64,000 nucleotides of DNA from the IMG/VR virus record IMGVR_UViG_3300030397_000824, positions 37,047-101,046 of that record; one strand, written 5' to 3'. The stretch is from a virus. The translations under genes were made by a program, and so were the position numbers. The notes under the pieces are model-generated. The model did no database searches, had not been told where the DNA came from, and saw only the letters and a list, made by a program, of their open reading frames with translations. Within the stretch, counting starts at the first letter, position 1; the number at the start of each line of letters is the position of its first letter. Shown in pieces: positions 1 through 64,000 of the stretch.

Positions 1-172
1 CGTTGTTCGCGGGTTCCAACCAGAGGTAATCTCTGGTTGCCTGTCTGTCTCTCGGGTTTATCAGTTCATAATGATAGTTCTTACACACATCCAGCACGGG
101 GGAGCGCACGAATTGGCTCATGAAGTACGTGCTACAGGAACGGGGCTCGGCTAAAACAATTAACTGGGGCAT
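1..172 (-). CDS. Sulfotransferase-like protein, N-terminal part (runs off window)
   Basis: Manual translation MPQLIVLAEPRSCSTYFMSQF...; PRSxST resembles the PAPS-binding 5'-PSB loop; not in ORF track. Confidence 0.5.
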   Translation of the reverse strand, partial: MPQLIVLAEPRSCSTYFMSQFVRSPVLDVCKNYHYELINPRDRQATRDYLWLEPANN

Positions 173-202
173 ACTCAAATGTATACCCCAGTATTGGTTA
201 TA

Positions 203-1105
203 TCAAGAAAAGTCAACCATCCGCTTGATAGGCACCCTCACACGCTCTATTTGAGCGTCTGTGATGTAATCTATCCGAACGCCGGTCTTACCATCCATCG
301 CGTCTTGGACCTTCTGGAGCGTATTCAGCTTCATATACGGGCATGTCGTGCACCGACACCCGTTGTAAACAGGAACCTGATGAATATTCAGTTCGGGACG
401 CATCTCTCGCATGATCTCCACGAGTTCATATTCCGTGGCCACATAGATGTGGGCGTCCCGTAGGCCATTGTAAGCGTCGATCCACTGAAGCATACCTTTG
501 GTCGAGGATACATGATCCGACATGTTCAGGATGGCCAGAGGGCTCTCAGGGTGCGAGATAAGGAATCGCTTGGCTACGTCGTGCGCTGAGAACAGTTCAT
601 TCAACCGATCCCGGTCAAATTGGTCGTGCACTTCACACACCGCAGACCATGATGGTATATCGGTTCCGAGATTGTGGTTCAGGTACGCACCCATGTTTCG
701 GTCGGGAGAGAATATTACCTTCCGACCCGCATCGAGGAGATGATTAACAATGGGTTCAACGTTGCGCGACGTTACAATCCAGTCAGCCTGTTCTTTTTGC
801 TCGACACTGGAGTTGATATACATCACGTGCGTGTGGTCCGCGTGCGCCTCGCGCCAGCGGGTAAGTTCCTCAATATTGGTTTGTTCCACGAGTGAGCACG
901 TAGCATTCCAATCCGGTATGATAACTTCCGCATCCGGGCAAAGTACTTTTGCAGTTTCGGCCATGAACCGGACACCAGCAAAGACAATTCTGTCTGCTTG
1001 TTCTTCTTCGGCTATGGTTGCTAGTTCTAGACTGTCCCCAACATAGTCTGCTATGCGTTGGACTTCGATGGGCGCATAATAATGCGCAAGTAGTAGTGTT
1101 GACAT
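203..1105 (-). CDS. nadA: Quinolinate synthase (4Fe-4S)
   Basis: LAHYY, GDSLEL, GVRFMAETAK, TCSL, CEVH, CPYMKLNTL with the three cluster cysteines; start moved to ATG 1105 (GGAG upstream). Confidence 0.93.
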   Translation of the reverse strand: MSTLLLAHYYAPIEVQRIADYVGDSLELATIAEEEQADRIVFAGVRFMAETAKVLCPDAEVIIPDWNATCSLVEQTNIEELTRWREAHADHTHVMYINSSVEQKEQADWIVTSRNVEPIVNHLLDAGRKVIFSPDRNMGAYLNHNLGTDIPSWSAVCEVHDQFDRDRLNELFSAHDVAKRFLISHPESPLAILNMSDHVSSTKGMLQWIDAYNGLRDAHIYVATEYELVEIMREMRPELNIHQVPVYNGCRCTTCPYMKLNTLQKVQDAMDGKTGVRIDYITDAQIERVRVPIKRMVDFS

Positions 1106-1166
1106 GACAAGGCTCCCTTGACAAATGATTGCCATCGGCCTATCCGATGGTCTTACCTATTATTTA

Positions 1167-1349
1167 TCACTTCTTGGAAGAATTGTCAAATAAATCATCG
1201 ATGGTAATTTTCATGAACTGTTCCTTATGTTTTTCAACACTACCGAGAAAGTTCAGGGGAAGGATGGGTTCTTCACCGGGCTTCATCTGCATCCTCATGT
1301 TTTTCATGAAACGATTCCAGATTTCTTCTTTGGTTTCTTCATTATTCAT
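1167..1349 (-). CDS. Hypothetical protein (60 aa)
   Basis: ATG 1349 overlaps upstream TGA (ATGA); MNNEETKEEIW... Confidence 0.6.
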   Translation of the reverse strand: MNNEETKEEIWNRFMKNMRMQMKPGEEPILPLNFLGSVEKHKEQFMKITIDDLFDNSSKK

Positions 1350-1840
1350 TGTATAGTAGTCCCGAGCATTAGGTGTTTGCATTTCTTGAACATCGGGTTG
1401 CTGTGGCTTCGGTCTTGTCCATCGAGCCACAAGATGTAATGCATCATTTCGTGGCTGGTGACATATCCGTGTTCCCATCGAAGGTCGTTGAGAATAACCC
1501 GTGTGTATTGATGATCTACCCAAATAACCCCGGCAGCTTTCTTGGTATCTCCGTTGCTATCGGTGTATGTGACATTATCGGCATTGATGTAGTGAATGTG
1601 TAATGGTTTCTTCTTGATGTTCATCGTAATGCCGGTGCATTCTTCGATGGCTCTCCACCACTGATTCACCAAACTCAAGTACGACCCGGGCAAGGGATGG
1701 GTCAGTTTGAACTCGGCATTTCGTTCGGTAATATTCTCGGGGATATCTGGAGCATTAACATCACGAAGGTCGTCATCATCTACATCGAGGATTCCACAAC
1801 CCACTATAAGCGCCGACAGTAATATCAAATATTTCATCAT
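1346..1840 (-). CDS. Lipoprotein with HExxH zincin motif
   Basis: Signal peptide and lipobox LIVGC; SHEMMH; ATGA coupling at both ends. Confidence 0.7.
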   Translation of the reverse strand: MMKYLILLSALIVGCGILDVDDDDLRDVNAPDIPENITERNAEFKLTHPLPGSYLSLVNQWWRAIEECTGITMNIKKKPLHIHYINADNVTYTDSNGDTKKAAGVIWVDHQYTRVILNDLRWEHGYVTSHEMMHYILWLDGQDRSHSNPMFKKCKHLMLGTTIQ

Positions 1841-2055
1841 AGTTCCCAATCCGGCACGTCACGATCAACAGCATTCTCTTCACCACATGAAGGACAGCGA
1901 CCATGCTCACCATTTGCGTATGACGGGCCTGCTGCAACGAATCCAATCTCATCGCCATGTAATTCAATACCACAGTGATGACAGTAATAGTATGCTCGCG
2001 GCCCTGCCGGATTCGTCCCACGCTTGTATGCGTATTTCGCGGTGCTCATATCCAT
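1837..2055 (-). CDS. Small zinc-ribbon protein
   Basis: CHHC...CPSC; translational coupling to next gene. Confidence 0.65.
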   Translation of the reverse strand: MDMSTAKYAYKRGTNPAGPRAYYYCHHCGIELHGDEIGFVAAGPSYANGEHGRCPSCGEENAVDRDVPDWEL

Positions 2056-2057
2056 GA

Positions 2058-2267
2058 TTATTTCTCCGTAATGATAGTCAGTTGGCAGTGGTTGTCCAAA
2101 CGGAACGATCCTTTGTCCAGACCTAGTTGCACAGCATGCTGAAACTCCGCAATGGTGATACGACCGAGGAACATTTCATGGGTTTCCTTCAGGGATGCCG
2201 TTTCGATTGCTTCGAGGTATTCCACAATCTTGTCGATGTTCTGTAAATTCTTTTCGGTGTCATTCAT
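2058..2267 (-). CDS. Hypothetical protein
   Basis: Fills the operon; likely start MNDTEK at 2267. Confidence 0.55.
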   Translation of the reverse strand: MNDTEKNLQNIDKIVEYLEAIETASLKETHEMFLGRITIAEFQHAVQLGLDKGSFRLDNHCQLTIITEK

Positions 2268-2766
2268 TGTTGGCTGTCTCCATGGTGGCCAGTTCAGCCC
2301 ACCCGAGTTCAATAAGTTCATCAAGTGCCGCTAGATGTTTCTTCGATATGGAAACTACTTCGAGATCGTCAACCATGGCATCTACATTATCGTTGTCAAA
2401 TGCGGCATAATTGGCTACTTCTTGTGCTGTGTACGCATCATAATCAAACGAAGCGCTGTAATCAGTATGATTGACAACCACACGTAGATATACCGTTTTC
2501 ATGAAGCTGCTGGATTTCCACGGTAAGTCTTTTCCGTTGTTTTTATAATCCATGTACAATTCGAAGAACGAGCCCTCGTAATTTGTCAGTCGATCCAGAC
2601 ATACCTCAGCACCCTTCTTGAAAATCCGGGTGGATGAAGAAAATTTCCCATCAGATCGCTTACACCATTGCATGTAATTCCCGGCGAACAGTTTTTGAAA
2701 CTCATAACCCATAGACTTGAGCTTACTGTAATCACCAACGAATTTGATGTATTTGTGAGTCGCCAT
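2260..2766 (-). CDS. Hypothetical protein (168 aa)
   Basis: ORF in tightly packed minus-strand operon. Confidence 0.7.
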   Translation of the reverse strand: MATHKYIKFVGDYSKLKSMGYEFQKLFAGNYMQWCKRSDGKFSSSTRIFKKGAEVCLDRLTNYEGSFFELYMDYKNNGKDLPWKSSSFMKTVYLRVVVNHTDYSASFDYDAYTAQEVANYAAFDNDNVDAMVDDLEVVSISKKHLAALDELIELGWAELATMETANNE

Positions 2767-2768
2767 GA

Positions 2769-3569
2769 TTATTTCCCGATGTTCTCGTTGAAGAATTGTA
2801 TCATACGTTGACGGCTGTCGTCACGTACTGATGCATTACCGGCAATGCTTCTTCCTTCATACGTTTGGTTTCGGACATTCAGGTCGAAAGCGTGCAAGGC
2901 ATCCTCATACATGATAACCTCCATCGTTTCACCCTTAACCATTCGTTGTTTGGTTTCGCATTCATAGGGATCGAGCCAGTCGTCTTGTCCGGCAGCGAAT
3001 ACCAGAATAGGGGAAACGGTTTTATGCATGGTGATCCCACACCACGGGTAGTAAGCCACCACTGCACGGAATCGGAGGTCGGGGTTCATACTGAGTTTGG
3101 GGCTATTACCACCGCTAGCGGCCTGTAGGGCTACACTACCGCCGTTGCTTTGTCCGACGAGGAAGACGTTATCAGAATCAACTTGCGGGTGCTCACGGAG
3201 CACTGAGAGCGCGTGGAAGGCATCATACAGTCGGTAGTCATGTGCATGAGCCAATTCTATGGTATCACACTGGTGTTTCAGGCCACGCGGGCCGAAGCTA
3301 TTCAGCACCAATGTAGCAAAGCCATTTTCACGAAGAACTTCGGCATGAGCATTCAGGCTGTCGATTCCTTTCTTGGTTCCACCACATCCATGCATCAGGA
3401 TAACAGTGGGATATCGTCCGTTCGGGGAAGGGGTTCGGAAGTCACCAGTGATTGTGGCATCGTATTTGTCCATAGCCACATCACTTTGAATGGCAATCGC
3501 GTTCGGATTGGTAGACGCGCAACCGGTCAATACCATTAATCCGAAAATAAACAACAATCTGATACCCAT
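2769..3569 (-). CDS. Dienelactone-hydrolase-family alpha/beta hydrolase lipoprotein
   Basis: Lipobox LTGC; HGCGG; nucleophile elbow GQSNGG; QDDW acid; HAF histidine. Confidence 0.85.
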   Translation of the reverse strand: MGIRLLFIFGLMVLTGCASTNPNAIAIQSDVAMDKYDATITGDFRTPSPNGRYPTVILMHGCGGTKKGIDSLNAHAEVLRENGFATLVLNSFGPRGLKHQCDTIELAHAHDYRLYDAFHALSVLREHPQVDSDNVFLVGQSNGGSVALQAASGGNSPKLSMNPDLRFRAVVAYYPWCGITMHKTVSPILVFAAGQDDWLDPYECETKQRMVKGETMEVIMYEDALHAFDLNVRNQTYEGRSIAGNASVRDDSRQRMIQFFNENIGK

Positions 3570-3598
3570 AACTCTTCCTCACATAATTTCCTGACGAA

Positions 3599-3626
3599 AG
3601 TATAACACATGAGAGATTTATGTCAA
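3599..3626 (-). promoter_or_regulatory. sigma70-type promoter
   Basis: TTGACA-N16-TATACT with extended TG, upstream of hydrolase operon. Confidence 0.75.
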
Positions 3627-3631
3627 GCAAC

Positions 3632-3658
3632 AAAAAGGGCTCCCGAAGGAGCCCTTTT
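3632..3658 (-). terminator. Rho-independent terminator after capsid gene
   Basis: AAAAGGGCTCC-TTCG-GGAGCCCTTTTT; C(UUCG)G tetraloop and U-tract. Confidence 0.92.
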
Positions 3659-3684
3659 GATTTGGAACTAAGTTCCGCCTTTGC

Positions 3685-4908
3685 TTACAAGAAGCTCAGG
3701 GTGGCTGCGTTGATACCAACCAGACCAAGGTAGTCCGCACTGTTACCCAGAGAAGTTGCGCTATTAACGAACTCCACATATCCGTAACGAGAGTAGAACG
3801 AGGTAACCAGTTCGAACGTGTTCGGATCGGTTACAACACCGTGGGTCGTCAGAGGTACGTATGGGCAGTAGAACGTAGCAGCATCAACTTCGCTGGAACC
3901 CTTGTAGCCGATGAGGACTGGAGTGTCGTCGTCAGCGTAGTTGTCAACGTAGATGCGCATGCTGTTGTTCAGCGTACCAACGTACTTGTTGTTGGTTGGA
4001 GCATCAAAGGAACCCTCAGTCGTGCGTGCGAAAGCAGAAGCACGAGCAGACTCGATAACGGTCAGGATAGTCGGAGATACGACTGCCCAGTTACCTTTAC
4101 CGCGACGGGTACGAACAGCGATGCGGTTTGCTTCGCGACCGATGAGTACTGCCAGAGCAGCGAACTCGTCAACAACCGAAGTAGCTTGACCAGAAACAGC
4201 GGACTGGTCGAAGGTGTTTGCGGCGGTTGGAGTAGGCGGCAGGGCGCGGAGGCTACGCAGGATTTCCTGATCGATTTCGACAGTGATGTCCTGTGCAACT
4301 GCGGCCAGCAGTTCTTCTTCAACGTCAACGCCGTACTGGTTCTGAGCGTCAGTCTGAGCTTCGACGGTCCAACGTGCGGACAGACGACGAGACTTGGCTT
4401 CAACAACCTGCTTCAGCATTTCGAGCTTAACTGCGTTACCCGGAACACCTTCAAGCTGTGCAGTCAGAGCACCAGCAGGTGTAGCGGCAACTTCGTTACC
4501 AGAGTAAGCGGCAGCAAGGTCACGAACGTGCAGCGGAGCCAGCATTTCTTCACCAGCGATGGTACCAGCGCCAGATGAAGTGGTGCCGTATACGTAGCGC
4601 AGAGTCATGATCTGAGCGACCGGACCCGGCATCGGCTGGACACCGACCAACTCGTTAGCGATAACGTTCGGCAGTACGCGGCGAATGATTGGAAGAATGA
4701 CCTTGTTAAGGGTCGCGATGTTGCCGGTTGAGACGGCGGAAGCGGAAGCGTTCTCCATCAGGTACTTCTGACGGTTCACGAATTCCTTGCGCGTGTTCTC
4801 AAGGATGTGGCCCAGTTGCTTGGCACGCTTAGGAGCGAGACCGTCGCAAAGAGCATCCTTGATGCGCAGCCACTTGGAAGAAGCCTTCTCAGTGATTACG
4901 TTTGCCAT
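3685..4908 (-). CDS. gp23: Major capsid protein (T4 gp23-like)
   Basis: VILPIIRRV.P..IANELVGVQPM.GP, VEAKSRRLSARWT.E, EID.EI, YCPYVPL, SRYG; AGGAG RBS. Confidence 0.97.
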   Translation of the reverse strand: MANVITEKASSKWLRIKDALCDGLAPKRAKQLGHILENTRKEFVNRQKYLMENASASAVSTGNIATLNKVILPIIRRVLPNVIANELVGVQPMPGPVAQIMTLRYVYGTTSSGAGTIAGEEMLAPLHVRDLAAAYSGNEVAATPAGALTAQLEGVPGNAVKLEMLKQVVEAKSRRLSARWTVEAQTDAQNQYGVDVEEELLAAVAQDITVEIDQEILRSLRALPPTPTAANTFDQSAVSGQATSVVDEFAALAVLIGREANRIAVRTRRGKGNWAVVSPTILTVIESARASAFARTTEGSFDAPTNNKYVGTLNNSMRIYVDNYADDDTPVLIGYKGSSEVDAATFYCPYVPLTTHGVVTDPNTFELVTSFYSRYGYVEFVNSATSLGNSADYLGLVGINAATLSFL

Positions 4909-4952
4909 TATTCTATTCCTCTCCTGTGAGTTTCGTTCGGAAATTTGTACGA

Positions 4953-4960
4953 GTATTTAG
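4953..4960 (-). promoter_or_regulatory. Late (gp55-type) promoter
   Basis: CTAAATAC upstream of capsid gene; T4 late consensus TATAAATA. Confidence 0.7.
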
Positions 4961-5024
4961 ATTGTTGGGTTAAGTTACTCGTATTACACCCCGAAAAATG
5001 GTTAATTTTTAAAAAACGGGATGA

Positions 5025-6107
5025 TTAATCGTTCATTCCCGCTCGACGTTGGATATCGACGATTTCGTCGTCGTCCTCGGTAGTTGCAGACTCAACCAGA
5101 GTCTTTGGACCACCAGTTTTGAGTTCAACGACGGCCTCCTCAATCTTTCGACTGCGGGTTTCTGTCGTACTCCTCTTTGCTTCATTCAACATTTCGGGGA
5201 GCAACTTCTTGTAGGTTGCTGCCAAACGATCTGTTGATGTCGCTTCTAGGATGTGCTTCATCTTTGTGTGGGTTGCACCCTTCAAAGGTTTCAGCATTTT
5301 GTTGATTGCCTGAGTCCGTACAACTGACTCTTCAATCTTCTTGGCCTTGCCTTCAGCAGATTGTGCACGCTGGTCGGCTTCCTTGACCATCTTCCAAGCC
5401 TTGTCCTTGACTGTGTTGAGTTCGCTCTTGGCTTCCTTCAACTGGTCAACAACCGCACGGAATTCCTTGCTGCTGTCGAAGAACTGACGACGGAAAGTAG
5501 TCATGAATGACTCATAAATTTCCCGACCGAAGTCTGCTTCGCGTGCAGCTTTAATGTCTTCACGAAGTTCGTCCAGTGTACCTTGAACTTGAACGTTAAC
5601 GATGTTCTCAAGTACAGCGGCACCCTTCTGACGAAACGCTTCCTTGTCAGCTTCGGCTTGTGCCTTGGCTTCGGTGATGGCGTTCATGTAAGCGCGACGA
5701 TTTACCTTTTCGGACTCGTGTAGTTCAGCAAGTTCCTTGGCGAGGACGTTTTCGATAACCTTTTCCAAAGCACCGAGGCGCTTTGCGACGTATGCACGAG
5801 CTTCTTCCTTGACTGCGACGGACTTTTCAGCATACTGCTTCTTCATTCCGTCAACTTCGTCAATACCTTTCTTGAAGTCAGCAACCGCACCAGAAAGTTC
5901 CTGTTCTAGGAACTGCTCCAAAGCAGCATGCATGTTCTTCTTTTCTTTGTTGTAGCGCTCGGACAATTCCGCACGAAGTGCCTTCTCTTGCTCCACCTTA
6001 GCTTCGTCGAGAACCTTAGCAAAGGTAGTAGAGAGCTTTTCCTTCGTAGCGTCGTCAAGTACATCGATACCCTCGAAGACGTTCTTCAGAGTGTTATCTA
6101 GTTTCAT
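5025..6107 (-). CDS. Prohead scaffold/core protein (gp22-like)
   Basis: Long coiled coil between protease and capsid; ATG 6107 overlaps protease TGA. Confidence 0.85.
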   Translation of the reverse strand: MKLDNTLKNVFEGIDVLDDATKEKLSTTFAKVLDEAKVEQEKALRAELSERYNKEKKNMHAALEQFLEQELSGAVADFKKGIDEVDGMKKQYAEKSVAVKEEARAYVAKRLGALEKVIENVLAKELAELHESEKVNRRAYMNAITEAKAQAEADKEAFRQKGAAVLENIVNVQVQGTLDELREDIKAAREADFGREIYESFMTTFRRQFFDSSKEFRAVVDQLKEAKSELNTVKDKAWKMVKEADQRAQSAEGKAKKIEESVVRTQAINKMLKPLKGATHTKMKHILEATSTDRLAATYKKLLPEMLNEAKRSTTETRSRKIEEAVVELKTGGPKTLVESATTEDDDEIVDIQRRAGMND

Positions 6108-6760
6108 CTTGATTTTCTCCACTTGTACTGGTCCCTGATGTCAGTCAGAAAACCAGTAATTTCTTTTTCAAAATACTTCTGCGCTGCCGGGTCTGTTTTC
6201 ACATACTCCGACAAATACACGGCCTCTTGACCGTGCTTATTCATTCGTAGACTTTCAGCCAAACTAATGTTCGGGTAAGCACCGTGTGCACTCGGGTTGG
6301 CAACAATGTCAACAGTTACGATGTCAAAATCACTTACGTGACCGCTTGAATCGATGTTGCCTGAACCCCGTGAACTAACACCTACCTGAAGACCAGCTTC
6401 AATGGCTCCACCAACGATGAGACCGAGACCAGCTTTAATGACCTTGATTGTTCCAACACCATTTGCTCCTTCCGAATGAATCTCCGTAATAACGTGGGAG
6501 ATTCGGTCGAAGTTGATGTTCAAACCTTCGGGATGGTCACACTCTCCTGCGACTGGGCCGTGAGACTCAATCTTTTCTTGGAGTTGGCGGACCGCACCTT
6601 CAATCACATTCTTCGGGTAAACCCGACCATTGTGATTTTCGCGTTCACCTTCCAGAAATACACCCTTCAAATAGTAGAAACCACTATTATCAGTAGCCGC
6701 TTCAGCGATAAGTGACTTACCGTCTGCTGCGATCATTTCTGCTAGGTATTGCTTGGTCAT
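6104..6760 (-). CDS. gp21: Prohead protease (T4 gp21-like)
   Basis: N.NGRVYP, GECDHP, GVSSRGSG, DIVANPSA. Confidence 0.95.
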   Translation of the reverse strand: MTKQYLAEMIAADGKSLIAEAATDNSGFYYLKGVFLEGERENHNGRVYPKNVIEGAVRQLQEKIESHGPVAGECDHPEGLNINFDRISHVITEIHSEGANGVGTIKVIKAGLGLIVGGAIEAGLQVGVSSRGSGNIDSSGHVSDFDIVTVDIVANPSAHGAYPNISLAESLRMNKHGQEAVYLSEYVKTDPAAQKYFEKEITGFLTDIRDQYKWRKSR

Positions 6761-6787
6761 AAACTGTTTCCGGTTAATGATTGACTA

Positions 6788-7729
6788 TTAGTCTTCGTCC
6801 TTCTTCAGGAAGTCAGGCTTGTCGTCATCGTCATCATCATCGTCCTTGTCGTCATCATCCTTGTCGTCGTCGTCATCGCTGTCGTCGTCGCCTTTGGATT
6901 CCATACGGTAGGACTTGTCTTGGTGACCCATTCCTTCTTCGGCATCGATCTCTTCTTCGTCACCTACTGCTAGGTCACCACCCATTTCTGGGTCTTCGAG
7001 GTCAAGGTCAAAGTCGAAACCTTCGTCGCCGCCCATATCGTCATAGTCGTCACCCATTTCTGGTTCACCGCCCATTTCGTCATAGTCGCCGCCCATTTCT
7101 GGCTCGCCCATATCATCATAGTCGCCGTCCATTTCTGGCTCGCCGCCCATTTCGTCATCACCCATGGCCATTGATAGCGCGTCGTAGTCGTCATCGCCGT
7201 CTTCGACATCGCCGCCTTCGTCTTCGTAGCCAACACCACTAGCAATGCTTCCGGTACCCATACCGCCAGTCATTTCATCGAAAGGCATGTCAGGTCCAGC
7301 AGGTGCAGGAGTGTTCTGGTGATTATCCATGTGATCCATGTTCTCGAAGATGTCATCGAGGTTCAGGTCATCAGCAGACAGCAGTTCGGAAATGCTATCA
7401 GCAGATTCAAGAGCAGGCTCGGCTGGTGCATCAACTGCTGCGGCGTCTTCGGCAGGAGCAGATTGAGTAATAGCGCCAGACATGCTTGACGGATCAGTGT
7501 TGAGTTCTTCGAAGCGAATCTCTTCAGCTACAGAGGCGAGCGAGTCGTCAGCAGCTTCGAGGCGATCCCACAATTCGCGGGAGACTTCAAGTACTAGTTG
7601 GTGTAGAGATTCTTGGGCCTTCTCGGTGGCTCCCTCGTTTGAGACAACGAGCTTGCCGTTATCGTCCAAGGTGTAGCCCTCGAAGATGTTTTCCAAAACC
7701 TCAGTCATCATCTTGTTGTATCGGGACAT
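6788..7729 (-). CDS. Highly acidic prohead core/internal protein
   Basis: Position between portal and protease; D/E/G/M-rich, poly-D tail. Confidence 0.7.
   Translation of the reverse strand: MSRYNKMMTEVLENIFEGYTLDDNGKLVVSNEGATEKAQESLHQLVLEVSRELWDRLEAADDSLASVAEEIRFEELNTDPSSMSGAITQSAPAEDAAAVDAPAEPALESADSISELLSADDLNLDDIFENMDHMDNHQNTPAPAGPDMPFDEMTGGMGTGSIASGVGYEDEGGDVEDGDDDYDALSMAMGDDEMGGEPEMDGDYDDMGEPEMGGDYDEMGGEPEMGDDYDDMGGDEGFDFDLDLEDPEMGGDLAVGDEEEIDAEEGMGHQDKSYRMESKGDDDSDDDDDKDDDDKDDDDDDDDKPDFLKKDED
7028..7165 (-). repeat. Coding tandem repeat (~13 aa, D(E/D)MGGEPEMGxDY)
   Basis: About 3.5 imperfect 36-39 nt units (CCGCCCATTTC core on plus strand). Confidence 0.85.
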
Positions 7730-7778
7730 TTTAAAATTTCCTCTTAGTCGTTGTCTAAACGTCGGAATACCGTGCTTT

Positions 7779-7784
7779 TATTTA
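7779..7784 (-). promoter_or_regulatory. Late promoter
   Basis: TTAAATAA in intergenic region upstream of acidic core gene. Confidence 0.55.
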
Positions 7785-7859
7785 ATCAAGCACTTACTGA
7801 AACATGGAAGAAAGCCATGTTTTTGGTAATTTTTTCAAATTTTAAGTGTATAATCGGAT

Positions 7860-9929
7860 TTATAATCCAAGACCGCCACCGCCGAGTCCGCCACCACCGA
7901 GGCCACCGGCATCATCAGCCGGTGTTACATACACCTTCTGAATCATTTTCATACGCTTGGAGTTTTCGACACGTCGCGACATGTGTGATTTTCTCACCTT
8001 CTGAAGCATCGCTAGTGTGATTGTTTGACCCCCGTTGTGGATGAAGTCCTCATGATTTTCTACATTCGTTCCAAGCGGATGTAGTTGGTCATTCGGAGTT
8101 TCTGCACGCCCGTGCTCATCGGATGCTTCCGGAGCAGGCTTAAGATCGGCACCTGTTATTGGTGCTTCTGTTAATAGTTCTCTGAAATTCACATCTTCTG
8201 CCTCGCCAAATCCAGCGCCACTACCGATGGCTCCGGACATTGCCATACCACCACCAGCGGCATCAGCGCCAGTTGCACCGAAGTCTCCTCCCATGTCTCC
8301 CATAGCTCCAAAACCAGAGTCGCCACCCGGTGCCAAACCAAGTGGGTCTCCCCCGGGAGGAGGCATAGAACCGAATCCACCACCGCCGAGGCCATCACCC
8401 ATTTCTGCGAAGTCCGCAGCATCCTTCGGATCAAAGCGCTCTTCCAGAATCATCCTCTCATTACGAGCGATTTCATCCGGGGTCCAGTTCATATATTTTT
8501 CTAGGGCGAATCGACGGCTGATGTATGGCTCGTCTTTTACAGTTTGCCACACGTTGATATTATCTTGGTCGCGGGCATTGTTCTTAAAATCTTCGTAATT
8601 CGTTGGGTCGTTGAACGCCATGTCAAAGTCGGAACCCAAAATATTGACATCACGTACTTTGCAGTACATCTTGAATTCGAAGTCAAATGGATCATCGAGA
8701 TTTTTCTGGATGCGCGAACAACGTTCCGAAAAGTTGATTTCTTCCTGATATGCAACACCGACACGCCCGTCATTGAATACGGAGCCCCCTTCTTCAGGAC
8801 CAAGCAACCACGAGTGCGGAACCTGCATGGCACGCATCATCTTCTTTGTGAAGTATTGCAAATCTGGTAGTTCATTCCATGGCTGACCTTCGAGGGTTTC
8901 GACCTTGGAGCCACGCTGGTCGAAAGATACCGGAATGTAGATATCTTCCAACTGGGAAATAGGATTGTAAACAGAATCGACTCCACGGTTCTCTTGGCCG
9001 ATTACCTGCGGGACGCGCTTCTGGTTCAATTCGTTCTTGAAATTGTTTACGACCCATGAGGAACGGTCTGCACGCATTTTACCAGTATCGATATACCATA
9101 CGGTACGCGAGGGTGCACGCTGCACTCGGTGAATCAGGGCTGCGTCTTCGAGAAGTTCTCGTTGCTTGAATGTCTTACTGGCGTCTTCTAAAATCGATTC
9201 GCCAAAGGGCCAGCGGTTGTTATACCGGTCCGATGGGTCATCATCACCCGTAGCACCCGCAAATTTACCCTCACTCATTGACAAGTGAACAATATGACTT
9301 GCCGGTATGACTTTGGTGTTGCGCATTCCGGACGAAAGGCTCAAGCTTTTTATGGAATCTTGGAGTCCACGGTTATCAACCGCGAGTTCGATATTCTCAA
9401 CATTGAATTTGAAGTTCCGGACGATCCATGCCACGACTTCTACAGTTTCGTGGTCAACCAGTGCACCAAGCACGAAGCGCGGGTGTAGGGAAAATAACTC
9501 GAAGGTGTCGGGGTTACGGAAGTAAAACCAATCTCCGTATTTTATAACATCCCGGAAGTGACGCCAAAGTCTCTTATCCCATTCATTGATTCGGCTCCAC
9601 TGGGTCATGTTCTCCATGATGAGTGCCGATTCTTCTTCGGTTGGGTCTAGAGCCCAGTTGAATTTCCAGAAATGATTTTCGTCGTTCTTGGGCGTACAAT
9701 GCTCAGCGGTAATGTCAAGCGCTCGCGCTACGTCGGAGTCTTGATCCATCCAGTCATATAACTTATATCGCTCCATGCGGTCGTAACGACCACGATAAAC
9801 CTGTTGGAGCATATTGAAGTTATCACTGGACCCAGACCACGAGTTATCACCCCCATGGGTATGGAGGGTAATTTTTCTCTTGCGACGATTCTTACTCAGA
9901 TTCGGTGACGCGGTGGTGGTCCAAGCCAT
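7860..9929 (-). CDS. gp20: Portal protein (T4 gp20-like) with Gly-rich linker and C-terminal extension
   Basis: MDQDSDVARALD, ESILE, LLEDAALIHRVQRAP.R.V.YIDTG, EDIYIP, RGSKVETL.G. Confidence 0.95.
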   Translation of the reverse strand: MAWTTTASPNLSKNRRKRKITLHTHGGDNSWSGSSDNFNMLQQVYRGRYDRMERYKLYDWMDQDSDVARALDITAEHCTPKNDENHFWKFNWALDPTEEESALIMENMTQWSRINEWDKRLWRHFRDVIKYGDWFYFRNPDTFELFSLHPRFVLGALVDHETVEVVAWIVRNFKFNVENIELAVDNRGLQDSIKSLSLSSGMRNTKVIPASHIVHLSMSEGKFAGATGDDDPSDRYNNRWPFGESILEDASKTFKQRELLEDAALIHRVQRAPSRTVWYIDTGKMRADRSSWVVNNFKNELNQKRVPQVIGQENRGVDSVYNPISQLEDIYIPVSFDQRGSKVETLEGQPWNELPDLQYFTKKMMRAMQVPHSWLLGPEEGGSVFNDGRVGVAYQEEINFSERCSRIQKNLDDPFDFEFKMYCKVRDVNILGSDFDMAFNDPTNYEDFKNNARDQDNINVWQTVKDEPYISRRFALEKYMNWTPDEIARNERMILEERFDPKDAADFAEMGDGLGGGGFGSMPPPGGDPLGLAPGGDSGFGAMGDMGGDFGATGADAAGGGMAMSGAIGSGAGFGEAEDVNFRELLTEAPITGADLKPAPEASDEHGRAETPNDQLHPLGTNVENHEDFIHNGGQTITLAMLQKVRKSHMSRRVENSKRMKMIQKVYVTPADDAGGLGGGGLGGGGLGL

Positions 9930-9962
9930 ATTACAAGTGCCTTCGAGACGGTGGTATCCGTT

Positions 9963-9968
9963 TATTTA
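9963..9968 (-). promoter_or_regulatory. Late promoter
   Basis: GATAAATAA upstream of portal. Confidence 0.6.
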
Positions 9969-10001
9969 TCCAATATAGGTTCATAAAGTCCACGGGTCCA
10001 C

Positions 10002-12380
10002 TTATTGGTCAAGTAGTGGGGTATAAGCGCTCACCCCAGTTGTGGTTCCTCTACGATTCATCGGAATTGATTTCTTTCCGGTTTGTGCTGGCCCACCTGA
10101 TTTATTGATGGCGTCCAAGGTATCCGTTCGTGCTGCATTACCAGCGATTGTCAACTGAATCAATTGATCCAATTGGTTTGTTTGTTTGGCCAATTCAACG
10201 TTTGTTGGATCATCTTTCAGTGATACTATTTCTGGCTTGGTAACGTCTGATGGAGCTACCACAGCCGCATCCCCGGCTGATTGCGGTGCTACTCCCTTAA
10301 CTGCGGAGACACCTTGCTTACGATTGAGCGCGGAATCTATCTTCGCTTTCTTTTCAGCCAACTTCATCTGTTCGAATTGTTCCATGGCATTCAACCGCTT
10401 CGTCGCTTCGTCATTCCCGAAGAACGATAGAACATTATCAACAGCGCTACCAACAGCATCACCAATATTGGTGGTTGTTTCTGGTGCGATGTCTTTGAGG
10501 AAGTCATATACGTCAGACCGTCCGGTAAAAACAGCTTGTCCTGCTTGATGCAAACCAAATCCTGCTGCTGCACCTGCGGCAACAGTAGCGGCACCGGCTC
10601 CGCTGATTAAACCACCAGCACCCCTTGCCATAGAACCAACTCCTCCCCGAGCGGCATTTACGGCTCCACCAAAACCACCTTTCATTTTACCACCGAGTCT
10701 ACCCATCATTCCTCTACCCAGTCCTCCCCGGGCTAAGGTATTGGCAATGATAGCTGCGGTGTTGGCACCCAGTGCAACCACGAGTGCTGCACCACCACCC
10801 AAATTATTCTTAATCGTTTCTTGAAACGTATTGAACATACCTTGGGCAGTTGCATCCATCGTTCCTTCTGTGGCTTTTTGTTGTTCACGAAGGGCTTCGA
10901 GTGTTGCATCCTTACCTTCTTTCGCAAGTGCCACCTGAGCAGAAATTATTCTCTCTGCGTTTACCGATACTTCAGCAAGAGCTTGGAAACGATTTCCGGA
11001 ATCTTCTCGCAATACTGATGCAGCTTCCATGGTTTGTCCGGTCAATCCCTCAAGACCACTTGCCAATTCAATCATCCGCTGTAATGCTTCAGGGGTTCCT
11101 CCTGTAGAACTTTGGCTAATACGGAACAACTCTCGTACCAATGCGTCATTGTTGCCTTGTGACATCATAAGGGCTGCACCCTCACGACGTTGGAACATAT
11201 CGATGCCACCAGCTTCAACGATTTCCTGTACCAAATCAGATAATGAACCCAACCCCTGTGACTCAAACATAGTACGTTGGGCACGCATGGATTCTAGGGT
11301 TTGCTGGCTGATAAGCCCGTTGAAGCGCAATTCTTCGAGGGTCATGGCATCGTCTTCTTGAAGCTTCATAACTTCAGCAACCGTCTTACCAGTAGCAAAG
11401 GCAATGTCTTTCAATAGTTGTATTTGGTCGCGTGTTTGGCGGCTAGTCAGGATAGAGTCATTACTAGCTTGGACACCAGCACGGCGCTGTTGTTCCAGAA
11501 TTTGAGTCTGGATAACATTCATTTCTTCGAATGGGATGCGTTCGAGGAATTCCGCACCAAATGCTTCTTTGGCTGCGTCTCTATTTTCTTTAAAGGTTTG
11601 AGCTACCTCTTCTAGGTTCGAACCCAACGTACCAATCAACAACCGCTGCTGTTCTGCAAATTCCATAACAACAGGGAATGTAGAATTCAATGCATCACGA
11701 TTCTTCAGAAGTCCAGCGCCAAGATCATCGAGAAGTGCGGTGACACCAATCATGCCACCCTGACCGGCTTTGAACATTTCGTCAATAGTGCCCATGGCAT
11801 CCCGGGCTGCTCCCTGAACATCCATCAACGATTGACCAAAGTCGATCACCGATTGGTTGACACTGAGCATGTTCTTTTCGAACTCAGTTACCGCACCCTG
11901 CTTGAACAGTTTGAAAAACTTGGAAAATGCCGGTAGTTTGGTCTGCTGGAATATTTCAGCGGCTTCTTCAGACGCTTCGAATACCTTACGGGCTGCTTGT
12001 GCGCCAGCAAAGCTAATTCCTTCTTCGCCGCCACCGCCGCCTTCGCCGCCACCACCAGATGCCTTGGACAGCAACGCCTTTAGGTTTTCGTTAATGTTCT
12101 TGAGTTGTTCCATCGCATCCGGGCTTGTTGTGCCCCCACTCGATGAAACAGAATCGGAAATTTCTTTTTTGGTGTCCTTGATGAGTTTGCCCAAAGAACG
12201 CGTTTGTTCGTCGCAGCAATCAACAAGCTGTCGTAGCAGTTCGGTCTGTTCGTCCTTTAAGTCACCCGTAGCAACATTTCTACGAGTGACGGTTACATCA
12301 CCGCTCGTATTAACATTGACTGGTGATCCCCGCTCTGTGGCGGAATCACTTGGTTGGCCGGGATTGGTAGGTTCTGCCAC
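10002..12380 (-). CDS. Tape measure protein
   Basis: 792 aa helical, Ala/Gly-rich hydrophobic segments near C-terminus, downstream of gp26-like gene; GTG start with GGAG. Confidence 0.75.
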   Translation of the reverse strand: MAEPTNPGQPSDSATERGSPVNVNTSGDVTVTRRNVATGDLKDEQTELLRQLVDCCDEQTRSLGKLIKDTKKEISDSVSSSGGTTSPDAMEQLKNINENLKALLSKASGGGGEGGGGGEEGISFAGAQAARKVFEASEEAAEIFQQTKLPAFSKFFKLFKQGAVTEFEKNMLSVNQSVIDFGQSLMDVQGAARDAMGTIDEMFKAGQGGMIGVTALLDDLGAGLLKNRDALNSTFPVVMEFAEQQRLLIGTLGSNLEEVAQTFKENRDAAKEAFGAEFLERIPFEEMNVIQTQILEQQRRAGVQASNDSILTSRQTRDQIQLLKDIAFATGKTVAEVMKLQEDDAMTLEELRFNGLISQQTLESMRAQRTMFESQGLGSLSDLVQEIVEAGGIDMFQRREGAALMMSQGNNDALVRELFRISQSSTGGTPEALQRMIELASGLEGLTGQTMEAASVLREDSGNRFQALAEVSVNAERIISAQVALAKEGKDATLEALREQQKATEGTMDATAQGMFNTFQETIKNNLGGGAALVVALGANTAAIIANTLARGGLGRGMMGRLGGKMKGGFGGAVNAARGGVGSMARGAGGLISGAGAATVAAGAAAGFGLHQAGQAVFTGRSDVYDFLKDIAPETTTNIGDAVGSAVDNVLSFFGNDEATKRLNAMEQFEQMKLAEKKAKIDSALNRKQGVSAVKGVAPQSAGDAAVVAPSDVTKPEIVSLKDDPTNVELAKQTNQLDQLIQLTIAGNAARTDTLDAINKSGGPAQTGKKSIPMNRRGTTTGVSAYTPLLDQ

Positions 12381-12405
12381 AGGTTGTAAACTCCATTAAT
12401 CATGG

Positions 12406-12411
12406 TATTTA
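12406..12411 (-). promoter_or_regulatory. Late promoter
   Basis: GTAAATAC upstream of tape measure. Confidence 0.6.
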
Positions 12412-12432
12412 CAGCCCGTGGTTTTATTCAAA

Positions 12433-12690
12433 TCATGTATTCTGGGAATCTGGTTTTGTTTCTTCCTTTGGTGAAAGAATCAGACTGATGGATATCAAAA
12501 TCACAAAGAAAAGAGCGATTATCCCCATTGCTCCGTAAAGCCCTATTTCCTCGGCGTAGTAAAAGGGAACGATCCATACGGCGAACCCAAGGGGAAGGCA
12601 TATCAGAAACAGACCGAACGAAAGAATCGAACTTGGTTCCCCGATATAATCTCTCGGGATATCGTCATTGGGTATGTTTTTTCTGGGCAT
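12433..12690 (-). CDS. Small two-TM membrane protein (moron-like)
   Basis: Two hydrophobic helices; GGAG RBS; own sigma70 promoter. Confidence 0.7.
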   Translation of the reverse strand: MPRKNIPNDDIPRDYIGEPSSILSFGLFLICLPLGFAVWIVPFYYAEEIGLYGAMGIIALFFVILISISLILSPKEETKPDSQNT

Positions 12691-12720
12691 ATCGACTCCA
12701 CAACAAAACTCAGAACGTGG

Positions 12721-12749
12721 ATAATAGCAGGTAGTTGAAATTTTGTCAA
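12721..12749 (-). promoter_or_regulatory. sigma70-type promoter
   Basis: TTGACA-N17-TATTAT. Confidence 0.75.
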
Positions 12750-12754
12750 GAAAT

Positions 12755-13066
12755 TTAAAATTCCCCGATGTTGTCCATATTCGTTGTTTTTCCGGTAGCC
12801 TTATTAATCATATCCTCCTTTTTCTTATTGGCCCTATTGATGACATCGGATAGGAGTTTGATTTCTCGATTGGGGTAACGCTTCAATGTCTCGTACTGAA
12901 TTGCTCCCCCATATGCGAGGGATATTTCAGCAAGAATTGCTAGCGTACTCTCCTTTTCTTCGCGCCTTGCTTCGATTTCTGCGAGGGCTTCTTCGGCTGT
13001 GTTGAATCCCCCGCTTGCCCAAAAAGCCGGTTGGCGTCCAACTCTAGCCTGAATGTTTGTTCCCCA
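12755..13066 (-). CDS. Start-less -1 frame ORF (gp51/gpT-like), probable frameshift extension of gp26-like gene
   Basis: Open from TAA at 13067-13069 to TAA at 12755; ...AEEALAEIEARREEKESTLAILAEISLAYGGAIQYETLKRYPNREIKLLSDVINRANKKKEDM...; no ATG/GTG/TTG before the helical region. Confidence 0.65.
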   Translation of the reverse strand, partial: WGTNIQARVGRQPAFWASGGFNTAEEALAEIEARREEKESTLAILAEISLAYGGAIQYETLKRYPNREIKLLSDVINRANKKKEDMINKATGKTTNMDNIGEF

Positions 13067-13959
13067 TTACACTCCTCACAATTGTATTTGATATCGGAGA
13101 ATGAGACGATCCATTCAGAAATCTCATTGATCTTTTCGGTTAGACCTTCGGCTTCATCGGTTGGTAGATTCAATAACCACTCACGAATATATTCTTGTCC
13201 GTCAACAGCTTTACCATCCGAACGCTCAACCGAATGGATTGAGGCTTCAAGGTTGTCCAGCGCTGTATCGGATGCCATGTCGATAATACGCGAGTAATTT
13301 TTGATCGCCTCTTCGTTGACAACCATCTCGTCGAGTTTCATATCACCCATGGAGTCAATCTTTTTGTTCCGAGCTAAGCTCTCTTTCATCTGTTCGATGA
13401 CTCGCTTGTACGACGGTGGGCGCAGATTTACTTTTTGTGGTACCCGTTTCAGGCGGTAAGTGAACAACTCTTCCGCAAGGTCATCTTGGATAACCTCATA
13501 CCGAAGAATGTGTTCATTGATATCGAGTACCAAGGTGTTTTCATGTCCACATCGACCGTTGAGTTCTTCACCATCCTCAACTGCCTCACCCTCTTCTGGT
13601 TCTCTGGGTACCAAATTTTGACAAACGTGCTTCAGTTCGAGTTTGGGTCCATAGCTCACTAAACGCGAGGCCAGTAGGATAGCTTCCAAATCCAACTCAC
13701 ACAACTCTGAAGCCAATAATACATCAGGGCAAATACCTTTCATCATTCTGGGAATGGCTTCACCGGAAAGCAGCAACCACGGATCACGATAGTTTTGTTC
13801 TGCGAGAATGCCGAGAACCCCGACCGGCAAATCCAGCGGATCAGCTTCGGCAGAGATAACATTCTCGGGGTACCAACGACCACCAGTCGGTAATGCAACC
13901 GAAACGGACGGAAAAGCATCATTCTCGATTAGGTCTTGGATCAATGGGTTGTTTGACAT
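12940..13959 (-). CDS. gp26: Baseplate hub assembly chaperone (T4 gp26-like)
   Basis: LPTGGRWYP, DLEAILLASRLVSYG, Cys pairs, C-terminal CxxC; upstream of tape measure. Confidence 0.8.
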   Translation of the reverse strand: MSNNPLIQDLIENDAFPSVSVALPTGGRWYPENVISAEADPLDLPVGVLGILAEQNYRDPWLLLSGEAIPRMMKGICPDVLLASELCELDLEAILLASRLVSYGPKLELKHVCQNLVPREPEEGEAVEDGEELNGRCGHENTLVLDINEHILRYEVIQDDLAEELFTYRLKRVPQKVNLRPPSYKRVIEQMKESLARNKKIDSMGDMKLDEMVVNEEAIKNYSRIIDMASDTALDNLEASIHSVERSDGKAVDGQEYIREWLLNLPTDEAEGLTEKINEISEWIVSFSDIKYNCEECNGEQTFRLELDANRLFGQAGDSTQPKKPSQKSKQGAKKRRVR

Positions 13960-13987
13960 TAAATTCTCCGTGGGTCAATGAGCGAGG

Positions 13988-13993
13988 TATTTA
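13988..13993 (-). promoter_or_regulatory. Late promoter
   Basis: CTAAATAC upstream of gp26-like gene. Confidence 0.65.
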
Positions 13994-14022
13994 GATCACC
14001 CAACTACCCTATTTTCAAGAGA

Positions 14023-14052
14023 AAGATGGTTCTATTTGGTGATAAAGTCAAG
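14023..14052 (-). promoter_or_regulatory. RpoH-type promoter candidate
   Basis: cTTGACT-N17-CATCTT. Confidence 0.5.
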
Positions 14053-14216
14053 AAAATACGTTCGTACTTTTTTCGTACTTTTTCGGTCGAAATTCTTTTT
14101 CGAAATCAGTAACTTACAAAAAAGTACGGAAAAAAGCCGTAAAGGACTAAGGACTTTATAAATTATATAATATTATTCTTTGGCATTCAATCTTTAGGTA
14201 CTTCGTACCTAAAGAT
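14053..14216. other. Origin-like intergenic element (repeats, AT-rich tract, 12-bp hairpin)
   Basis: TTCGTACTTTT x2 (14061-14082), inverted AAAAAAGTACGGA (14118-14130), AT tract ~14155-14180, perfect ATCTTTAGGTAC/GTACCTAAAGAT (14190-14216). Confidence 0.45.
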
Positions 14217-14251
14217 AGAGTGACCATACCGGTACCCGGTTTGGCTGAAGG

Positions 14252-14280
14252 TTGCTTCGCAACGAAAAAGGTACTACCTT
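14252..14280 (+). promoter_or_regulatory. sigma70-type promoter candidate
   Basis: TTGCTT-N17-TACCTT upstream of 14308 ORF. Confidence 0.45.
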
Positions 14281-14307
14281 GTTGTTAATTGAACGTCGAG
14301 GAACAAC

Positions 14308-14748
14308 ATGAGATACACCGGTCGATATGCACAAGCACAGAAAAGAGAAGAACGGGCAATCTTCCAATGCTACTTTCGTGCAATTAATGAAGCACATAAG
14401 GATAGTCATCGAGAAAACCTTCGTTTAGTTCGGGAAAACATGATTGAAGGGGATAATGATTTAACCATTGATGTATGGAAAAACTTTCTTAATGTATGTG
14501 AAGAACTACGCATCGATGTTGCACCGATAACTGACATCGTGAAAATTAATAAGGAGCATCCGGGAAAAGGAAATGGATATCGAATTCCGAGAAAAGAAAA
14601 AGACCAAATCGGGTATCTGAAAAAACTACAGCGTCGCCGGGAATGGCGCGAATTATTTCGAAATGAATTTGGTTTTGAAAATTCCGTCGTGCTGAATAAA
14701 TTACACGAGCGACCACAATTACGCGTTGTTCAATCGCGGGTCGGGTAA
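14308..14748 (+). CDS. Basic hypothetical protein (only plus-strand gene in first 26 kb)
   Basis: GAGGA RBS, promoter candidate, K/R-rich. Confidence 0.7.
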   Translation: MRYTGRYAQAQKREERAIFQCYFRAINEAHKDSHRENLRLVRENMIEGDNDLTIDVWKNFLNVCEELRIDVAPITDIVKINKEHPGKGNGYRIPRKEKDQIGYLKKLQRRREWRELFRNEFGFENSVVLNKLHERPQLRVVQSRVG

Positions 14749-15354
14749 TTGAAATTCTGATTCTGCTCGGGGCATATAATCAGAAACGGCTAGAATAGCC
14801 TCGCCTCGGGAGCAGTCATATTCTTCCTGTCGGGCATCAACCTCATCCCAGAACTTCGCTTCGCGAGAATGTTGATAATCGATGAAAACTTGATCCGGTC
14901 CTTTACCCGGGAATTCCCAAAAACCACCCACCGTTCGGATATTACGCGATTTATCGTCGTCATCTTCTGGGTTCTTGATGTAGTGTTCTTCCCACGACTC
15001 GTGCCAGATTCTAGCCTTCTCTTCGATAAGCCAGTTGACCGCATCCTTGCCGTGTTTTTCTGGTGGAGCCATTAATCGACTCCCGCCTTTTATCTTCGGA
15101 AAGGTAGGCAATCCATCTTGGAAGCGATGATATTTTTCTGCCAGACGGAGTGCCTGTTCCGATGTCATGTCCCGGCCTTTTGAACACCGGTAGAATATTT
15201 CTTCGAGTGTTCGATAGAATTCCGGATAACTGTCAATCCACGGCAAGCAGAGACAATCCATGACGAATTTCGCCATGGCATATGTCTCATCAGTGGTGAA
15301 CTCGCAAAAGGTTACGAGTGCACCGTTCTGCATCTCTCGTTCGGACTCAATCAT
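14719..15354 (-). CDS. Hypothetical protein
   Basis: ATGA overlap with thyX stop. Confidence 0.7.
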   Translation of the reverse strand: MIESEREMQNGALVTFCEFTTDETYAMAKFVMDCLCLPWIDSYPEFYRTLEEIFYRCSKGRDMTSEQALRLAEKYHRFQDGLPTFPKIKGGSRLMAPPEKHGKDAVNWLIEEKARIWHESWEEHYIKNPEDDDDKSRNIRTVGGFWEFPGKGPDQVFIDYQHSREAKFWDEVDARQEEYDCSRGEAILAVSDYMPRAESEFQLPDPRLNNA

Positions 15355-16502
15355 GTAAATCTGGAAATGAACTCCGTAATTTCACGTTCGCTGGCACCCT
15401 TCTCTTTCAATTTATCAGGAATGCTTTTGAAATAATCAGAATGTTTCATTGGACTAATCAGTTCGTAGATCAGTTCAGTTTCCATTCTACTCAATCTTGT
15501 GCCACCAAGCAAGTAATCTTCGAATGCTTCCACAGACCACTCGGCGTGCGGACGAATCAATTCGAGGATAGCTTTCGCATAAACGCGGATTTCATATTGG
15601 GCATGGAAATCGCATCGGAGATTCAAGAAATGAAACAGGTTGTGCATATTCCCCTTCCAGTACATTTCACTGTATGTGGCTACAGGAAGAACCATACGCG
15701 CAAGCTCGCGGGCGATCCCCGGGAAGTCATCACTGATGTGTGCTACCCCGTTTTGATCCAGATAGCTCTGTATTAGCTCCTGAAGGCTTTCCTCAGTCGG
15801 GTAGGGGTCATCGTTGTCTGATTCGATAGCACGCCTCCTAGCCTCATTCACGGCTGTTGCAGCGGCATCTTGACACCATTGCAACCGACGCTGTACACCA
15901 TCAGTAGCCGGAGGCACAGTTCCGATCTCATTTGGACCCAGAAGGTGCTTGTATCCTTGGAAGGATGTCTCGAAACATTCCTGTACGACATTCATGACAG
16001 CGATGTAATCATTCTCGCTCAGCATGTTGTCCTCACGACCCTGTTTGTTCGAGGAACTTTGTGGTGCAAGATGACCGATGTCGGGCTCGTACATTTCGTC
16101 CTTCATCTCAGAATAACGAGCGCTATACTCGTTGATCGAAAAGGTACGATGGCGATGCCATTGACGGAAAACGAAAATTGGAGCTTTGATATGAAATTTG
16201 AAATCCACCATCTCGAACGGAGTTGTATGGAGGTGGCGCATCAGGTAACGAATCAGGCCGCGATCACCGCGAGTCTTCTTGGTTCCCACACCATATGATA
16301 CCCGAGCGGCATTGACTACTGCGGAATCGTCTCCGTAGAAATCGACAAGGCCAACAAATCCGTGATTGAGGACATTTGTGTATGTTGGTTCCCAGACCGA
16401 GACCGGAGTATTGCCACCGGCACCATCTTTGGAATAATCGACAAGGGATAGGTTATCAGATGCTTCGTAGTCGTCGGGGACTGCGACTTTAATAAATCTC
16501 AT
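15351..16502 (-). CDS. thyX: FAD-dependent thymidylate synthase with ~70-aa insertion
   Basis: VVNAARVSY, HTTPFE, RQWHRHRT.SINEYSARY, ARELARMVLP, NLFHFLNLR; ATG 16502 with GGAG. Confidence 0.95.
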   Translation of the reverse strand: MRFIKVAVPDDYEASDNLSLVDYSKDGAGGNTPVSVWEPTYTNVLNHGFVGLVDFYGDDSAVVNAARVSYGVGTKKTRGDRGLIRYLMRHLHTTPFEMVDFKFHIKAPIFVFRQWHRHRTFSINEYSARYSEMKDEMYEPDIGHLAPQSSSNKQGREDNMLSENDYIAVMNVVQECFETSFQGYKHLLGPNEIGTVPPATDGVQRRLQWCQDAAATAVNEARRRAIESDNDDPYPTEESLQELIQSYLDQNGVAHISDDFPGIARELARMVLPVATYSEMYWKGNMHNLFHFLNLRCDFHAQYEIRVYAKAILELIRPHAEWSVEAFEDYLLGGTRLSRMETELIYELISPMKHSDYFKSIPDKLKEKGASEREITEFISRFT

Positions 16503-16531
16503 TGGAGAACTCCTGTGTATTTTCTCCAATT

Positions 16532-16561
16532 AATATAGGACCGATGAGGTAGAATATCTAG
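16532..16561 (-). promoter_or_regulatory. RpoH-type promoter candidate (variant)
   Basis: cTAGATA-N17-TATATT upstream of thyX. Confidence 0.35.
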
Positions 16562-17187
16562 ATCAAACCCTTGTTTCTTTGTCTCTCCGCAACATAGTCT
16601 GCGACCGTTATACCACCCGGGAGGACAGCTTCTCCGTCTGGTTGAGCAAAATATACAACCGAGTATTGACTGCGCTCGAACATATCCTTACTCACGCCAT
16701 GGAGGGTGGGTGGATATACCGTTTTGTTTGCCATAACCAATTGCATCAACTCACCAAACACCAGACCAGTTCGAAATTCATTTTGAATATGTTCTGGCCA
16801 TGTTTTTCGGGAATCGTTTGGATAGAACATTGTGTCTTGGAAATTCCGATATAATGTTAACGTAAACATGTTAGCATCAGCATGCGGGAGGTTATCGGTG
16901 CCGGGTGGATATTCCAATACTCGGAGTCGGCTGTGGGTTATATTGGGCCAATATTTTCTGGGTATCCCAAGAGTGATAGCAACCCGTAAGGATTCATGGT
17001 GAGCACGCTCGACGCAAGAATACAATAGCCTCTTCTCGGAACCGTCGATATTAGAATCAACGATATTCTTAACCGATACATAAGACGACACCCGCTTCGA
17101 ATTACCACTCCGTCCTGAAAAACTCGGAAAACTATCGTGGAGAGTTAGTTTGCTTAGGGTGTAATAATCGGATGCAGAAAATAACAT
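16558..17187 (-). CDS. 2OG-Fe(II) oxygenase, IPNS/DIOX-like
   Basis: LRVLEYPP, HAD...H triad (PHAD, TLHGV), QYSVVYF; TAATG overlap. Confidence 0.75.
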   Translation of the reverse strand: MLFSASDYYTLSKLTLHDSFPSFSGRSGNSKRVSSYVSVKNIVDSNIDGSEKRLLYSCVERAHHESLRVAITLGIPRKYWPNITHSRLRVLEYPPGTDNLPHADANMFTLTLYRNFQDTMFYPNDSRKTWPEHIQNEFRTGLVFGELMQLVMANKTVYPPTLHGVSKDMFERSQYSVVYFAQPDGEAVLPGGITVADYVAERQRNKGLI

Positions 17188-17900
17188 TAGTCGGTCAGAC
17201 ACCGAAGCATATTCTGACGGGAATATTCAGACATGGTTCTTTGATTGAACTGAACACTATCTGCGATATCCGTAATATCTGAGTATCCGATGGCTTCCTC
17301 AAGATTAGCACGAAGTGTTGCCAAATTTTCCTCAACGGATAGGGACGGATCGATACGGTTTACAATTTCGGCATCCCATTCGGTCCATTCTTCCCATTCG
17401 AGTTCCGAAGCATGTTGGGATTGGTCGGTTAGGGTGGACTGCTCACCATCACGCTGCAATCGTATGAGGGTACCATCCAAGTCCCTCACGAACTGGAGTT
17501 CATTTAGGAAACGGCAGTCGGTGAGCAGTCCGTAGTCGTAATCATCATAGTCGCCACGCATTATCGCGAGTTTGAGTGCTATGATCCAAATATCTTTGTG
17601 GAGCCCGTTACGCATGGCTTCGGTGCCGAGTTCTTGCATAACAACTCGCCGGGTTTTTCCAAGCATTTGACATGCGGGGTCTGGGGAACCATCATCGAGG
17701 GTATCACCCTCTTTGTAATCGAAATCATGTTCGAGTCGTTCCCGGTCCCATCCAAACATCATTGTGCAAATATCTTTTAGACATTTGGCGAATGACAATT
17801 TGGTTACGGTGTAGCCTTTCTCTTCGAGTGCTTCAGTGATAAGCATACCAGCAGTATCTTTACCACCACCGGCTTTGGCGGTGAATCCAATGACTTTCAT
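17187..17900 (-). CDS. Deoxynucleoside monophosphate kinase (T4 gp1-like)
   Basis: GFTAKAGGGKDT, R.VMQELGTE.MR, TDCRFLNE. Confidence 0.92.
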   Translation of the reverse strand: MKVIGFTAKAGGGKDTAGMLITEALEEKGYTVTKLSFAKCLKDICTMMFGWDRERLEHDFDYKEGDTLDDGSPDPACQMLGKTRRVVMQELGTEAMRNGLHKDIWIIALKLAIMRGDYDDYDYGLLTDCRFLNELQFVRDLDGTLIRLQRDGEQSTLTDQSQHASELEWEEWTEWDAEIVNRIDPSLSVEENLATLRANLEEAIGYSDITDIADSVQFNQRTMSEYSRQNMLRCLTD

Positions 17901-17924
17901 GATGTTCTCCAATCCATATGAATT

Positions 17925-17954
17925 AAGATAATCAGTATCGGATGTTATTTCAAG
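17925..17954 (-). promoter_or_regulatory. RpoH/sigma70-type promoter
   Basis: cTTGAAA-N17-TATCTT upstream of dNMP kinase. Confidence 0.6.
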
Positions 17955-18449
17955 TTATGCGGCTTCCTCAGATAGCTTATCCCAACCATACTTCGCGATT
18001 AGCGCGGCCTCGGACCGACCCTCATCTGCGGTTTTGTATTTGAAATCGGATTCGTTGAGCGGCCAAATCTTTCGAGCCAATTCGACGGAATCGCCCTTGG
18101 CGGCTTTAATCAACCCGGCTTGGCGTTTCCATACCTGTGGAGTTACCATGGTGTATTCTAAACCGAGTCCAGTCAGAATTCCCTGCCACTGTCCGAGGTT
18201 CTGTCCGAAACGGAACATTCCTGTGACGCCTTGCCCCGGCATCGCAGAAACTTTTTCTAGAAAGACATGATCGACATCGGTTATGAGTAATTCACGACAC
18301 GCGACGAGGTCCATGTCGTTACGTGTGGTCTTCTTTCCTTTTTTAACAAATGGAATGGAGACTGTTGGAGTCCGATGTGTAATGAGTTCGGTTGGGTTAT
18401 AAAAAGCAATGCCGCCTTTGAGACCCGGGTCAATTCCTACAATGTACAT
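17955..18449 (-). CDS. RuvC-like Holliday junction resolvase
   Basis: IVGIDPG, VFLEKV.AMPGQGV..MF.FG, SEAALIA. Confidence 0.88.
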   Translation of the reverse strand: MYIVGIDPGLKGGIAFYNPTELITHRTPTVSIPFVKKGKKTTRNDMDLVACRELLITDVDHVFLEKVSAMPGQGVTGMFRFGQNLGQWQGILTGLGLEYTMVTPQVWKRQAGLIKAAKGDSVELARKIWPLNESDFKYKTADEGRSEAALIAKYGWDKLSEEAA

Positions 18450-18464
18450 ATGTCACCTCTGCCG

Positions 18465-18470
18465 TATTTA
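18465..18470 (-). promoter_or_regulatory. Late promoter
   Basis: CTAAATAC upstream of resolvase. Confidence 0.55.
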
Positions 18471-18490
18471 GAGCAGGGGCGATCACAAAG

Positions 18491-19207
18491 TCAACTGTAC
18501 ATTCCGGGATAATATTCCCCATATTGGTCGGCTACGAGGGAGATCAATTCAGGCGTCAAAGTTATCGTTTCATCGTGTCCCTTGAGTTGCCATGTATTGC
18601 TGGATAGTTGCAGAGAATTCAACCGATCCGACGAACATTCGAGTGTCGTTCCCATGACAGCTTCGAGTGTGGTGAAATCCAATTCTTCTTGGTACAGGAC
18701 ATGAACAAATCGAAAGCGTTCCCGGAGGGTTTGAATCACGTAATCATAATACAACCAATCATTTTGATTGCGTGACACGACTTCAAACACCCGTTGCTCA
18801 AAATCCTCTTGATTTGCTACATCGAAGACCTTGGCCGATTCTGCGTATCGCGATGCCAGCCATGTTGCTTGGTCTCTAACACCGAAAATAACATGCTGGT
18901 CCCTGTACAACGCTTGGAGGTGCGAGAGGACATGCACCGGGGGTATATGTGGAAAGTCTTCCTGCCAGAAATTCTTCCAGTGGATGGTGATATTCTCGTC
19001 TGAAATTATATTAGGCGATCCACTTGAATAACGTGTCATGTATTTTTCCATATCACGTGATTCACCATTCACGTACCCTCGTAGGTCGTGGATGAGGTCG
19101 GGGTCGGTGTATTTGTGGAAATAGCGAATTCCGTTAGCTGTGGAAAGCGCATTCTGGAGGACTGTAGTACCGGTTTTGGGGAGACCAATATGAACGAAAA
19201 ACTTCAC
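18491..19207 (-). CDS. Sulfotransferase-family protein
   Basis: FVHIGLPKTGTT (5'-PSB) and R.Q..WLASRY (3'-PB-like); GTG start overlapping upstream TGA. Confidence 0.75.
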   Translation of the reverse strand: MKFFVHIGLPKTGTTVLQNALSTANGIRYFHKYTDPDLIHDLRGYVNGESRDMEKYMTRYSSGSPNIISDENITIHWKNFWQEDFPHIPPVHVLSHLQALYRDQHVIFGVRDQATWLASRYAESAKVFDVANQEDFEQRVFEVVSRNQNDWLYYDYVIQTLRERFRFVHVLYQEELDFTTLEAVMGTTLECSSDRLNSLQLSSNTWQLKGHDETITLTPELISLVADQYGEYYPGMYS

Positions 19208-19398
19208 TTCATGAGTCCAATGAAAATTCCCTTTAGGAATCCGTATGTCCAGAGTATGGGAGCGATTACCAGAACGGCCAACCAAGCAAACGAGGACAAC
19301 TTCATAAATGGATCAACCGCTTTCTTCATTACCAAAATGGCAACCAACAAATACAGCGACCCGGCGAGTACGTATGGATTATCAAACAATTCTGTCAA
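19204..19398 (-). CDS. Small membrane protein
   Basis: Two hydrophobic stretches; coupled overlaps. Confidence 0.65.
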   Translation of the reverse strand: MTELFDNPYVLAGSLYLLVAILVMKKAVDPFMKLSSFAWLAVLVIAPILWTYGFLKGIFIGLMK

Positions 19399-19961
19399 AA
19401 TTGAATCCCCAGATCATCCTGACTGCAAGTTACCTTACGGATGGTAAACCCCTTTGGTTCTTCTGAGGTCTTTCCTAAATTCTCTTCGATGAAATCAAGG
19501 CAGTACCCGTATGGGACGGTCGAGGAAACCTCCCGATACTCGTATGGCTCGTCCTTAACCAACTTTTCTAACACCAAAGTCATTGATGCCAAATCGGTGG
19601 AATACACGATGGTGTCACCTTCCAGTCTGCGCTTTCGATAATCGCTGATGATTTTAATTTCATCGAACATTCCTTTCGGATCGATCCCTGAGTAATTGGC
19701 GGTGACGGTTGGGTAACGAAGTGGGGATATTGACGGGGTGACCGTCATCCGTCCTTCCTGTTCCAGTATGTTGAACATCTCTACCGCCTGACGATGACGC
19801 TGCTGGTCGAGAGCTAATGCTTCACCAACAGTAAGGCCGCTACCATAATGTGTCTCAGGATGATAGGTTTGCAATTCTTCCCGGGACGGATGCGACGTTT
19901 GGCATCCGATGAGAAAAACAGAAATTATGAGTAGACGAAGGAACACCGAATTAGTCTTCAA
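19395..19961 (-). CDS. Putative lipoprotein
   Basis: Signal peptide with LIGC lipobox. Confidence 0.6.
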   Translation of the reverse strand: MKTNSVFLRLLIISVFLIGCQTSHPSREELQTYHPETHYGSGLTVGEALALDQQRHRQAVEMFNILEQEGRMTVTPSISPLRYPTVTANYSGIDPKGMFDEIKIISDYRKRRLEGDTIVYSTDLASMTLVLEKLVKDEPYEYREVSSTVPYGYCLDFIEENLGKTSEEPKGFTIRKVTCSQDDLGIQF

Positions 19962-20124
19962 GTGGCAACACTTCCATCAGGATTTTCGGTTCCCGCTTCG
20001 GGGAGATTCCCGCTGCGAATTCCTCAGCCTTGTTGAATGTAGTAAAGGTACGAGAGGTGGCAAGAGCGTACTTCCCCTTGACACCATCTTTGGTGTCCAT
20101 ACGACAGATAACAAAATAGTTCAT
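19951..20124 (-). CDS. Hypothetical protein
   Basis: ATG 20124 in ATGA overlap. Confidence 0.55.
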   Translation of the reverse strand: MNYFVICRMDTKDGVKGKYALATSRTFTTFNKAEEFAAGISPKREPKILMEVLPLED

Positions 20125-20966
20125 GCGGCATTCCTCGCGTCTTCCCACTCCCAGTATTGTTCCGGAAGTAAGAATTTGATGTTGTGTTCGTTAGCATGCC
20201 CGATCAGCGCCTTTTTGTCAACGCCGCTGAACCGAATCAGCAAATACATGTAGATGCCAACAAACTCGGGGCCGTGGACTTGATGTCGCTTTCCATCAGC
20301 CGTTTTATTACCCCAGTGTTTGTAACTGTGCAACGTATGTGCAAACTCGTGTATCAGTACCAGACGAGTACAATGGGAGGGCAGCAAACGAATCTGGCTT
20401 GCGCTACCCCATGAACACGAACCGCTGGCACGGAATTTAAGTTCCGGGATATCCACGTTCAATCTCTCACACATTTCTGATAAGAGAGCATGCAGATATT
20501 TCTTCTCACGACGAATGTTCAAATCAGTCGTCTTAACAAAAGAGCCGGTGGTATTAGGGACTTCTTTTCCCAGATCGCGAGCCATGATATGTTCCCATTT
20601 ATACACTTTTGATTTTTGGGAATCTCGGGGGCGATAACGCTTACGTTTCTCGGGATAATCGAAATTCTCATCCCAGTGGGTGATGGCAGCGCGTGCTTCT
20701 TCTTCGGTAGGATAGGCGACGGTTTCCTTACGAGGATAATTCGAATACGAAACTTCGACTTCCTCGAACATAGCCACAGTTTTCCAGTCGGTGGTGCAAT
20801 TGCGGTTGGGACGCCAAAACACGTAGAACTCATCGTAACCGTTTTCCACGATTCCGAACAGCCCGTAGTTACTGGATTTTTCTTCGTGAATTACCTCAAA
20901 CTCCGAGGTGTAACCACCAGCGTCGAGATAAATATAATTACGTGAATGTCTTCCTCTCCAAGTCAT
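20121..20966 (-). CDS. SprT-like zinc metalloprotease domain protein
   Basis: LIHEFAH...HGPEF; GGAG RBS. Confidence 0.75.
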   Translation of the reverse strand: MTWRGRHSRNYIYLDAGGYTSEFEVIHEEKSSNYGLFGIVENGYDEFYVFWRPNRNCTTDWKTVAMFEEVEVSYSNYPRKETVAYPTEEEARAAITHWDENFDYPEKRKRYRPRDSQKSKVYKWEHIMARDLGKEVPNTTGSFVKTTDLNIRREKKYLHALLSEMCERLNVDIPELKFRASGSCSWGSASQIRLLPSHCTRLVLIHEFAHTLHSYKHWGNKTADGKRHQVHGPEFVGIYMYLLIRFSGVDKKALIGHANEHNIKFLLPEQYWEWEDARNAA

Positions 20967-20996
20967 TAACGTCTCCTAACTCATTGAATATACGGC

Positions 20997-21025
20997 ATAT
21001 TAGCATATTACGAAGGCGTTGTCAA
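20997..21025 (-). promoter_or_regulatory. sigma70-type promoter
   Basis: TTGACA-N17-TAATAT with extended TG. Confidence 0.75.
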
Positions 21026-21026
21026 G

Positions 21027-21039
21027 TTTCTTGAAGAAA
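21027..21039. promoter_or_regulatory. Palindromic operator-like site
   Basis: TTTCTT-G-AAGAAA; identical copy at 25876-25888. Confidence 0.4.
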
Positions 21040-21040
21040 T

Positions 21041-21487
21041 TTAAGTGGCGAATTTCAAGTCTGGGAGGGGATCATCCGGGAATAAACCACCGTTTTGTAA
21101 AATCACTTTTGTGTATACTGTCCCAACACATGTTGTTTGCTCAAATCCGAGCACGGAACTCCGCTCGTATATCCATTTCAACCTACCAAGGTGATGAAGA
21201 TATCCATCGGATATTATTTCGGGTATTGCGGCAATATGAACCAGAGCATCGTATTCTGAAGCTGTGATTTCTTCGACTAGGAGTTGGTCAATAACTCCCG
21301 CGTGTGAATCCTGATATGTCCGATTGAATTCTGGGGACGGTGGGATATACTCTACATCCTTGGCTCCGAAAGCCAACTCATGACTATCCTCTTGTTTGTG
21401 CCACGCTGCAATGACTAATCCACCAGCACTCTTTGGAGCATTGCGTATTTGGAACCACGACGGGGCGTTTTTAAGCCTATGGGTCAT
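21041..21487 (-). CDS. Hypothetical protein
   Basis: ORF overlapping gp46 stop in the same operon. Confidence 0.6.
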   Translation of the reverse strand: MTHRLKNAPSWFQIRNAPKSAGGLVIAAWHKQEDSHELAFGAKDVEYIPPSPEFNRTYQDSHAGVIDQLLVEEITASEYDALVHIAAIPEIISDGYLHHLGRLKWIYERSSVLGFEQTTCVGTVYTKVILQNGGLFPDDPLPDLKFAT

Positions 21488-23348
21488 ACTCTATTCGGGA
21501 TTGTTTGTTTTCGAGATAAACCTTCATAGTATCATCCGAGCTAGCGGCAATATCTTCCCGGTGGGTAATCAGGAACACGCGCTTATTCTTTTTCTGACTG
21601 ATTTCCCGCAAGGCTTTGATGGAATTGGATGCACCACTTGGGCACATACCGGAATCCAGTAACTCGTCAACTGCCAGAATGTTTATGGGGTAGTTCATGT
21701 ACTCAAAAACATCTTGGAATGAGAAATTCAGTGCCACGCGAAGGCGTGCCCGTTGCCCGCGAGAGAGATTTCCGTAATCAAAATCCTCACCATAATCGGT
21801 AATCGTAATCGTCAAATCGGGATTGAATTTCACGTGATGCGGGAGTGATAACTTTTCAAGCCAGTACGAAATACGACGATTCAGAATGGGCAACCAACGA
21901 TCAATAATCGATTGGCGCAAGAAGCTATCCTTCTTCGTAAGCAGGTCTATCAAATAATTATAGTGTCGAATCAACCGACGCAATTCTTGAACCTCGGAAT
22001 CATCAACATTCTTGATAGCTTTTTCTTGAAGGCCGACAATACTTTCACTATGTGGGTTCGTTTCAGCGGATGTTGAAACAAGCTGCTTTCGTATATTCTC
22101 CAACTCTGTTCCGGCTGATGCGGCTTCTTCGACTGTTTGGTAGGTCAATTCGATTTGGGAGTAATCTTGTATTCGCTCTTCGATGCCTTCCACCTTATCA
22201 GTTTCCTCGACGATAACAATTTCCGCCTCGCTGATTTCTGCGTCGATTGCCTCGAATGCCTCTAGAGATTCTGCACCACTTTGTTGTGCTCGTCTCAGTG
22301 ATTCAGTGGCATTCTCTCTTACTTCCGGATCGGGTTCCCAATGTTGCTTACACGTTGGGCACTCACTGTTATCCAATGAAGCAATAGTAGCCTCGGCGTC
22401 TTCCATCTCTGATACTGCACGAGTGGCTTCGCGTTCGAGTTGATCCTTAGTTCTCTTCCGAGCAGATTGCTCCGAATGTAAATGCTTCAACGTCGCGGTG
22501 GCATCTTTAAGAGAAGCCTTAAGCTCGTCTATTTTCTTGATGGCAGCGATTTCGTCATCGACATTGACAGATTCCAATAGGGCTATGCCTTCGGTTAAAT
22601 CTGTAATGGTCTGTGCTTTCTGTTTTTCCCATGTTTCGGCCCGCGCCGTGAGGTCGTTGATCTGTTCCAGAATTCGGGCATTGGCTTGTTTGGTTGCTTC
22701 TGCTGCGGATTCCGCAGAAGTAAGTTCTTTGTTTTTATCCTTGCGCTGTTCCTTCAGAAGGTTAGCCTTAACCGTCATGATGGTGAATCCAAACAACGGT
22801 TCGATAATGCCCCTTTGTTTTTCATCTTGGAGTTTGAAAAACTCATCAGATTCAGAAGAGTTGGCCACGATGTACTCAAACAGGGTGATACCAAAACCCA
22901 ACAACTCGGTTATTTGTTGCGTGGTTTCTGTTTTCCCCCGGGAAATATCATACTTGAATTTCCGTTTTTCTTTTGTTTTGAAATCTTCATCATTGTCGAG
23001 TGTTTTACGGAAGAGGAAAAGTTTTCCCGGGCGCTCGGACCGCTCGACCCGATATGCGTAATTTCCTTTGGTGAACTCAACCCAAACAATCATTTGCCCT
23101 TTGGACAATTTGTTGATGAGTTTTTGATTGGATATTCCCCGGATAACTTTTCCGAACAGGACATAACACAATGCATCGATGATGGCAGATTTGCCGACGC
23201 CATTCCGTGAGGATTCACCTGCGTCATCGAGGTTTTCACCCATAATGCAGGTGATGAAATCACCAGATAAGTCTACGATTTCTTCCTTTGGTCCGTAGGA
23301 CAGGAAGTTGCGAAACCCTAGATTACCAAATATTAATCCGTTGGACAT
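21477..23348 (-). CDS. gp46: Recombination endonuclease ATPase subunit (gp46/Rad50/SbcC)
   Basis: Walker A RNGVGKS, coiled coil with CPTC hook, LSRGQ signature, AVDELLDSG; start uncertain (23348-23363). Confidence 0.95.
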   Translation of the reverse strand: MSNGLIFGNLGFRNFLSYGPKEEIVDLSGDFITCIMGENLDDAGESSRNGVGKSAIIDALCYVLFGKVIRGISNQKLINKLSKGQMIVWVEFTKGNYAYRVERSERPGKLFLFRKTLDNDEDFKTKEKRKFKYDISRGKTETTQQITELLGFGITLFEYIVANSSESDEFFKLQDEKQRGIIEPLFGFTIMTVKANLLKEQRKDKNKELTSAESAAEATKQANARILEQINDLTARAETWEKQKAQTITDLTEGIALLESVNVDDEIAAIKKIDELKASLKDATATLKHLHSEQSARKRTKDQLEREATRAVSEMEDAEATIASLDNSECPTCKQHWEPDPEVRENATESLRRAQQSGAESLEAFEAIDAEISEAEIVIVEETDKVEGIEERIQDYSQIELTYQTVEEAASAGTELENIRKQLVSTSAETNPHSESIVGLQEKAIKNVDDSEVQELRRLIRHYNYLIDLLTKKDSFLRQSIIDRWLPILNRRISYWLEKLSLPHHVKFNPDLTITITDYGEDFDYGNLSRGQRARLRVALNFSFQDVFEYMNYPINILAVDELLDSGMCPSGASNSIKALREISQKKNKRVFLITHREDIAASSDDTMKVYLENKQSRIEYDP

Positions 23349-23542
23349 GACCATCCGAAACAAAGTGTGGGACGAGTTGTGCCGTTATTAACGTACACAG
23401 TATGTCTTATAAGATTACCCTCTTTTGCTTCGGAATTCAAGGCGTCAAACAAAACACTCGCATCTACTTCGAGCATTTCGGCTAGGCTTCGGGTTGTAAC
23501 GGTGGGATCGTTTTGGATAAGCGTAATAGCTTCATTCATCAT
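23333..23542 (-). CDS. Small winged-HTH-like protein
   Basis: TTRSLAEMLEVDASVLFDALN..KEGNL pattern. Confidence 0.5.
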   Translation of the reverse strand: MMNEAITLIQNDPTVTTRSLAEMLEVDASVLFDALNSEAKEGNLIRHTVYVNNGTTRPTLCFGWSCPTD

Positions 23543-23720
23543 CGTGATCGAACTCCTCGGATTCGTGTTCAATTTCAGCGCCAACGGGACGCAAGGTATA
23601 TCGCCTCATACAGCTACACTCGGATTGAAAGTAAAGTTCCACATCGTTCCATTCCCAATGCATTTCATCACCACAGCATTCGGATGTCGATTCGAACATA
23701 ACGTCAAATTCGTCGGACAT
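23532..23720 (-). CDS. Small acidic Cys-containing protein
   Basis: SECCG...CSC; fills gap between gp47 and gp46. Confidence 0.5.
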   Translation of the reverse strand: MSDEFDVMFESTSECCGDEMHWEWNDVELYFQSECSCMRRYTLRPVGAEIEHESEEFDHDDE

Positions 23721-23771
23721 AATAGTTTTCCATTCAGGTTGATGTCATTGTTTATCGTTTTTGGACAAAAG

Positions 23772-24821
23772 TCATGCACCCGCATCCGGGTCAGCACTAT
23801 TGTATAGTTCTTCTAAGAGTCCTGCATCATAGTCGGACCCTTCGGTATCGATTTTTCTTAGCTGGTCGATAACCATATCATCCACCGATTTTGCATCGGG
23901 GCTGATTTCTATTTCTTCGGCAACATCAAGCTCTTTGTTCATAGGCCGCAAATAAACAGTGCGGCATTTTGTCTCAATAAACTGTTTCAGTTCGATGGCT
24001 TCTTCTACTTCAATACCAACATCATCTTTTATTTCGATAACGGCTTCCGAATCTTCCAAGTCATCAAGGCTGTCCAACATCTCACTTAATGTGGTTCTTA
24101 GATAACTCGGAGCATCCGGCCAGTTATCAAACTCGGGGTCTTTGTTCCATTCAAGGAACATACATCCACGTTCGGTATCATTTACATCATTGAAATTATG
24201 CGGGAAGGCGTTGCCGGGATACCACACGGGAATTCCGTGTTCATTCACCTTCAGTTGGCGCTTGTGGAAGTGACCAGAAAACACTGCATCGCAGTTTATG
24301 AAATGGTCTGCATGTAATCCACCTTTGTCCGGCATTGGCATACCATCGTTTACCAAAAACAGAGGCAATTCGAAGTGACCAAAAATATATTTCACTTCGT
24401 AACTGGGAACTTCTGCGAACTCCCCACCAGTGAGCCATGGTGCGAGCAAAACGTCGTTAATCTCTACTAACTCATTGATTAGAAAGATATTATTTTTAGA
24501 GCCCAAGTAGGGCAACGAAGTGATATCCCGGTTGTTTCTGAAATAGAGATCGTGATTCCCGACGAGCCAATAAATGGGAATTCCCAGTTCATCGAGTAGT
24601 TCGATGGCACGCCATGAATATGTGATTGTATCTACACGAAGGCGGGAGCGATTATCGAACCAATCTCCCATGAAAATAACAGCATCACATTGTTCTTCTC
24701 GGACACGCCGACAAAACCACTGGATGAAATTGAGACAATCGCGGTTGTGGCGCTCGCTGTCGCTTTTGTCACCGAAGTGAATGTCGGTGAACACCGCAGC
24801 CTTATCGAAGAGTTGATTCAT
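23772..24821 (-). CDS. gp47: Recombination endonuclease nuclease subunit (gp47/Mre11/SbcD)
   Basis: TDIHFG, GDWFD, GNHD, GHFH. Confidence 0.95.
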   Translation of the reverse strand: MNQLFDKAAVFTDIHFGDKSDSERHNRDCLNFIQWFCRRVREEQCDAVIFMGDWFDNRSRLRVDTITYSWRAIELLDELGIPIYWLVGNHDLYFRNNRDITSLPYLGSKNNIFLINELVEINDVLLAPWLTGGEFAEVPSYEVKYIFGHFELPLFLVNDGMPMPDKGGLHADHFINCDAVFSGHFHKRQLKVNEHGIPVWYPGNAFPHNFNDVNDTERGCMFLEWNKDPEFDNWPDAPSYLRTTLSEMLDSLDDLEDSEAVIEIKDDVGIEVEEAIELKQFIETKCRTVYLRPMNKELDVAEEIEISPDAKSVDDMVIDQLRKIDTEGSDYDAGLLEELYNSADPDAGA

Positions 24822-24827
24822 GTAGGA

Positions 24828-25109
24828 TTATATACGGTCGAGTTTTTGTAGTATTTCGGTATAGTTCCATTTACGGTCACATTCATTACATTTCATATTA
24901 ATCGACATACCACCGGACGGGCCTTTAAGGAGATCACCGGTACACCCCTCCCACGGACAGACGAGTGTGTCCTTCTTCATCTTCTTCATCTTCGCGAGCA
25001 TAAGCTGGAACCAATAATGACCATCCTTGACGGGTTGTTTTGGGATGTTTACCAGTTCCTTTGATTGAGGAAGATGAAATAGTTCTCGAACGTGTTGCAT
25101 GAATGTCAT
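24828..25109 (-). CDS. Small zinc-binding protein, probably leaderless
   Basis: CPWEGC...CNEC; ATG 6 nt after a -10 box. Confidence 0.65.
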   Translation of the reverse strand: MTFMQHVRELFHLPQSKELVNIPKQPVKDGHYWFQLMLAKMKKMKKDTLVCPWEGCTGDLLKGPSGGMSINMKCNECDRKWNYTEILQKLDRI

Positions 25110-25115
25110 GCGTAA

Positions 25116-25144
25116 ACTATAACGCCAACGAGATTAAAAATCAA
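25116..25144 (-). promoter_or_regulatory. sigma70-type promoter (leaderless geometry)
   Basis: TTGATT-N17-TATAGT-N6-ATG. Confidence 0.6.
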
Positions 25145-25815
25145 CCGTATCTTTTCTTACCTTTGGTAAAATGTCTTTTGTGGAATACGCTATCAAATCC
25201 CTCGACATCTTTAACGCCGTATTGAATTTCGGTTGCACCCTCATCATCCACTTCAACCTCGGTTTTTCTGATTCCATCCTTCTCATCCGACATGGCCTTT
25301 CGTCGCGCCGTAGCTGTTTCCTCATTCTCCACCTGTCGGGTGTTGGATGGGTCGAAACCATACTGTTCCAGAATGTCATCACGAATCCGGCGTACTTTCT
25401 TTTCCTTGTCGAGTGTGGTCAGAAAGGAGTGGGTAACGATTTGCGTCATATAGCCAAACGGGTTGGCTGATTTTTCTGGTTTGAATTTCAGTGTTCCGTT
25501 GAGGAGTGATAGAGTAGCCTCAGACTTCATGTCCTCGATGTACGTGTATCCACGCCAGTTGGCACGTTGTGCGTAACGATCTACTAACATCATAATCATC
25601 TTCACCAACTCGGGCGTCATGCACTCGGCTGCGGTGGGCTCAGTGTTCTTAGCTTTCTTTTTGGCCGCTTCCCAGTTTTCCTTTGACAAGCTGATATGCT
25701 CAAGAAGCCTCTTGTTGTTCAAATAATTCTGTTTTCTACGACGCTTAACCGGTTTTTTAGTTGACGCATCTTTGGCGTCTGCTGCCTTTTTGGCAGTTTT
25801 TGTTGTGGTTGCCAA
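25141..25815 (-). CDS. gp55: Late transcription sigma factor (T4 gp55-like)
   Basis: NYLNNK.LL, NWRGYTYIEDM, F.PEKS.NPF.Y.TQI; TTG start with GGGAG. Confidence 0.92.
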   Translation of the reverse strand: MATTTKTAKKAADAKDASTKKPVKRRRKQNYLNNKRLLEHISLSKENWEAAKKKAKNTEPTAAECMTPELVKMIMMLVDRYAQRANWRGYTYIEDMKSEATLSLLNGTLKFKPEKSANPFGYMTQIVTHSFLTTLDKEKKVRRIRDDILEQYGFDPSNTRQVENEETATARRKAMSDEKDGIRKTEVEVDDEGATEIQYGVKDVEGFDSVFHKRHFTKGKKRYG

Positions 25816-25864
25816 TTTACTCCCCTCGGTTGCCTTGAGATTTCCTCAAGAAAGTTATATCTTC

Positions 25865-25894
25865 AAGATGTTCACTTTCTTGAAGAAAGTCAAG
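25865..25894 (-). promoter_or_regulatory. RpoH-type promoter candidate for gp55
   Basis: cTTGACT-N17-CATCTT, with palindrome in spacer. Confidence 0.55.
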
Positions 25895-25904
25895 GCGATT
25901 TTAT

Positions 25905-25912
25905 TATAAATA
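25905..25912 (+). promoter_or_regulatory. Late promoter (exact T4 consensus)
   Basis: TATAAATA upstream of baseplate operon. Confidence 0.8.
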
Positions 25913-25938
25913 CGTTTTGAATACTTAGGGGTTCCAAC

Positions 25939-26814
25939 ATGGCTGAACAGCAACCACAAATCGACGATTTCCGTCCTTCCTTCGCGCTAGAGCATGTAGC
26001 AGCGAAATTGGAACCCTTTGACCTTCTGCGTTTGGGCCTCTCGTTGGGTGGTGCTGACCAACGCTCGGATACTTCCGATGCCCTTCAGGGTGGTGCGGTC
26101 TCGAACATACCCAATGCAGGCCAGCGGGCCGCTGGTACAGTTGATGCCGCAAACTCACAACTAAACTCACTGAATACTCATGCCCTTGCGCCGATATTCT
26201 TAACCAACGGTTTAGTATTTCCATACAATCCTTCTATTTCGGAAGGAATCTCGGTGAAATACGATACTATGGAACTGACTCATACCAATGAATCATTTCA
26301 TGTGTATAGCGGAACCGACAACGTTCGAATAAACATTTCGGATGCCAAGTGGACATGTGATACTTTTGACAACGCGGTGTATGCGTTGTCCGCATTACAC
26401 TTTTTCCGGACATACAGTCATATGGACTTCGGTGCAGGTCGAACAGGTCGTCCACCAAGCCCGATGTGGTTTTCTGCATACGGGAACTATGCGTACCACC
26501 GTGTACCCGTTTTGATGGAAAAGGCCGACTGGTCATTCCCGGCTGATGTTGACTATGTTGGTATCCCGGAATTCGGTACGCCAGAATATCGTCAACGTGT
26601 TCTTCAGTACGAGAGAAACGAAAGCACCCAGTATACTTGGTTGCCGATGGTTTTCACCATTTCATCCATCTCGTTGGTTGTTCAACACTCGCCGTCGTTC
26701 TGGTCCAACTGGAATCTTGACATGTACCGTTCCGGTGAACTGCTACGACAGCGGAAGAATTTCCACATAACAAATCCAGCATTGACATCGCGTAATGGCG
26801 GGGGCAGACCATAA
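25939..26814 (+). CDS. Baseplate/tail tube initiator-like protein
   Basis: VFPYNP.I, LTHTN, ALHFFR, PP...FSAYG, FP.DVDYV; precedes gp53-like gene. Confidence 0.65.
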   Translation: MAEQQPQIDDFRPSFALEHVAAKLEPFDLLRLGLSLGGADQRSDTSDALQGGAVSNIPNAGQRAAGTVDAANSQLNSLNTHALAPIFLTNGLVFPYNPSISEGISVKYDTMELTHTNESFHVYSGTDNVRINISDAKWTCDTFDNAVYALSALHFFRTYSHMDFGAGRTGRPPSPMWFSAYGNYAYHRVPVLMEKADWSFPADVDYVGIPEFGTPEYRQRVLQYERNESTQYTWLPMVFTISSISLVVQHSPSFWSNWNLDMYRSGELLRQRKNFHITNPALTSRNGGGRP

Positions 26815-27113
26815 TGGCTTACGAACCAGATTACGAACAGGCGTCTCCTTTTGGTGTTACCACAATCATCAATCGATTCATGGTGTATTATGTGCACCGT
26901 GTGGTTGAGCCTCACTTTTTGGATGCCGTTATTGAGTTGAATGACGAGCGCTATGTCAACCGTCCTGATATTTTGGCGAATGACTTGTATGGTGATCCTG
27001 ATTTATTTTGGGTGATTGCAGTCCGTAATGGATTACAAGACCCGGTTTTTGATTTCAAGAGGGGTGAGTTTTTCACAATTCCCCACCCATCATATGTGCG
27101 GTCAATTGTATAA
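26814..27113 (+). CDS. Baseplate wedge protein gp53 / LysM-like
   Basis: RPDILANDLYGDPDLFWVIAVRN. Confidence 0.85.
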   Translation: MAYEPDYEQASPFGVTTIINRFMVYYVHRVVEPHFLDAVIELNDERYVNRPDILANDLYGDPDLFWVIAVRNGLQDPVFDFKRGEFFTIPHPSYVRSIV

Positions 27114-29725
27114 TGGCTGCGGCATTCAGAAACAGACAGAGACAACAGCTTCGTGACAATACTGGTTCGAACGAAGTTCGTGATTTGGATGATAATCGAA
27201 ATATTAATACACGGACTGGGTCTGCGGTAAATCGAGTTATTAACGAACAAAACGGAAATACCGAAAGAGAAGGAAACACAACCGCAATACGAAGTCAGAC
27301 CCTTTTTAATAAAAAGACCGATATTAGTAGCGGCGGTGTACGGTTTGGTAGACGGCGACGCGATATCCAGACAAGAACAGCAGCTACCAATATCGCAGAA
27401 AACACTGACAAAGCAACCGCAACACAAGAACGCTTCGACACGACAAACATAGCACAAAACATTAGTGTGCAACCACGTGATGATGTTGACTCATTGAAAA
27501 TCCCAGATAATGTATTATTGCCTTACGTCAATATGCAATATCATTTGGTTTGGTCTATGGTTCCTGCCGAGGTTGTCCCGAAAGTTCAACAGAATATTCC
27601 TATTGGCGCAACGTCACCGGAAACTGGAAATTTCAGTGATTTACAGCGAGCAATATTGGCCGAAGGGTCTATCCCGTTTGCATCGACTGGTGACGTATTC
27701 CGCTTCGAGCGAGCACCAGAGGAATTCGACCCGAGTTCTGCCGATCCTGAATTAATTTCTCCTGACCCAACGAGGCTGTTCAGGCAACAGTGGACTCCCA
27801 AGAAGGGTAGGCATTATTACAACATAGAATCGCTTTCTATGGAAAACGTAATGGCCCCAACTGCGGCCAACCCATTTATGAACTCAATGGTAAGTGGAAA
27901 AATAACACTGGTCGAGCCACACGGGTTTAAGTGGAATGAGGATGCACGCCGTGTAGCAAATGATAACGGATACAATGGAATATCACTGGGCCGTGTTCTA
28001 TGGCGTTTGGATATATTCTTCTCTGGTTATAACCAAGATACCGGCGAGTGGCAATCGTTTATTCCGTTGGACACGAGGACACGGAAAGTTCGACTATTAA
28101 CCTATTACATGAATATTACCACGGTCGAAGCAAAAGTGACCCATACCGGAACCACATACGACATGAGTATTGTTCCAAGTGGGCATTCGGCGTATCGTCC
28201 TGAAGAAATCAATATTGATGCAACTGCTATTTTTACTGGAAGCCAATCCCAGACACAAACCTTTGGTGGATTCTTAGACCGCGTTGCACAAGCCATGAAT
28301 AGATCGGTTTCCGAACGAACTAGTGGACAAGTTGTGCGTAATTATGAATTCAAAGCTCCAGCGACTTTGTTGGCGGCGGAATTCTTTTCGGGGGAATTTG
28401 AAAGTAAGCTCGGTTTTCTCAAAAATGATCCGAAGGGCGGGTCTGTTGTGAACACGGGTCGTGATATGGATGTTATCACGCTTGTTCAAGATGCGTTGAA
28501 GGACTTGGAACTTTCATGGAATAACATCCTCAAAAAGGATGATCCGAAACATCTCAAACCACGTGTCCATTGGGGAATCCGATTCAACGTTGTTTATGGT
28601 TCTGGTGTAAATCCCGGAACCCATGATTATGACGCGATCACCAACCAATACATTATTGAACCGTTTGTAACGTACAAGCATGCCACCATAAACAATCGTG
28701 CGGAAATGGAAAAGGTGGTTAATGTTCAATCTCAGGCAGACCGAATTCGGGAAATGTTGCGATTGGGAATGATCAACCGAATTTACAATTACATCAATAC
28801 GGCGGAAAACAACGAGGTTATTGAAGTTGATATTGCGTTGAAGAATTTTTATTACCACACCATGTTCACGGAAGCCCAAGGCTCTGCGAGTATGGGTGGT
28901 GGACAGAATTCGGCTGGTGCATCGAAGAACACACAGATCATCGTTAAGGACGAGAGAATCAAGCAAGAAGGAACGATTAGTGATGATAAAGGTGAGGTCG
29001 TTCCCAGTAATTTAGAGAATTCTGTAGAATCATCCCTACGCCGACTGTTCGGAAGCACAATCGATAATCCATCCGCTACGTGCGATGCTCGAACCTTTAA
29101 GAATCCTGCTGATGTTTATGGTGGTGGATTCGGCGAAATGCCGAAAACGGATGCCACAGGTTCTATCGGTGGTAGTGACCAACTCCGACGTGCCGAGTAC
29201 CAAGCAAACATCAATGATCATATTCAAAATGATATGATCCGCATTGAAATGGAAGTGCGTGGTGATCCACTATGGCTGCTGACATCATACGGAAAGGATA
29301 GTGGAAATATCTTAACAATTGGTGATCAATCAACAAATCTAAACCTTTCGTCTGCATTGGTTCAAACTCAAGCTGCCCGATGCTTCTTTCTGCGGATGTT
29401 TGCACCGCACCAAGATGATTACATGAACCCAGATCGTGATGAGGCATCGACTGCTTGCAGTATTCTTGGCGGTTTTTACGAAACCATCAAGGTTACATCA
29501 AACTTCCAAGGTGGGAAGTTCACCCAAACGTTGCTTGCAGCTAAGATGAATCACCTAAATTACATTGAGAACAACATTAGTTTGGCAACGAATTCGGAAG
29601 TGGTTAGTGAACCGGTAGGAACGGTAACTACAACTCAAACCAATGTTCCACAGAGAAATCAGAGGCCGGGTAATTATCAAGCTGGAATATTTGTGGCATT
29701 CCCACGTGGTAGTGATAGAGCGTAA
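27113..29725 (+). CDS. Baseplate hub protein (gp27/gpD-like)
   Basis: Between gp53 and gp5; EMEVRGDP.WL, GFYE...V...F.GGKFTQTL. Confidence 0.7.
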   Translation: MAAAFRNRQRQQLRDNTGSNEVRDLDDNRNINTRTGSAVNRVINEQNGNTEREGNTTAIRSQTLFNKKTDISSGGVRFGRRRRDIQTRTAATNIAENTDKATATQERFDTTNIAQNISVQPRDDVDSLKIPDNVLLPYVNMQYHLVWSMVPAEVVPKVQQNIPIGATSPETGNFSDLQRAILAEGSIPFASTGDVFRFERAPEEFDPSSADPELISPDPTRLFRQQWTPKKGRHYYNIESLSMENVMAPTAANPFMNSMVSGKITLVEPHGFKWNEDARRVANDNGYNGISLGRVLWRLDIFFSGYNQDTGEWQSFIPLDTRTRKVRLLTYYMNITTVEAKVTHTGTTYDMSIVPSGHSAYRPEEINIDATAIFTGSQSQTQTFGGFLDRVAQAMNRSVSERTSGQVVRNYEFKAPATLLAAEFFSGEFESKLGFLKNDPKGGSVVNTGRDMDVITLVQDALKDLELSWNNILKKDDPKHLKPRVHWGIRFNVVYGSGVNPGTHDYDAITNQYIIEPFVTYKHATINNRAEMEKVVNVQSQADRIREMLRLGMINRIYNYINTAENNEVIEVDIALKNFYYHTMFTEAQGSASMGGGQNSAGASKNTQIIVKDERIKQEGTISDDKGEVVPSNLENSVESSLRRLFGSTIDNPSATCDARTFKNPADVYGGGFGEMPKTDATGSIGGSDQLRRAEYQANINDHIQNDMIRIEMEVRGDPLWLLTSYGKDSGNILTIGDQSTNLNLSSALVQTQAARCFFLRMFAPHQDDYMNPDRDEASTACSILGGFYETIKVTSNFQGGKFTQTLLAAKMNHLNYIENNISLATNSEVVSEPVGTVTTTQTNVPQRNQRPGNYQAGIFVAFPRGSDRA

Positions 29726-29741
29726 ACAATAGGACAGGAAT

Positions 29742-32288
29742 ATGCCAAACTTTGACGATGGCATCAGTAAGGCGGTAAGAAGTAGCTGGTCTGGTGGTCG
29801 AAATACTCCAAATGCTGAATCTCCATTACCGGGATTTTATACCGGTATTGTCATGGACGATGCTGATGATCAGCGCATGGGTCAGGTATGGGTTTATATT
29901 CCGGGAATATCACAACGACGAATTCGTCAGCAACAAGCCCTTCCCACATATGGTGGTACCGCCCCGGATAGAAACAACAGCACCGGCAGTATAAAATGGG
30001 ATCAAGATTTGCGTATGGGGTGGATTCAGTGTTCTCCTCTGTTACCGTTTTTTGGCGGTGATGATTATCGTGTATCCCGAAGCCCGGGTGGTGATTATAG
30101 AAACGCTGGAAATGGTGACGTAAACGCATATGGCTTTTGGGCTCAACCTCGCATCGGTGATGAAGTGGGTATTCTGTTTGCCCATGGCGATTCTGCGAAG
30201 GGTTTTTGGATCGGGTGCATGCCTAAGTATGCCCGTAACTTCATGGTTCCGGGTTCTCCCGGGCGTCCACCAGAAGACCTTGACGACAAAATCGACGAAG
30301 CTAGCGAGAACGATCCCAACCCGTCGCTCCACAAGGTCACCAAACAAATTAAACAGGAAGCTTCGCAGACGGTTGATCCGTCGTTGGTTCCTGCAATGGA
30401 TAAAGTCCGTCGATTGAGTTCGAACAAGGCGATCCCCGTTGAACGGGAATTGATTGATGTACTCGTCTCCCCAGAGTTCGCACAAAATGTACAAAAGGCT
30501 GGACTACTCACTGACCCGCTGCGTGGTGCTGGTACATCGAGTGCCCGCCGTGAAAGTCCGTCATACGTGTACGGATTTAAATCGGCTGGTTGGAATTTTG
30601 ATAGTGAAAAAGCAAACCTGAACACCGCTAGCGGTGAACGCGTTCAATTTGGTGCTTCTGGTGAAGATAACGTATACAAGGATATCAATACCACTGGTCA
30701 TCAACTAACCTTTGATGATCATCCTGACCACCAAGGCGTTCGGCTCCGTACTTCTGCGGGTTCACAATTATACTTTGCGGATCGGTGTAACGAACCGTTC
30801 ATTTACATTTCCACTGCTCAGGGAAATGTTTGGCTGGAATTTATTGACAACGGGAAGATCAACATATTTGCTGAGGATAGCGTTTCTGTCCACTCGCGTA
30901 TGGATATCAACATGACTGCGGACCGTGATATTAACATCGACGCACAGCGTGATTTGAATCTTCAAGTACGACGAAACACAAACTTCACATTGAAGGGAGA
31001 AAACAATTGGGAGTTTGGACGTAACGACTTGCCTCCAGAAGACCTCAAATACAATTCGAGCCCAGACTGGGGAACAGGAACTCCACAGGACACCCTTATC
31101 CACAATTATGGAAACGTTGACTGGGTGGTCGATGACGCATTCAGTATGAGTATCGGGTCCGGTCTTGATTTGAGTTCTGGAACAACTGCAAACATAGAAT
31201 CTGGTTCTGACCTTAACATCAATGCCGCTTCCGATATTAATGTTGAAGCTGGCTCGGCAATGAATCTGCTTGCTGGTGGAGCGGGCGCACTCACTGCAAC
31301 AACATTAGACTTTTTTGCTACCAGCGGGGACTTGATTGCAACCGCCGACGAAATTCACTTCAATGGACCGCAAGCAGCAACCGCTGGATCGGCAGGAAGT
31401 GCATCAACAGCGTCAGCGGCATCTCTGCCATCGACTGGACGCACGTTCCGTGTTCCAACGAATCAGGAGATTATGGATTGTGAGGAACCACCAGCCGTAT
31501 TCGATACTTTGGAAGGTATTGTTGTTCCACAACACCAGCCATGGCCGGAGCGTTGTAAATCGACGGCGGGTACACGTGGTTTCGTTGACGAAGCTCCCGT
31601 GGATGTGTCCCGTGCTGGTTCCACAACCGAGACATCATTAGCGCCCCTTAACTTGCCGGAGGAAACACGATTCCGTCAAGGACAGCCGTTCTCGACTTCG
31701 AATCTCACCGAAGCTCCCTCATACAATGACGTGGCTCCACGCGGAACATTTGCCGCATGTGACACCTACACCACATCAGACAAGGGTGTTGAATTCTTGC
31801 ATCGGCAGGAAGGATTCCGAACGAAGGCATATCCGGATGCAGATGGATATTCCATCGGATATGGACACTTCATCAAGGTGGGTGATACTATCAATGGTGA
31901 TACGATCAATGGGCGTGTCACTCAGGAAGATATTAATTTCTTGAAGCGTACAAAGGGCCAACTAAACATCACGAAGGAAGAGGCGGACCGTCTATTCCGA
32001 TTGGATTTGGTTAAGTTCGAAGAAGATATCTGCTTGGAAGTTAGTACCAATATCACGCAGGGTCAGTTCGATGCTATGGTCAGTTATGCGTACAATGGTG
32101 GTCGTGGTGCGTTGCGTAGAATGATACAGCGAAGCAATTTCAATACCGGGGATTTCTCTTTGGTTCCGCAGGCATGGATGAGGTTGTCAACTTGCAGTCG
32201 ATGCCCTGCTTCCCAACGGCCACGAATCGAAGCAGCACTTCGAAATCGTCGCCGTCAGGAATTGGAACTATTGTTCGCTCAGGTTTAA
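29742..32288 (+). CDS. gp5: Baseplate central spike with C-terminal GH24 lysozyme (gp5-like)
   Basis: OB-fold YTGIVMDDAD..G.VWVYIP, P.IGDEV; TTGHQLTFDD; beta-helix-like repeats; EGFRTKAYPD..GYSIGYGH, ITQGQFDAMVS..YN.G. Confidence 0.9.
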   Translation: MPNFDDGISKAVRSSWSGGRNTPNAESPLPGFYTGIVMDDADDQRMGQVWVYIPGISQRRIRQQQALPTYGGTAPDRNNSTGSIKWDQDLRMGWIQCSPLLPFFGGDDYRVSRSPGGDYRNAGNGDVNAYGFWAQPRIGDEVGILFAHGDSAKGFWIGCMPKYARNFMVPGSPGRPPEDLDDKIDEASENDPNPSLHKVTKQIKQEASQTVDPSLVPAMDKVRRLSSNKAIPVERELIDVLVSPEFAQNVQKAGLLTDPLRGAGTSSARRESPSYVYGFKSAGWNFDSEKANLNTASGERVQFGASGEDNVYKDINTTGHQLTFDDHPDHQGVRLRTSAGSQLYFADRCNEPFIYISTAQGNVWLEFIDNGKINIFAEDSVSVHSRMDINMTADRDINIDAQRDLNLQVRRNTNFTLKGENNWEFGRNDLPPEDLKYNSSPDWGTGTPQDTLIHNYGNVDWVVDDAFSMSIGSGLDLSSGTTANIESGSDLNINAASDINVEAGSAMNLLAGGAGALTATTLDFFATSGDLIATADEIHFNGPQAATAGSAGSASTASAASLPSTGRTFRVPTNQEIMDCEEPPAVFDTLEGIVVPQHQPWPERCKSTAGTRGFVDEAPVDVSRAGSTTETSLAPLNLPEETRFRQGQPFSTSNLTEAPSYNDVAPRGTFAACDTYTTSDKGVEFLHRQEGFRTKAYPDADGYSIGYGHFIKVGDTINGDTINGRVTQEDINFLKRTKGQLNITKEEADRLFRLDLVKFEEDICLEVSTNITQGQFDAMVSYAYNGGRGALRRMIQRSNFNTGDFSLVPQAWMRLSTCSRCPASQRPRIEAALRNRRRQELELLFAQV

Positions 32289-33259
32289 TCGCAGAACAGG
32301 TCTTCGGTATGAATCCGACGCTCGCCCGCGAGGCGATGAAGCTCTTCGGTCATCTTTCGCATAGCTTCGATTCGGACTTGGCGAATTCGTTCCTTGGAAA
32401 CTGAAAACTGTTCACCAAGATCATCGAGCGTTCTTTGGTTTTCTTTTTCCGTAAGAATCTGAGCTACGAAGACAGTTTTCTCTCGATGACTCAATACCTG
32501 CATAGCTTCCGTAACCAGTTTTTTATGAAAGGTAATTGAATCACCAATCATGGCGGACTCTTCGGCATCATTATCCGGGTCTTCGAGTGTTTCTCCAAGA
32601 GTGGATAATTCGGACTCACCATCGGAACTGCTTGCGACTGGATGATCTAACGACTCGTAAGGGCGTTGAAACATTTGAAACATCATCATGACATCGGTCT
32701 CGTCCACATTATGTGCTTCGGCCAATTCCTGAACAATATCATTGGTAATCTTGAATGTGCCGTGAGCCTGAAGCTCGATAGCAATCAACTTCCGCATCGA
32801 ATAGAATAACTTCTTTTTGTTGTGGTTCGTACAGAACTGAACGTAAAAGAAATGACGCATACCGAATCCCTGCATCATACCTTTGACACAGGTCTTGGCA
32901 TAAGATGCAAAACGAACATTATCATGTTCCGATGGTTTGAATCGACGGGCAGCTTCCGAAAGGGCCATCAACCCCTCGGATAGAAGTTCCTCATCCTCAA
33001 CGCGATAATTGGCTACTTCTTTCATGGCACGACGAATCGTCGGTCCGTAAGCCATAAGGATTCGGGTTAGGTAACGATTATCGTCACCACCAGTGAATCG
33101 GGTTATTTTATCGTTCTTTGGGTCCATGAAAGCTTTGAACCCCTTTGGGTTACTATCCCACCAAGCGCGGAATAAAGCCTTTTCCTCCTCAGCAGTGAGT
33201 AGTGGTAGATATCCTTTAACGAATTGTTTTGCGTCGCTGGTTTTTATTGCATCACGCAT
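32285..33259 (-). CDS. rpoH: RpoH (sigma32)-like sigma factor
   Basis: L..EEE..L, EG.M.L..A..RF.P, RFASYA, RpoH-box-like TNHNKKKLFYSMRK, SLD.P, TLDDLGEQF.VSKERIRQ. Confidence 0.88.
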   Translation of the reverse strand: MRDAIKTSDAKQFVKGYLPLLTAEEEKALFRAWWDSNPKGFKAFMDPKNDKITRFTGGDDNRYLTRILMAYGPTIRRAMKEVANYRVEDEELLSEGLMALSEAARRFKPSEHDNVRFASYAKTCVKGMMQGFGMRHFFYVQFCTNHNKKKLFYSMRKLIAIELQAHGTFKITNDIVQELAEAHNVDETDVMMMFQMFQRPYESLDHPVASSSDGESELSTLGETLEDPDNDAEESAMIGDSITFHKKLVTEAMQVLSHREKTVFVAQILTEKENQRTLDDLGEQFSVSKERIRQVRIEAMRKMTEELHRLAGERRIHTEDLFCD

Positions 33260-33309
33260 TATTTTCTCCAGTTCTCTTTGGTTTGTATTTTCCGTAACGG
33301 ATTGGATGG

Positions 33310-33315
33310 TAAATA
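33310..33315 (+). promoter_or_regulatory. Late promoter
   Basis: GTAAATAG upstream of gp25. Confidence 0.55.
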
Positions 33316-33351
33316 GTCTTCATGCTGGTCAAAAAGCATGGCGACCGAATC

Positions 33352-33381
33352 AATATGGTTATAATTTAGTGGATTTTCAAG
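33352..33381 (-). promoter_or_regulatory. sigma32-type promoter of rpoH
   Basis: CTTGAAA-N14-AACCATAT, close to CTTGAAA/CCCCATNT consensus. Confidence 0.65.
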
Positions 33382-33382
33382 T

Positions 33383-33754
33383 ATGGTAGCACCTCTGTAT
33401 CGTGGTTTTTCAACTGTTGCGAATGATGGAATTGACACCCGTCTGTTCGACGTGGAGTTAGTTAAGCAGGATTTACTCAACCACTTTAATACTCGTGTTG
33501 GTGAGCGTGTGGCTAGACCGTCATTTGGTTCCATCATTCATGACCTGTTATTCGACCTCTTTGATTCTCGTACCGAGGGTCTGGTGATCGCAGACGCTCA
33601 GCGTATTTTCAGCGAAGACCCCCGGGTAGTACCACTGGAAGTCAACGTTGACATAAACCCCGATGAGCATCAGATTACGTTAGATGCTACCTTACAAATG
33701 GTAGAATTCGATATGAATACCAATTTCCACGCTATATTCGAGGCTAGAGTCTAA
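33383..33754 (+). CDS. gp25: Baseplate wedge subunit gp25
   Basis: DLLNHFNTR.GER..RP.FGS.I.DLLF, DPRV. Confidence 0.92.
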   Translation: MVAPLYRGFSTVANDGIDTRLFDVELVKQDLLNHFNTRVGERVARPSFGSIIHDLLFDLFDSRTEGLVIADAQRIFSEDPRVVPLEVNVDINPDEHQITLDATLQMVEFDMNTNFHAIFEARV

Positions 33755-36700
33755 TGGGCGTACTACAACGACAGAACACCCTGTTTGTTTCAGAAGACTG
33801 GGTCCGTATATACGAAGCCATTCAGAACGTGGATTTCCGTGCCTATGATTTCGACAATTACGTCGCGGCACTTCTCGATCACCTTCGTGATGTCTTTCCA
33901 GAGGAATTTAACGACTGGATAGCATCTTCCGAATTCATCATGAAAGTTGAAGTTTTGGCTTGGTTGAGTCAAAACATCTCATTCCGAATAGACCTTAACA
34001 CAAGAGAGAACTTCCTTGCAACCGCTGAACGCCGGGATTCTCTAATCCGTCTGGCTCAGAACGTTTCCTATAAGGTTTCCCGCGTCCGTGGTGCATCTGG
34101 CCGCGTCCGCGTCGAGGCGGTCCGAACCACCCAGTCCATCTTCGATTCAAACAATATCGACCTTCAGGACCGAGAGATTCGTTGGAACGATCCACGAAAC
34201 GAAGACTTCTTCGAACAATTCATTTTGGTCATGAATGCGGCTTTCACGGGCCGTACACAATTTGGTCGTCCCCTGACCCGGGTAACCAGTGGTACCACCC
34301 GTGCAGAACAATATGTATTCAATGGACGCGCTCCGGCTGCGGGATCGTATACATTCACGGCGACCGTTAATGGCGTTTCTCTGCCATTCGATATTATCAA
34401 TGCCAATTTGAACAAGGATACTGCCCGATCTGAAGAGATTGCTCCCAACCCAGAAAATGCGTACAACGTACTTTACTTCACTGACGGTAAGGGATTGGCA
34501 TCGGATGGTACCGGTTTCTTCTTCGAGATGCGTCAAGGTACGATGCAATTCCAAGAGGAAGAATTTGTTCAGCCCGAGGTCGTGCGCACCGTAGACATCG
34601 AAACTCAGAATATCAACAACGATGATTTCTTCGTGGAACAACTAGATGCTCAGGGTGTTGTCGAAGAGGTATGGGAAGAAGTCGATACCATTTTTGGTGA
34701 GAGCGTTTCGTTCCTTCCGACCGACACCACCGGATTTATCGACGAGGGGTCGGACAACACTGGAAACCAAGCCACCGGTAATGCTCGTCGAGTATATGAG
34801 TTAGACACCCTTGAAAACGACCGAGTCCGAGTTCGGTTTGGTGATGGCTCGTTTGGTGAGATTCCGTTGGGTCGATTCCGCTTCTGGTATCGTACCAGTA
34901 ACCCGCAACCACAACTGGTTACCACGTCGGATATTGGTGAACAGTCGTTTACTATTCCGTATGAGTCAGATGGAACAATCTATTTCTTGACGGTTACTGT
35001 TTCTCTGAAAGAGGACATTGGAAACGCTGCATCGTCGGAAACAAACTTTTCGATTCGAACCCGAGCCAATCAAGTTTTCTACACTCAGAACCGAATGATC
35101 ACGGGCCGTGATTATAATGCGTTTTTCCTTCGTGATAATGCTATCCGTAAAGTGAAGTCGGTCAACCGAACATTTTCTGGTCAATCTCGTTTTGCGAAAC
35201 TGCACGACCCAACTGGTCTTTACGAGAATTTGAAAATTGTGGCCAGTGACGGACGGTTCTATCAGGAGCGCATCACTGGTGTAAACTTTGCATCGGCTGA
35301 CACATCGATTCTTACGAATCCTCTATTGATACAGAACGTCATTGAACCACAGCTTGCGGAAGCCAATAAGGAGCAATTGTATTTCAACGATTATCCGGAA
35401 CAATTCTTCCCAACAACCCATTTTTGGTTTGAAGACTCGGTAGTAAATCAGGAATCGCGTGGCCGTATTGTAGAAACGGTAGATGCTGCGGGCACATCGA
35501 TTGCCGTAGGAGACGCCACAGTCGCCATACCAGCACGTTATATTCTTACGGATTCTGTGTTGCGCTTGGATAACCCTCGTGGCGCTACGGTGCGTGTGGA
35601 GCGTGTGACAGACGATACTGGTTCCTCCGCCGACAGTATAATACTCGAAAGAAACATTAATGACGACATTCGTATTGTCTCAGTCTTTCCGCCATTCCGT
35701 GATAAGTTCACGGAAGCAGAAAAGGTTCTCATCGAACAGCAATTGGAATTGAAGTTGGATTTCGGTCTATCGTGGATTCAGGATACCCAGACATGGAGCA
35801 TCATTCTGGCTGAAAACTTGGATAAGCAGGAATCCGGTGGTGATTTCTCATTGGTCAATCAGGGCGATACCAGTGGGTTGAATCTTGACCAATCGTGGAT
35901 GGTTTATCTCGAATTTGTTCCGGGTGGAACGGACGAAGACCAGTGGCGTGTGGTAGATCGCGGCCTTGGTGTATTTTTCGAATCCGACAGAGAAAACGAT
36001 TTCTACTTTGCCGGTAACGAACCGGTTGTTGATCCCGAAACAGGACAGGTGAACTCCGATACTATCTTGATTCTGGAATCGAACGAATCCCGAGACAGTC
36101 TCCGTCGCCGTAATATCACCAATTTGAACATTACGCCGATTATCCAATGTGATGTATTCTGTTACCAGTTTATTGGTGACGGAGCGACGACCCAATTTAC
36201 TACTTCAGAAAATCCATTGAGCCCAACTGTCACAATTACGGTTGACGACGTTCTTCAACTCAATGGAATCGATTTTAACATCATATCTCAGGTGTCTGGT
36301 GACATCATCGAGTTTGTGGTTCCGCCAGCGGATGGTGCTGACATTCTTGTTTGTATTTCGCTGAATGACATCTTACGTACAACCACTACACGAGTGTTTA
36401 TTGACGTTCAGGGTGATGGAGCGACCGATACATACGATCTTGGTGTTGAATCTCCAGTGCAGGCCGAAAATCTGTTTGTATTCATTGACGGTGTTTATCA
36501 GCGTCCGTTCATTGATTACTCAACCACGACATTGATTAACAACAACGCTGCTATTCTGTTGACATCAACCCTGCCGTCTGGTGCGAACATGTTCGTCTAT
36601 GGTTTGGGCGGAATCTCAGAACCATTGTTCGGACGATTTGATTTTGTTGCCGATGGTGTGTTGACTGATTTTACCGTGGCTGTTGGTAATCAAACAGATG

Positions 36701-38334
36701 ATAGTGTTTGGACATGGCAGGATGGTCTTTATCAGGGTATTAGCGAATACTCTGTAGCAACCACCGGAACCAACACAACTGTTTCATATACGTCTCCTCC
36801 TGCGGCAGGCGTCGTTGTGTCTGTTGCCGTCCAGTTTAGTCCGACTCTGGTCAGTAGTAACACTTACGACTTTGGTGCATCGGATGGCATCACAACAAAT
36901 TATGTTCTTTCTGACGATACAAATGTAACCGATGATACCACACTCGTATTTCTTGATGGTGTGGCTCAGGCATCTTCTGCGTGGGCAAATGTATCGCCGT
37001 CATCATGGTCTGCGCCGGGAACCAACAATATCACCTTCGCAGTAGCGCCTGTCGCCAGCGTGGATGTTGCTATGTTCCATTGGCCCGGTGGTGTTGGTAC
37101 TGACCCGAACGCAACGGCTGGCCAGACCGGTCTTGGATTCGGTGGCGGAGAAATCACAGAATTGCCATTCGGAACTAACAACCTCGGTAACATATCAGTG
37201 CAATCACTACTGGTTTCTTACCTTGGGACCGATGTGCCGCTATTCGTCGAAGACACTATAAAAACACCAGACGGGTATGTTAACCCGAATGGTCTGGAAG
37301 TGCGTCCCGCTGATGTGGACAACAGTGGTTTTGCTGATAGTCCATTCATCTTCAAAGACATTGTTCTTCAGGATGGCTTCACCGATTTGGTTCTGTGGCG
37401 CGAAATTGAGGAATTCGGTTTTACAGTACTCGACCCGATTAGTTTAACAACCGGCCCACGGGGAACTTACGGATTATCGACCGGTAATGATATTGCCGAA
37501 GGTGAAGCCATCGATAATAGTGGATTTACCTCCGGTATCCCGGAACAAGTTCAGACCGCTCTGGATCAAACCCAATTCACCGTCCAAAATGGTGATATTC
37601 ATTATGACCTTGCGACGGATACTTGGTTGGTTGCGGACCTTCAAACCACGGTAACGTGGATTGCTGCTCCAGATCAAACCGCATTCAAACATTTGGTTGG
37701 TCGTAGTAACCTGAAATTCATGTGGTTGCATTATGCCCCAGACGCAGTTCGTATTGATCCATCCGTGTCGAACGTTATGGACGTTTATCTGTTGACCACA
37801 ACATACGATGACGCGTTCCGTACAGCACTCGACAACAATACTCCGGTTGCAGATTTACCAGCGGCACCAACGACAGAATCACTACGCATCGACTTTGCTG
37901 ACTTTGATGACTTCAAGGCGATGAGCGATGCACTGATTTACCATTCAGCACGTTACAAAATCTTGTTTGGTGAGCAAGCCGATACTGAATTACAGGCAAC
38001 ATTCAAAGTTGTCCAATCGGAAGGTTCTCTTCTCAGTGAAAATGATCTGAAGCTGAGAATCCTCGATGCTATTGATGTGTATTTCCAAGTTGATAACTGG
38101 GATTTCGGTGAAATATTCTATATGACCGAACTTCTGGCGTTCATCCACCAAGAATTGGCACCGAATATTCAGACAGTCGTGGCTGTTCCAAATGCGGATA
38201 CTGAGTCCTTCGGTCGGCTATTCCAGATTCGTTCCGAGCCCGATGAGCTATTCATTTCTGCTGCTAGCGCGGACGACATCGAGGTGGTTAATTCGTTCAC
38301 TGACGAAGAACTCCGAATCGGAATAATTTCGTAA
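33754..38334 (+). CDS. gp6: Baseplate wedge subunit gp6-like (1526 aa) with inserted beta-repeat region
   Basis: ENFL.TAERR.S..RLA, V.FGDG.FG.IP, QNRMITG.DY, C-terminal IDPS.SN..D.Y. Confidence 0.88.
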   Translation: MGVLQRQNTLFVSEDWVRIYEAIQNVDFRAYDFDNYVAALLDHLRDVFPEEFNDWIASSEFIMKVEVLAWLSQNISFRIDLNTRENFLATAERRDSLIRLAQNVSYKVSRVRGASGRVRVEAVRTTQSIFDSNNIDLQDREIRWNDPRNEDFFEQFILVMNAAFTGRTQFGRPLTRVTSGTTRAEQYVFNGRAPAAGSYTFTATVNGVSLPFDIINANLNKDTARSEEIAPNPENAYNVLYFTDGKGLASDGTGFFFEMRQGTMQFQEEEFVQPEVVRTVDIETQNINNDDFFVEQLDAQGVVEEVWEEVDTIFGESVSFLPTDTTGFIDEGSDNTGNQATGNARRVYELDTLENDRVRVRFGDGSFGEIPLGRFRFWYRTSNPQPQLVTTSDIGEQSFTIPYESDGTIYFLTVTVSLKEDIGNAASSETNFSIRTRANQVFYTQNRMITGRDYNAFFLRDNAIRKVKSVNRTFSGQSRFAKLHDPTGLYENLKIVASDGRFYQERITGVNFASADTSILTNPLLIQNVIEPQLAEANKEQLYFNDYPEQFFPTTHFWFEDSVVNQESRGRIVETVDAAGTSIAVGDATVAIPARYILTDSVLRLDNPRGATVRVERVTDDTGSSADSIILERNINDDIRIVSVFPPFRDKFTEAEKVLIEQQLELKLDFGLSWIQDTQTWSIILAENLDKQESGGDFSLVNQGDTSGLNLDQSWMVYLEFVPGGTDEDQWRVVDRGLGVFFESDRENDFYFAGNEPVVDPETGQVNSDTILILESNESRDSLRRRNITNLNITPIIQCDVFCYQFIGDGATTQFTTSENPLSPTVTITVDDVLQLNGIDFNIISQVSGDIIEFVVPPADGADILVCISLNDILRTTTTRVFIDVQGDGATDTYDLGVESPVQAENLFVFIDGVYQRPFIDYSTTTLINNNAAILLTSTLPSGANMFVYGLGGISEPLFGRFDFVADGVLTDFTVAVGNQTDDSVWTWQDGLYQGISEYSVATTGTNTTVSYTSPPAAGVVVSVAVQFSPTLVSSNTYDFGASDGITTNYVLSDDTNVTDDTTLVFLDGVAQASSAWANVSPSSWSAPGTNNITFAVAPVASVDVAMFHWPGGVGTDPNATAGQTGLGFGGGEITELPFGTNNLGNISVQSLLVSYLGTDVPLFVEDTIKTPDGYVNPNGLEVRPADVDNSGFADSPFIFKDIVLQDGFTDLVLWREIEEFGFTVLDPISLTTGPRGTYGLSTGNDIAEGEAIDNSGFTSGIPEQVQTALDQTQFTVQNGDIHYDLATDTWLVADLQTTVTWIAAPDQTAFKHLVGRSNLKFMWLHYAPDAVRIDPSVSNVMDVYLLTTTYDDAFRTALDNNTPVADLPAAPTTESLRIDFADFDDFKAMSDALIYHSARYKILFGEQADTELQATFKVVQSEGSLLSENDLKLRILDAIDVYFQVDNWDFGEIFYMTELLAFIHQELAPNIQTVVAVPNADTESFGRLFQIRSEPDELFISAASADDIEVVNSFTDEELRIGIIS

Positions 38335-38757
38335 TCATCGTTCAAATGTTCTTTTACGGTCACCACCCTTCTCGCAGGGGTGGTGACCGTATTTGTAAAA
38401 ATACTTCTTTGCACGAACGAACTTCCCTTTAACCCAGAATCCAAACTCTCTTTTTTCTGGTCCGCAAAGTAAAATAGTCCAACACGGTTCGTCGATGACG
38501 ACAGTGTGGCGATGGAGTGCCGGACGGTAGGCGAAAGACCATCGAGGGCGGAATACGGTTTCATCTTTACCGAGATCGGTGTAGCTACCTGAGATTACCC
38601 AACTGATAAACCACCATGGGTGGTCGTGTTTGTAGAGATCATCATCAGAGGAGAACCAATGATGTATGCGGATGGAAAAGAAGTAAAAATCAAAAACCCA
38701 ACGCTCCATGTAGGGGCATTCGGTTAAACCAAGTTGTTCTTTCTATGTAAATTTCAT
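38335..38757 (-). pseudogene. Cupin-like (HDHPW family) gene with in-frame TAG at codon 5; readthrough candidate or pseudogene
   Basis: AGGA RBS + ATG AAA TTT ACA TAG AAA GAA... in frame with MERW...HDHPW...HRH ORF; downstream ATG 38709 lacks an RBS. Confidence 0.6.
38355..38395 (+). terminator. 14-bp hairpin, probable terminator of gp25-gp6 operon
   Basis: TACGGTCACCACCC/GGGTGGTGACCGTA then TTTG, 20 nt after gp6 stop; lies inside antisense cupin CDS. Confidence 0.6.
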
Positions 38758-38773
38758 GTTAGTTCCTGAAAAG

Positions 38774-39018
38774 TGGGTACCCGGGGATGGATTCCAACCA
38801 CCGACACATGCTACGTGGTAGACCTTTGTCCCATTCCCCCTCCCGTTCAATTCCATCCATCGTCCTTCCCGTATGCATCGGCGGGATTTCTGTTGGACAG
38901 CTTAATAGGGCTGAGTCCGGTAAGATTGAGCGGTAACTTTCACAGTGTACATCCGTTACGGCACCACTTCTCAATCAGTATCTACAAGCACTGCTCTGGG
39001 CTACTGAGCTACCCGGGC
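38774..39018 (-). ncRNA. tRNA-shaped RNA with 174-nt insertion replacing the anticodon loop
   Basis: Acceptor GCCCGGG/CCCGGGT, D-stem GCTC/GAGC, stem GTGCT/AGCAT, variable GTGTC, T-arm GGTGG-TTGGAAT-CCATC, ACCCA end; C19-G56 swap. Confidence 0.8.
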
Positions 39019-39034
39019 ATAACTGTATTCTGTA

Positions 39035-39063
39035 ATTATGGTTTCACTGATTCAAAATGTCAA
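39035..39063 (-). promoter_or_regulatory. Promoter of the tRNA-like RNA
   Basis: TTGACA-N17-CATAAT, 16 nt upstream of G1. Confidence 0.75.
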
Positions 39064-39434
39064 TGTTTCTTTGGAATAAATTCAACCTCGCGAATCGAAT
39101 CGAAAACAATATAGGTCTCAAACAATGATTTGGGGATTTCGTTGCATGCTAACTGAAGTGGATGTTTCTCGTCGCAGAGTTCGGTAACGTCGAGATGGCC
39201 AACAGCGCCCCATGCGTTCTGTGAATTCAAATCATTTCCGTCATCCCAGAAATCAACAGAAATGGTTTTCCGTGAATATCCTCCATCTTTCCTCAAGTGT
39301 ACCGTAAGAGTACCAAGGGAAGGTAATCCGTCCTTTATGTTGTGGGTTATTCTTGCTATGCCCCGTTTTGGCCAACCACAGGTATAGTCTGGCTCCACAC
39401 CCACATCTTCGATGACGATAAAAGTTTCAAACAT
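39060..39434 (-). CDS. Hypothetical protein, probably leaderless
   Basis: Start moved to ATG 39434, 6 nt after a -10 box. Confidence 0.65.
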   Translation of the reverse strand: MFETFIVIEDVGVEPDYTCGWPKRGIARITHNIKDGLPSLGTLTVHLRKDGGYSRKTISVDFWDDGNDLNSQNAWGAVGHLDVTELCDEKHPLQLACNEIPKSLFETYIVFDSIREVEFIPKKH

Positions 39435-39440
39435 ATGGCG

Positions 39441-39469
39441 ATAATATTCAATATTATGGAACAAGTCAA
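39441..39469 (-). promoter_or_regulatory. sigma70-type promoter (leaderless geometry)
   Basis: TTGACT-N17-TATTAT-N6-ATG. Confidence 0.7.
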
Positions 39470-39534
39470 TAAGGTGGATTTTCGTCAGGAAAGTGATTAC
39501 CTTAATCATGTGGTTATTCGTCGTGAGCGAGGGG

Positions 39535-39540
39535 TAAATA
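39535..39540 (+). promoter_or_regulatory. Late promoter
   Basis: GTAAATAA upstream of 3385-aa gene. Confidence 0.6.
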
Positions 39541-39568
39541 ACCGATGAATCTAGGACATTAATAATCC

Positions 39569-42500
39569 ATGGCAAAAGAACGCAGAGCCTTTAACAACTA
39601 TCCTGATAGTCTTCGAACCCGGCAGAACAATCAAGAGACATTCATTGCGGATGATCCCTCGTTTGAGCCGGAACAAGCGGATTTCCTGAATGGCTTCATT
39701 GGTGATACCTCCGTCCTCACTGCCGAGGATTTGGAGCGCACACCCCCTATTCTTGAGGGCACTGCCGAGCGTCAGAAATATCAACTGGCGGTTGGTGCAA
39801 CGTTTATTAATCCTGATACCCAAGAGCGCGAAAGCATTGCGTCTTACACTGACCTTACTAATCAAATTGAGGCAAATGGTGGCGACGTAAGCGACCCAAA
39901 CCGTGTCTTTGCCGTAGATTTCTATGCTTGGACCCCACCAATTGATTACGACAAACACATCAATTTTTCCCGTTACCTATGGTTGGGCGCTGGAACGGCG
40001 GATGTGCAGGGTGAGTATGTTACCAAAGAGATTTCTCACTCGAAGACAGTAATTCATGAATGGGACGGTGTCACATTAACTGCTCATGCCGCCCTCATCG
40101 AAAATGGCCTACCGGCAATCATGCCAGCAGGAACATACGTCGAGGATGCCAGTACTATTCAGCGATTGGTCTACCGTTCCGACGGTGTATCATGGCAATT
40201 ACTGAATCTCGAAGTTGTCTCGGATGTTCCTACAGATTTCTCGGAATCCCCAGTCCCCGCATATTTTTATGTGGCACGCACGGGTCCAGATTACCAACGA
40301 CCAGTCGTTTGGAAATACAGTGACGGGGCCGGACGATGGATTCCAATGCCGGTAGTGGTCAATCCCGAGACTCCAGAAACTCCGCGTACTGGAATGATCT
40401 GGGAAGACAGCCGACTCGCTGGTGAGCGTGTTCTAAAATTCTTTAGCAATGGTGCATTTCAAAACCTCACATACACTGCAACTGACGGTCCTCCCGGAAC
40501 GGTCGGAACAGATGGGGAATTCATATACGATATTCGTGAATATGAAACGTTGACGGATGAGTGGTCACGAAATAACTGGTGGAAGCATCAGGAAGATTTG
40601 TCTCCAGCAGACCGCACCGCAACCAACAACGAAGATCAAGCCATCCGACCTATTCTAGAATTCTGGGATGGTATTGAATCGGTTGCCGGTGATATCAAGG
40701 ACTCGCGAAATGATAGTCCGGTATACAAGAAGTATGCAATTGATACCACCACTTCCGAGGGCTTTGATACTGGCGAATCGACCACCATTTTTGAATATGA
40801 GCGGGGAACCGGATTGGATGATCCTGTTTTGGGATTTCCTCTTACTTTCAACTCGTCTGGTGAATTTGTCTTCACCCTGACACTGGAAGATGATCCGTCT
40901 TCTGCGATTGGATACCACTATTTCTTAGATACCAATACTGGATTGTTGCATAGCATCTGGCACAAGTCGGATGTGTTGACCGAACAGTCCGTCGATGCCA
41001 ATGGATTGTATGATGTTCCTGTTAGCATCTCATCCAATGCTGACCATGATATCCTAACCACGGCGTCACGCTCCAGAATGCTCCGTCACATGACGAGTGT
41101 TATTGGTGCTCAAGTAGGCTTTGAGGGCTCGCTGACGGGCCAGAACTCGTATCGATGGACGGATCGCAGTCCTACCCTTGGTGCAACCATAATCGACGCT
41201 GAGGAGACATTGCTGCGCACACTAGGAACGTTGCAGGACGTTCGGTTGAATTTCCCTGATGCAATCCGGCGTGAGGCAAAAGATTACAACAAGGTTTTGT
41301 TCCGATTCACCAACAAGTTGAATCAATTGTGGGACAACCTGTCGTTCACAAATGGTAACGGGTCTCTATACCCGGGATTGACTGCTAGCGAAGCGTGTGA
41401 TGCGGTTTTGACATCTATCTTCATGGGCCGAACGGAAGATTTCCCGTACTTCAATTCTGATATGGGAACGTTCATCGAGACCATCGTAACAACTGGAACA
41501 GCCACGGTTCTTGATCCGAATGCGAAACCAATTTTTATTCCACCATCACCACCGCGTGTTGGTGCATCGCCCACATTTACTCCGCGCTCGTATGAACAGC
41601 GCAGCGGACAAACTGTACTGCTTGGTCACGAAGGAACTCTCATTCCATCATTTGCTGACGAACGAGATTTGATTTGGTTGGAATTCCAAACGCGTCTCTT
41701 TAATGCAGTTCCGGATAATTTCAAGGTCGAGGATTCTACATTCTCAGCCCGTTTCAACAAGGCAGGTCTGACACTAACGGACCATTATGGAAATTATATT
41801 CCTCCGACCTCTATCGAACCGGTTGATGATGTGGTTACAGACTTCAATGCTGTTGTCGGTCCAGTTGACGGATTCCGTGTATTCTCTACAGATACGGCGG
41901 TCTTTGCTGTTTTCAGTGGTGGCCAATGGCTGACTCGCGCTGCAATTGTTGATGACATTTTCCTGAATAACGCAGATAGTGAATACTACATCTATAATGG
42001 ACTCGGAACATTCTTGATTGATCGTTGGGATCGACCATTTTCTTTTGAGTACTCTACAAATGAATTCAGACAAATCATCCGGCGCGATTTTGAAAGATTC
42101 ATCGTCTTCCGGGAACAGGATTTCAGTGAAAATACCACATTCGATGATACCGACCCCTTCACTTGGAACTATCGTTCCGCAGGCGTGGAAGGACATTATG
42201 TCGGAATCTACAATCGTGTATACAATACATCACGGCCTCACAGTTCACCTTGGGAAGTCATGGGTTATTCTGTTGAGCCAGACTGGTGGCGTACTCAGTA
42301 TGTTCCCGACAGCACTGCTGCCGATGGATCGCCACGCTATGGTTCCGGCCATGGCATGTGGACAGATTTCTCGGGCGGTATCGTCGCTCATCCAACTGGA
42401 TCAATCCAAAACGATCAATTCATCATGGCGGGTCCGATTCCAGTCGATGCCACAGGAGAACTCTTAGACCCTATTGCCGCTGGTGTTGTTGATGAAACAA

Positions 42501-45500
42501 AACTCGACCAACAGAGAATTGACGACATTTGGATATTTGGTGATGGTGCCGAGGCTGAACAAGAATTCCTGAATAGTTCGTTTTACGCGTTTTCGGTAGC
42601 TCTCGCTGGATACTTGATGAAGAACGGTCAGTGGACGGACACCCTATGGGTATCCAATCGTGTACCTGTTGGTGAAACGGGAGCATTCCCGGTATTCAAT
42701 GCACCACATATTGTAAATGGAGACACACTGACACGTCCTGCTATTAGTTCACGTCCAATTCACTTGGAGATTATCGATGGCGTCACTCAAGTTAACCTCG
42801 GTGTGCATGCTTGGATATCCGAAAAGATTAATGTCGAAGGAAGTAGTGTAACTGAAGATTTCGCACGTGTTGTTAAAAATACTTCGCCTGCGCTCGTATG
42901 GAAGTGCTCTGGTTATATCAACGAATCCCGTACTGTCATTTCCACGCTTTCCCGTTCCGAAATTCCGTTCAGTGATGTCCATGTAATATTGCATAAATCA
43001 CAACCGATTTCTCAGAACTTTGCGTCTGGTGTGTTGGTTGCCCGTGAAGCCACTGGTGTTGGTTACCGCGTGTTTGGATTCGACCCATTCGACCCATTCT
43101 TCACAATTGAACGCTCGGCCATTCCGATTGCTGGTGGACAGGTTCTCCTCGAAGAATCGTTTACTGTAGAATACACGGACAGTGATGAATACAACGTCAC
43201 TGGTGGCTCGGTATTTCCGAATAAGAAACTCCAACACACTTTTGAAGTAAGTGAGTTCCGTTTGCCTTCCAAAACAACGTCTCAGGATACTGCAATTCTG
43301 GCTGTGTTGGTTAACGGATCACGCATGAAGTCTCAGCACATCACTGTTGATAACAAAGCCAACACTGTAACCATCGAAGACATCGTTGAATTAATGGAAG
43401 GTGACTCGGTTGTTGTGCAAGTATTGACAACACAATCATCGTCTACTACACAAATTCGTCAGTTTGTTGTCAACAATGTGACGTTCCCTTACTTCGCATC
43501 CGGAACTGGAGAATTCGAACGAATCGAATATGGTCGCTTCTTCGAGACTTCCACCGAAGTTATTAATTTCATGATAGGTTACGGTCGTTTTCTGGAAGCA
43601 CAGGGTTGGGTATTTGATACATTATCTGAAGGCGGTGCGACCCGAGACTGGTTGTTGGGTGCCAAAAGGTTTGCACGATGGGTTCTCGACTTGGAGAGTA
43701 TTTGGAACCCGAATTCCCAAGTTGATATTCTCGACGAAGGAACGTTCTACTACAGCCCGATGCAAGACGAAGCACAGTTCGTTTCTCCGTTCGGTCAAAC
43801 GACCAGCGTAGAGACCATCATGAATGGTGCATACGGGCTTTTGAATCGGAATGCGGAACCAATTGATTCGGATGGAACCACTGTATCCAGAATTGATGAC
43901 CGTGTAGAAATCACACGCACCGACACTAACGACGACCAAACCGAAATTTTCGGTGTCCGTGTTAATCTCATTGAAGCCGAACACGTTGTTGTGTTTTCCA
44001 ACACAACCCGCTTCGACGATGTAATCTATGACCCGATCAGCGGTCTTGCACAAACAACTTTGGTTGTCGATTCGTACCGCACGTTGAACTGGCAGGGTCG
44101 TTTGGAGGCCGATGGTTATATTCTGAGCGGTGGTTCTATTTTGCCTAACTTCGAGAAGCAGGCATTTGACTTCACCCGTTTCTACGACCGCTTCAACACT
44201 GTTGATGATCCAACCAAACGAGAATTGGCGCGAGATTTGTACGGCTATGTTCCGGCAAATCAAACGCGTTCCTTCTCGAATGATTTGACGCGAACCCCAA
44301 GTATTGACCGTCGAGTATCATCTGATAGCTCGCAGTACATGGTTCCTGCTGGTGCGGCAGACAGAACGCGCTTCGATTATTATCGAGGAATGATTCAAGC
44401 CAAGGGTACTAACCGTGCTATCTACGCGTTTACCCGTGGTACCACAATCGGTCGTGATAATTTCACAATTAATGAAGATTGGGCATGGAAAGTTGGACCA
44501 GATCGCTTCGGTGATACCCGTCGTGAAGTGATTCGACTCAGCGTAGGCCGTCAAGATTTCCGTGATGAGGTACAGGTATTTAATTTCGGAAACCCTGTTG
44601 ACGCTCGAAATAATACCGTTGAAGTTCAGGATTTTGACCGAACTGATCCTGATGCAAATACCCAATGGATATTGCCTCCGTCGTCCAGTAGTGTTGATGA
44701 TACGAGTAACCTAGAATTTCCGATTGACCGTGACACGGGTCTGGTGGATGTTGATCAATTTGATTACTTTGCCAAGCTTTATGACGTTGATGACAACTTC
44801 ACGTTGTTAAGTCACGTTCAGTATGACCCACAGTTGGAGAAATTCGATACTGGTGCAACATGCTTGGTTGATTTCTTTAACACATTCGATCCTGCACGTT
44901 ACAATGCTGGACCTGATGCTGCATTTTCAAATGACCGGTGTTGGGGTCAGGAACAGGTTGGTTCTCTGTGGTGGAATCCCGGAAGAAAGGCATACGTAGC
45001 GTACCGTGATCTGTTGCCTGAATATGAAGATGCTGCAAAATATTGGGGTGATCTGTTATTCTATAAGGCTGCGATAGAGCGCCCGGATAACGATGACAGA
45101 ACGGTTATTACTGTTTACGATTTTCTGGACACAACGAGAACAACACCGATTCCTCACGGGGTAACCATTGGTGAATCGATATCCATCTCGATTCGCAAGT
45201 GTGACCAGACTGAATACAATTTGACCAACGTCGAAGTAACAGCGATTTCCACCACCGAGTTGGAATTCGAAATCGAGTCTAGCCCGGACACCCCGGCCAC
45301 TGGAGACCCGGAAGCCGTTATCGGACACATTGATGTATACGAGTGGGTAGAATCTCCAGTATTGCCAGAAGAGTGGGAAGAGTTTGTTGAGGGTCTGAAT
45401 GATCCGAATCATCCTAATGGCACGCCATTGAATGTTGATAATCCATCGTATGTTGAATTAACCATACGTAATGATGACAACGTTCAAACAACGACTTACT

Positions 45501-48500
45501 TCTTCTGGGTTCTGAACAGCACTGGTGATAATGGTCGCAACAAAGACCTAACCGCTGCACAAATTGCGTCTCGGATTGCTGATCCAATTACAAATCAAGT
45601 TCCGTGGTTCGCTCCCGTTGATGCCAACAACATGGTCATCTTTACTGATGGCGAAAAGGTAGAAGACGGGTATGGTTTGGAAATAGCCATTGATAGCCGA
45701 TTCCTTCAGACACACGGTGCCTTTGTTCTGTTCTCCCAAGGAAGTGAATTCTTCTCTGTCCCCGAAGAGATAGTTGAAAAAATGGCCGACTGCCTTGCGC
45801 AGATCGATGGTAAAGGAAATACTGTTCCGTCTCCACTACTCGCGGAATCTGAAAAGTTTGGTTCGTGCTTCTTCCCGATTCAAACAGTATTTGCGGATGT
45901 TCCTTCTGCTGTTGATGTATATGTCAGTTCAATAAATCGAATTTTCCGAAGAAAGAATCTTTCGGACGTAGACATCCTAACCGGTATCTTCAAACTGGAC
46001 GACGAATTTGATGCAACGACAAATCCTGATGGATACTGGCAGCGTACCGCATTCGTCGAGAGAAGTGTTGAAGACCAAGAAGTATACGAGACCGTACAAA
46101 CCATAACAGAACGGGATCGTCGTTTGTCGCTCAGCTTATATGCCGAGGGCGATGTTGTTCGTGTCATAGAATCCGGACAAACCGATGCGTGGACAGGAAG
46201 TGAAACTCCAGCTAATTACCAACTTAGGGATGGTGGATTCGTGTTGGTTGGAATTGATAACAACACAGCCATCATCAATAGCAATATTGTGACTGATGCG
46301 GATCGATTCCGTGGTTCGGCAGGACAGGTTGCTGGTGCGCTGTTTTTCTTGATCTACGATGTCCTAGAAAAACTCGAACAGAATGACTTGATTTACTCAC
46401 TGTTGCACGAAATGAAAGTGCAACACCCGGACCCACGTTGTGATTGGTTCTTCAAGACTTCGTACATTACCACCACCGTTCAAACAACGACGGATAATTC
46501 TCCGTTCGTGCGTCCGGATGAGGTGGGAGCGATCCGCGACAATATTCTAAACACCAAACCATATCGCACTAAATTCCGTGGTGATGTGAATGCGGTTGCC
46601 GCTGCTGAAATTGAGCCATTTGAAACAAACATCATAGAATTCCCGGACAAGAAAGTCACTTTGATTTTGGATCGTCTTTCATGTAATGGATTGGACGATT
46701 GTGGTTGGGACACATTTGCTTGGGATGCCCGTGCTCTTCCGTGCTCAGTATGGGATAAACCATTCTGGGATTACGATGATTTGGGACGCGAAGAATACTA
46801 CCTACTTCAGACACTACAGGGTGACGGAAGTACGAGTCAATTCGTTGTCGATGCGCTTTTTGATCCAACCCTGTATCAAATCCGCACCGTGGTCAAACAA
46901 AACGGTGTCGAAATTGATGCTGACTATGTGGTAGTAACGACGAGCCATACACAAATATTCGTAGATACGACGTTTTCTTTGGCTTCGACGATGACGGTCG
47001 AGGTATACCAGTCACAAGGATTTTATCAGGATACTGATCCGACATTCATTGGTACTACATTAGATGACTCGTTGTTCCAGCCAGCGCCAAGTGATTACGA
47101 GCATGCGGTGATTCGTGCCAATGTTCCGCCGACCGAATTCTACACAGTCGTTGGTGGAGATGGAAACACATTTTCTACTTCTTCCGGCCCGTGGATTGAA
47201 TTGTACTTGAACGGAACGAAGCAAGAACCACAGGTGGATTACGTCTACAACTTCGATTATGAAAACTCTGTGTTCGGGGCAACATTTACAGTTGCGCCAA
47301 CCCCGGGAGATGAAATCGCCTATGTATTCATTCGTGGATGTTTTGATATTAATGACCCAATGGGTGGACGCCCAGAAGAACGTATCGTCACGGAAGTATT
47401 AGATAGCGTTAATATCTGTGTTATTAACGATTTTACTGATGCGTATCTCGGTTGGGATACAACGCCATGGGACACCACTGCATGGGATCAAGCACCACTC
47501 AATGTTGGACGCCGAGTATTCCTGATTAGCGTTGGTAATCAAGAAGAAACACCACCGGGAATGGAATTCTTTGACACGTCCGAGGACATAGTAGTTGTTG
47601 ACCCAACGTTGATTATGGGTACGAGTCCGATGTCTTACGAGATCGTGTCTGTTGAACTACAAAAGGGCGGAATTGGTGTATTTTCTCCAATCACCGAAGG
47701 TGTTGAATTCGGTTTTGTTGGAACATTCAATAATGCGATTTCGTCATTGATGCCGGAGCAACAGGATTTCATTGCGGATGGTGTTGATTTCGTTTTCACC
47801 ACCACAGCAGGAACAGAAATTGCTTACGTCTTCTTGGATGGTCATCTCAAGACCGAGGGTGTGGATTACACGCTGGATGGAACACGTACTATCATCACGT
47901 GGATACAACCAGCACCGGTTATCAGCCCGAACAACGCAACAGTTTTTGGTGTAGGTTACATTGGTGACAATTTCACCACTGATTATGAAATTGGACACGC
48001 CGACAATTCTTTGACTGAAGAAAACATTTTTGTTTTCCAGAATGCCGACTTGGTTGATCTTGCCGACTACTCGGTTGTTCCCGGAGTGATAGATGTTCGA
48101 TTTGATACTGCACCGTTAATTGATGATGAACTTATTTTCTTCTCATTGGGTAACGCGTTTGCAGATGATTCCGCCGCATTCAATATCGACAACTACACGG
48201 CTGGCGCAGCACAAACCATCTTCGTCACAACTTCGGGTGGATTTGCTACATCAGAATCAACATGGGTATTTGTCGATGGTAGATACCAAATTGAAGGTAC
48301 GGATTACATGGTAACCGGAATTGATGAGGTCACGTTTGTTGTACCACTGGCTGGTGGTGAGGCAGTTGAGATTCGCATCGTCAATCGAGGTGTAACCGAT
48401 ATGGAACACATCGTATTTGCATCTACTGCTACAAATGGTGCGCCGACTGATGTTATTCCGGGCTTGGGTGATGCACAGATTATTGAGCGTGTTCTTATTT

Positions 48501-49726
48501 TTGTCGATGACACAGTTCAAAACGGATGGAAAGGACCACCAGATAATCCTGATTACACCATTGCCGATACTAATCCGGACACCATCGTTTGGAATATACG
48601 CCAAGAACATATTGAGTTGGATTGGACCGGTGTAACCGGCGCATCACTACCAACTGGTGCAGTGCCAGCGGCATACTTTGATATTTCCACAGTGGCCACG
48701 GATTACCGATTCTGGTTTGATGATACCACAACAGTTGCTCCACCAGCAGCAGGACGTACTCTGGTAGCTATGTCATTCACTGGAACCGAAACCGACCAAG
48801 AGATTTCAGATTTGGTTTTGGTTGAATTGCTAGCAGCCGATGCCGAATTCGCGAACGCTCAGAATGGTGGCGGTGTTTTCCGTGCCATCGACGTGGAATT
48901 GGTCACTGGTGGTGCTGTAACGCCTGCTGCCGATGGCGGCGTAGCAACGGGCCTAACTGTATTGACGATAGTTACCGGTACCGATGCACCGACAGGTTCC
49001 ACGATTACGGTCCGTGTCATCCGTACTGTTCAGATGAGCACCACATTGGTGATTGATGTCAATCCTAACCCGGGTCAAACCGTATCCGCTCAATTTGTTC
49101 CATACATCGAGGCAACTGATGTTGTCCGATTCGTGTTCAATGGTTGGAGAGTTGGGCCACTCGGTGGGTACACAGTTCCTCCGTTGGTTGCCCCTCTGGA
49201 CACACTGGGTTATGACATTGTGGATGGTATTTTCCGGTTTGATTCAACTCCTCCGGAGAATGCATTTTTCGCAATTAATTACACCGTGGCCAGACCTGCT
49301 GGTTCGCCGGAATCTATTCTTGTGAGAATGGAAAACATTGCGGCTGATATTCTTGCTGACCATGAATCATATGATGATCCAAACGGTTTTGAAACAAGCC
49401 GTCCGGTAGGAACTCAAATCATCAACACGACCGAGAATCGTACCTATACATGGGACGGAACCGTGTGGAATGCTGACCCATTCCCGGTCCCGGGCGACCA
49501 GTACTACGTCACACGTCCCCAACAGATTTGGGAATGGGACGGCGTGAGCTTTAATCTTCTGTTTTCAGTGGGTGATGCGTTCACTAAACCACCGGTTGTT
49601 GATTATCCGGCGTTTGGTCAGGGAATCACTTATGGAACATACGCTTTTGGTTCATCTACAGATGCGTTGGCACAGTGGCCGGATGCGTTTTACATCATGC
49701 AGCACCCGGGCGATTGTCCACCGTAA
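39569..49726 (+). CDS. Giant virion structural protein, baseplate wedge (gp7-like position), 3385 aa
   Basis: Follows gp6; DYDKHINFSRY.W, PWEVMGY..EP.WW, INEDWAWK.G, repeated GDG/V.DG.Q..DY modules. Confidence 0.85.
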   Translation: MAKERRAFNNYPDSLRTRQNNQETFIADDPSFEPEQADFLNGFIGDTSVLTAEDLERTPPILEGTAERQKYQLAVGATFINPDTQERESIASYTDLTNQIEANGGDVSDPNRVFAVDFYAWTPPIDYDKHINFSRYLWLGAGTADVQGEYVTKEISHSKTVIHEWDGVTLTAHAALIENGLPAIMPAGTYVEDASTIQRLVYRSDGVSWQLLNLEVVSDVPTDFSESPVPAYFYVARTGPDYQRPVVWKYSDGAGRWIPMPVVVNPETPETPRTGMIWEDSRLAGERVLKFFSNGAFQNLTYTATDGPPGTVGTDGEFIYDIREYETLTDEWSRNNWWKHQEDLSPADRTATNNEDQAIRPILEFWDGIESVAGDIKDSRNDSPVYKKYAIDTTTSEGFDTGESTTIFEYERGTGLDDPVLGFPLTFNSSGEFVFTLTLEDDPSSAIGYHYFLDTNTGLLHSIWHKSDVLTEQSVDANGLYDVPVSISSNADHDILTTASRSRMLRHMTSVIGAQVGFEGSLTGQNSYRWTDRSPTLGATIIDAEETLLRTLGTLQDVRLNFPDAIRREAKDYNKVLFRFTNKLNQLWDNLSFTNGNGSLYPGLTASEACDAVLTSIFMGRTEDFPYFNSDMGTFIETIVTTGTATVLDPNAKPIFIPPSPPRVGASPTFTPRSYEQRSGQTVLLGHEGTLIPSFADERDLIWLEFQTRLFNAVPDNFKVEDSTFSARFNKAGLTLTDHYGNYIPPTSIEPVDDVVTDFNAVVGPVDGFRVFSTDTAVFAVFSGGQWLTRAAIVDDIFLNNADSEYYIYNGLGTFLIDRWDRPFSFEYSTNEFRQIIRRDFERFIVFREQDFSENTTFDDTDPFTWNYRSAGVEGHYVGIYNRVYNTSRPHSSPWEVMGYSVEPDWWRTQYVPDSTAADGSPRYGSGHGMWTDFSGGIVAHPTGSIQNDQFIMAGPIPVDATGELLDPIAAGVVDETKLDQQRIDDIWIFGDGAEAEQEFLNSSFYAFSVALAGYLMKNGQWTDTLWVSNRVPVGETGAFPVFNAPHIVNGDTLTRPAISSRPIHLEIIDGVTQVNLGVHAWISEKINVEGSSVTEDFARVVKNTSPALVWKCSGYINESRTVISTLSRSEIPFSDVHVILHKSQPISQNFASGVLVAREATGVGYRVFGFDPFDPFFTIERSAIPIAGGQVLLEESFTVEYTDSDEYNVTGGSVFPNKKLQHTFEVSEFRLPSKTTSQDTAILAVLVNGSRMKSQHITVDNKANTVTIEDIVELMEGDSVVVQVLTTQSSSTTQIRQFVVNNVTFPYFASGTGEFERIEYGRFFETSTEVINFMIGYGRFLEAQGWVFDTLSEGGATRDWLLGAKRFARWVLDLESIWNPNSQVDILDEGTFYYSPMQDEAQFVSPFGQTTSVETIMNGAYGLLNRNAEPIDSDGTTVSRIDDRVEITRTDTNDDQTEIFGVRVNLIEAEHVVVFSNTTRFDDVIYDPISGLAQTTLVVDSYRTLNWQGRLEADGYILSGGSILPNFEKQAFDFTRFYDRFNTVDDPTKRELARDLYGYVPANQTRSFSNDLTRTPSIDRRVSSDSSQYMVPAGAADRTRFDYYRGMIQAKGTNRAIYAFTRGTTIGRDNFTINEDWAWKVGPDRFGDTRREVIRLSVGRQDFRDEVQVFNFGNPVDARNNTVEVQDFDRTDPDANTQWILPPSSSSVDDTSNLEFPIDRDTGLVDVDQFDYFAKLYDVDDNFTLLSHVQYDPQLEKFDTGATCLVDFFNTFDPARYNAGPDAAFSNDRCWGQEQVGSLWWNPGRKAYVAYRDLLPEYEDAAKYWGDLLFYKAAIERPDNDDRTVITVYDFLDTTRTTPIPHGVTIGESISISIRKCDQTEYNLTNVEVTAISTTELEFEIESSPDTPATGDPEAVIGHIDVYEWVESPVLPEEWEEFVEGLNDPNHPNGTPLNVDNPSYVELTIRNDDNVQTTTYFFWVLNSTGDNGRNKDLTAAQIASRIADPITNQVPWFAPVDANNMVIFTDGEKVEDGYGLEIAIDSRFLQTHGAFVLFSQGSEFFSVPEEIVEKMADCLAQIDGKGNTVPSPLLAESEKFGSCFFPIQTVFADVPSAVDVYVSSINRIFRRKNLSDVDILTGIFKLDDEFDATTNPDGYWQRTAFVERSVEDQEVYETVQTITERDRRLSLSLYAEGDVVRVIESGQTDAWTGSETPANYQLRDGGFVLVGIDNNTAIINSNIVTDADRFRGSAGQVAGALFFLIYDVLEKLEQNDLIYSLLHEMKVQHPDPRCDWFFKTSYITTTVQTTTDNSPFVRPDEVGAIRDNILNTKPYRTKFRGDVNAVAAAEIEPFETNIIEFPDKKVTLILDRLSCNGLDDCGWDTFAWDARALPCSVWDKPFWDYDDLGREEYYLLQTLQGDGSTSQFVVDALFDPTLYQIRTVVKQNGVEIDADYVVVTTSHTQIFVDTTFSLASTMTVEVYQSQGFYQDTDPTFIGTTLDDSLFQPAPSDYEHAVIRANVPPTEFYTVVGGDGNTFSTSSGPWIELYLNGTKQEPQVDYVYNFDYENSVFGATFTVAPTPGDEIAYVFIRGCFDINDPMGGRPEERIVTEVLDSVNICVINDFTDAYLGWDTTPWDTTAWDQAPLNVGRRVFLISVGNQEETPPGMEFFDTSEDIVVVDPTLIMGTSPMSYEIVSVELQKGGIGVFSPITEGVEFGFVGTFNNAISSLMPEQQDFIADGVDFVFTTTAGTEIAYVFLDGHLKTEGVDYTLDGTRTIITWIQPAPVISPNNATVFGVGYIGDNFTTDYEIGHADNSLTEENIFVFQNADLVDLADYSVVPGVIDVRFDTAPLIDDELIFFSLGNAFADDSAAFNIDNYTAGAAQTIFVTTSGGFATSESTWVFVDGRYQIEGTDYMVTGIDEVTFVVPLAGGEAVEIRIVNRGVTDMEHIVFASTATNGAPTDVIPGLGDAQIIERVLIFVDDTVQNGWKGPPDNPDYTIADTNPDTIVWNIRQEHIELDWTGVTGASLPTGAVPAAYFDISTVATDYRFWFDDTTTVAPPAAGRTLVAMSFTGTETDQEISDLVLVELLAADAEFANAQNGGGVFRAIDVELVTGGAVTPAADGGVATGLTVLTIVTGTDAPTGSTITVRVIRTVQMSTTLVIDVNPNPGQTVSAQFVPYIEATDVVRFVFNGWRVGPLGGYTVPPLVAPLDTLGYDIVDGIFRFDSTPPENAFFAINYTVARPAGSPESILVRMENIAADILADHESYDDPNGFETSRPVGTQIINTTENRTYTWDGTVWNADPFPVPGDQYYVTRPQQIWEWDGVSFNLLFSVGDAFTKPPVVDYPAFGQGITYGTYAFGSSTDALAQWPDAFYIMQHPGDCPP

Positions 49727-49729
49727 ATA
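49724..49729 (+). promoter_or_regulatory. Late promoter overlapping stop codon
   Basis: GTAAATAT upstream of 49752 gene. Confidence 0.5.
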
Positions 49730-49751
49730 TGACTAAATCGAGGAATTTCGA

Positions 49752-50420
49752 ATGCAATTGTCAGATCAACTTAATATCCGCTTAGAGGGACACGTTCTCA
49801 TCCGTGAATACGATGAGGAATCTGCTCTTATAACGGACCGGTCCAAGGAATGTGGGGAAGAATTTGCCACAGAACAACTCCGTGACCGTTACATGCGGAA
49901 TGGCGAAGGTAAGGTTTTACTTGACCAACGAAACGCTATCCACAACGAACATGCATCAATCATCATCGCACGTGGCTTGGCCAACCGTGATGATGGTTCC
50001 GTTTACTCAATGCACTTCGGAACCGGTGGAGCAACCATCGACCCATTGGGTAACATCATTTTTGCTACACCGAACACTATTGGTGCGGCTGACCTGAATG
50101 TTCCGGTTTACTTCGAAATTGTTGATGACACGTTAAGTGCTCCTGCCGGTAACCAAATGGCTGTACGTCATATCAATGGAACACTGTTTTCCGACGTGGA
50201 AATCCGTTGTGTAATAGACAAGGATGAGCCGTTCGGACAACAAGCTTTCGATAATGTTGGGTTTAATATCAACGACCCGACGTTGTTTGTTTTTGATGAG
50301 ATTGGTTTGAAGTCACAGGACGGATTGCTACTCACTCATATCACATTTTCACCTATTCAGAAGTCTGCAAACCGAATCATAGAAGTGGTTTACACACTAC
50401 GAGTGAGAATCTGTGAGTAA
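49752..50420 (+). CDS. Virion structural protein (baseplate-associated)
   Basis: NAIH.E, M.FG.GG, FVFDEIGL, QKSANR.IEV.YTLR; position after wedge genes. Confidence 0.75.
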   Translation: MQLSDQLNIRLEGHVLIREYDEESALITDRSKECGEEFATEQLRDRYMRNGEGKVLLDQRNAIHNEHASIIIARGLANRDDGSVYSMHFGTGGATIDPLGNIIFATPNTIGAADLNVPVYFEIVDDTLSAPAGNQMAVRHINGTLFSDVEIRCVIDKDEPFGQQAFDNVGFNINDPTLFVFDEIGLKSQDGLLLTHITFSPIQKSANRIIEVVYTLRVRICE

Positions 50421-50425
50421 TCGGA

Positions 50426-50431
50426 TAAATA
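50426..50431 (+). promoter_or_regulatory. Late promoter
   Basis: GATAAATAC upstream of fibre genes. Confidence 0.65.
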
Positions 50432-50453
50432 CCAGACTAGAGGATTCAATTTA

Positions 50454-51107
50454 ATGCCAGCCTACACATTAGACAATAGCCGAGGAACTACCGTTGCCGT
50501 CATCAACGTCGGAACAACTACTGGTGCTACGTTCCCTATTGAAATTCAGGGACAGGGCATTGCTCCCTACGGCACGATTCACGCAACCACCCTCTACCAC
50601 ATGTTGGAGAACTTTGCGAATACGATTGAACCAGTGAACCCAGTCGAGGGTATGAACTTCTATCGCTCGGATTTGCAAATTCCCCACTTTTACGATGGTA
50701 GTGGTTTTGTGCCATATCTGACGCGTAGCAGTGCAAATTCTGGTCAGTTCGAGATGCTACCTACCGCTACGGGAATCGACATGACCGTAACAGGAACTAC
50801 GCCTCTTTTCACGGCCCCGGCTGACGGAACAACATGGTTGCCGAGTTATTTGGTTCTGGTTTCCACGACTGCAACTGCGGTTACTGGACCAGCACACTTC
50901 AACCTTCAGATTTCTGCGGCTGAGGATGTACTGGAGCAAACAACAATCGCCAACCCGAGCACAACGAATTCTCATCAGTACAGCATCGAGGGTACCACTA
51001 GGTTCGCTTCTGGCGCTGAGACTATTAGCTTAGAGGTAACGATTGCGGCCCCTGCCACGGCATTGGTTATGAATGCGTTCCTCTTCGGATTTAACAACAG
51101 GACATAA
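50454..51107 (+). CDS. Fibre/baseplate structural protein
   Basis: G.G..PYG....MLENFAN...P.NP.EG motif; late promoter. Confidence 0.65.
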   Translation: MPAYTLDNSRGTTVAVINVGTTTGATFPIEIQGQGIAPYGTIHATTLYHMLENFANTIEPVNPVEGMNFYRSDLQIPHFYDGSGFVPYLTRSSANSGQFEMLPTATGIDMTVTGTTPLFTAPADGTTWLPSYLVLVSTTATAVTGPAHFNLQISAAEDVLEQTTIANPSTTNSHQYSIEGTTRFASGAETISLEVTIAAPATALVMNAFLFGFNNRT

Positions 51108-51112
51108 AGTAG

Positions 51113-52711
51113 ATGCCTATTACACTCATTCCATATGGTCTTCTTGACGGCGGTCGATACGGTATCAAACTGGATGATATCACTGGTGAGCCATTGGCTG
51201 CGGCGGTCGAGATTTTGGACACGCTTCCGTCTCCCGCTGATCCATCAAACTTTGATGGACGTGTGGTTTTTGCAATTGACGCACAACTGCTTTATGTTTT
51301 TCTGGCGACCACAATCGAGTGGTTCCCGTTGGAAGGTATTCCAGCAGAAGTAGGTGCCGTCGGTGGTACCCCTCCGACCGTCCCAGTTCCGTCAATTGGA
51401 TCACTTTTCTTTGATACTGACACGGAAGTTTCCTTCGTATGGGATGGAGCAGCATGGCAACCAATGGGCGGACGGTTCGCCGGACGGTTCATCGAAAACA
51501 TTGCCATCTCGACTGGTGTTGCAGGTCCGGGTGGTGACACCTTTGCTCTGGGTACGACCCCGGTCTACAGCGAGTTCGTCGAAGTTTATTTAGATGGTGT
51601 ACGACAGCTTCCGAATCCGGGTGGTGACTATAATGTAATTGGTTCGAACGTCGTGTTTCCGGCTCCGGTCCCTGCGGCTGTTGAAGTATTCACCAGAACT
51701 CTGGAATCGACTGTTCTGGAATCTCCGGCACTGGTTCAAAACACACAATGCATCACGGCAAACTATGATGCTCAACCAGCGGCTTTGACCGACTTTGATG
51801 TCGGTGCAGCGGGAATCGACCCGGCCTGTACCATGGTTTTCCGAAACGGAATTCTCTTAACGGGTGGCGGAATCGATTATAGTGTTTCTGCGGCTGATAC
51901 CGTAATCACCGGCATCATCAAAACCGGTGCAACTGTTGCTGAAGTAACCACTTCATCAGCGCACGGTGCTGGTGTTGGTGATGTAGTAACCATTTCAGGG
52001 TGTGCGGAACCAGAATTCAACGGAACATTCACGATTTCTTCTATTGTTAGCACGACTGTCTTCGAAATTCCCGTGGTAATAACTGCCCCGGCGTCCTGTT
52101 CTCAGGCAGAAATTTCTGTTCCGGTAAGCTTTAGTCCTCCGTTTACGAATGATGAAATTATTCTGAATACTCCAACTGTATTGAATGATGACATTGTCAT
52201 CATGACTTTCCAGAGAATCCTCGTATCTCCAACCACGGGTGAGGCCAATACCGCCTCCAATCTCGGTGTTGGTGTAGGACTGTTCTCAACCAAGACCGGT
52301 GAAGATTTGCGCTTCAACTCGATTTCTGGTGGTAGTGGTATTTTGGTTACGGATACAGGAAGTGGTACAGTTACCATTACCGCTGATGCTCTGCAAACAT
52401 TCGAATCCCGTGTTGGTATCAACTCGTCGGTTTACAACCTCGGTACCACGGAAAGTTACATAGGTGTTCGCGATACATCCGCAGTTGTAACAATCGATCT
52501 TTCTACGGTTCCTCCCGGTACGTCTGGGTCGGGTCGTCGCTTGGTGATCACGGACGAATCTGGTGGTGCCTCAGTAAACAACATCCAAATTGCACATGCA
52601 GGCGCAACGTTCAACGGAGCCGCAAGTCCGCTGTTGATTACGTCAAATTATGGATCAGTTACCATCGTTTATGACGGTGCCGATTGGTACATCACCTCAC
52701 AGACCTTCTAA
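51113..52711 (+). CDS. Tail fibre-like protein
   Basis: Beta-rich modules (V.LDGV.Q..DY), NTASNLG.G.G linker, C-terminal I.SNYGSVT.V.DG..W. Confidence 0.7.
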   Translation: MPITLIPYGLLDGGRYGIKLDDITGEPLAAAVEILDTLPSPADPSNFDGRVVFAIDAQLLYVFLATTIEWFPLEGIPAEVGAVGGTPPTVPVPSIGSLFFDTDTEVSFVWDGAAWQPMGGRFAGRFIENIAISTGVAGPGGDTFALGTTPVYSEFVEVYLDGVRQLPNPGGDYNVIGSNVVFPAPVPAAVEVFTRTLESTVLESPALVQNTQCITANYDAQPAALTDFDVGAAGIDPACTMVFRNGILLTGGGIDYSVSAADTVITGIIKTGATVAEVTTSSAHGAGVGDVVTISGCAEPEFNGTFTISSIVSTTVFEIPVVITAPASCSQAEISVPVSFSPPFTNDEIILNTPTVLNDDIVIMTFQRILVSPTTGEANTASNLGVGVGLFSTKTGEDLRFNSISGGSGILVTDTGSGTVTITADALQTFESRVGINSSVYNLGTTESYIGVRDTSAVVTIDLSTVPPGTSGSGRRLVITDESGGASVNNIQIAHAGATFNGAASPLLITSNYGSVTIVYDGADWYITSQTF

Positions 52712-52722
52712 GGTGAACTGAT

Positions 52723-53364
52723 ATGGTAACAAAGGCGACCAGAGACGTAGTAGACCTGAACACACGGGAAGTGATTGATGGATTGCGCGTTTCTGGTGAC
52801 AATAGTGCTAATTTTAGTATCAACGGAACAGTGATTGGGGCAACGCTTCCCGCTGACGGAACATTTGTCAACATCGGTGCGACGAATGCAAATGTATCTG
52901 TAAATCTGACAGTAGGAACCTCCTTGGATGTCACTGGTGCTACAGTTACCGGACTCGATATCGCCCCACCCGTTGGTGCGATCATCATGTTCAACGGAAC
53001 GTTTGCGTCCATACCAGCAAACTGGCAATTGTGTGATGGTACTAATGGCACACCGGACATGACTGACCAATTCGTCTACGGAACAAACATTGAAGGAGAA
53101 TTGCTGGATTCTGGTGGTCAAGCAGATGCAATTATCCCGAACCACACACACCCGATTAGCGACCCGGGCCACAGACACACGGATATAGGTCGTGCGCTCG
53201 GTGATGCAGACGGTACTCCGGGTGGACAGGGTTTCAGCGGATCACACAATACCGGAAACGCGACTACTGGAATTTCCATAAACAATCCAACTGGGGGTGA
53301 AGACGTGACGGACAAAAACCTCCCACCTTTTATCAAATTGGCATTTATCCAGCGAATATCCTAA
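52723..53364 (+). CDS. Tail collar domain fibre protein
   Basis: PVGAIIMFNG....P.NWQLCDGTNGTPD, NLPPF..LAFI. Confidence 0.85.
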   Translation: MVTKATRDVVDLNTREVIDGLRVSGDNSANFSINGTVIGATLPADGTFVNIGATNANVSVNLTVGTSLDVTGATVTGLDIAPPVGAIIMFNGTFASIPANWQLCDGTNGTPDMTDQFVYGTNIEGELLDSGGQADAIIPNHTHPISDPGHRHTDIGRALGDADGTPGGQGFSGSHNTGNATTGISINNPTGGEDVTDKNLPPFIKLAFIQRIS

Positions 53365-53388
53365 GTGAGCGGAACTCCTGAAATTTAC

Positions 53389-53394
53389 TAAATA
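53389..53394 (+). promoter_or_regulatory. Late promoter
   Basis: CTAAATAC upstream of 53425 gene. Confidence 0.65.
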
Positions 53395-53424
53395 CCGATA
53401 GCAAAACCTTAAGGGGAAAAAGTA

Positions 53425-54042
53425 ATGGTAACAAAGGCGACCAGAGATGTTATCGATCTACAAGTTCGAGAGATCATAGACGGTATTAAAATCACCGGGG
53501 ATAACACGTTCGCAAACTTCAGTATCGACGGTACGGTTATCGGTTCGGTCAATCCTGACGATGGAACATTTGTAAATGCGACGGCTACCAATCTCACCGT
53601 TACCGGCATCATTGATGGTACTGGTGCTACGGTTGTTGGCTCATGGCAAGCAACCTATTCTGACGTAGCTGAACTTTATGAGGCCGATGAAGATTACGCC
53701 CCGGGTACGGTTGTTAAAATCGGCGGTGACAAAGAGATCACTGCCTCCGATATTTCGGGCGACGATGTATTTGGTGTTATTTCATCCGAACCGGCCTACG
53801 TTTTGAATTCCGGAAAAGAAGGACTATATTTGCCAGTAGTTATGGTTGGTCGTATTCCTGTCCGCGTGAAGGGTCCGATTTCTAAGGGAGAGCGTTTGGT
53901 AGCTTCCAACACTCCCGGCGTAGCACGAGCAGCGTTGGCCAGTGAATGTTCTGGCAACACACCAGTCTTTGGACGCTCACTAGAAAATGGTGACGAAGAC
54001 GGAGAGCGCTTAGTAGAGTGCGCGTTTGTCACAATACGATAA
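53425..54042 (+). CDS. Short fibre protein with peptidase G2-like intramolecular chaperone domain
   Basis: SDVAE.Y..D....GTVV..GG.KEI, FGVIS..PAY, GR.PV.V.G.I.KG..LV.S; N-terminus paralogous to 52723 gene. Confidence 0.7.
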   Translation: MVTKATRDVIDLQVREIIDGIKITGDNTFANFSIDGTVIGSVNPDDGTFVNATATNLTVTGIIDGTGATVVGSWQATYSDVAELYEADEDYAPGTVVKIGGDKEITASDISGDDVFGVISSEPAYVLNSGKEGLYLPVVMVGRIPVRVKGPISKGERLVASNTPGVARAALASECSGNTPVFGRSLENGDEDGERLVECAFVTIR

Positions 54043-54052
54043 GGTGGGTTAA

Positions 54053-54997
54053 ATGACTTACAGGCAAGACGAGGTAATCGAAGCCGTTGATTACAACTCA
54101 TTCCGTACCACTCTTCTAGATGTTTGGGATGTCGGTAACGGCATGCTCGGATATGGCCAAATTGATACTGGTGGTGCTTCGGCAATACCCACGGTAGCAG
54201 TTGGCGCGGATGTGTTGAGTACCGAATGGGAAGCCCTTCGTTTTGCTGCACAAACCGCCTCCGACCATCAAGGGAGCACTACCACATTCCCTCCGGCGTC
54301 AGAACTATTAGTCGATGAAGTTATCGAAGCCCACGAAGCCGATGATGGAAATATCTACGACTTCGATGGCAGCTTGGCTACCATTACCACAAACTCGCTT
54401 CTTTTCGATGCGGGTTCCGTTTCCGTATTTTCCAATGAATTGGTGAGCACCCGAGGAAGCTCGTGGAGTGTCCAGTTAGAACATCGCTTTACTGCTATTC
54501 ATCCAACCGTTGATGACGCACGCTACTTTTTTAATTCTGGAGGTGAGATTCGTTTCCGTGGTTCGCGTTCTGGTGGCTCATCCAATGACCAAAATACGAG
54601 TTGGACAGATATTCTGACAAATATGGGCACTATCATTTTCAACTACACCGAAACAACCGGTGGTGGTTCTGGGTGGACTATGTCCACTATTGGTTATTAC
54701 GATCTCACGACCTCTTGGCAGAGGATTGCGACTGGTATTGACCCGGCTGGTGGTGCATACGCATCCAACGAAGCAACAATTGATGCACGTGTTCTTGATG
54801 GACCAACGGGACCAAACGGTGACGTTGGCCGACAGCTTGAGTTCCGTGTTCGATATACTGATAATCACACCAATGGATTTTTCGATAGTGTTAACGGGAC
54901 AATTGAATCCCGCATCGACTATCAGAAAGCAACATCACCGCTAACAATCCAAGACCCAGTTTTTGCATCGTCTATCGTTCTAACTGACGGGTCATAA
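54053..54997 (+). CDS. Virion structural protein (paralog A)
   Basis: DDARYFFNSGGEIR, GYYDLT shared with next gene. Confidence 0.65.
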   Translation: MTYRQDEVIEAVDYNSFRTTLLDVWDVGNGMLGYGQIDTGGASAIPTVAVGADVLSTEWEALRFAAQTASDHQGSTTTFPPASELLVDEVIEAHEADDGNIYDFDGSLATITTNSLLFDAGSVSVFSNELVSTRGSSWSVQLEHRFTAIHPTVDDARYFFNSGGEIRFRGSRSGGSSNDQNTSWTDILTNMGTIIFNYTETTGGGSGWTMSTIGYYDLTTSWQRIATGIDPAGGAYASNEATIDARVLDGPTGPNGDVGRQLEFRVRYTDNHTNGFFDSVNGTIESRIDYQKATSPLTIQDPVFASSIVLTDGS

Positions 54998-55000
54998 ATC

Positions 55001-55999
55001 ATGGCCTATGTTCTTGGCGATGACATCCTCGACACGGAGTATAATGACTTCATCGGGGCAAGTGGTACTGCCGCTTATGCATCTCAGGTCGCAGTCGATG
55101 CAGCCGCACCGTGCGTGGGGGCCATATACGGCGTCGGGTACGGCGATAGGGGATATGGGCAGACTACCATTACCCTAACCGCAATCACCGCAGGAACGGT
55201 CATTTCGAGCGCTCAGTGGACTGATATGCGGGATGCCCTTGCCGTTTGTTCTGAAAGTCAGGACGGTTCTCCGGATTCACTCATTCCGCCAGCAACAGAA
55301 TTAGAAGCTGGCGACTTGATTCAAGCACATGAGTCTGATGCTCCTACAAGTGATACATACGATTTCAATAGTGTAATTTCGGACATTGATACGAATCGTT
55401 TCGTTTTGGATGCAACGAAAGATGGCACGTTTTCAACGATTACTACATCAAGTGATACCCGCACATCATCTTGGGGTTCCGGAACAGGTTCCATTGATTG
55501 TCAATTCAATTATGATTTTGGTTCAGAAGATGATGCTCGATACTTTTTCAACTCGGGCGGTGAAATCCGAATTGATTTGAGTCATCCAACGGGCTCGTCT
55601 CAGGATAACAACTGGAATACGGCACTCGGCACTGCACTCGGTCAAGTTCGGATGGGATACACTGCTACCACAAGTACGGGAACCAGCGCATTATCATCCT
55701 CGGTCGGATTCTATGATTTGACGGATTCCTTCCAAACAATACTGGATGGAACCAATATTGGTACCGGCGCATATTCTGCGAACGATGTTCTTATTGAAGC
55801 CCGACGACTAAACTTTTCCGGCGTTAATGGTGGTAATGGTGATGGAGTGCGCGTTCGTATAACACTGACTGACCAGCACACAAATGCATTCTCGGATACA
55901 GTATCTTCCGGCACTGCTGCCAGCTTCACGGTTCTCAAGGCCACTTTCCTCTCGGGTATTATCACACCGACCGGTTCTCTTACCGACACGTTCGACTAA
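55001..55999 (+). CDS. Virion structural protein (paralog B)
   Basis: DDARYFFNSGGEIR, GFYDLT. Confidence 0.65.
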   Translation: MAYVLGDDILDTEYNDFIGASGTAAYASQVAVDAAAPCVGAIYGVGYGDRGYGQTTITLTAITAGTVISSAQWTDMRDALAVCSESQDGSPDSLIPPATELEAGDLIQAHESDAPTSDTYDFNSVISDIDTNRFVLDATKDGTFSTITTSSDTRTSSWGSGTGSIDCQFNYDFGSEDDARYFFNSGGEIRIDLSHPTGSSQDNNWNTALGTALGQVRMGYTATTSTGTSALSSSVGFYDLTDSFQTILDGTNIGTGAYSANDVLIEARRLNFSGVNGGNGDGVRVRITLTDQHTNAFSDTVSSGTAASFTVLKATFLSGIITPTGSLTDTFD

Positions 56000-56000
56000 C

Positions 56001-56030
56001 CTTGACACGTCTCCGGAGTGGAGTTATCTT
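56001..56030 (+). promoter_or_regulatory. RpoH/sigma70-type promoter of modification cluster
   Basis: cTTGACA-N17-TATCTT. Confidence 0.6.
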
Positions 56031-56053
56031 CTAATATACAGAAGAGGTTCCTG

Positions 56054-56428
56054 ATGGAAAAAATAGATATAGATCAAATAGTTGCAAAGGCCGACCGCCG
56101 AGCCGTTTATCTTAATCAAGTAAAACATGCCAAAGATACCTTCCGTGCCCGTAATATTCTGGCATGGGATGGTCATATATTTGAACTGTCGGAGTCGTTT
56201 CTGTCTTACGTTTATATTCGCTTCATGGAATGGACCACGTCGGTGGAAGAATCACCCGATCCAATTATTATTTTGGATAAGAACGAGGAGCCCGTGTTGG
56301 TCGAGGACGTGATGGCCTTCGTGGACGCAATCAACGAGGCCCACGCCGAAGCATTGAACGAATATTACGATACATATTCCCGATTACAGCATGCTCAGAG
56401 TACCGAAGAATTGATCGGAGTGACGTGA
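56054..56428 (+). CDS. Hypothetical protein
   Basis: GAGG RBS before ATG 56054. Confidence 0.7.
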   Translation: MEKIDIDQIVAKADRRAVYLNQVKHAKDTFRARNILAWDGHIFELSESFLSYVYIRFMEWTTSVEESPDPIIILDKNEEPVLVEDVMAFVDAINEAHAEALNEYYDTYSRLQHAQSTEELIGVT

Positions 56429-57279
56429 TGCACGGAATGCTCATGTTTGCTCATAACAACGAGCTTTTTGATTACGGGAAGATGGCATACGCTTCTGCGC
56501 TTTCTGCCACCCACCACATCGATGCGCCAATTTCCTTAGTAACAGACAATGAAACATGGGACCAATTGTTTGGGGCGTACCCCGATGCCGGTCGAATATT
56601 CGGTGATCCGATATTAGTCAAAAATGAGAAACAGAACCAACGCCATTTTGATATGATAAGCGGCCCCCGAAAGAAAGCCAAATATCATAATCTTACCCGA
56701 CTTCGAGCATACGAGTTGTCACCGTATGACGAAACGTTGTTGATAGATTCCGACGTATTGGTTCAAGATCGCACATTGAATATGCTTTGGGGCTCCAACC
56801 AACATATCAGGATGAACAAACGAATAATGAATTTGTTCAAAAACGAATTCGCGGATCATACGGTGGAAATCAGCGATAACGGGTTGACTTCTTTTTGGGC
56901 GACAATGTGTTATTTTCGGAAATCTCAAACGGCAAAAGATTTCTTCGAGTTAGCAAACCTCATTGCACGAAATTATGATTACTACGGGTTGTTGCATCAA
57001 TTTCCGGCAGGACTAATCCGAGTCGATTTTGTTATGACCATCGCTGCACACATCATGAGTGGGTATGTGAATGATTCCATCGTGGCACCATTGCCATGCG
57101 AGTATACCGTTTTTGCGTGGAATCGGGACATCATGTTTGATATTGAGCGAGGGCGTGCGACATTCCTAACCGAAGTGGAAGGCAAAACATTTCCGGTGTC
57201 CACGTATCAGACAGTTCATTGCATGAACAAAGATAGCATGATGGCCATGGCCGACAGGATAATTGATCTGTATGCGTAA
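56428..57279 (+). CDS. GT-A fold glycosyltransferase (GT8-like)
   Basis: YELSPYDETLLIDSD (DxD), FWAT..YF.K. Confidence 0.8.
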   Translation: MHGMLMFAHNNELFDYGKMAYASALSATHHIDAPISLVTDNETWDQLFGAYPDAGRIFGDPILVKNEKQNQRHFDMISGPRKKAKYHNLTRLRAYELSPYDETLLIDSDVLVQDRTLNMLWGSNQHIRMNKRIMNLFKNEFADHTVEISDNGLTSFWATMCYFRKSQTAKDFFELANLIARNYDYYGLLHQFPAGLIRVDFVMTIAAHIMSGYVNDSIVAPLPCEYTVFAWNRDIMFDIERGRATFLTEVEGKTFPVSTYQTVHCMNKDSMMAMADRIIDLYA

Positions 57280-58210
57280 GTTCAAACGACAGAGAGGTTA
57301 TATAACGATAGCTCAACGAAGCGGGAAGATTAATTACCTTCGTATGGCGTATGGTTTGGCGTTAAGTCTGAAAGCAACCCAATCCGAAGTCCCTTACCTA
57401 ACAGTTTTGGTTACTCCGGGCACACATATTCCAAAAAAGTATTCCGAGGTCTTCGATGAAGTGATTGAAATTCCATGGGGGGATGATGCTGAGCATCATA
57501 CATGGAAGATACACAACAAATGGAAGGTTTACCATCTGTCCCCATATGAGGAAACTATTCTCCTAGATGCCGATATGATTTTCCCAACTGATGTTAGCGC
57601 ATGGTGGGATACCCTGTCGGATCGGGATGTGTGGTTTACGACTCAGCCCGTAACGTACAGCGGTGACCCAGTTGAAATAGGGACTTATCGTCATGCTTTC
57701 TTTGAAAATGAGTTGCCAATGGTGTACACCGCCTTCATGTATTTCAAACATGGCGAAGTAGCACACGAATTGTTCAGACTCGTAGAAAGCACATATCACC
57801 ATTGGTTGGATTTGTTTGGCCATTACTCGATTAGGAAGTTTCCGGACAGCTTGTTATATGAGATGAAATACTATCGTTCGCGTGATAGATATTCATGGTC
57901 GCACTTTTTCAAAAACTTTCCAGCAAACGTTAGTGGTGATTTGGCTTTTGCTACGGCAACAAAAATAATGGGTGCTGAAAACGAATTTACTGGTTCTGGG
58001 TTGTTCCCAACCTTCACTCATATGAAGCCCGGGGATCAGGGAGTCAAACCAATTCGTCCCTCGTGGACTGAAATGTTTTCTCATTCGTTGCGTGACGATC
58101 TAACGCTATTGGTGGGAAATTATCGGCAACAATATCCCTTCCATTACGTCGAGAAGGAATGGCTATCTACAAGTATTGTTGGTACGTTGGAGAAAGCTGC
58201 CCGTGGATGA
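57272..58210 (+). CDS. GT-A fold glycosyltransferase (GT8-like), paralog
   Basis: NKWKVYHLSPYEETILLDAD, TAFMYFK, FTHMKP. Confidence 0.8.
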   Translation: MRKFKRQRGYITIAQRSGKINYLRMAYGLALSLKATQSEVPYLTVLVTPGTHIPKKYSEVFDEVIEIPWGDDAEHHTWKIHNKWKVYHLSPYEETILLDADMIFPTDVSAWWDTLSDRDVWFTTQPVTYSGDPVEIGTYRHAFFENELPMVYTAFMYFKHGEVAHELFRLVESTYHHWLDLFGHYSIRKFPDSLLYEMKYYRSRDRYSWSHFFKNFPANVSGDLAFATATKIMGAENEFTGSGLFPTFTHMKPGDQGVKPIRPSWTEMFSHSLRDDLTLLVGNYRQQYPFHYVEKEWLSTSIVGTLEKAARG

Positions 58211-58751
58211 TTTTTACATTTATTATGAACCGGACACTCAGGCTAGCTTGGTTGGTGTAATCAAAGCGGTTGCTCCTATTGAACTAAAAGAGATGGGAGA
58301 CATGGAGTTCATTCGGGTGCCATCCGATATTGGTTTGGGGTTCACACGGGGAACTACTCCACTCACGAACTGGGTGGTTAGATGGGACGCTGATGCTGAT
58401 GCGATGTGCCTCGTACAATTAGAAACCGACTCTCTCCGAGAAGCACCGAAATTTCTTGAAGTAATTCCAACTAAGGAAGAAAATCCTCAAACCACAATTA
58501 CGTGGAAACCTTCCGAGGGTGTTTTTAATGTTCGAACACGAGGGGTTAGCATCACTCATCCAAATCTGGATATGAACTTTTTTGTCACCCGAGAATGCGA
58601 TCCCAACATTCTTTATTATCATTTCTCGGTTCGGCTTCTTGCTACGATGAACCGGGTCGGGTATGATATTCCTTGCAATGTTAGCTTACCTAAAAAATTC
58701 AGTGTCTACACCAAATTTGAGTTGGACCGATATCAATTAAGGTACGAATAA
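58203..58751 (+). CDS. Hypothetical protein
   Basis: GTG start overlapping upstream stop region; tightly packed operon. Confidence 0.6.
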   Translation: MDDFYIYYEPDTQASLVGVIKAVAPIELKEMGDMEFIRVPSDIGLGFTRGTTPLTNWVVRWDADADAMCLVQLETDSLREAPKFLEVIPTKEENPQTTITWKPSEGVFNVRTRGVSITHPNLDMNFFVTRECDPNILYYHFSVRLLATMNRVGYDIPCNVSLPKKFSVYTKFELDRYQLRYE

Positions 58752-59698
58752 TGAAAACATTTAATACTAACGAATTTGATATCATTTACCTTTCATATGA
58801 CGAGCCACGTGCTGAAGAATTCTATGCCGACGTGAAATCCAAATACCCGTGGGCCAAACACGTTCATGGAGTAAAGGGATTCGACTCTGCGCACAAAGCG
58901 TGTGCTAATCTTTCAGAAACCGACCGATTTATAACCATTGATGGAGACAACATCGTCGATGACGAATTTTTCAATATGGAATTTGAAGTCCCCAATGACA
59001 TCGAAGATTGTGTTTTTTCTTGGGCGGCAAGGAACCACATCAACGGACTCAAGTATGGTAATGGCGGGCTAAAGTGTTGGCCAAAACAATACGTGCTTGA
59101 TATGCGAACGCATGAGAATGCAGACGATGACGCAGCGACGGTCGATTTTTGTTGGGACGTAAAATATATCCAATTCGAAGATTCGTATTGCGAAACCTTC
59201 ACGAACGGAAGTCCGTTTCAAGCCTTTCGGGCGGGATTCCGTGAGGGAGTCAAAATGTCACTGGATCGTGGGCGGAAAATAAAATTGGCGCAGATAGACA
59301 ACAACGCGCTGTGGCACGGTAACACCAAAAGAATGGAAATATGGGCGTCTGTTGGTGCCGATGTCAAAAACGGATTGTGGTCAGTGTATGGAACTCGGTT
59401 GGGTGCATACATGACAAATCTCACTGACTGGGATCATGATGCAATTTCCGATTATGATTGGTTTGAGACGTTTTGGAATCGAGATATTGCCCACAAGATG
59501 CAACATAAAATGGGCAATGATATGTACTGTCCTTATATGAAGTATGAGTGGGATTATTCTATTTTGTGGGAAGAAGTCTGCACCCTTGGAAATCAATTGC
59601 GTCATTCTATGGGTTTGAAGTTAGGTGATCTCGATGAAGATGCTTCCCGGTTTTTTAAACACGTGTATGTAGCACCGAGCCGAACCGGTTATAATTGA
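58751..59698 (+). CDS. Glycosyltransferase-like protein (SYDEP...IDGD family)
   Basis: SYDEP, VHGVKG.D.AH.A, FITIDGDN, YGNGGLK.W. Confidence 0.7.
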   Translation: MKTFNTNEFDIIYLSYDEPRAEEFYADVKSKYPWAKHVHGVKGFDSAHKACANLSETDRFITIDGDNIVDDEFFNMEFEVPNDIEDCVFSWAARNHINGLKYGNGGLKCWPKQYVLDMRTHENADDDAATVDFCWDVKYIQFEDSYCETFTNGSPFQAFRAGFREGVKMSLDRGRKIKLAQIDNNALWHGNTKRMEIWASVGADVKNGLWSVYGTRLGAYMTNLTDWDHDAISDYDWFETFWNRDIAHKMQHKMGNDMYCPYMKYEWDYSILWEEVCTLGNQLRHSMGLKLGDLDEDASRFFKHVYVAPSRTGYN

Positions 59699-61110
59699 TG
59701 CCCGACGATCTTATTAAATTTAAGAAAGAGGTGATGGATAAAATATCACCAACTTTCTGTGCATCCAAATGGTTCGATGCTGTTATATTTTTAAACGAAG
59801 GCAGAACCAAATCCTGTCATCATACCCCGGCACACCCAATCGATTCTGTTGAAGTGAAATTCAATCCGATGGCGCTTCACAACACAAAAGAAAAGAAAGA
59901 ACAAAGGCGGCAAATGTTGGCAGGCGAAAAACCCGAAGCATGCCAGTATTGTTGGAATGTTGAGGATGCAGCAAGTGGAGATGTGTATCCGGATAGGGTT
60001 CCGTATACACACCGATTCTCTGGCATCGATGTGAAAATGGCAGGGGCAGCATCCATGGAGGATTGGTATCTGAGAACGTTGGAAGTCTCATTTGATCGAA
60101 CATGCAATTTCGCATGCTCATATTGCAGCCCCCGATTCTCAACAACATGGGCCAAAGACATCAAGAAGCATGGTGGGTACGCTCTTCAAATGACGGCCCC
60201 CTACTATGCGGATGATGGGTCCAAGCTCGCAGAGCCTTATGGAAGGAACAACGAGGGCAATCCGTACTTGGAAGCATTCTGGGAGTGGTGGCCAGAGCTT
60301 TCCCGAACTCTGGATCAATTCAGAATTACCGGTGGAGAACCCATGATGAGTGCATCGTTCTGGAAACTGGTTGAGTTGATCAAGAAAGAGGGAATCCGGG
60401 ATGAAATGCTCATTTCAGTGAATTCGAATTTGGGCTCAAAGGAAAGTCTTATTAACGATTTTATTGGTTTAACACATTCGGTTAAGCGATTCTCGCTGTT
60501 CACGTCTTGCGAGGCTCACGGGGCGGCAGCAGAATATTTGCGTGACGGACTGGACTATCAGTATTGGCTTGGTAATTTACGAAAGATCATGATCGAGGGC
60601 AATGTAGAATCCACTACAATCATGACTACCATCACGGCTGCATCATTATTCTCGTTTACCGAATTCTTAGATGACATAATCGCCTTGCGTAATGAAGGAC
60701 AGGGGCATAAAATTATGTTATCTTTCAACATGTTAAAGAAGCCACAGTTTATGTCTATTCTCATTCTTCCGGACGAATTGCGCGAGGATCGTGCGATGGT
60801 CTTGGAACAATGGCGGGATGATCATATCCAACGGGATGACCTACTGGATTGGGAAATCAACGGCGTAAACAAAGTCATTGCGTATTTGCGTGAGGGTAAA
60901 GACCCGGCGTGGTCAGAAGATTTACGTCATCGAATGCGAAATGAGCTTGACTTCTATTTGTTCTATAGGCAGTATGATGAACGACGTGGTAAATCATTCC
61001 ACGAAACGTTTTCACCGGCATTGGTGGAGTGGTACGACGGACTCCTTGACCAATACGAAGAAGATATTAAAAAATACCACGAGTTCAAAACGAGTGGACG
61101 AAAACTTTAA
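59698..61110 (+). CDS. Radical SAM protein with N-terminal Cys/His (twitch-like) region
   Basis: CNFACSYC, ITGGEP, N-terminal C..KW...SCHH and CQYCW. Confidence 0.9.
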   Translation: MPDDLIKFKKEVMDKISPTFCASKWFDAVIFLNEGRTKSCHHTPAHPIDSVEVKFNPMALHNTKEKKEQRRQMLAGEKPEACQYCWNVEDAASGDVYPDRVPYTHRFSGIDVKMAGAASMEDWYLRTLEVSFDRTCNFACSYCSPRFSTTWAKDIKKHGGYALQMTAPYYADDGSKLAEPYGRNNEGNPYLEAFWEWWPELSRTLDQFRITGGEPMMSASFWKLVELIKKEGIRDEMLISVNSNLGSKESLINDFIGLTHSVKRFSLFTSCEAHGAAAEYLRDGLDYQYWLGNLRKIMIEGNVESTTIMTTITAASLFSFTEFLDDIIALRNEGQGHKIMLSFNMLKKPQFMSILILPDELREDRAMVLEQWRDDHIQRDDLLDWEINGVNKVIAYLREGKDPAWSEDLRHRMRNELDFYLFYRQYDERRGKSFHETFSPALVEWYDGLLDQYEEDIKKYHEFKTSGRKL

Positions 61111-61131
61111 CCAGAAAGCAGGAGATGCACT

Positions 61132-62238
61132 ATGGGTTCTACATCTTTCGGCAGTGTCAACAAATCGGCTGACGAACCAACAGAAGAAACGGCAATCGGT
61201 TCGTCGGTTCAGACCGATGACGAACTTACCACCTCGATAAAACAAGCACAACGCCACTGGGGTACGAATCCAGAGGGGACTCTTTATTGGGGAACTAGCA
61301 ACGTCGAAGAAAACATCCCACCGGGTCTTTATCGGTGCGCACATCGCGACGATGTTGGTCCGTGCTTCAACAAACTCATCATCGAAACGGACACCCTCAT
61401 TCGCCTGCCAGATATGGTCTGCAACGAGGTCATCGACCAGATTCAGGAATTTTGGTCCGACCGGGTCAAAAAATCCATGGAAGAGCGTGGCTTCATGCAC
61501 AAGCGTGGTATTATGATGTACGGTGAACCGGGTTCCGGTAAGACCTGTACTATTCAGGTTCTCGTGCAGATGCTCATCAACGCTGGCGGTATCGCGATTT
61601 ACGCGGAAGACCCCGCTATCCTTTCCAATTGCCTTCAGTTGCTCCGGCGCATCGAATCAGAACGCCCCGTCATCGTTATTCTCGAAGACTTCGACACACT
61701 GACGGATCGTGACCATCGCGAGAACAACTGGTTGGCGGTGTTGGACGGTGAAGCTCAGATCAAGAACGTTGTCTTTCTGGCTACCACCAACTACATCGAA
61801 CAAATCGACAAACGTTTCGTGGATCGCCCATCGCGTTTTGATATCATCATGCCGGTGCCCATGCCGACCGCTCGCGACCGTGCTGCGTTCATTCGTTACA
61901 AGGAACCGTCTCTGACGGACGAAGAATTGTACGAATGGGTTCAGGCGTCTGTTGGCTTCAGTCTGGCACACGTGAAGGAAATCATCATTTCCGTTATCTG
62001 TTTCGGGAAGCCGCTGGAAGAAACCATTGACCGGCTGAACTCGCAACGCAAGCGTGACTTTTCGAACACCGATTTGGAGAACGAGGCACGAGGTTCTTCT
62101 GGTGTGGGATTTGAAAAGAAAGGCGGTCCGAAGAAGTCGTTCAATGACCGAGAAGACTTTGACAAGTTCCTCAAAGAAGAGCTTGCCGAATGGGACTACA
62201 CGGTCGAGATCAAAGACATCGAGGAAGTTGCCGAGTAA
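61132..62238 (+). CDS. AAA+ ATPase
   Basis: YGEPGSGKT, ILEDFD, TTNY, DRPSRFD; strong AGGAG RBS. Confidence 0.92.
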   Translation: MGSTSFGSVNKSADEPTEETAIGSSVQTDDELTTSIKQAQRHWGTNPEGTLYWGTSNVEENIPPGLYRCAHRDDVGPCFNKLIIETDTLIRLPDMVCNEVIDQIQEFWSDRVKKSMEERGFMHKRGIMMYGEPGSGKTCTIQVLVQMLINAGGIAIYAEDPAILSNCLQLLRRIESERPVIVILEDFDTLTDRDHRENNWLAVLDGEAQIKNVVFLATTNYIEQIDKRFVDRPSRFDIIMPVPMPTARDRAAFIRYKEPSLTDEELYEWVQASVGFSLAHVKEIIISVICFGKPLEETIDRLNSQRKRDFSNTDLENEARGSSGVGFEKKGGPKKSFNDREDFDKFLKEELAEWDYTVEIKDIEEVAE

Positions 62239-62251
62239 TACTGGCACCAAA

Positions 62252-62956
62252 ATGTACGACATTGTATTTCTTTCATACAACGAGCCACATGCACAACAGC
62301 ACTGGGAACTTTTGAAAAATAGATTCCCACGTGCTAAGCATGTGGCTGGTGTTGAAGGAATACCCCGAGCCCACCGCGCAGCCGCGCAACGATGTAAGAC
62401 CAAATACTTCTGGGTTGTTGACGCCGATAATATAGTCAACGACGATTTCAATTTCGATTTCAAATGGCCACGTGTTGATACCCGTGACGACCGTGTTGCT
62501 GTCTGGAGAGCCCGTAACAACGTAAACGGGTTGGAATATGGATATGGTGGTATTAAATTATTACCACGACAAGTCGTTTTAGGAATGCCTGACGGGGTAA
62601 TGGATTTTACCACAAGCATCAGTGATTATTTTCATGCAATGGAAGACGTGGCATCAACGACAATAATCAATTCATCACCCTACGAAGCATGGAAAGCAGG
62701 TTTTAGGGAATGTGCAAAGCTCGCGTCCGGATTAATGGGCGGAGACGAAAACACAAATGAAGAACGCATGGCAACATGGATGCACGAAGCGCAGGATATT
62801 CCGAACGCAGAGTATTGTGTTGCGGGTGCCCGTGCTGGATCGCAATTCGGACTTACGAATAAACGGGATCGCTTTGTGCTGAGACAAATCAATGACTGGG
62901 AATGGCTTCGTGAACACTTCAATACAAGTACTGCCAAAGAAATGGGAAACGCGTAG
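62252..62956 (+). CDS. Glycosyltransferase-like protein, paralog of 58751 gene
   Basis: SYNEP, V.GV.GI..AH.A, FWVVDADN, YGYGGIK; start moved to ATG 62252. Confidence 0.75.
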   Translation: MYDIVFLSYNEPHAQQHWELLKNRFPRAKHVAGVEGIPRAHRAAAQRCKTKYFWVVDADNIVNDDFNFDFKWPRVDTRDDRVAVWRARNNVNGLEYGYGGIKLLPRQVVLGMPDGVMDFTTSISDYFHAMEDVASTTIINSSPYEAWKAGFRECAKLASGLMGGDENTNEERMATWMHEAQDIPNAEYCVAGARAGSQFGLTNKRDRFVLRQINDWEWLREHFNTSTAKEMGNA

Positions 62957-62969
62957 ACTCGTCGTTGCA

Positions 62970-63497
62970 ATGAGTCAGGTTGTCCAACGAGCCAACTGGT
63001 CTGATAGCAACCAAATTTCGTTATCTTGCCGAGAAGGCGAACAAGAATTTAATGAATGGGTTTACGCCCACGGCGATCCTGTCAGACCATTCACGAGAGA
63101 TGGGCACGTGATTCATCAAGAATCCGACTTTGGTGGATTTCTAAAAGGGTTCGAAACGGCATCCCCTTACTTTTTTGAAATTTGGAAGCATTTGGTGAGT
63201 GAGTACGGTCACGTATACCGAATGCGTTTGATCAAGTTAAGGCCACGGACCTGCCTCAGTTTTCATGCGGATTACAATCGTCGAATTCATATTCCCATCA
63301 TTTCGAATGATCGTTGCTATATGGTTATAAACGAAACGGACCAACACCCGCCCAAGAATTCATCAACGCACGTCGATTCCCTAGAAACACATCGGCTTTC
63401 TGCTGATGGTTCCATGTACCTTGTTGATACTCGACACCCTCATACTGCATTCAATGGCGGTGAAGTAGACCGTGTTCATCTAGTGTGTTCGATATGA
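62970..63497 (+). CDS. Asp/Asn beta-hydroxylase-like 2OG-Fe(II) enzyme
   Basis: RMRL..L.P, FHAD, RIHIPI.SN, DT..PHT..N, DR.HLV. Confidence 0.75.
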   Translation: MSQVVQRANWSDSNQISLSCREGEQEFNEWVYAHGDPVRPFTRDGHVIHQESDFGGFLKGFETASPYFFEIWKHLVSEYGHVYRMRLIKLRPRTCLSFHADYNRRIHIPIISNDRCYMVINETDQHPPKNSSTHVDSLETHRLSADGSMYLVDTRHPHTAFNGGEVDRVHLVCSI

Positions 63498-64000
63498 CAG
63501 ATGCGATTTTAATTTTACGTGGCCTCGAAGAAATGTATCCTGAGATTGAGTTTGTCTCGCGATTACGTCAGGCGTTAGAAGATCATCCTGATTTAAATTG
63601 GGGTGATGCATTGTCGCGGGGTCAAACAACATCCAAGTTATGGCTCGTGCATGAGTTGATCATGAACAAGCAATACGATCTTGGTCACGTTGCGCTATGT
63701 GGTGGTTGGGTCGGTCTGTTAGCAAGAATGATTTTTGACGAGAAGCGAATCAACGTAGACCACATCCATAGTTTGGACATTAGTGCGGTTGCCACCTTCG
63801 CGGCGAGAACAATCAATCAAGAATATGTAAACCACAAGTTTACTTCAACCGTGGCGGACTGCCACGACATGATGTACAAAGATCAATACAACACGGTCAT
63901 TAACACCAGTTGTGAACATTTCCAAAACTTTTCAACATGGACTAAACGAATTTCTCCCGGAAGGCTGGTCGTGTTGCAATCAAATGATTTTACAGAAATG
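63494..64000 (+). CDS. Class I SAM-dependent methyltransferase (runs off window)
   Basis: Manual translation: DALSRGQTTSKLWL, LCGGWVG, SFDI, VINTSCEH, LQSND; ATGA overlap. Confidence 0.75.
   Translation, partial: MTDAILILRGLEEMYPEIEFVSRLRQALEDHPDLNWGDALSRGQTTSKLWLVHELIMNKQYDLGHVALCGGWVGLLARMIFDEKRINVDHIHSLDISAVATFAARTINQEYVNHKFTSTVADCHDMMYKDQYNTVINTSCEHFQNFSTWTKRISPGRLVVLQSNDFTEM

Follow-up and report, generated by a model that had tools for sequence, protein, structure and literature searches.

The gp26-like gene of the window, as we call the whole 64,000-nucleotide stretch of viral DNA analysed here (positions 37,047 to 101,046 of IMG/VR record IMGVR_UViG_3300030397_000824), probably directs the synthesis of a short and a long hub/tape-measure assembly protein through a programmed -1 frameshift. 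Based on comparative sequence analysis, we assign this reading a probability of about 0.75. The initial annotation had placed -1 recoding at a T-run near the 3' end of the gene, and this was supported by the conservation of the site in the close clade and by a switch of the reading frame under selection.

Organization of the gp26-like gene and of its -1 frame

The features of the locus are listed below.

12940..13959, minus strand: gp26-like baseplate-hub assembly gene, encoding the 339-aa short form (PF12322 and phrog_150)
12940..13020, minus strand: K/R-rich 0-frame tail overlapping the -1 frame, 26 codons plus TAG
12755..13021, minus strand: -1 frame extension, 88 codons after the slip (homologous -1 ORFs elsewhere; AF2 fold)
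13021..13027, minus strand: proposed slip site G CTT TTT, with the 0-frame codons CTT (13026-13024) and TTT (13023-13021), invariant in 11/11 clade members
12973..13035, minus strand: near-invariant 63-nt block spanning the slip site and the sequence after it
12981..13014, minus strand: predicted G+C-rich hairpin of 7 + 3 pairs (RNAalifold and RNAfold), a candidate stimulator

The 339-aa ORF matched PF12322 (T4_baseplate, gp26/gp51) over residues 71-305, with an E-value of 4e-7 and 30.3 bits against a gathering cutoff of 24.5. The same family scored 28.8 bits at this gene in a six-frame Pfam search, and the PHROG match of the protein was phrog_150, "baseplate hub". The body of the protein comprises residues 1-313, the remaining 26 aa forming the K/R-rich tail, which agreed with the basic C-terminus initially described. 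In tblastn searches, homology to the gp26 proteins of giant phages (RaK2, GAP32, XacN1, Xoo-sp13, Atu_ph07, PA5oct, RsoM2USA and a Vibrio giant phage) ended at residue ~313, that is, at the slip site. Residues C113, C294 and C297 were invariant in alignment A8 and C137 nearly so, corresponding to two CxxC-type half-sites, and the C-terminal (N/D)PxxFF motif appears in the window as DANRLF. The IMG/VR contig containing the window measures 103 kb and was estimated by CheckV to be 28% complete, which points to a giant phage. Searches of IMG/VR with the gp26 protein and with the clade extension alignment returned no related loci, and an exact 28-nt block was not found there either, the window's own record having possibly been left out in each case.

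The open -1 frame extends over 103 codons, starting after a TAA at 13069..13067 and finishing with the TAA at 12757..12755. Its first ATG, GTG or TTG is the TTG at 12886, with none before codon 61, so that the 103-codon frame proposed initially, open from the TAA at 13067 and with no such codon ahead, holds in its coordinates. The two runs pointed out in the overlap, CTT TTT GGG and GCG GGG GAT, were found at 13026..13018 and 13014..13006, respectively. A slip on the T-run yields 313 + 88 = 401 aa, as compared to 339 aa in frame 0, in keeping with the sizes first calculated. The predicted transframe junction peptide is LFWASGGFNTAEEALAEIEAR, with LFGQAGDSTQPK as its 0-frame counterpart.

The extension belongs to a family of C-terminal domains of 75-88 aa with three helices, and that of the window was homologous to -1 ORFs at 17 other loci. 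Neither PHROGs nor Pfam gave a match for the window -1 peptide. When the extension profile was run against a library of 1.84 billion representative proteins, it retrieved 465 clusters, nearly all of them short and with variable called starts, and the extension ORF lay directly 3' of a PF12322 gene in every contig fetched.

In three DNA runs of one aquatic-metagenome study (~300x), the stretch was identical and had no indel at the T-run; the agreement of the three runs is not independent, since this study is possibly the source sample of the window. A sequencing error was ruled out by these indel-free reads together with the layout shared by 11 clade assemblies. Among the public runs listed as containing the stretch, none was an RNA run.

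Conservation and selection in the close clade

Protein and pattern searches defined a clade of 11 independent assemblies (the window, L003, L004, L012-L014 and L029-L033), with the extensions of the ten relatives being 41-76% identical to that of the window. The T-run had been expected to be conserved in relatives, and (C/A)GG CTT TTT was indeed present in frame 0 at the same place, with an open -1 frame, in all 11 members. The codon that follows CTT TTT is GGG in ten of them and ACG in L032.

We have then determined, for each frame, which share of the pairwise codon differences is synonymous. Upstream of the T-run it amounted to 43% in frame 0 vs 6% in the -1 frame; the overlap gave 20% and 49%, and the downstream part 7% and 39%, respectively. 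Thus, the T-run is the exact point at which protein-level selection leaves frame 0 for the -1 frame and, judging from these codon comparisons, the -1 frame is under purifying selection. The K/R-rich 0-frame tail, whose sequence differs among clade members, is probably a by-product of the acidic -1 frame, because of the lower synonymous share of frame 0 in the overlap (20% vs 49%).

The interval from the upstream -1 stop to the T-run lacked any ATG, GTG or TTG in five of the 11 members, among them the window. The NTG codons of the other six are a by-product of a conserved frame-0 Cys codon, and a Shine-Dalgarno sequence for the -1 frame was found in 0/11 members. The absence of a start codon anticipated for the relatives was therefore seen in part of the clade, the remaining members having an NTG that lacks a Shine-Dalgarno sequence.

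The slip site, the conserved block and the predicted hairpin

The canonical 0-frame-phased X XXY YYZ heptamer is missing at the proposed slip site of the window and present in 12/12 loci outside the clade. The G CTT TTT of the window occupies the same register as the T TTT TTY heptamer seen in relatives, with a P-site codon that does not re-pair. This confirmed the non-canonical character attributed to the site from the start, with only the UUU tRNA being able to re-pair. The efficiency of the window site may be low, because the P-site CUU would face GCU after a -1 slip. Since only tRNA-Phe on UUU re-pairs, the event would resemble single-tRNA (U UUU) slippage, which is expected to be inefficient unless stimulated. 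We also considered a slip on the G-run (GCG GGG GAT) and rejected it, since the relatives align to the T-run and a GCA to GCC substitution located between the two runs leaves the encoded residue unchanged in the -1 frame only.

The 63-nt block emerged from an ungapped comparison of six clade members, its flanks differing at most wobble positions. It was kept with few changes in 4/5 further loci, L032 being the one that diverges. The invariance of the block could stem partly from the two overlapping reading frames.

The hairpin predicted within the block pairs GCGGGGG with CCCUCGC, plus three more pairs, and starts 6 nt past the U-run. A stimulatory structure located 5-9 nt downstream is a canonical feature of -1 frameshifting, a 6-nt spacer being the usual spacing. 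The window hairpin had a predicted energy of -15 kcal/mol, but with a z-score of -0.4 it was no more stable than shuffled sequences. Its pairs were invariant in ten clade members, variable positions being confined to the spacer and loops, and it shows no covariation because its pairs never vary. L032 was predicted to form another hairpin, the window hairpin not being kept in register there. Downstream hairpins with z-scores of -3.2 to -5.1 were found in XacN1, Xoo-sp13, PA5oct, RsoM2USA and the loci L017 and L018. The search of Rfam with window positions 12700-13200 revealed no known RNA family.

The wider giant-phage family

The more distant set comprised 12 loci, from eight phages (RaK2, GAP32, XacN1, Xoo-sp13, Atu_ph07, PA5oct, RsoM2USA and Vibrio 2.275.O) and four metagenomic sequences. 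In all 12, the gp26 gene ended with (N/D)PxxFF, encoded at an in-phase run of either T TTT TTC or T TTT TTT, and the codon preceding the run was always T-final, though coding for seven different residues. The -1 frame remained open for 64-79 further codons, with peptides that align with the extension of the window, and the +1 frame was closed in all 11 loci tabulated. A -1 stop occurred 1-3 codons before the heptamer in RaK2, GAP32, Vibrio 2.275.O, Atu_ph07 (L005), its near relative L015, PA5oct and L017. Likewise, FF plus 1-6 residues formed the C-terminus of 75 of the 76 unfused gp26 clusters. Compared across sequences, the frame architecture shared by 11/11 clade members and 12/12 distant loci is far beyond chance.

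In public records the distant -1 ORFs were either unannotated or given as hypothetical genes of 40-67 aa starting at internal Met codons, and none of the eight records inspected carried a joined CDS. The complete genomes of RaK2, XacN1, PA5oct and Atu_ph07 have one PF12322 gene each, and that of T4 has two. The literature searched, mostly outside subscription journals, contained no published account of a frameshift in the gp26 family.

The same long protein would be obtained if the polymerase added one U on the T-run, so that some mRNAs carried body and extension in the same frame. In bacteria, the polymerase is known to slip on runs as long as those seen in the relatives (T6 to T9, with T9 in RsoM2USA), and a small hairpin (GTTGG-ACG-CCAAC) is located just 5' of the window T-run. 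However, the window clade has only T5 (11/11), which is short for polymerase slippage, and the run has the X XXY YYZ phase throughout the 12 other loci, a phase that matters to ribosomes and not to the polymerase. In addition, most lineages have significant hairpins 4-13 nt downstream, as for ribosomal frameshifting. We consider transcriptional slippage unlikely, and a possible source of the long form in the T7-T9 lineages.

Natural one-ORF fusions and the fold of the extension

The body and the extension were found in a single ORF in 23 close clusters (335-340 aa, on contigs of up to 360 kb), with P0165, P0174 and P0179 being further one-ORF fusions of 325-334 aa. The fusion junction, F-R(Q/N)KLI, matches the predicted transframe junction FF-RxKLL, and the DNA at this point reads AAT TTT AGA, without a long T-run. 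These natural fusions are the strongest evidence that the fused polypeptide is the functional product. The homology of the window locus to them is demonstrated at the sequence level, as are its frame architecture, its conservation and the selection on its -1 frame.

An AF2 model of one natural fusion (149-row alignment) was a single globule with a pLDDT of 96.2 and a pTM of 0.92, in which the extension corresponds to helices 259-268, 272-299, 306-309 and 314-334. The window extension modelled alone (pLDDT 80.7; helices 10-37, 44-47 and 52-78) had the same long-short-long helix pattern. The prediction of a complex between the window body and the -1 peptide as two chains scored 0.01 and carries no weight either way. 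The AF2 model of a fusion homolog matched a BFVD entry described as "baseplate hub assembly protein, T4-like" (E 2e-15, TM 0.65-0.76). Foldseek against the PDB and AFDB Swiss-Prot, together with VIA-align against 48,161 chains, gave generic helical-hairpin matches only, with no solved relative.

The -1 ORF could instead be a separate small gene whose product binds gp26 as a subunit, translated from a start of its own such as the ATT at 13054..13052 or the TTG at 12886. Gene callers do annotate such ORFs as hypothetical proteins of 40-126 aa in many relatives, and an ATG or GTG is found 15 codons ahead of the T-run in 6/11 clade members. Yet these start codons vary in place and kind, none has a Shine-Dalgarno sequence, and they are absent from the window and four other members. 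Conservation of the -1 frame starts exactly at the T-run, so initiation at the internal TTG would leave the invariant residues after the run untranslated, and in RaK2, GAP32 and Vibrio 2.275.O the -1 stop just ahead of the heptamer also stands against an upstream start. With natural in-frame fusions in existence as well, we regard a separate gene as quite improbable.

That the frameshift is decaying in the window clade, the extension being no longer made, or that the locus is an assembly error or pseudogene, is very improbable. The degenerate heptamer and a 0-frame continuing for 26-32 codons, as compared to 1-10, would speak for it, but across 11 assemblies diverged to 41% identity the -1 frame has stayed intact under purifying selection, the sequence is identical in the three ~300x runs of one study (possibly the window's source sample), and the extension still folds like its homologs in AF2.

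Gene neighbourhood

The genes and signals that follow the gp26-like gene in the direction of transcription are given below.

12721..12749, minus strand: sigma-70-like promoter, TTGACA-17-TATTAT, with 11/12 matches and an extended TG, directly after the extension stop
12433..12690, minus strand: 85-aa predicted membrane protein (from the ORF list), between gp26 and the tape-measure-like gene
10002..12380, minus strand: 792-aa tape-measure-like protein, from size, position and Gly/Ala-rich segments
7860..9929, minus strand: T4 gp20-type portal gene (PF07230, E 6e-64; phrog_213)

The promoter-like site has a counterpart in L003 (TTGACA-17-CATAAT), and small ORFs syntenic to that of the predicted membrane protein were found in L003, L013 and L014 (79-85 aa) and in L004 (55 aa). 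The 792-aa protein is a candidate tape-measure-like protein on the basis of its position, size and Gly/Ala-rich segments only. Pfam and PHROG searches gave no match for it or for the 85-aa ORF, and the BLASTP comparison with its RaK2 counterpart, annotated as TMP-like, was not significant (E 0.07). The location just upstream of the tape measure gene proposed for the gp26-like gene is compatible with this layout, the tape-measure-like gene lying downstream, past the 85-aa ORF and the promoter-like site. Across lineages, gp26 remains associated with a large tape-measure-like gene. No tube gene was found upstream of the gp26-like gene in the window.

The PA5oct record carries an ESI-MS/MS note on a neighbouring structural protein and none on the gp26 homolog, an indirect hint that the latter is absent from the virion.

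Proposed mechanism

Most ribosomes would stay in frame 0 and produce the 339-aa short form, composed of the gp26 body and the basic tail. Some would move back by one base at the U-run in CGG CUU UUU (13029..13021). Since the CUU tRNA is unable to re-pair, this slip would most likely be due to the tRNA-Phe on UUU by itself. The slipped ribosomes would then translate 88 codons of the -1 frame to give the 401-aa long form, whose three-helix C-terminal domain is predicted to pack onto the body. The conserved G+C-rich hairpin located 6 nt downstream is the likely stimulator. We infer the ribosomal nature of the slippage, its efficiency and the role of the hairpin.

Both forms together would act as assembly chaperones for the baseplate hub and the tape-measure protein. 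A conserved gp26/gp51 frameshift, with its one-ORF and two-gene versions, offers a model of the function of these proteins that can be tested. It would also correct the annotation of hundreds of phage genomes, in which the extension has been missed or called as a separate hypothetical gene. The window in turn would be a natural case of a non-canonical slip site kept by selection, informative on the minimal needs of bacterial -1 frameshifting.

Comparison with known systems

In lambda, as proposed here, a -1 frameshift near the 3' end of a gene yields short and C-terminally extended forms with a common N-terminal part (gpG and gpGT), and the gene adjoins the tape-measure or tape-measure-like gene. 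By analogy, the window product would be a non-virion assembly factor. The window differs from lambda in that the gene does not follow the tube gene and the slip site is not a canonical heptamer. Xu, Hendrix and Duda reportedly described in 2004 a conserved -1 frameshift of tail assembly chaperone genes (lambda G/GT, P2 E/E+E' and Mu). To our knowledge, such a frameshift is near-universal in the tail assembly chaperone genes of long-tailed phages, the T4 type being the exception. The Pfam chaperone families, Foldseek and VIA-align revealed no gpG/gpT-type likeness in sequence or fold, an absence that does not exclude a relation. Hence, the gene is best described as working like lambda G/GT and not as a member of that family. 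The parallel drawn in the initial annotation stands as a working analogy at the level of comparative sequence, the short and long gp26 forms being putative non-virion chaperones of hub and tape-measure assembly, a role already proposed for T4 gp26 and gp51.

The gp26 genes of the RaK2, GAP32, PA5oct, XacN1 and Atu_ph07 type are homologous to that of the window, sharing its body, extension and slip-site register. They have the T TTT TTY heptamer where the clade of the window reads G CTT TTT and then GGG or ACG, and their 0-frame tail is 1-10 codons long, as compared to 26-32 in the clade. The near-invariant 63-nt block is likewise a feature of the window clade, unlike what is seen in these canonical-heptamer phages. 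What is new in the window clade is thus its non-canonical slip site, together with the conserved block and a long, basic 0-frame tail. Gene order differs as well, gp26 being co-directional with the tape-measure-like and portal genes in the window and divergent in RaK2 and GAP32.

In T4, gp26 (208 aa) and gp51 (249 aa) both match PF12322 over their full length and are therefore paralogs. They share with the window gene the protein family and the hub/tape-measure gene neighbourhood, the gp26 body of the window being ~100 residues longer than that of T4. T4 gp26 ends in EFFELL, right after the FF motif and like the window-type 0-frame product; gene 25 starts at its stop codon, and the corresponding DNA of gene 26 (TTC TTT) lacks a slippery run. 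T4 gp51 keeps NPDEIFxFY and continues for ~40 more residues, without the first long helix of the extension. This tail bears the P-x-E-R...EK motif of the extension, as part of Y..xIMxMxPxERxIxxxLxEKDxK, and can be aligned by hhalign to the final part of the extension family (E 6e-4, probability 29%), which is suggestive of a relation between the two sequences.

The initial annotation had viewed the locus as gp26-like and gp51-like genes joined by frameshifting. This part was not sustained, since the -1 ORF encodes a C-terminal domain of 75-88 aa, whereas gp51 is a full-length PF12322 paralog of gp26. Of the two relationships expected for the -1 peptide in profile comparisons, that with gp51 was recovered weakly through the gp51 tail (the 29% hhalign match), and none was found with gpG/gpT. 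As gp51 is a PF12322 paralog with an extension-like tail, the short product would correspond to gp26 and the long product to gp51. Both T4 proteins have been described as hub assembly chaperones whose roles are still poorly defined (PMC3004832), and GenBank record MN709128 labels both gp26 and gp51 as "tape measure protein assembly chaperone".

T4 thus has two paralogous genes where the window and four complete giant-phage genomes have one. The job would be split in T4 between gene 26 for the short form and gene 51 for the long form, a division analogous to that between lambda gpG and gpGT. We propose tentatively, and at somewhat less than even odds, that gp26/gp51 is the long-missing T4-type counterpart of G/GT. 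In this scenario, an ancestral single gene with a -1 frameshift would have become two paralogs in T4 and a fused ORF in one giant-phage clade, while in the window clade a bare U UUU with a conserved structured block would have sufficed over a long divergence.

Surroundings of the proposed slip site

The sequence immediately 5' of the proposed slip site contains a candidate structural element:

13030-13042, minus strand: 5-bp hairpin GTTGG-ACG-CCAAC, with a terminator-like score in the consensus scan

The hairpin is followed by CGG and then by the T5 run, and its conservation among the relatives is partial. It may have a part in pausing. In run X3, a DNA sequencing run carrying this stretch, the assembly broke at 12980-13009, a 30-nt piece of the conserved block, past which a low-depth contig (16x) carried on with unlike sequence. 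The conserved block is probably common to this phage and another, related one from that sample.

Region downstream of the extension

The following features lie 3' of the extension:

12721-12749, minus strand: near-perfect sigma-70-type promoter sequence, TTGACA-17-TATTAT with extended TG
12433-12690, minus strand: predicted membrane protein of 85 aa, between gp26 and the tape-measure-like gene
7860-9929, minus strand: portal protein of 689 aa, with a PF07230 match ending at residue 497

The promoter sequence lies 6 nt after the extension stop codon, upstream of both the membrane ORF and the tape-measure-like gene, and its counterpart in L003, a locus of the window clade, reads TTGACA-17-CATAAT. 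Such a sequence was unexpected ahead of a late structural gene. A search for a family match to the membrane ORF found none; its syntenic counterparts in the clade encode 79 (L003), 85 (L013), 83 (L014) and 55 aa (L004). The portal protein has a long Gly-rich C-terminal extension past the PF07230 match.

Annotation in public records

Three public records hold the -1 extension in an unannotated gap after gp26:

RaK2 (locus L002), 5780-6145 of the locus
PA5oct (locus L007), 3310-3534 of the locus
RsoM2USA (locus L010), 3283-4685 of the locus

Other records annotate it as a hypothetical gene of 40-67 aa, the called start being an internal Met (Xoo-sp13_287, XacN1 ORF316, GAP32_242, NVP2275O_435 and Atu_ph07 gp687). 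No paper was found backing the name "tape measure protein assembly chaperone" that MN709128, the GenBank record of Acinetobacter phage Berthold, gives to its gp26 homolog as well as its gp51 homolog.

Follow-up and report, generated by a model that had tools for sequence, protein, structure and literature searches.

The sigma locus

The stretch of DNA analyzed here, 64,000 nt in length and called the window below, contains an intact open reading frame with an ATG start that encodes a 324-aa protein of the sigma-70 family. This gene sits antisense between a gp5-like and a gp25-like baseplate gene (Table 1). The top matches of its product are RpoH (sigma-32), in agreement with an earlier sequence-only reading of this DNA, which had reported a full RpoH-like gene lying antisense in the baseplate operon. 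The divergent layout of the sigma and gp25-like genes was found in every family member examined, down to 28% sigma identity.

The promoter of the sigma gene is kept in the related loci L002-L005, and six relatives share its ATAT core without change. The sigma 5' leader contains a hairpin, whose stem is retained with a different sequence in L005 and G002. The late promoter of the gp25-like gene runs through the same leader on the opposite strand, and a block GACTATTTACCATCCA at this promoter is conserved in five of six relatives. A generic scan of 25-40 kb for sigma70 promoters and terminators gave counts not above those in shuffles; within that interval no terminator was found between the gp5 and gp25 genes or after the gene at 38335.

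Table 1. Genes, promoters and other features of the window, with one early promoter for comparison
Feature	Position	Strand	Remarks
RpoH-like phage sigma gene	32285..33259	-	Pfam, NCBIfam, tree, fold match
gp5-like hub/lysozyme gene	29742..32288	+	convergent with sigma gene; stops overlap by 4 nt
gp25-like baseplate wedge gene	33383..33754	+	divergent from sigma gene
Sigma promoter, CTTGAAA, N17, CATATT	33352..33381	-	-35 TTGAAA 33380-33375; CATATT 33357-33352
Hairpin CATGCTGGTCAAAAAGCATG	33321..33340	.	within sigma 5' leader; opposite strand is gp25 leader
Late promoter GGTAAATAGTC of gp25-like gene	33308..33318	+	inside sigma leader, opposite strand
Class A-like promoter of tRNA-shaped RNA, TTGACA-N17-CATAAT	39035..39063	-	closest upstream minus-strand promoter to sigma gene
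gp55-like late sigma gene	25141..25815	-	PHROG 12791 and 234, 'late sigma'
gp55 class M promoter, CTTGACT, N17, CATCTT	25865..25894	-	exact motif match
Mirror-image M-like site, TTGAGA-N17-TATCTT	25835..25863	+	~62-nt palindrome with gp55 promoter
dNMP kinase class M promoter, CTTGAAA, N17, TATCTT	17925..17954	-	true ATG at 17900
Class M promoter upstream of gp26-like hub gene (12940-13959)	14023..14052	-	exact motif match
Tailoring-enzyme cluster class M promoter, CTTGACA, N17, TATCTT	56001..56030	+	first gene ATG at 56054
Early class A example, TTGACA-N17-(TGC)TAATAT	20997..21025	-	G002 ortholog TGGTATAAT

Descent of the sigma factor

The phage protein passes the Pfam cut-offs for Sigma70_r2 (25.8, cut-off 24) and Sigma70_r4 (31.3, cut-off 24.1), while region 3 is weak (15.2, under the 25.3 cut-off). 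Three sigma-32 models (120-124 bits) lead its NCBIfam matches, with other sigma types at 58 bits or less; the curated RpoH cut-offs are not reached (TIGR02392, 122.1 vs 323.1; PRK06596, 124.1 vs 241; PRK07500, 120 vs 315). The best PDB fold match is E. coli sigma32 (8HKC). An AF2 model is all-helical (pLDDT 73, linker 200-239 disordered); its alignments with sigma32, sigmaS and sigmaA chains span about 300 columns, with a TM of only 0.35-0.5 because domain placement differs.

Phylogenetic analysis, which had been proposed as a check, placed the protein with RpoH: RpoH and the phage clade split together (99/100) from RpoD, RpoS and FliA, the phage sequences are monophyletic (100/100), and a very long branch (2.23) lies between them and cellular RpoH. 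The tree puts the clade inside no bacterial group and favors neither alpha nor gamma RpoH as its neighbor, and on this tree the phage sigma belongs to a deep lineage within RpoH that contains phage sequences alone. The closest cellular relatives in a scan of genome contigs were all alphaproteobacterial RpoH, with search patterns that favored alphaproteobacteria. About 36 intact homologs were found, at 35-69% identity, and their number, together with the fixed divergence from gp25, argues for long-term selection on the sigma. Among GenBank phages the sigma locus had no megablast match, and tblastn of the sigma reached nothing but remote sigma genes (23-25% identity), one of them the 'sigma-32-like' gene of Salicola phage SCTP-2. 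The only full-length sigma in the relative G002 (91% complete) is the phage RpoH-like one.

DNA-reading residues

The RpoH box, taken as Q(R/K)(K/R)LFFNLR(K/R) between regions 2.4 and 3.1, is a segment not present in RpoD or RpoS in the alignment. The phage sigma has an RpoH-box-like KKKLFYSMRK that aligns to QRKLFFNLRK and is kept across the phage clade as KK(K/R)LF(Y/F)xxR(K/R), with K, L, F and R conserved. The alignment also reveals a 25-residue insertion between regions 1.2 and 2.1, the site of which we take to be the homeostatic-control segment of E. coli sigma-32.

The residues by which E. coli sigma32 reads and melts the -10 element are H107, W108, T128 and K130 (PMC10216364). Only T128 is retained in the phage sigma, as T144; H107 has become T123 and W108 has become C124, so that the HW wedge is TC, and K130, which reads CC in E. 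coli sigma-32, has become H146. This phage and its closest relatives have Cys in place of the conserved melting Trp (sigma32 W108, sigma70 W434), which outer members of the family retain, and the change could weaken open-complex formation. With the residue equivalent to E458 also changed, to K, region 2.3-3.0 as a whole has strongly diverged from the HW/WW type, and this divergence fits the altered -10 of the promoter class described below, which lacks TGn and CC. Region 4.2 reads SKERIRQ, near the TRERIRQ of sigma70, and this likeness fits the -35 that the same class shares with the early promoters.

A conserved promoter class

The sequence-only reading had quoted six 30-mers as copies of one promoter motif, and all six were recovered with their positions and strands. 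Exact matches to CTTGAM-N18-YATMTT number five in the window, vs 0.05 expected, and none of 100 shuffles reached five, this enrichment being a post hoc test; three related records that took no part in defining the motif contain 6, 8 and 6 matches vs 0 for a reversed control. The five exact sites precede the genes that had been named, namely those for the sigma, gp55, dNMP kinase and the gp26-like protein, and the tailoring-enzyme (modification) cluster. All five are intergenic, and each is followed on its own strand, 17-90 nt downstream, by a ribosome-binding site and a start codon; these distances use three corrected start codons (the dNMP kinase and cluster ATGs of Table 1, and thyX ATG 16502). 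The sixth 30-mer, a supposed variant ahead of thyX (16532..16561, minus strand; CTAGAT...TATATT), has no TTGA and is not conserved in G002, and was rejected as a member.

We call the promoters so defined class M. In relatives with a sigma 45-68% identical to this one, all five stand at the corresponding places with spacers that have diverged. No exception to A at -11 or T at -8 occurs among 17 orthologous promoters. Within the window, CTTGA and A-11/T-10/T-8 occur in all five sites, and the -35 is CTTGAA in two and CTTGAC in three. One or two Cs stand ahead of the -10 in three of the five sites, and four Cs in none; in the -10 element class M agrees with the sigma-32 consensus in the ATnT core and not in the CC/CCCC part, and the bases that agree would suit sigma70 as well. 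The gp55 promoter has orthologous sites in G001, L002, G002 and L008. The G002 ortholog of the dNMP kinase promoter is TTGATA-N17-TATCTT and that of the gp26-like promoter TTGAAA-N17-TAGCTT, while the cluster promoter is found in the same place as TTGACT-N17-TATATT in G001 and TTGAAA-N17-TATATT in G002. Class M promoters also stand ahead of primase and ribonucleotide reductase in G002.

The gp55 promoter contains a TTTC-N5-GAAA palindrome, which suggests an extra DNA-binding regulator; six of seven and five of five copies of the palindrome are intergenic (vs 0.4 and 0.3 expected). The mirror-image site next to this promoter has a degenerated -10 in G001 (TACTTA). Late promoters accompany two of the genes in these regions: the gp26-like hub gene additionally has CTAAATAC, and the structural gene at 25939 additionally has TATAAATAC.

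Early and late promoters and the sigma-less sister phages

The early class (class A) is TTGACA/TGnTATAAT and the late class is TAAATA. Class M has T at -8, no TGn, and a -35 that is mostly TTGACT or TTGAAA. Intergenic sites of the form TTGAnn-N17-nAnnnT number 62; TGn is absent from all 31 that have T at -8 and present in 9 of the 31 others (p=0.002; this value and those below are inflated because orthologs of one promoter in related genomes enter the counts). TTGACA goes with the group that lacks T at -8 (p=0.04, likewise inflated), and the genes downstream of that group are smaller (133 vs 235 aa). The promoter class that had been proposed is real and conserved, and stands apart from the early and late classes.

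Two sister phages, G006 and G007, are 93-94% complete and have no full-length sigma, and their gp55 and dNMP kinase genes lie behind TATAAT-type promoters. Genome-wide, T at -8 occurs in 6 of 61 sites in these phages vs 31 of 62 here (p=1e-6, inflated in the same way). The sigma and class M go together: neither is present in these sister phages. These relatives are also lower in GC (38-41% vs 47%), and they may infect hosts with a TATAAT-preferring sigma70.

Features of a T4-type late system are present, with a gp55 homolog and with TAAATA upstream of genes (13 vs 0.64 expected here, and 49 vs 4.9 in G002). MotA and AsiA (PF09114, PF09010) were absent in G000, G002 and G003, in a search that found both in T4 as a positive control (E 3e-63 and 2e-43).

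Which sigma factor reads class M

The explanation that we favor, and to which as a whole we give about an even chance, is that the gene product is a functional alternative sigma factor of RpoH (sigma-32) descent, carried for a long time by a single clade of T4-like (Rak2-related) phages of ~350-390 kb, and that this factor reads the class M promoters. Host RNA polymerase would transcribe the sigma gene from its own promoter, and the phage sigma would then join the host core polymerase and drive or strongly boost 'middle' promoters of the form TTGA(C/A/T)n-N17-yATnTt, in which positions -11, -10 and -8 are A, T and T and TGn is lacking. The genes so activated would be dNMP kinase, the tailoring-enzyme cluster, the hub gene, the sigma gene itself and gp55, and gp55 would in turn switch on the TAAATA late promoters. 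The gp25 late promoter would fire through the sigma promoter, so that late transcription probably shuts the sigma off again. What we infer here is which factor reads class M, when it is active, that it feeds back on its own gene and that late transcription closes it down. The sigma promoter is itself of class M, and therefore some host holoenzyme must start at that promoter at least, and class M is not exclusive to the phage sigma.

It is possible, if rather doubtful, that class M consists of ordinary host sigma70 promoters of moderate strength, perhaps tuned by a regulator at TTTC-N5-GAAA, and that the phage sigma is not needed for them and has other or overlapping targets. Class M is a legal sigma70 promoter in its geometry and key bases (TTGA, a spacer of 17 bp, A at -11 and in most cases T at -7), and it lies close to the S. 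meliloti sigma70 consensus CTTGAC-N17-CTATAT (PMC2873474). It resembles as well the alphaproteobacterial RpoH1/RpoH2 consensus CTTGAA/CTTGCC-N15-16-CCTATAT/CCTATCT (PMC4843759), and RpoD and RpoH motifs overlap in practice and are hard to separate (PMC3616915). Either host sigma70 or host RpoH could read class M, especially in an alphaproteobacterial host, and if sigma70 is the reader then class M may mirror the -10 preference of a host of that type; the best cellular relatives of the sigma are alphaproteobacterial RpoH, although in the pattern-biased search. Reading by sigma70 also accords with the host-readable promoter that the sigma gene must have, with the enrichment of the palindrome in promoters, and with the difference in GC, and probably in host, of the sigma-less relatives. 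However, two co-varying promoter types occur inside the same phage, and T at -8 is invariant among orthologs, with no drift. Furthermore, two orthologs carry A at -7 (TATATA, GATATA), which is poor for sigma70, and a conserved factor, the sole full-length sigma, would be left without a visible promoter set.

It is unlikely that the phage sigma serves mainly to direct host polymerase to the heat-shock genes of the host (groESL, dnaK, proteases), with phage promoters read by host sigma70; such a factor would supply chaperones for assembly of a giant virion and escape the DnaK/FtsH brake on host RpoH. In favor of this reading are the descent from RpoH and the presence of an RpoH box, the 25-residue insertion, which lies where homeostatic control of sigma-32 presumably acts, and a search of the phage for a Cpn10/GroES gene, which found none. 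Yet the residues with which sigma-32 reads the -10 are altered (K130 to H, HW to TC), the phage clade stands off from cellular RpoH by its very long branch, and the promoter of the phage hsp20 gene is a hybrid, TTGATT-N17-TAAATA, rather than class M or CCCCATnT. Very improbable is a sigma that no longer initiates and serves as a decoy, occupying core polymerase or titrating host RpoH regulators: the melting Trp is lost and the protein scores under every curated sigma cut-off except those of the Pfam domains, but both DNA-reading domains and the -35 readers are conserved over the ~36 homologs, outer family members keep the Trp, and Sigma28-type factors function without WW (PMC10216364).

A stronger form of the favored explanation, in which the phage sigma reads class M, is put forward tentatively. 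A re-tooled branch of RpoH, with the melting Trp changed to Cys and the extended -10 reader lost, might be the dedicated middle-gene sigma of this giant T4-like clade, replacing MotA/AsiA, reading TTGAmn-N17-yATnTt, activating gp55 and then being silenced by antisense late transcription. The result would be a self-limiting cascade from host sigma70 to the phage sigma-32-like factor to gp55.

T4 provides the textbook case of temporal gene control, and its MotA/AsiA middle step is missing from most T4-like phages. The sigma and its associated promoter class point, on sequence grounds, to a three-step transcription cascade in an uncultured giant T4-like phage. If so, they would give a concrete and testable answer to how middle genes are timed in one large uncultured clade, and a heat-shock sigma lineage would have been domesticated by viruses. 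The sigma-less sister phages, with TATAAT promoters at the same genes, offer natural controls, and the odd residues of the melting wedge make the phage sigma of interest for studies of promoter opening.

Relation to known systems

The phage sigma shares with bacterial RpoH (E. coli RpoH, PDB 8HKC; alphaproteobacterial RpoH1/RpoH2) the domain order 1.2-2-3-4, the RpoH-box-like segment and the T128 equivalent, and RpoH provides its best HMM, sequence and fold matches and its grouping in the tree. It differs from RpoH in its low scores (122-124 bits vs cut-offs of 241-323) and long-branch, phage-only clade, and in the T-C pair at H107-W108, the H at K130 and the 25-aa insertion after region 1.2. 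Class M has the CTTGAA/CTTGAC, the ATnT core and the T at -8 of sigma-32 promoters, and the S. meliloti RpoH2 consensus likewise has ATCT (PMC4843759); unlike sigma-32 promoters (CTTGAAA-N13-14-CCCCATnT), class M has no CC/CCCC upstream of the -10.

As in the middle mode of T4, class M stands between sigma70 early promoters and gp55 late promoters, and would drive nucleotide-metabolism genes and gene 55. In T4, however, MotA and AsiA remodel sigma70, and the phage clade is without both; T4 middle promoters have a MotA box whereas class M keeps a TTGA -35, and the agent proposed here is a replacement sigma rather than an appropriator of sigma70. The jumbo relatives G006 and G007 resemble this phage in having gp55 and TAAATA-type late promoters with no MotA/AsiA, and differ in having no full-length sigma and TATAAT-type promoters for gp55 and dNMP kinase. 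T4-like cyanophages also have gp55 and TAAATA-type late promoters, and are not known to have MotA/AsiA or a full-length sigma.

No paper that assigns promoters to an RpoH-like phage sigma came up in a literature search. Bacillus phage SPO1 has a sigma cascade of gp28 and then gp33/34, in which successive phage-encoded sigmas redirect host core polymerase, as is proposed here. Group 2 jumbo T4-like phages encode a minimal gp55-type sigma together with a fuller sigma of cellular type (Iyer et al. 2021, PMC7824862), and in the present phage the fuller sigma derives from RpoH instead of being RpoD-like. This sigma differs from the factors of both SPO1 and the group 2 phages in being tied to a specific conserved promoter class and in having one fixed place, antisense within the baseplate operon.

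The RpoH-like sigma factor and its family

The window comes from a 103-kb IMG/VR contig with an estimated completeness of 28%, and its nearest cultured relatives are jumbo T4-like phages of the Rak2/PA5oct/Phosso type (protein identity 30-49%). The sequence-only reading had recognized an RpoH-like sigma gene here, an identity borne out by profile searches and by phylogeny. The three top NCBIfam models are all sigma-32 models (120-124 bits, with other sigma types at 58 bits or less), and the protein falls below every RpoH cut-off in that collection (241-323 bits). Sigma-70 regions 2 and 4 score above the Pfam threshold and region 3 below it, and PHROGs assigns the product to a phage sigma family. 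The closest solved structure by sequence is that of E. coli RpoH (8HKC), also the first structural match (E 3e-10) of an AlphaFold model that is helical (pLDDT 73), with a disordered linker at 200-239.

In a maximum-likelihood tree, the 14 phage sigmas are monophyletic (100/100), with a long stem, and fall within the RpoH group, separate from RpoD, RpoS and FliA (99/100), a placement compatible with either alphaproteobacterial or E. coli RpoH as the nearer neighbour. This position argues that the phage sigma is an old, phage-specific branch of RpoH and not a recent capture from a host. About 36 metagenomic homologs (identity 35-69%) are all intact, and every family member examined in viral contigs, down to 28% identity, lies head-to-head with gp25. 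Another viral contig (L011, IMGVR_UViG_3300024991_000141) carries an RpoH that nests in the Rhizobiales-type RpoH of the tree, and here a virus or prophage has apparently taken up a host rpoH in a separate, recent event.

When aligned with sigma32, the phage protein has a 25-residue insertion after region 1.2, and its clade shares an RpoH-box-like KK(K/R)LF(Y/F)xxR(K/R). Region 4.2 reads SKERIRQ, compared to TRERIRQ in sigma70 and SAERVRQ in E. coli sigma32. In the sigma32 open-complex structure, the H107-W108 wedge, K130 and T128 are functional, and K130 reads the "CC" of the extended -10 (PMC10216364). The phage sigma retains T128, whereas K130 is replaced by H146 and the wedge by T123-C124; within the phage family, inner-clade members have VC or TC at the wedge and outer members xW.

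Features of the window and its relatives (window coordinates unless a record is named: G000, the record holding the window; G001 and G002, relatives with this sigma; L010, another relative)
Feature	Position	Strand	Remarks
RpoH-like sigma gene	32285..33259	-	324 residues
gp5-like hub/lysozyme gene			flanks sigma gene; convergent, overlap 4 nt
gp25-like wedge gene			flanks sigma gene on other side; divergent
Late promoter of gp25	33308-33318	+	within sigma leader
Hairpin	33321-33340		between sigma -10 box and gp25 late promoter
dNMP kinase start	TTG 17912 (longest ORF); ATG 17900 (likely true)		upstream GGAG-type ribosome-binding site
First cluster gene start	GTG 56018 (longest ORF); ATG 56054 (likely true)		upstream GGAG-type ribosome-binding site
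thyX start	TTG 16529 (longest ORF); ATG 16502 (likely true)		upstream GGAG-type ribosome-binding site
gp55 palindrome (~62 nt)	25834-25895; G001:5385-5450; G002:141619-141679
TTTC-N5-GAAA	3587, 4931, 21027, 25841, 25876; G000:C1:31118; G001 753, 5396, 5431, 19616, 74726
gp55 frame with insert	L010:18380-19720; G002:141703-143187
hsp20 gene	G000:C1:35879-36412	-	about 650-1170 nt left of window
hsp20 gene	G002:173216-173728

A conserved promoter class

Six copies of a promoter motif had been reported in the window, and all are present; the thyX "variant" has no TTGA, is not conserved and was left out of the count. The exact class M pattern (CTTGAM-N18-YATMTT, with T at -8) has five matches in the window against 0.05 expected. 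These sites had themselves served to define the pattern, so weight was put on independent records, three of which contain 6, 8 and 6 matches against 0 for a reversed control. G001, whose sigma is 68% identical and which is syntenic with the window from position 20121 onward, keeps a site at the gp55 (late sigma), sigma and tailoring-enzyme cluster positions, with different spacers. In G002, a 360-kb genome of 91% completeness whose sigma is 45% identical, the -10 boxes are CATGTT at gp55, TATCTT at dNMP kinase, TAGCTT at the gp26-like hub gene, TATATT at the cluster and TATATA at sigma; those at gp55 in loci L002 and L008 are GATATA and CATTTT.

Positions -11 (A) and -8 (T) are invariant in all 17 orthologous promoters; T occupies -10 in 16 of them and -7 in 15, and -12 carries a pyrimidine in 16 and G in the remaining one. 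When six sigma-gp25 intergenic regions are aligned, three blocks prove invariant: CAT/CTTGA, the -10 core ATAT and the opposite-strand late promoter of gp25. The longest-ORF starts of dNMP kinase, the first cluster gene and thyX lie inside or directly beside their own promoters, and with these three starts corrected the class M sites are 17-25 nt upstream of good ribosome-binding sites.

Upstream regions contain two further promoter types, late TAAATA (13 vs 0.6 expected in the window; 49 vs 4.9 in G002) and early-type TTGACA-N17-(TGn)TAtAAT, to which the promoters at 20997 and 12721 belong. Among 62 intergenic, gene-oriented TTGAnn-N17-nAnnnT sites from G000-G002, a set that includes orthologs and so makes the p values optimistic, TGn occurs in 0/31 sites with T at -8 and in 9/31 others (p=0.002), and the -35 is mostly TTGACT or TTGAAA in the first group and mostly TTGACA in the second (p=0.04). 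Coding-sequence matches show the TGn contrast as a weak trend only. The T-8 sites precede larger genes (median 235 vs 133 aa), and in G002 they stand before the genes for primase, ribonucleotide reductase, dNMP kinase, a radical SAM protein, gp55 and sigma.

No Sigma70_r4 gene was found in G006 and G007, near-complete sisters (93-94%) with gp25 38-39% identical and a GC content of 38-41%. Their gp55 promoters are TTGACT-N17-TATAAT or TGTTATAAT, with TAAAAT or TAGTAT as the -10 boxes at dNMP kinase. Intergenic two-block sites throughout these genomes (loci L278-L312) are remarkably uniform, with exactly TATAAT in 35/61, and T at -8 is found in 6/61 vs 31/62 in the sigma-bearing genomes (p=1e-6, optimistic given the included orthologs).

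Recognition of the promoter class

The sequence-only reading had proposed a cascade from sigma70 through RpoH to gp55. Such a phage sigma cascade is partly supported, but which sigma reads the class is uncertain. The chances that the phage sigma reads or boosts class M seem about even. It is the only full-length sigma in G002, and MotA and AsiA were not found in the sigma-bearing clade by a search that recovered both in T4. The protein would also fit such a role: its conserved -35 reader agrees with a -35 common to the early class, and its diverged -10 and extended -10 readers would match a different -10, with neither TGn nor CC.

Recognition by host sigma70, perhaps with a regulator, is possible but rather unlikely. 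Class M is still a legal sigma70 promoter, and because the sigma's own promoter belongs to it, some host holoenzyme must read that promoter. The class is near the S. meliloti sigma70 consensus CTTGAC-N17-CTATAT and also, raising a host RpoH alternative, near the RpoH1/RpoH2 consensus CTTGAA/CTTGCC-N15-16-CCTATAT/CCTATCT, although these alphaproteobacterial consensuses may not be those of the host; in a TSS study of S. meliloti, RpoH and RpoD motifs were so alike that many predictions overlapped. The best cellular relatives of the phage sigma retrieved are all alphaproteobacterial RpoH, with search patterns that favoured that group. Furthermore, GC is lower in the sisters that lack the sigma, whose hosts may have a sigma70 with another preference. 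Weighing against sigma70 recognition, two promoter types, set apart by TGn, occur within the same phages. The host-chaperone role once suggested for the phage sigma is improbable, and a decoy function very improbable.

Iyer et al. (PMC7824862) described T4-like "group 2" jumbo phages with a minimal sigma and a fuller cellular-type sigma, and the PA5oct study reports TTGAC/TATAATA promoters only. A literature search found no paper in which an RpoH-like sigma of a phage is paired with a class of promoters. A phage sigma cascade is a known kind of system, of which an RpoH-like sigma with a promoter class would be a new, partly supported variant.

Predicted transcription across the sigma gene

The sigma gene does lie antisense inside the baseplate operon, as had been noted. 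A scan between gp5 and gp25 found no terminator, and the gp25 late promoter is in the sigma leader, so late transcription should cross the sigma gene antisense, through its promoter. The sigma/gp25 arrangement, including this late promoter, is kept throughout the family, and antisense late transcription might shut sigma off late. The hairpin in this interval, whose stem is retained with different sequence in locus L005 and G002, would be part of the 5' leader of each of the two divergent mRNAs.

Other sequence features

Together with a promoter-like site in mirror image, the gp55 promoter makes up a palindrome conserved in relatives whose sigma is as little as 45% identical, with a degenerate plus-strand copy in G001 (TACTTA). 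Its two -10 boxes are 1-3 nt apart, so RNA polymerase could not hold both sites simultaneously. A smaller palindrome, TTTC-N5-GAAA (consensus about TTTCYTSANGAAA), is intergenic in 6/7 copies in G000 (0.43 expected) and 5/5 in G001 (0.31 expected). Copies lie within the spacer of the paired gp55 promoters, beside the -35 box of the early promoter at 20997 and directly past the -10 of the 3597 promoter, and the element is a candidate operator of some DNA-binding protein.

In some relatives the gp55 frame is far longer than gp55, with an insert that has intein-like junctions (C...TPGHKF in L010); thyX of G002 (near 155211) has the junction ...VHN|S. Inteins probably interrupt both genes, thyX and that of the late sigma.

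The gene for the small heat-shock protein hsp20 has a conserved hybrid promoter, TTGATT-N17-TAAATA, in which the late motif occupies the -10 position. Three genomes together have 97 intergenic TAAATA sites, and the preferred distance of TTGA upstream of them is 17 nt (6 sites) or 19 nt (7 sites).

What the first reader, a model, noticed from the sequence alone, without database searches (positions are those of the whole stretch)
38774..39018. tRNA-shaped RNA whose anticodon loop is replaced by a 174-nt structured domain
Seen: on the minus strand, a complete tRNA frame (acceptor GCCCGGG/CCCGGGT+A, D-stem GCTC/GAGC, anticodon stem GTGCT/AGCAT, 5-nt variable loop, T-arm) surrounds 38813-38986. 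The insert is highly paired: GTAGA/TCTAC extends the anticodon helix; also GATTGAG/CTCAATC, GGACTCAGC/GCTGTCC and TCCCG/CGGGA. The invariant elbow pair G19-C56 is swapped to C19-G56, a double change suggesting selection on the L-shape. It has its own TTGACA-N17-CATAAT promoter. Known: G1.U72 with A73 matches the alphaproteobacterial tRNA-His type that lacks G-1. No excision I could find gives a U33 loop, and group I cores and tmRNA features are missing. Inference: a tRNA-mimic ncRNA with tmRNA-like architecture (aminoacylatable decoy, ribosome-rescue/recoding RNA, or bait for host anticodon nucleases), or a tRNA with an unknown intron type.
Basis: partly seen in the sequence, partly recalled or inferred. 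Interest (0 to 1): 0.88.

Follow-up and report, generated by a model that had tools for sequence, protein, structure and literature searches.

The report
Phage tRNA-shaped RNA with structured insert
A giant T4-like phage encodes, from its own promoter, an RNA with a complete, evolutionarily maintained tRNA body. A 174-base folded domain sits where the 5' half of the anticodon loop should be. It belongs to a widespread, undescribed family that most likely is not a decoding tRNA but a stable tRNA-scaffolded RNA of unknown role.

Summary
On the minus strand at 38774-39018 there is a full tRNA frame around a 174-nt insert, preceded by a TTGACA-N17-CATAAT promoter.

**tRNA frame.** I collected 19 relatives from related phage contigs. 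In them the frame is backed by many compensatory changes. The elbow pair 19:56 covaries in three states (G:C, A:U, C:G) without exception.

**Insert.** It always sits between nt 31 and a loop remnant ending NAC-R-Y, which is Val-like. Relatives carry 142-182-nt inserts with four covarying helices. Two apical loops each hold a 4-mer that stays self-complementary through change (GAUC/GUAC/GCGC and AGCU/UGCA/CGCG). These are candidate kissing loops.

**Caveat for the window.** Its own insert shares this layout (P1, P2 with UGUACA, P5 with AUGCAU). However, a covariance model of the family does not detect it, and it is not more stable than shuffles.

**What it is not.** No Rfam family, group I core, tmRNA or BHB features were found. 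More distant relatives have anticodon loops of 6-13 nt or lack U33, so decoding seems lost across the clade.

**Best reading (about 0.55).** An unspliced, processed, tRNA-scaffolded ncRNA. An unknown kind of intron remains possible (about 0.2).

**Context.** The gene is syntenic with a small cupin gene that carries a conserved in-frame TAG. This scan has noted other unclassified inserts in phage tRNA genes on other DNA.

The parts
39035..39063 (-). Sigma-70-type promoter: TTGACA (39058-39063), 17-nt spacer, CATAAT (39035-39040). It would start transcription about 10 nt before the RNA's first base.
   Evidence: 11 of 12 matches. TTGACA-N16-18-TAnnnT is present at the same place in 7 relatives with diverged spacers.
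38774..39018 (-). The whole tRNA-shaped RNA gene: 241-nt body to A73 plus CCCA.
   Evidence: The frame is supported by covariation.
38987..39018 (-). 5' tRNA half: acceptor strand GCCCGGG, U8 A9, D arm (GCUC-AGUAGCCCA-GAGC, with G18 C19), A26, and anticodon-stem strand GUGCU.
38813..38986 (-). 174-nt insert plus loop remnant. In order:
- lead U
- P1 5' strand GUAGAU, 38980-38985
- P2, 38970-38976 with 38924-38930, whose expanded top holds UGUACA at 38946-38951
- window-specific hairpin, 38910-38918 with 38895-38901
- P5, 38882-38886 with 38867-38871, with AUGCAU at 38873-38878 in its loop
- GGAAUUGAAC, 38845-38854
- P1 3' strand GUCUAC, 38818-38823
- unpaired tail CACGU, 38813-38817. Together with the two preceding bases it reads ACCACGU, that is C34 A35 C36 G37 U38.
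   Evidence: The layout is shared with relatives. There is no significant sequence or covariance-model match to their inserts.
38778..38812 (-). 3' tRNA half: anticodon-stem strand AGCAU, variable loop GUGUC, T arm GGUGG-UUGGAAU-CCAUC (G56), acceptor strand CCCGGGU, and A73.
38774..38777 (-). 3' trailer CCCA. ACCCA follows U72 in the 8 members whose flanks were printed, and ACCC in all 15 tabulated members. A U precedes base 1 in those 8 members.
38335..38757 (-). Co-oriented downstream gene, with no terminator in between: a small metal-binding cupin. It has AGGA-N6-ATG, then AAA TTT ACA, then an in-frame TAG at 38743-38745 that aligns with a conserved Trp codon.

Best explanation
The locus is a gene for a stable, unspliced, non-decoding tRNA-scaffolded RNA.

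**Shown**
- It has a conserved sigma-70-type promoter.
- It has a complete tRNA body whose stems, and whose tertiary 19:56 elbow pair, are kept by compensatory change.
- A structured domain is inserted exactly between nt 31 and the 3' half of the anticodon loop.
- In relatives that domain has four covarying helices and two apical loops that stay self-complementary through change.

**Inferred**
- The host polymerase transcribes it early, together with the cupin gene downstream.
- The tRNA body directs 5' cutting by RNase P: U at -1 and ACC after position 72 are the usual determinants (my own knowledge). It also directs 3' trimming with CCA repair, and protects the RNA from decay.
- The insert removes the U-turn side of the loop, so the RNA cannot decode.
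- The conserved A35-C36-purine37 and A73 are the main ValRS identity elements in E. coli (my own knowledge). They keep it recognisable to a tRNA-Val-binding protein, either ValRS or a host tRNA-targeting factor.
- The two palindromic loops pair with the same loops of a second copy, giving a symmetric dimer.

**Most likely role**
An early decoy or sponge for a tRNA-binding host factor, about 0.3 on its own.
For: **Frame**
- Acceptor, anticodon and T stems show compensatory changes.
- 19:56 is G:C, A:U or C:G in all 15 members tabulated.

**Promoter**
- Conserved in position and consensus.

**Insert in relatives**
- 87% of cells are paired, against 47% or less when partners are slid.
- 20 of 28 pairs carry double changes, and 0 of 500 shuffles reach the observed score.
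- Loop 4-mers are self-complementary in 70 of 70 cells. The inner pair reads UA, AU or CG and the outer pair AU, UA or CG.
- The window has UGUACA and AUGCAU at the matching apices.
- UUGCAA sits in apical loops of two other subfamilies.

**Decoding relaxed across the clade**
- The homologous tRNA upstream of the cupin gene has loops of 6, 8, 9, 10 or 13 nt, or has G33, A33 or C33. The ..ACAU or ..ACAC end is kept.
- Large inserts therefore lie on a continuum with small expansions that cannot be introns.

**Not mobile**
- No insert-less copy was found among close relatives. Two insert-bearing paralogs stand in tandem in L129.

**No ribozyme match**
- No known ribozyme or intron model matches any member.
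Against: - No RNA data exist: no RNA run was listed. Transcription, processing and the absence of splicing are therefore all inferred.
- The window's own insert is not detected by the family covariance model.
- It is not significantly similar in sequence to any relative (z at most 2.2).
- It folds no better than shuffles. Its structure rests on layout analogy only.
- Some relatives would give a canonical 7-nt Val loop with U33 if the insert were cut out exactly: AUAACAU in L023 and L125, UUCACAU in L049, GUGACGU in L100. This fits an intron.
- NAC conservation could be inherited rather than selected.
- The loop palindromes have few independent changes.
- No binding partner is known.
Confidence: 0.55

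Rival explanations
1. It is an intron-bearing tRNA-Val. The insert is an intron of an undescribed kind, lying at or near position 31/32. It is removed either by its own catalysis or by a phage or host endonuclease plus an RNA ligase, giving a decoding tRNA.
For: - The retained tail reads N-A-C-purine-pyrimidine in the window and in every relative tabulated except L017, L025 and L135, which read GACUU.
- Exact excision gives canonical loops with U33 in L023, L125, L049, L063 and L100. CU+GACAC results in L031.
- 'Enigmatic' introns have been reported in megaphage tRNAs (PMC6784885).
- T4-type phages typically encode RNA repair enzymes (my own knowledge).
Against: - In the window no cut gives U33. 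Most of its family give G33, A33 or C33, or a tail of only 4-6 nt.
- There is no consistent splice-site rule: the 5' exon ends in C, U or G, and the insert ends in G, U or A.
- No group I or group II signal was found.
- Inserts of 31 nt (L047, L054) and loop expansions of 1-6 nt at the same place cannot be ribozymes.
- No presence/absence polymorphism occurs among close relatives.
- No Rnl1 or RtcB was found in the contig, but it is only 28% complete.
Confidence: 0.2
2. It is mainly a cis-acting 5' element of the cupin mRNA. The tRNA shape serves as a processing or stabilising signal, or the insert acts as a sensor that controls expression of the downstream gene. This could include read-through of that gene's TAG codon.
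For: - The tRNA-like gene lies 15-70 nt upstream of the cupin gene in most loci, in the same orientation and with no terminator.
- Synteny holds across cupins down to about 45% identity.
Against: - In L023 and L126 the RNA is separated from the cupin gene by other sequence.
- RNase P and 3' processing would detach it from the mRNA.
- TAG and TGG versions of the cupin gene occur with the same RNA types.
- Selection on the elbow pair is not needed for a mere cleavage signal.
Confidence: 0.12
3. It is a decaying tRNA gene hit by an insertion, that is, a pseudogene or a selfish DNA element with terminal inverted repeats.
For: - The window's insert has no detectable homolog.
- It has no excess folding stability.
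- P1 could be read as short terminal inverted repeats.
Against: - The promoter is conserved.
- Compensatory changes occur throughout the frame and at 19:56, including a C:G state shared by the window and L129a.
- Internal helices are conserved in 19 relatives.
- There is no target-site duplication.
Confidence: 0.05

Closest known systems
Bacteriophage T4 species 1 RNA (rnaC; AF158101 70908-71046)
   Same: A small stable RNA of a T4-type phage, encoded in the tRNA region. It has a T arm and an acceptor-like stem around a large internal structured part. Its function is still unknown (PMC9697503).
   Different: rnaC has no canonical D arm or anticodon stem, and its acceptor has U.U mismatches. 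There is no sequence or model similarity: R1 found nothing in L124. No cupin neighbour is annotated beside it.
'Enigmatic' introns in Lak megaphage tRNA genes (Devoto et al. 2019, PMC6784885)
   Same: Huge-phage tRNA genes interrupted by conserved inserts that fit no known intron class.
   Different: The Lak inserts were placed so that excision restores a normal tRNA, and alleles with and without the insert exist. Here no excision restores U33 in the window, and no insert-less allele was seen among close relatives.
tmRNA (RF00023)
   Same: A tRNA-like acceptor and T arm joined to a large structured domain. It is processed like a tRNA.
   Different: tmRNA lacks a D stem and an anticodon stem, and carries a tag reading frame and pseudoknots. 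ARAGORN and Rfam find no tmRNA here.
Group I introns in bacterial and phage tRNA anticodon loops (e.g. Azoarcus tRNA-Ile, about 205 nt; my own knowledge, cf. PMC3984707)
   Same: A structured insert of similar size in the anticodon loop of a tRNA gene.
   Different: - No match to the Rfam group I model even at E <= 10 or in relatives.
- No U at the 5' splice site and no terminal G rule.
- The insert lies 5' of position 32, not inside or after the anticodon.
Homo-oligomeric bacterial RNAs held by kissing loops (ROOL, GOLLD, OLE; PMC12286853)
   Same: Structured non-coding RNAs, some of them phage-associated, whose self-complementary loops build symmetric RNA-only assemblies (abstract).
   Different: Those RNAs are much larger and are not built on a tRNA. 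Oligomerisation here is only inferred from palindromic loops.
Engineered 'tRNA scaffold' for recombinant RNA expression (Ponchon and Dardel 2007; my own knowledge, not checked here)
   Same: A foreign structured RNA placed in the anticodon arm of a tRNA, so that the tRNA body gives processing and nuclease resistance.
   Different: That is a laboratory design. This would be a natural counterpart, and it retains part of the anticodon loop.

Membership tests
tRNA (RF00005) | 7-bp acceptor stem, D arm, 5-bp anticodon stem, T arm with a UUxRAnY loop, and a 19:56 elbow pair | tested here: met
   All stems are present and covary in relatives. 19:56 is C:G here.
tRNA (RF00005) | 7-nt anticodon loop with U33 and a purine at 37, allowing decoding | tested here: not met
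   A 174-nt insert is present. Every possible 7-nt join has C33 or G33. Relatives mostly lack U33 too.
tRNA (RF00005) | Score at or above Rfam gathering (29 bits), or a call by ARAGORN at default settings | tested here: not met
   No hit in the window. The relative L003:3752-3909 scores 33.4 bits with the insert skipped.
Group I intron (RF00028) | Conserved P3-P8/P4-P6 core detectable by the Rfam model | tested here: not met
   No match at E <= 10 over 38500-39300. No match at E <= 1 in ten relatives' loci.
Group I intron (RF00028) | 5' exon ends in U (U.G in P1) and the intron ends in G | tested here: not met
   Boundaries vary among relatives.
tmRNA (RF00023) | tRNA-like domain without an anticodon arm, plus a tag-peptide reading frame with a resume codon | tested here: not met
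   ARAGORN tmRNA search and Rfam are both negative. A D stem and an anticodon stem are present.
Archaeal/eukaryal protein-spliced tRNA intron (bulge-helix-bulge) | Two 3-nt bulges on opposite strands separated by a 4-bp helix, usually at position 37/38 | tested here: not met
   The junction is a 1-nt 5' bulge, a 6-bp helix and a 5-nt 3' tail. The position is 31/32.
Insert family defined here (model R1: P1, P2, P3, P5) | Significant match to the covariance model built from 13 relatives | tested here: not met
   19 relatives score 72-143 bits. The window's insert gives no match on its strand with filters off.
Insert family defined here (model R1: P1, P2, P3, P5) | Same host gene, same insertion point, same synteny, a closing helix P1, and self-complementary motifs in the P2 and P5 apices | tested here: met
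   The frame is near-identical to L002, L137 and L139.
T4 rnaC (species 1 RNA) | Sequence or structure homology to T4 rnaC | tested here: not met
   R1 finds nothing in L124. The resemblance is architectural only.
tRNA-Val identity (E. coli rules: A35, C36, A73) | A35, C36 and A73 present | tested here: met
   The tail ..C-A-C-G-U and A73. NAC is present in the window and every tabulated relative. Whether ValRS accepts it cannot be tested with these tools.

The most novel reading that the evidence does not exclude
This is a new class of phage RNA. A tRNA body is kept fully foldable and processable. It carries a domain that blocks decoding and makes the RNA pair with itself through two palindromic kissing loops. 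The resulting dimeric tRNA mimic would still show Val identity elements. It would be made early in infection to trap or mislead a host tRNA-binding factor, either a defence nuclease or ValRS.
Probability: 0.3. Interest if true: 0.85.

Novelty: new variant of a known kind. Interest (0 to 1): 0.72.

Why it matters
Phage tRNA genes are now seen as weapons against host tRNA-cutting defences. However, the old T4 'stable RNAs' and the odd tRNA genes of huge phages have stayed unexplained.

This family gives a well-defined case, found in many environments:
- a tRNA body under clear selection, down to a three-state covarying tertiary pair;
- an anticodon loop that is dispensable for decoding;
- an added folded domain with signs of self-pairing.

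If the RNA is not spliced, it is a natural version of the laboratory tRNA scaffold and a new kind of viral tRNA mimic. If it is spliced, it is a new kind of bacterial-virus intron. Either answer can be reached with a northern blot. The linked cupin gene, with its conserved amber codon at a Trp position, adds a second testable puzzle about suppressor tRNAs in phages that otherwise use the standard code.

Tried and rejected
- **Known RNA families.** Rfam at gathering and at E <= 10 on the window, and on relatives' loci: only chance-level miRNA and snoRNA matches.
- **ARAGORN.** The default run finds nothing. With introns allowed it proposes tRNA-Pro(GGG) with a 145-nt intron and a long variable arm. 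I rejected this because the anticodon stem it uses has mismatches and is not conserved.
- **tRNA-His.** Rejected; see the first-reader section.
- **tRNA-Leu.** The same acceptor GCCCGGG/CCCGGGU-A occurs in phage tRNA-Leu(UAG) genes. Rejected because the variable loop is 5 nt.
- **Amber suppressor.** CUA occurs in P1 of the window (UCUAC) but not in relatives. TAG and TGG cupin genes occur with the same RNA types.
- **Coding.** The overlapping ORFs of 71 and 113 aa have no Pfam match.
- **Phage GenBank records.** No DNA match.
- **RNA evidence.** No RNA run was listed.
- **Splicing enzymes.** Rnl1 and RtcB were not found in the contig. It is only 28% complete, so this is uninformative.
- **Cupin function.** Only generic small metal cupins (TM1459-like) match, with no link to RNA.
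- **Full-length covariance model.** A model of the insert plus anticodon stem was used instead.
- **Pairing of the loop tail with the P2 loop.** Works for type B only, so it was dropped.

Full report
**Context.** The window lies in a 103-kb IMG/VR virus contig estimated at 28% complete, so the genome is roughly 370 kb. It comes from aquatic metagenomes. The standard genetic code fits the contig. Relatives' contigs carry T4-type genes, for example gp13. The locus lies between two huge plus-strand genes of 1526 and 3385 aa. It sits in a 1.2-kb stretch whose genes run on the minus strand.

**Observation.** On the minus strand, 39018 to 38774 reads as a complete cloverleaf around a 174-nt insert at 38813-38986. 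Default ARAGORN and all 4227 Rfam models find nothing, even at E <= 10 locally. ARAGORN with introns allowed and its threshold at 95% returns this locus as the only candidate in the contig. The TTGACA-N17-CATAAT promoter is present. The whole RNA is not more stable than dinucleotide shuffles, z = -0.40. Energy therefore does not support 'highly paired'. The case has to be made by comparison.

**Relatives.** I used the downstream 124-aa ORF as an anchor and collected about 110 loci from viral and metagenome contigs. More came through exact-protein look-ups. A script that looks for a tRNA frame with any loop length found a tRNA or tRNA-like gene just upstream of the homologous gene in many loci.

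Nineteen relatives form the window's own family. Their frames are near-identical and their inserts are 142-182 nt. In the eight members whose flanks were printed:
- each has a TTGACA-N16-18-TAnnnT promoter with a diverged spacer;
- each has U at -1;
- each has ACCCA after U72 (ACCC in all 15 tabulated members).

Synteny is conserved: giant gene, small ORF, RNA, cupin, then the 1526-aa DUF8360 gene.

**The tRNA frame is under selection.** Across 15 sequences:

| Pair | States seen |
|---|---|
| 1:72 | A-U, G.U, G-C |
| 3:70 | C-G, G-C |
| 6:67 | G-C, U-A, A-U, C-G |
| 27:43 | G.U, C-G |
| 28:42 | U-A, C-G |
| 50:64 | G.U, C-G |
| 51:63 | U-A, A-U, G-C |

The tertiary pair 19:56 is the strongest single fact.
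- G:C in L023, L125, L126 and L133.
- A:U in L002, L018, L129b, L017, L020, L021, L025, L135 and L134.
- C:G in the window and, separately, in L129a.

No member is mismatched.

**Where the insert sits.** In every member the 5' strand of the anticodon stem runs, with 0-1 nt between, into a closing helix P1. After the 3' strand of P1 come 4-8 unpaired bases, and then the 3' strand of the anticodon stem. That tail ends NAC-purine-pyrimidine:
- AGUACAU, AUAACAU, (G)AUACAU and ..AAACGA in relatives;
- ACCACGU in the window;
- GGACUU in L017, L025 and L135, where U follows the GAC.

The insert therefore replaces the 5' half of the loop, and a Val-type 3' half is retained.

More distant homologs of the same syntenic tRNA show the same pattern without a large insert:
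- normal loop: CUCACAC (L043);
- 7-nt loops without U33: AGUACAU, CGAACAA, CGGACUG;
- 6 nt: UUACAU;
- 8 nt: UUCUACGA;
- 9 nt: AGAUCACAU, CAUACAGUA;
- 10 nt: UUGGAAACAU;
- 13 nt;
- inserts of 31, 70, 85-129 nt.

This continuum is my main argument that the clade has given up ordinary decoding, and that the large domain is an elaboration rather than an intron.

**Structure of the insert in relatives.** RNAalifold on 13 sequences predicts P2, P3 and P5 with double changes in 18 of 26 pairs. I built a covariance model of the anticodon stem plus insert (R1). It scores 19 relatives at 72-143 bits.

On the model-based alignment:
- 87.4% of cells pair, against 27-47% when partners are slid by 1-3 columns;
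- 20 of 28 pairs have changes on both sides;
- no shuffle reaches the observed covariation.

The alignment was fitted to this structure, so it leans towards it. The slid controls and the independent RNAalifold result argue that the signal is real. P1 alone reads CCAGA/UCUGG, CCAAA/UUUGG, CUAAG/CUUAG, CUGA/UCAG, CCGGAC/GUCUGG and, in the window, GUAGAU/GUCUAC.

**Palindromic loops.**
- The apex of P2 holds G-N-N'-C, read as GAUC, GUAC or GCGC.
- The 7-nt loop of P5 holds N-G-C-N', read as AGCU, UGCA or CGCG.
- Counted as pseudo-pairs, 70 of 70 cells are self-complementary, against 17-63% when slid. The variable pair takes three Watson-Crick states in each loop, plus one U.G cell in the P2 loop.
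- These 4-mers cannot pair within one loop, and they are not in register with the stem's own symmetry.
- The simplest reading is pairing with the same loop of a second molecule.
- The window has UGUACA in the P2 top and AUGCAU in the P5 loop.
- UUGCAA occurs in apical loops of two unrelated insert subfamilies.

The number of independent changes is small, so this is a lead and not a proof.

**The window's own insert is an outlier.**
- R1 does not find it, even with filters off.
- Local alignment to every relative is within the range of shuffles, while relatives match each other at z = 3-25.
- The nearest protein relative (L137, 91% identical cupin) carries a standard type-A insert.

What the window shares is layout:
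- P1;
- an expanded P2 whose top resembles that of L023 (GCCGUAA ... AUGUACA);
- a P5-like hairpin;
- GGAAUUGAAC, where relatives have GGAAUGAAC.

It is thus a diverged or partly replaced version. Its fine structure is unsupported by covariation.

**What it is not.**
- Group I, group II, tmRNA and YrlA models do not match.
- The junction is not a bulge-helix-bulge.
- The His reading fails on 1:72 variation and the NAC remnant.
- Splice-site rules are inconsistent among members.
- A few members would yield perfect Val loops on exact excision, so an intron of unknown kind keeps about 0.2.

**Neighbour gene.** The downstream protein is a small metal cupin. It matches PHROG 4786 'cysteine dioxygenase'. 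The predicted model has pLDDT 95, and its best structural matches are TM1459-type cupins. This gives no functional link to RNA.

Its start region is remarkable: RBS, ATG, 0-4 codons, TAG, then a conserved N-terminus. The commonest form is ATG AAA TTY ACN TAG. In TAG-less homologs the aligned codon is TGG (MEFRW.., MKTIW..). Several related loci carry tRNA(CUA) genes nearby. The RNA type does not track TAG versus TGG, so I treat this as a separate finding.

**Comparison with known systems.** The closest functional analogue is T4 rnaC, a stable tRNA-region RNA with a T arm and acceptor-like stem. Its function is still unknown. Lak megaphage tRNA 'introns' are the closest published report. Earlier notes of this scan describe other unclassified inserts in phage tRNA genes on other DNA. 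None of them touches this family.

**Verdict.** This is a real, conserved, undescribed RNA gene family. The window's copy is a divergent member. The mechanism is inferred and not shown.

Noticed in passing
window 38743-38757 (-); also L002, L003, L004, L018, L023, L125, L137 and about 30 more loci: The cupin gene starts RBS-ATG-(0-4 codons)-TAG, most often ATG AAA TTY ACN TAG, and continues in frame into a conserved N-terminus with no other start codon. In homologs without TAG the aligned codon is TGG (Trp). The contig otherwise fits the standard code. tRNA(CUA) genes lie nearby in L003, L004, L034, L036, L073 and L107.
   Followed up: partly
L129:192-399 and L129:418-625: Two insert-bearing tRNA-like paralogs stand in tandem, 18 nt apart, upstream of one cupin gene. 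Type A has a GAUC loop and C19:G56. Type B has a GUAC loop and A19:U56.
   Followed up: partly
L013:528-649(-) and L013:142-232(-) (contig of L004): Other tRNA-like genes of a related huge phage. One has a 43-nt D-loop insert and a 19-nt anticodon loop holding a UUCG-capped hairpin. The other has a UUCG-capped hairpin in the middle of the anticodon loop, which could be read as tRNA-Phe(GAA) with a 19-nt insert at 37/38.
   Followed up: no
L015:223-372 (= L003 region): A class II-like tRNA with an insert of about 78 nt stands directly before a tRNA(CUA) and the 92-nt-insert tRNA-like gene. That makes three odd tRNA genes in a row upstream of the TAG-bearing cupin gene.
   Followed up: no
L110:about 1190-1420; similar in L108, L083 and L072: A conserved RNA-like element of about 190 nt whose ends pair over about 20 bp (AGAGUGCUUACGGUGUGUGG ... 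CCGCACACCGCAAGCACUCU). It lies upstream of the cupin gene in a more distant clade. No Rfam match at E <= 0.1.
   Followed up: partly
window 38774-38778 and 39019; same in 7 relatives: In the 8 members whose flanks were printed, the base before G1/A1 is U and the 3' end reads A-CCC-A rather than A-CCA. ARAGORN draws an 8-bp acceptor stem with U(-1):A73, which would leave C as discriminator followed by CCA.
   Followed up: no
window 39060-39575 (-): An upstream 171-aa ORF (TTG start as listed) has no Pfam, PHROG or NCBIfam match. Relatives have a 124-141-aa ORF in the same place.
   Followed up: no
L005:3861-3934: In a complete 241-kb relative, the tRNA upstream of a TAG-less cupin gene has the loop GAGAUCC (A33, C37). 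This could also be drawn as a 6-bp stem with a 5-nt loop.
   Followed up: no
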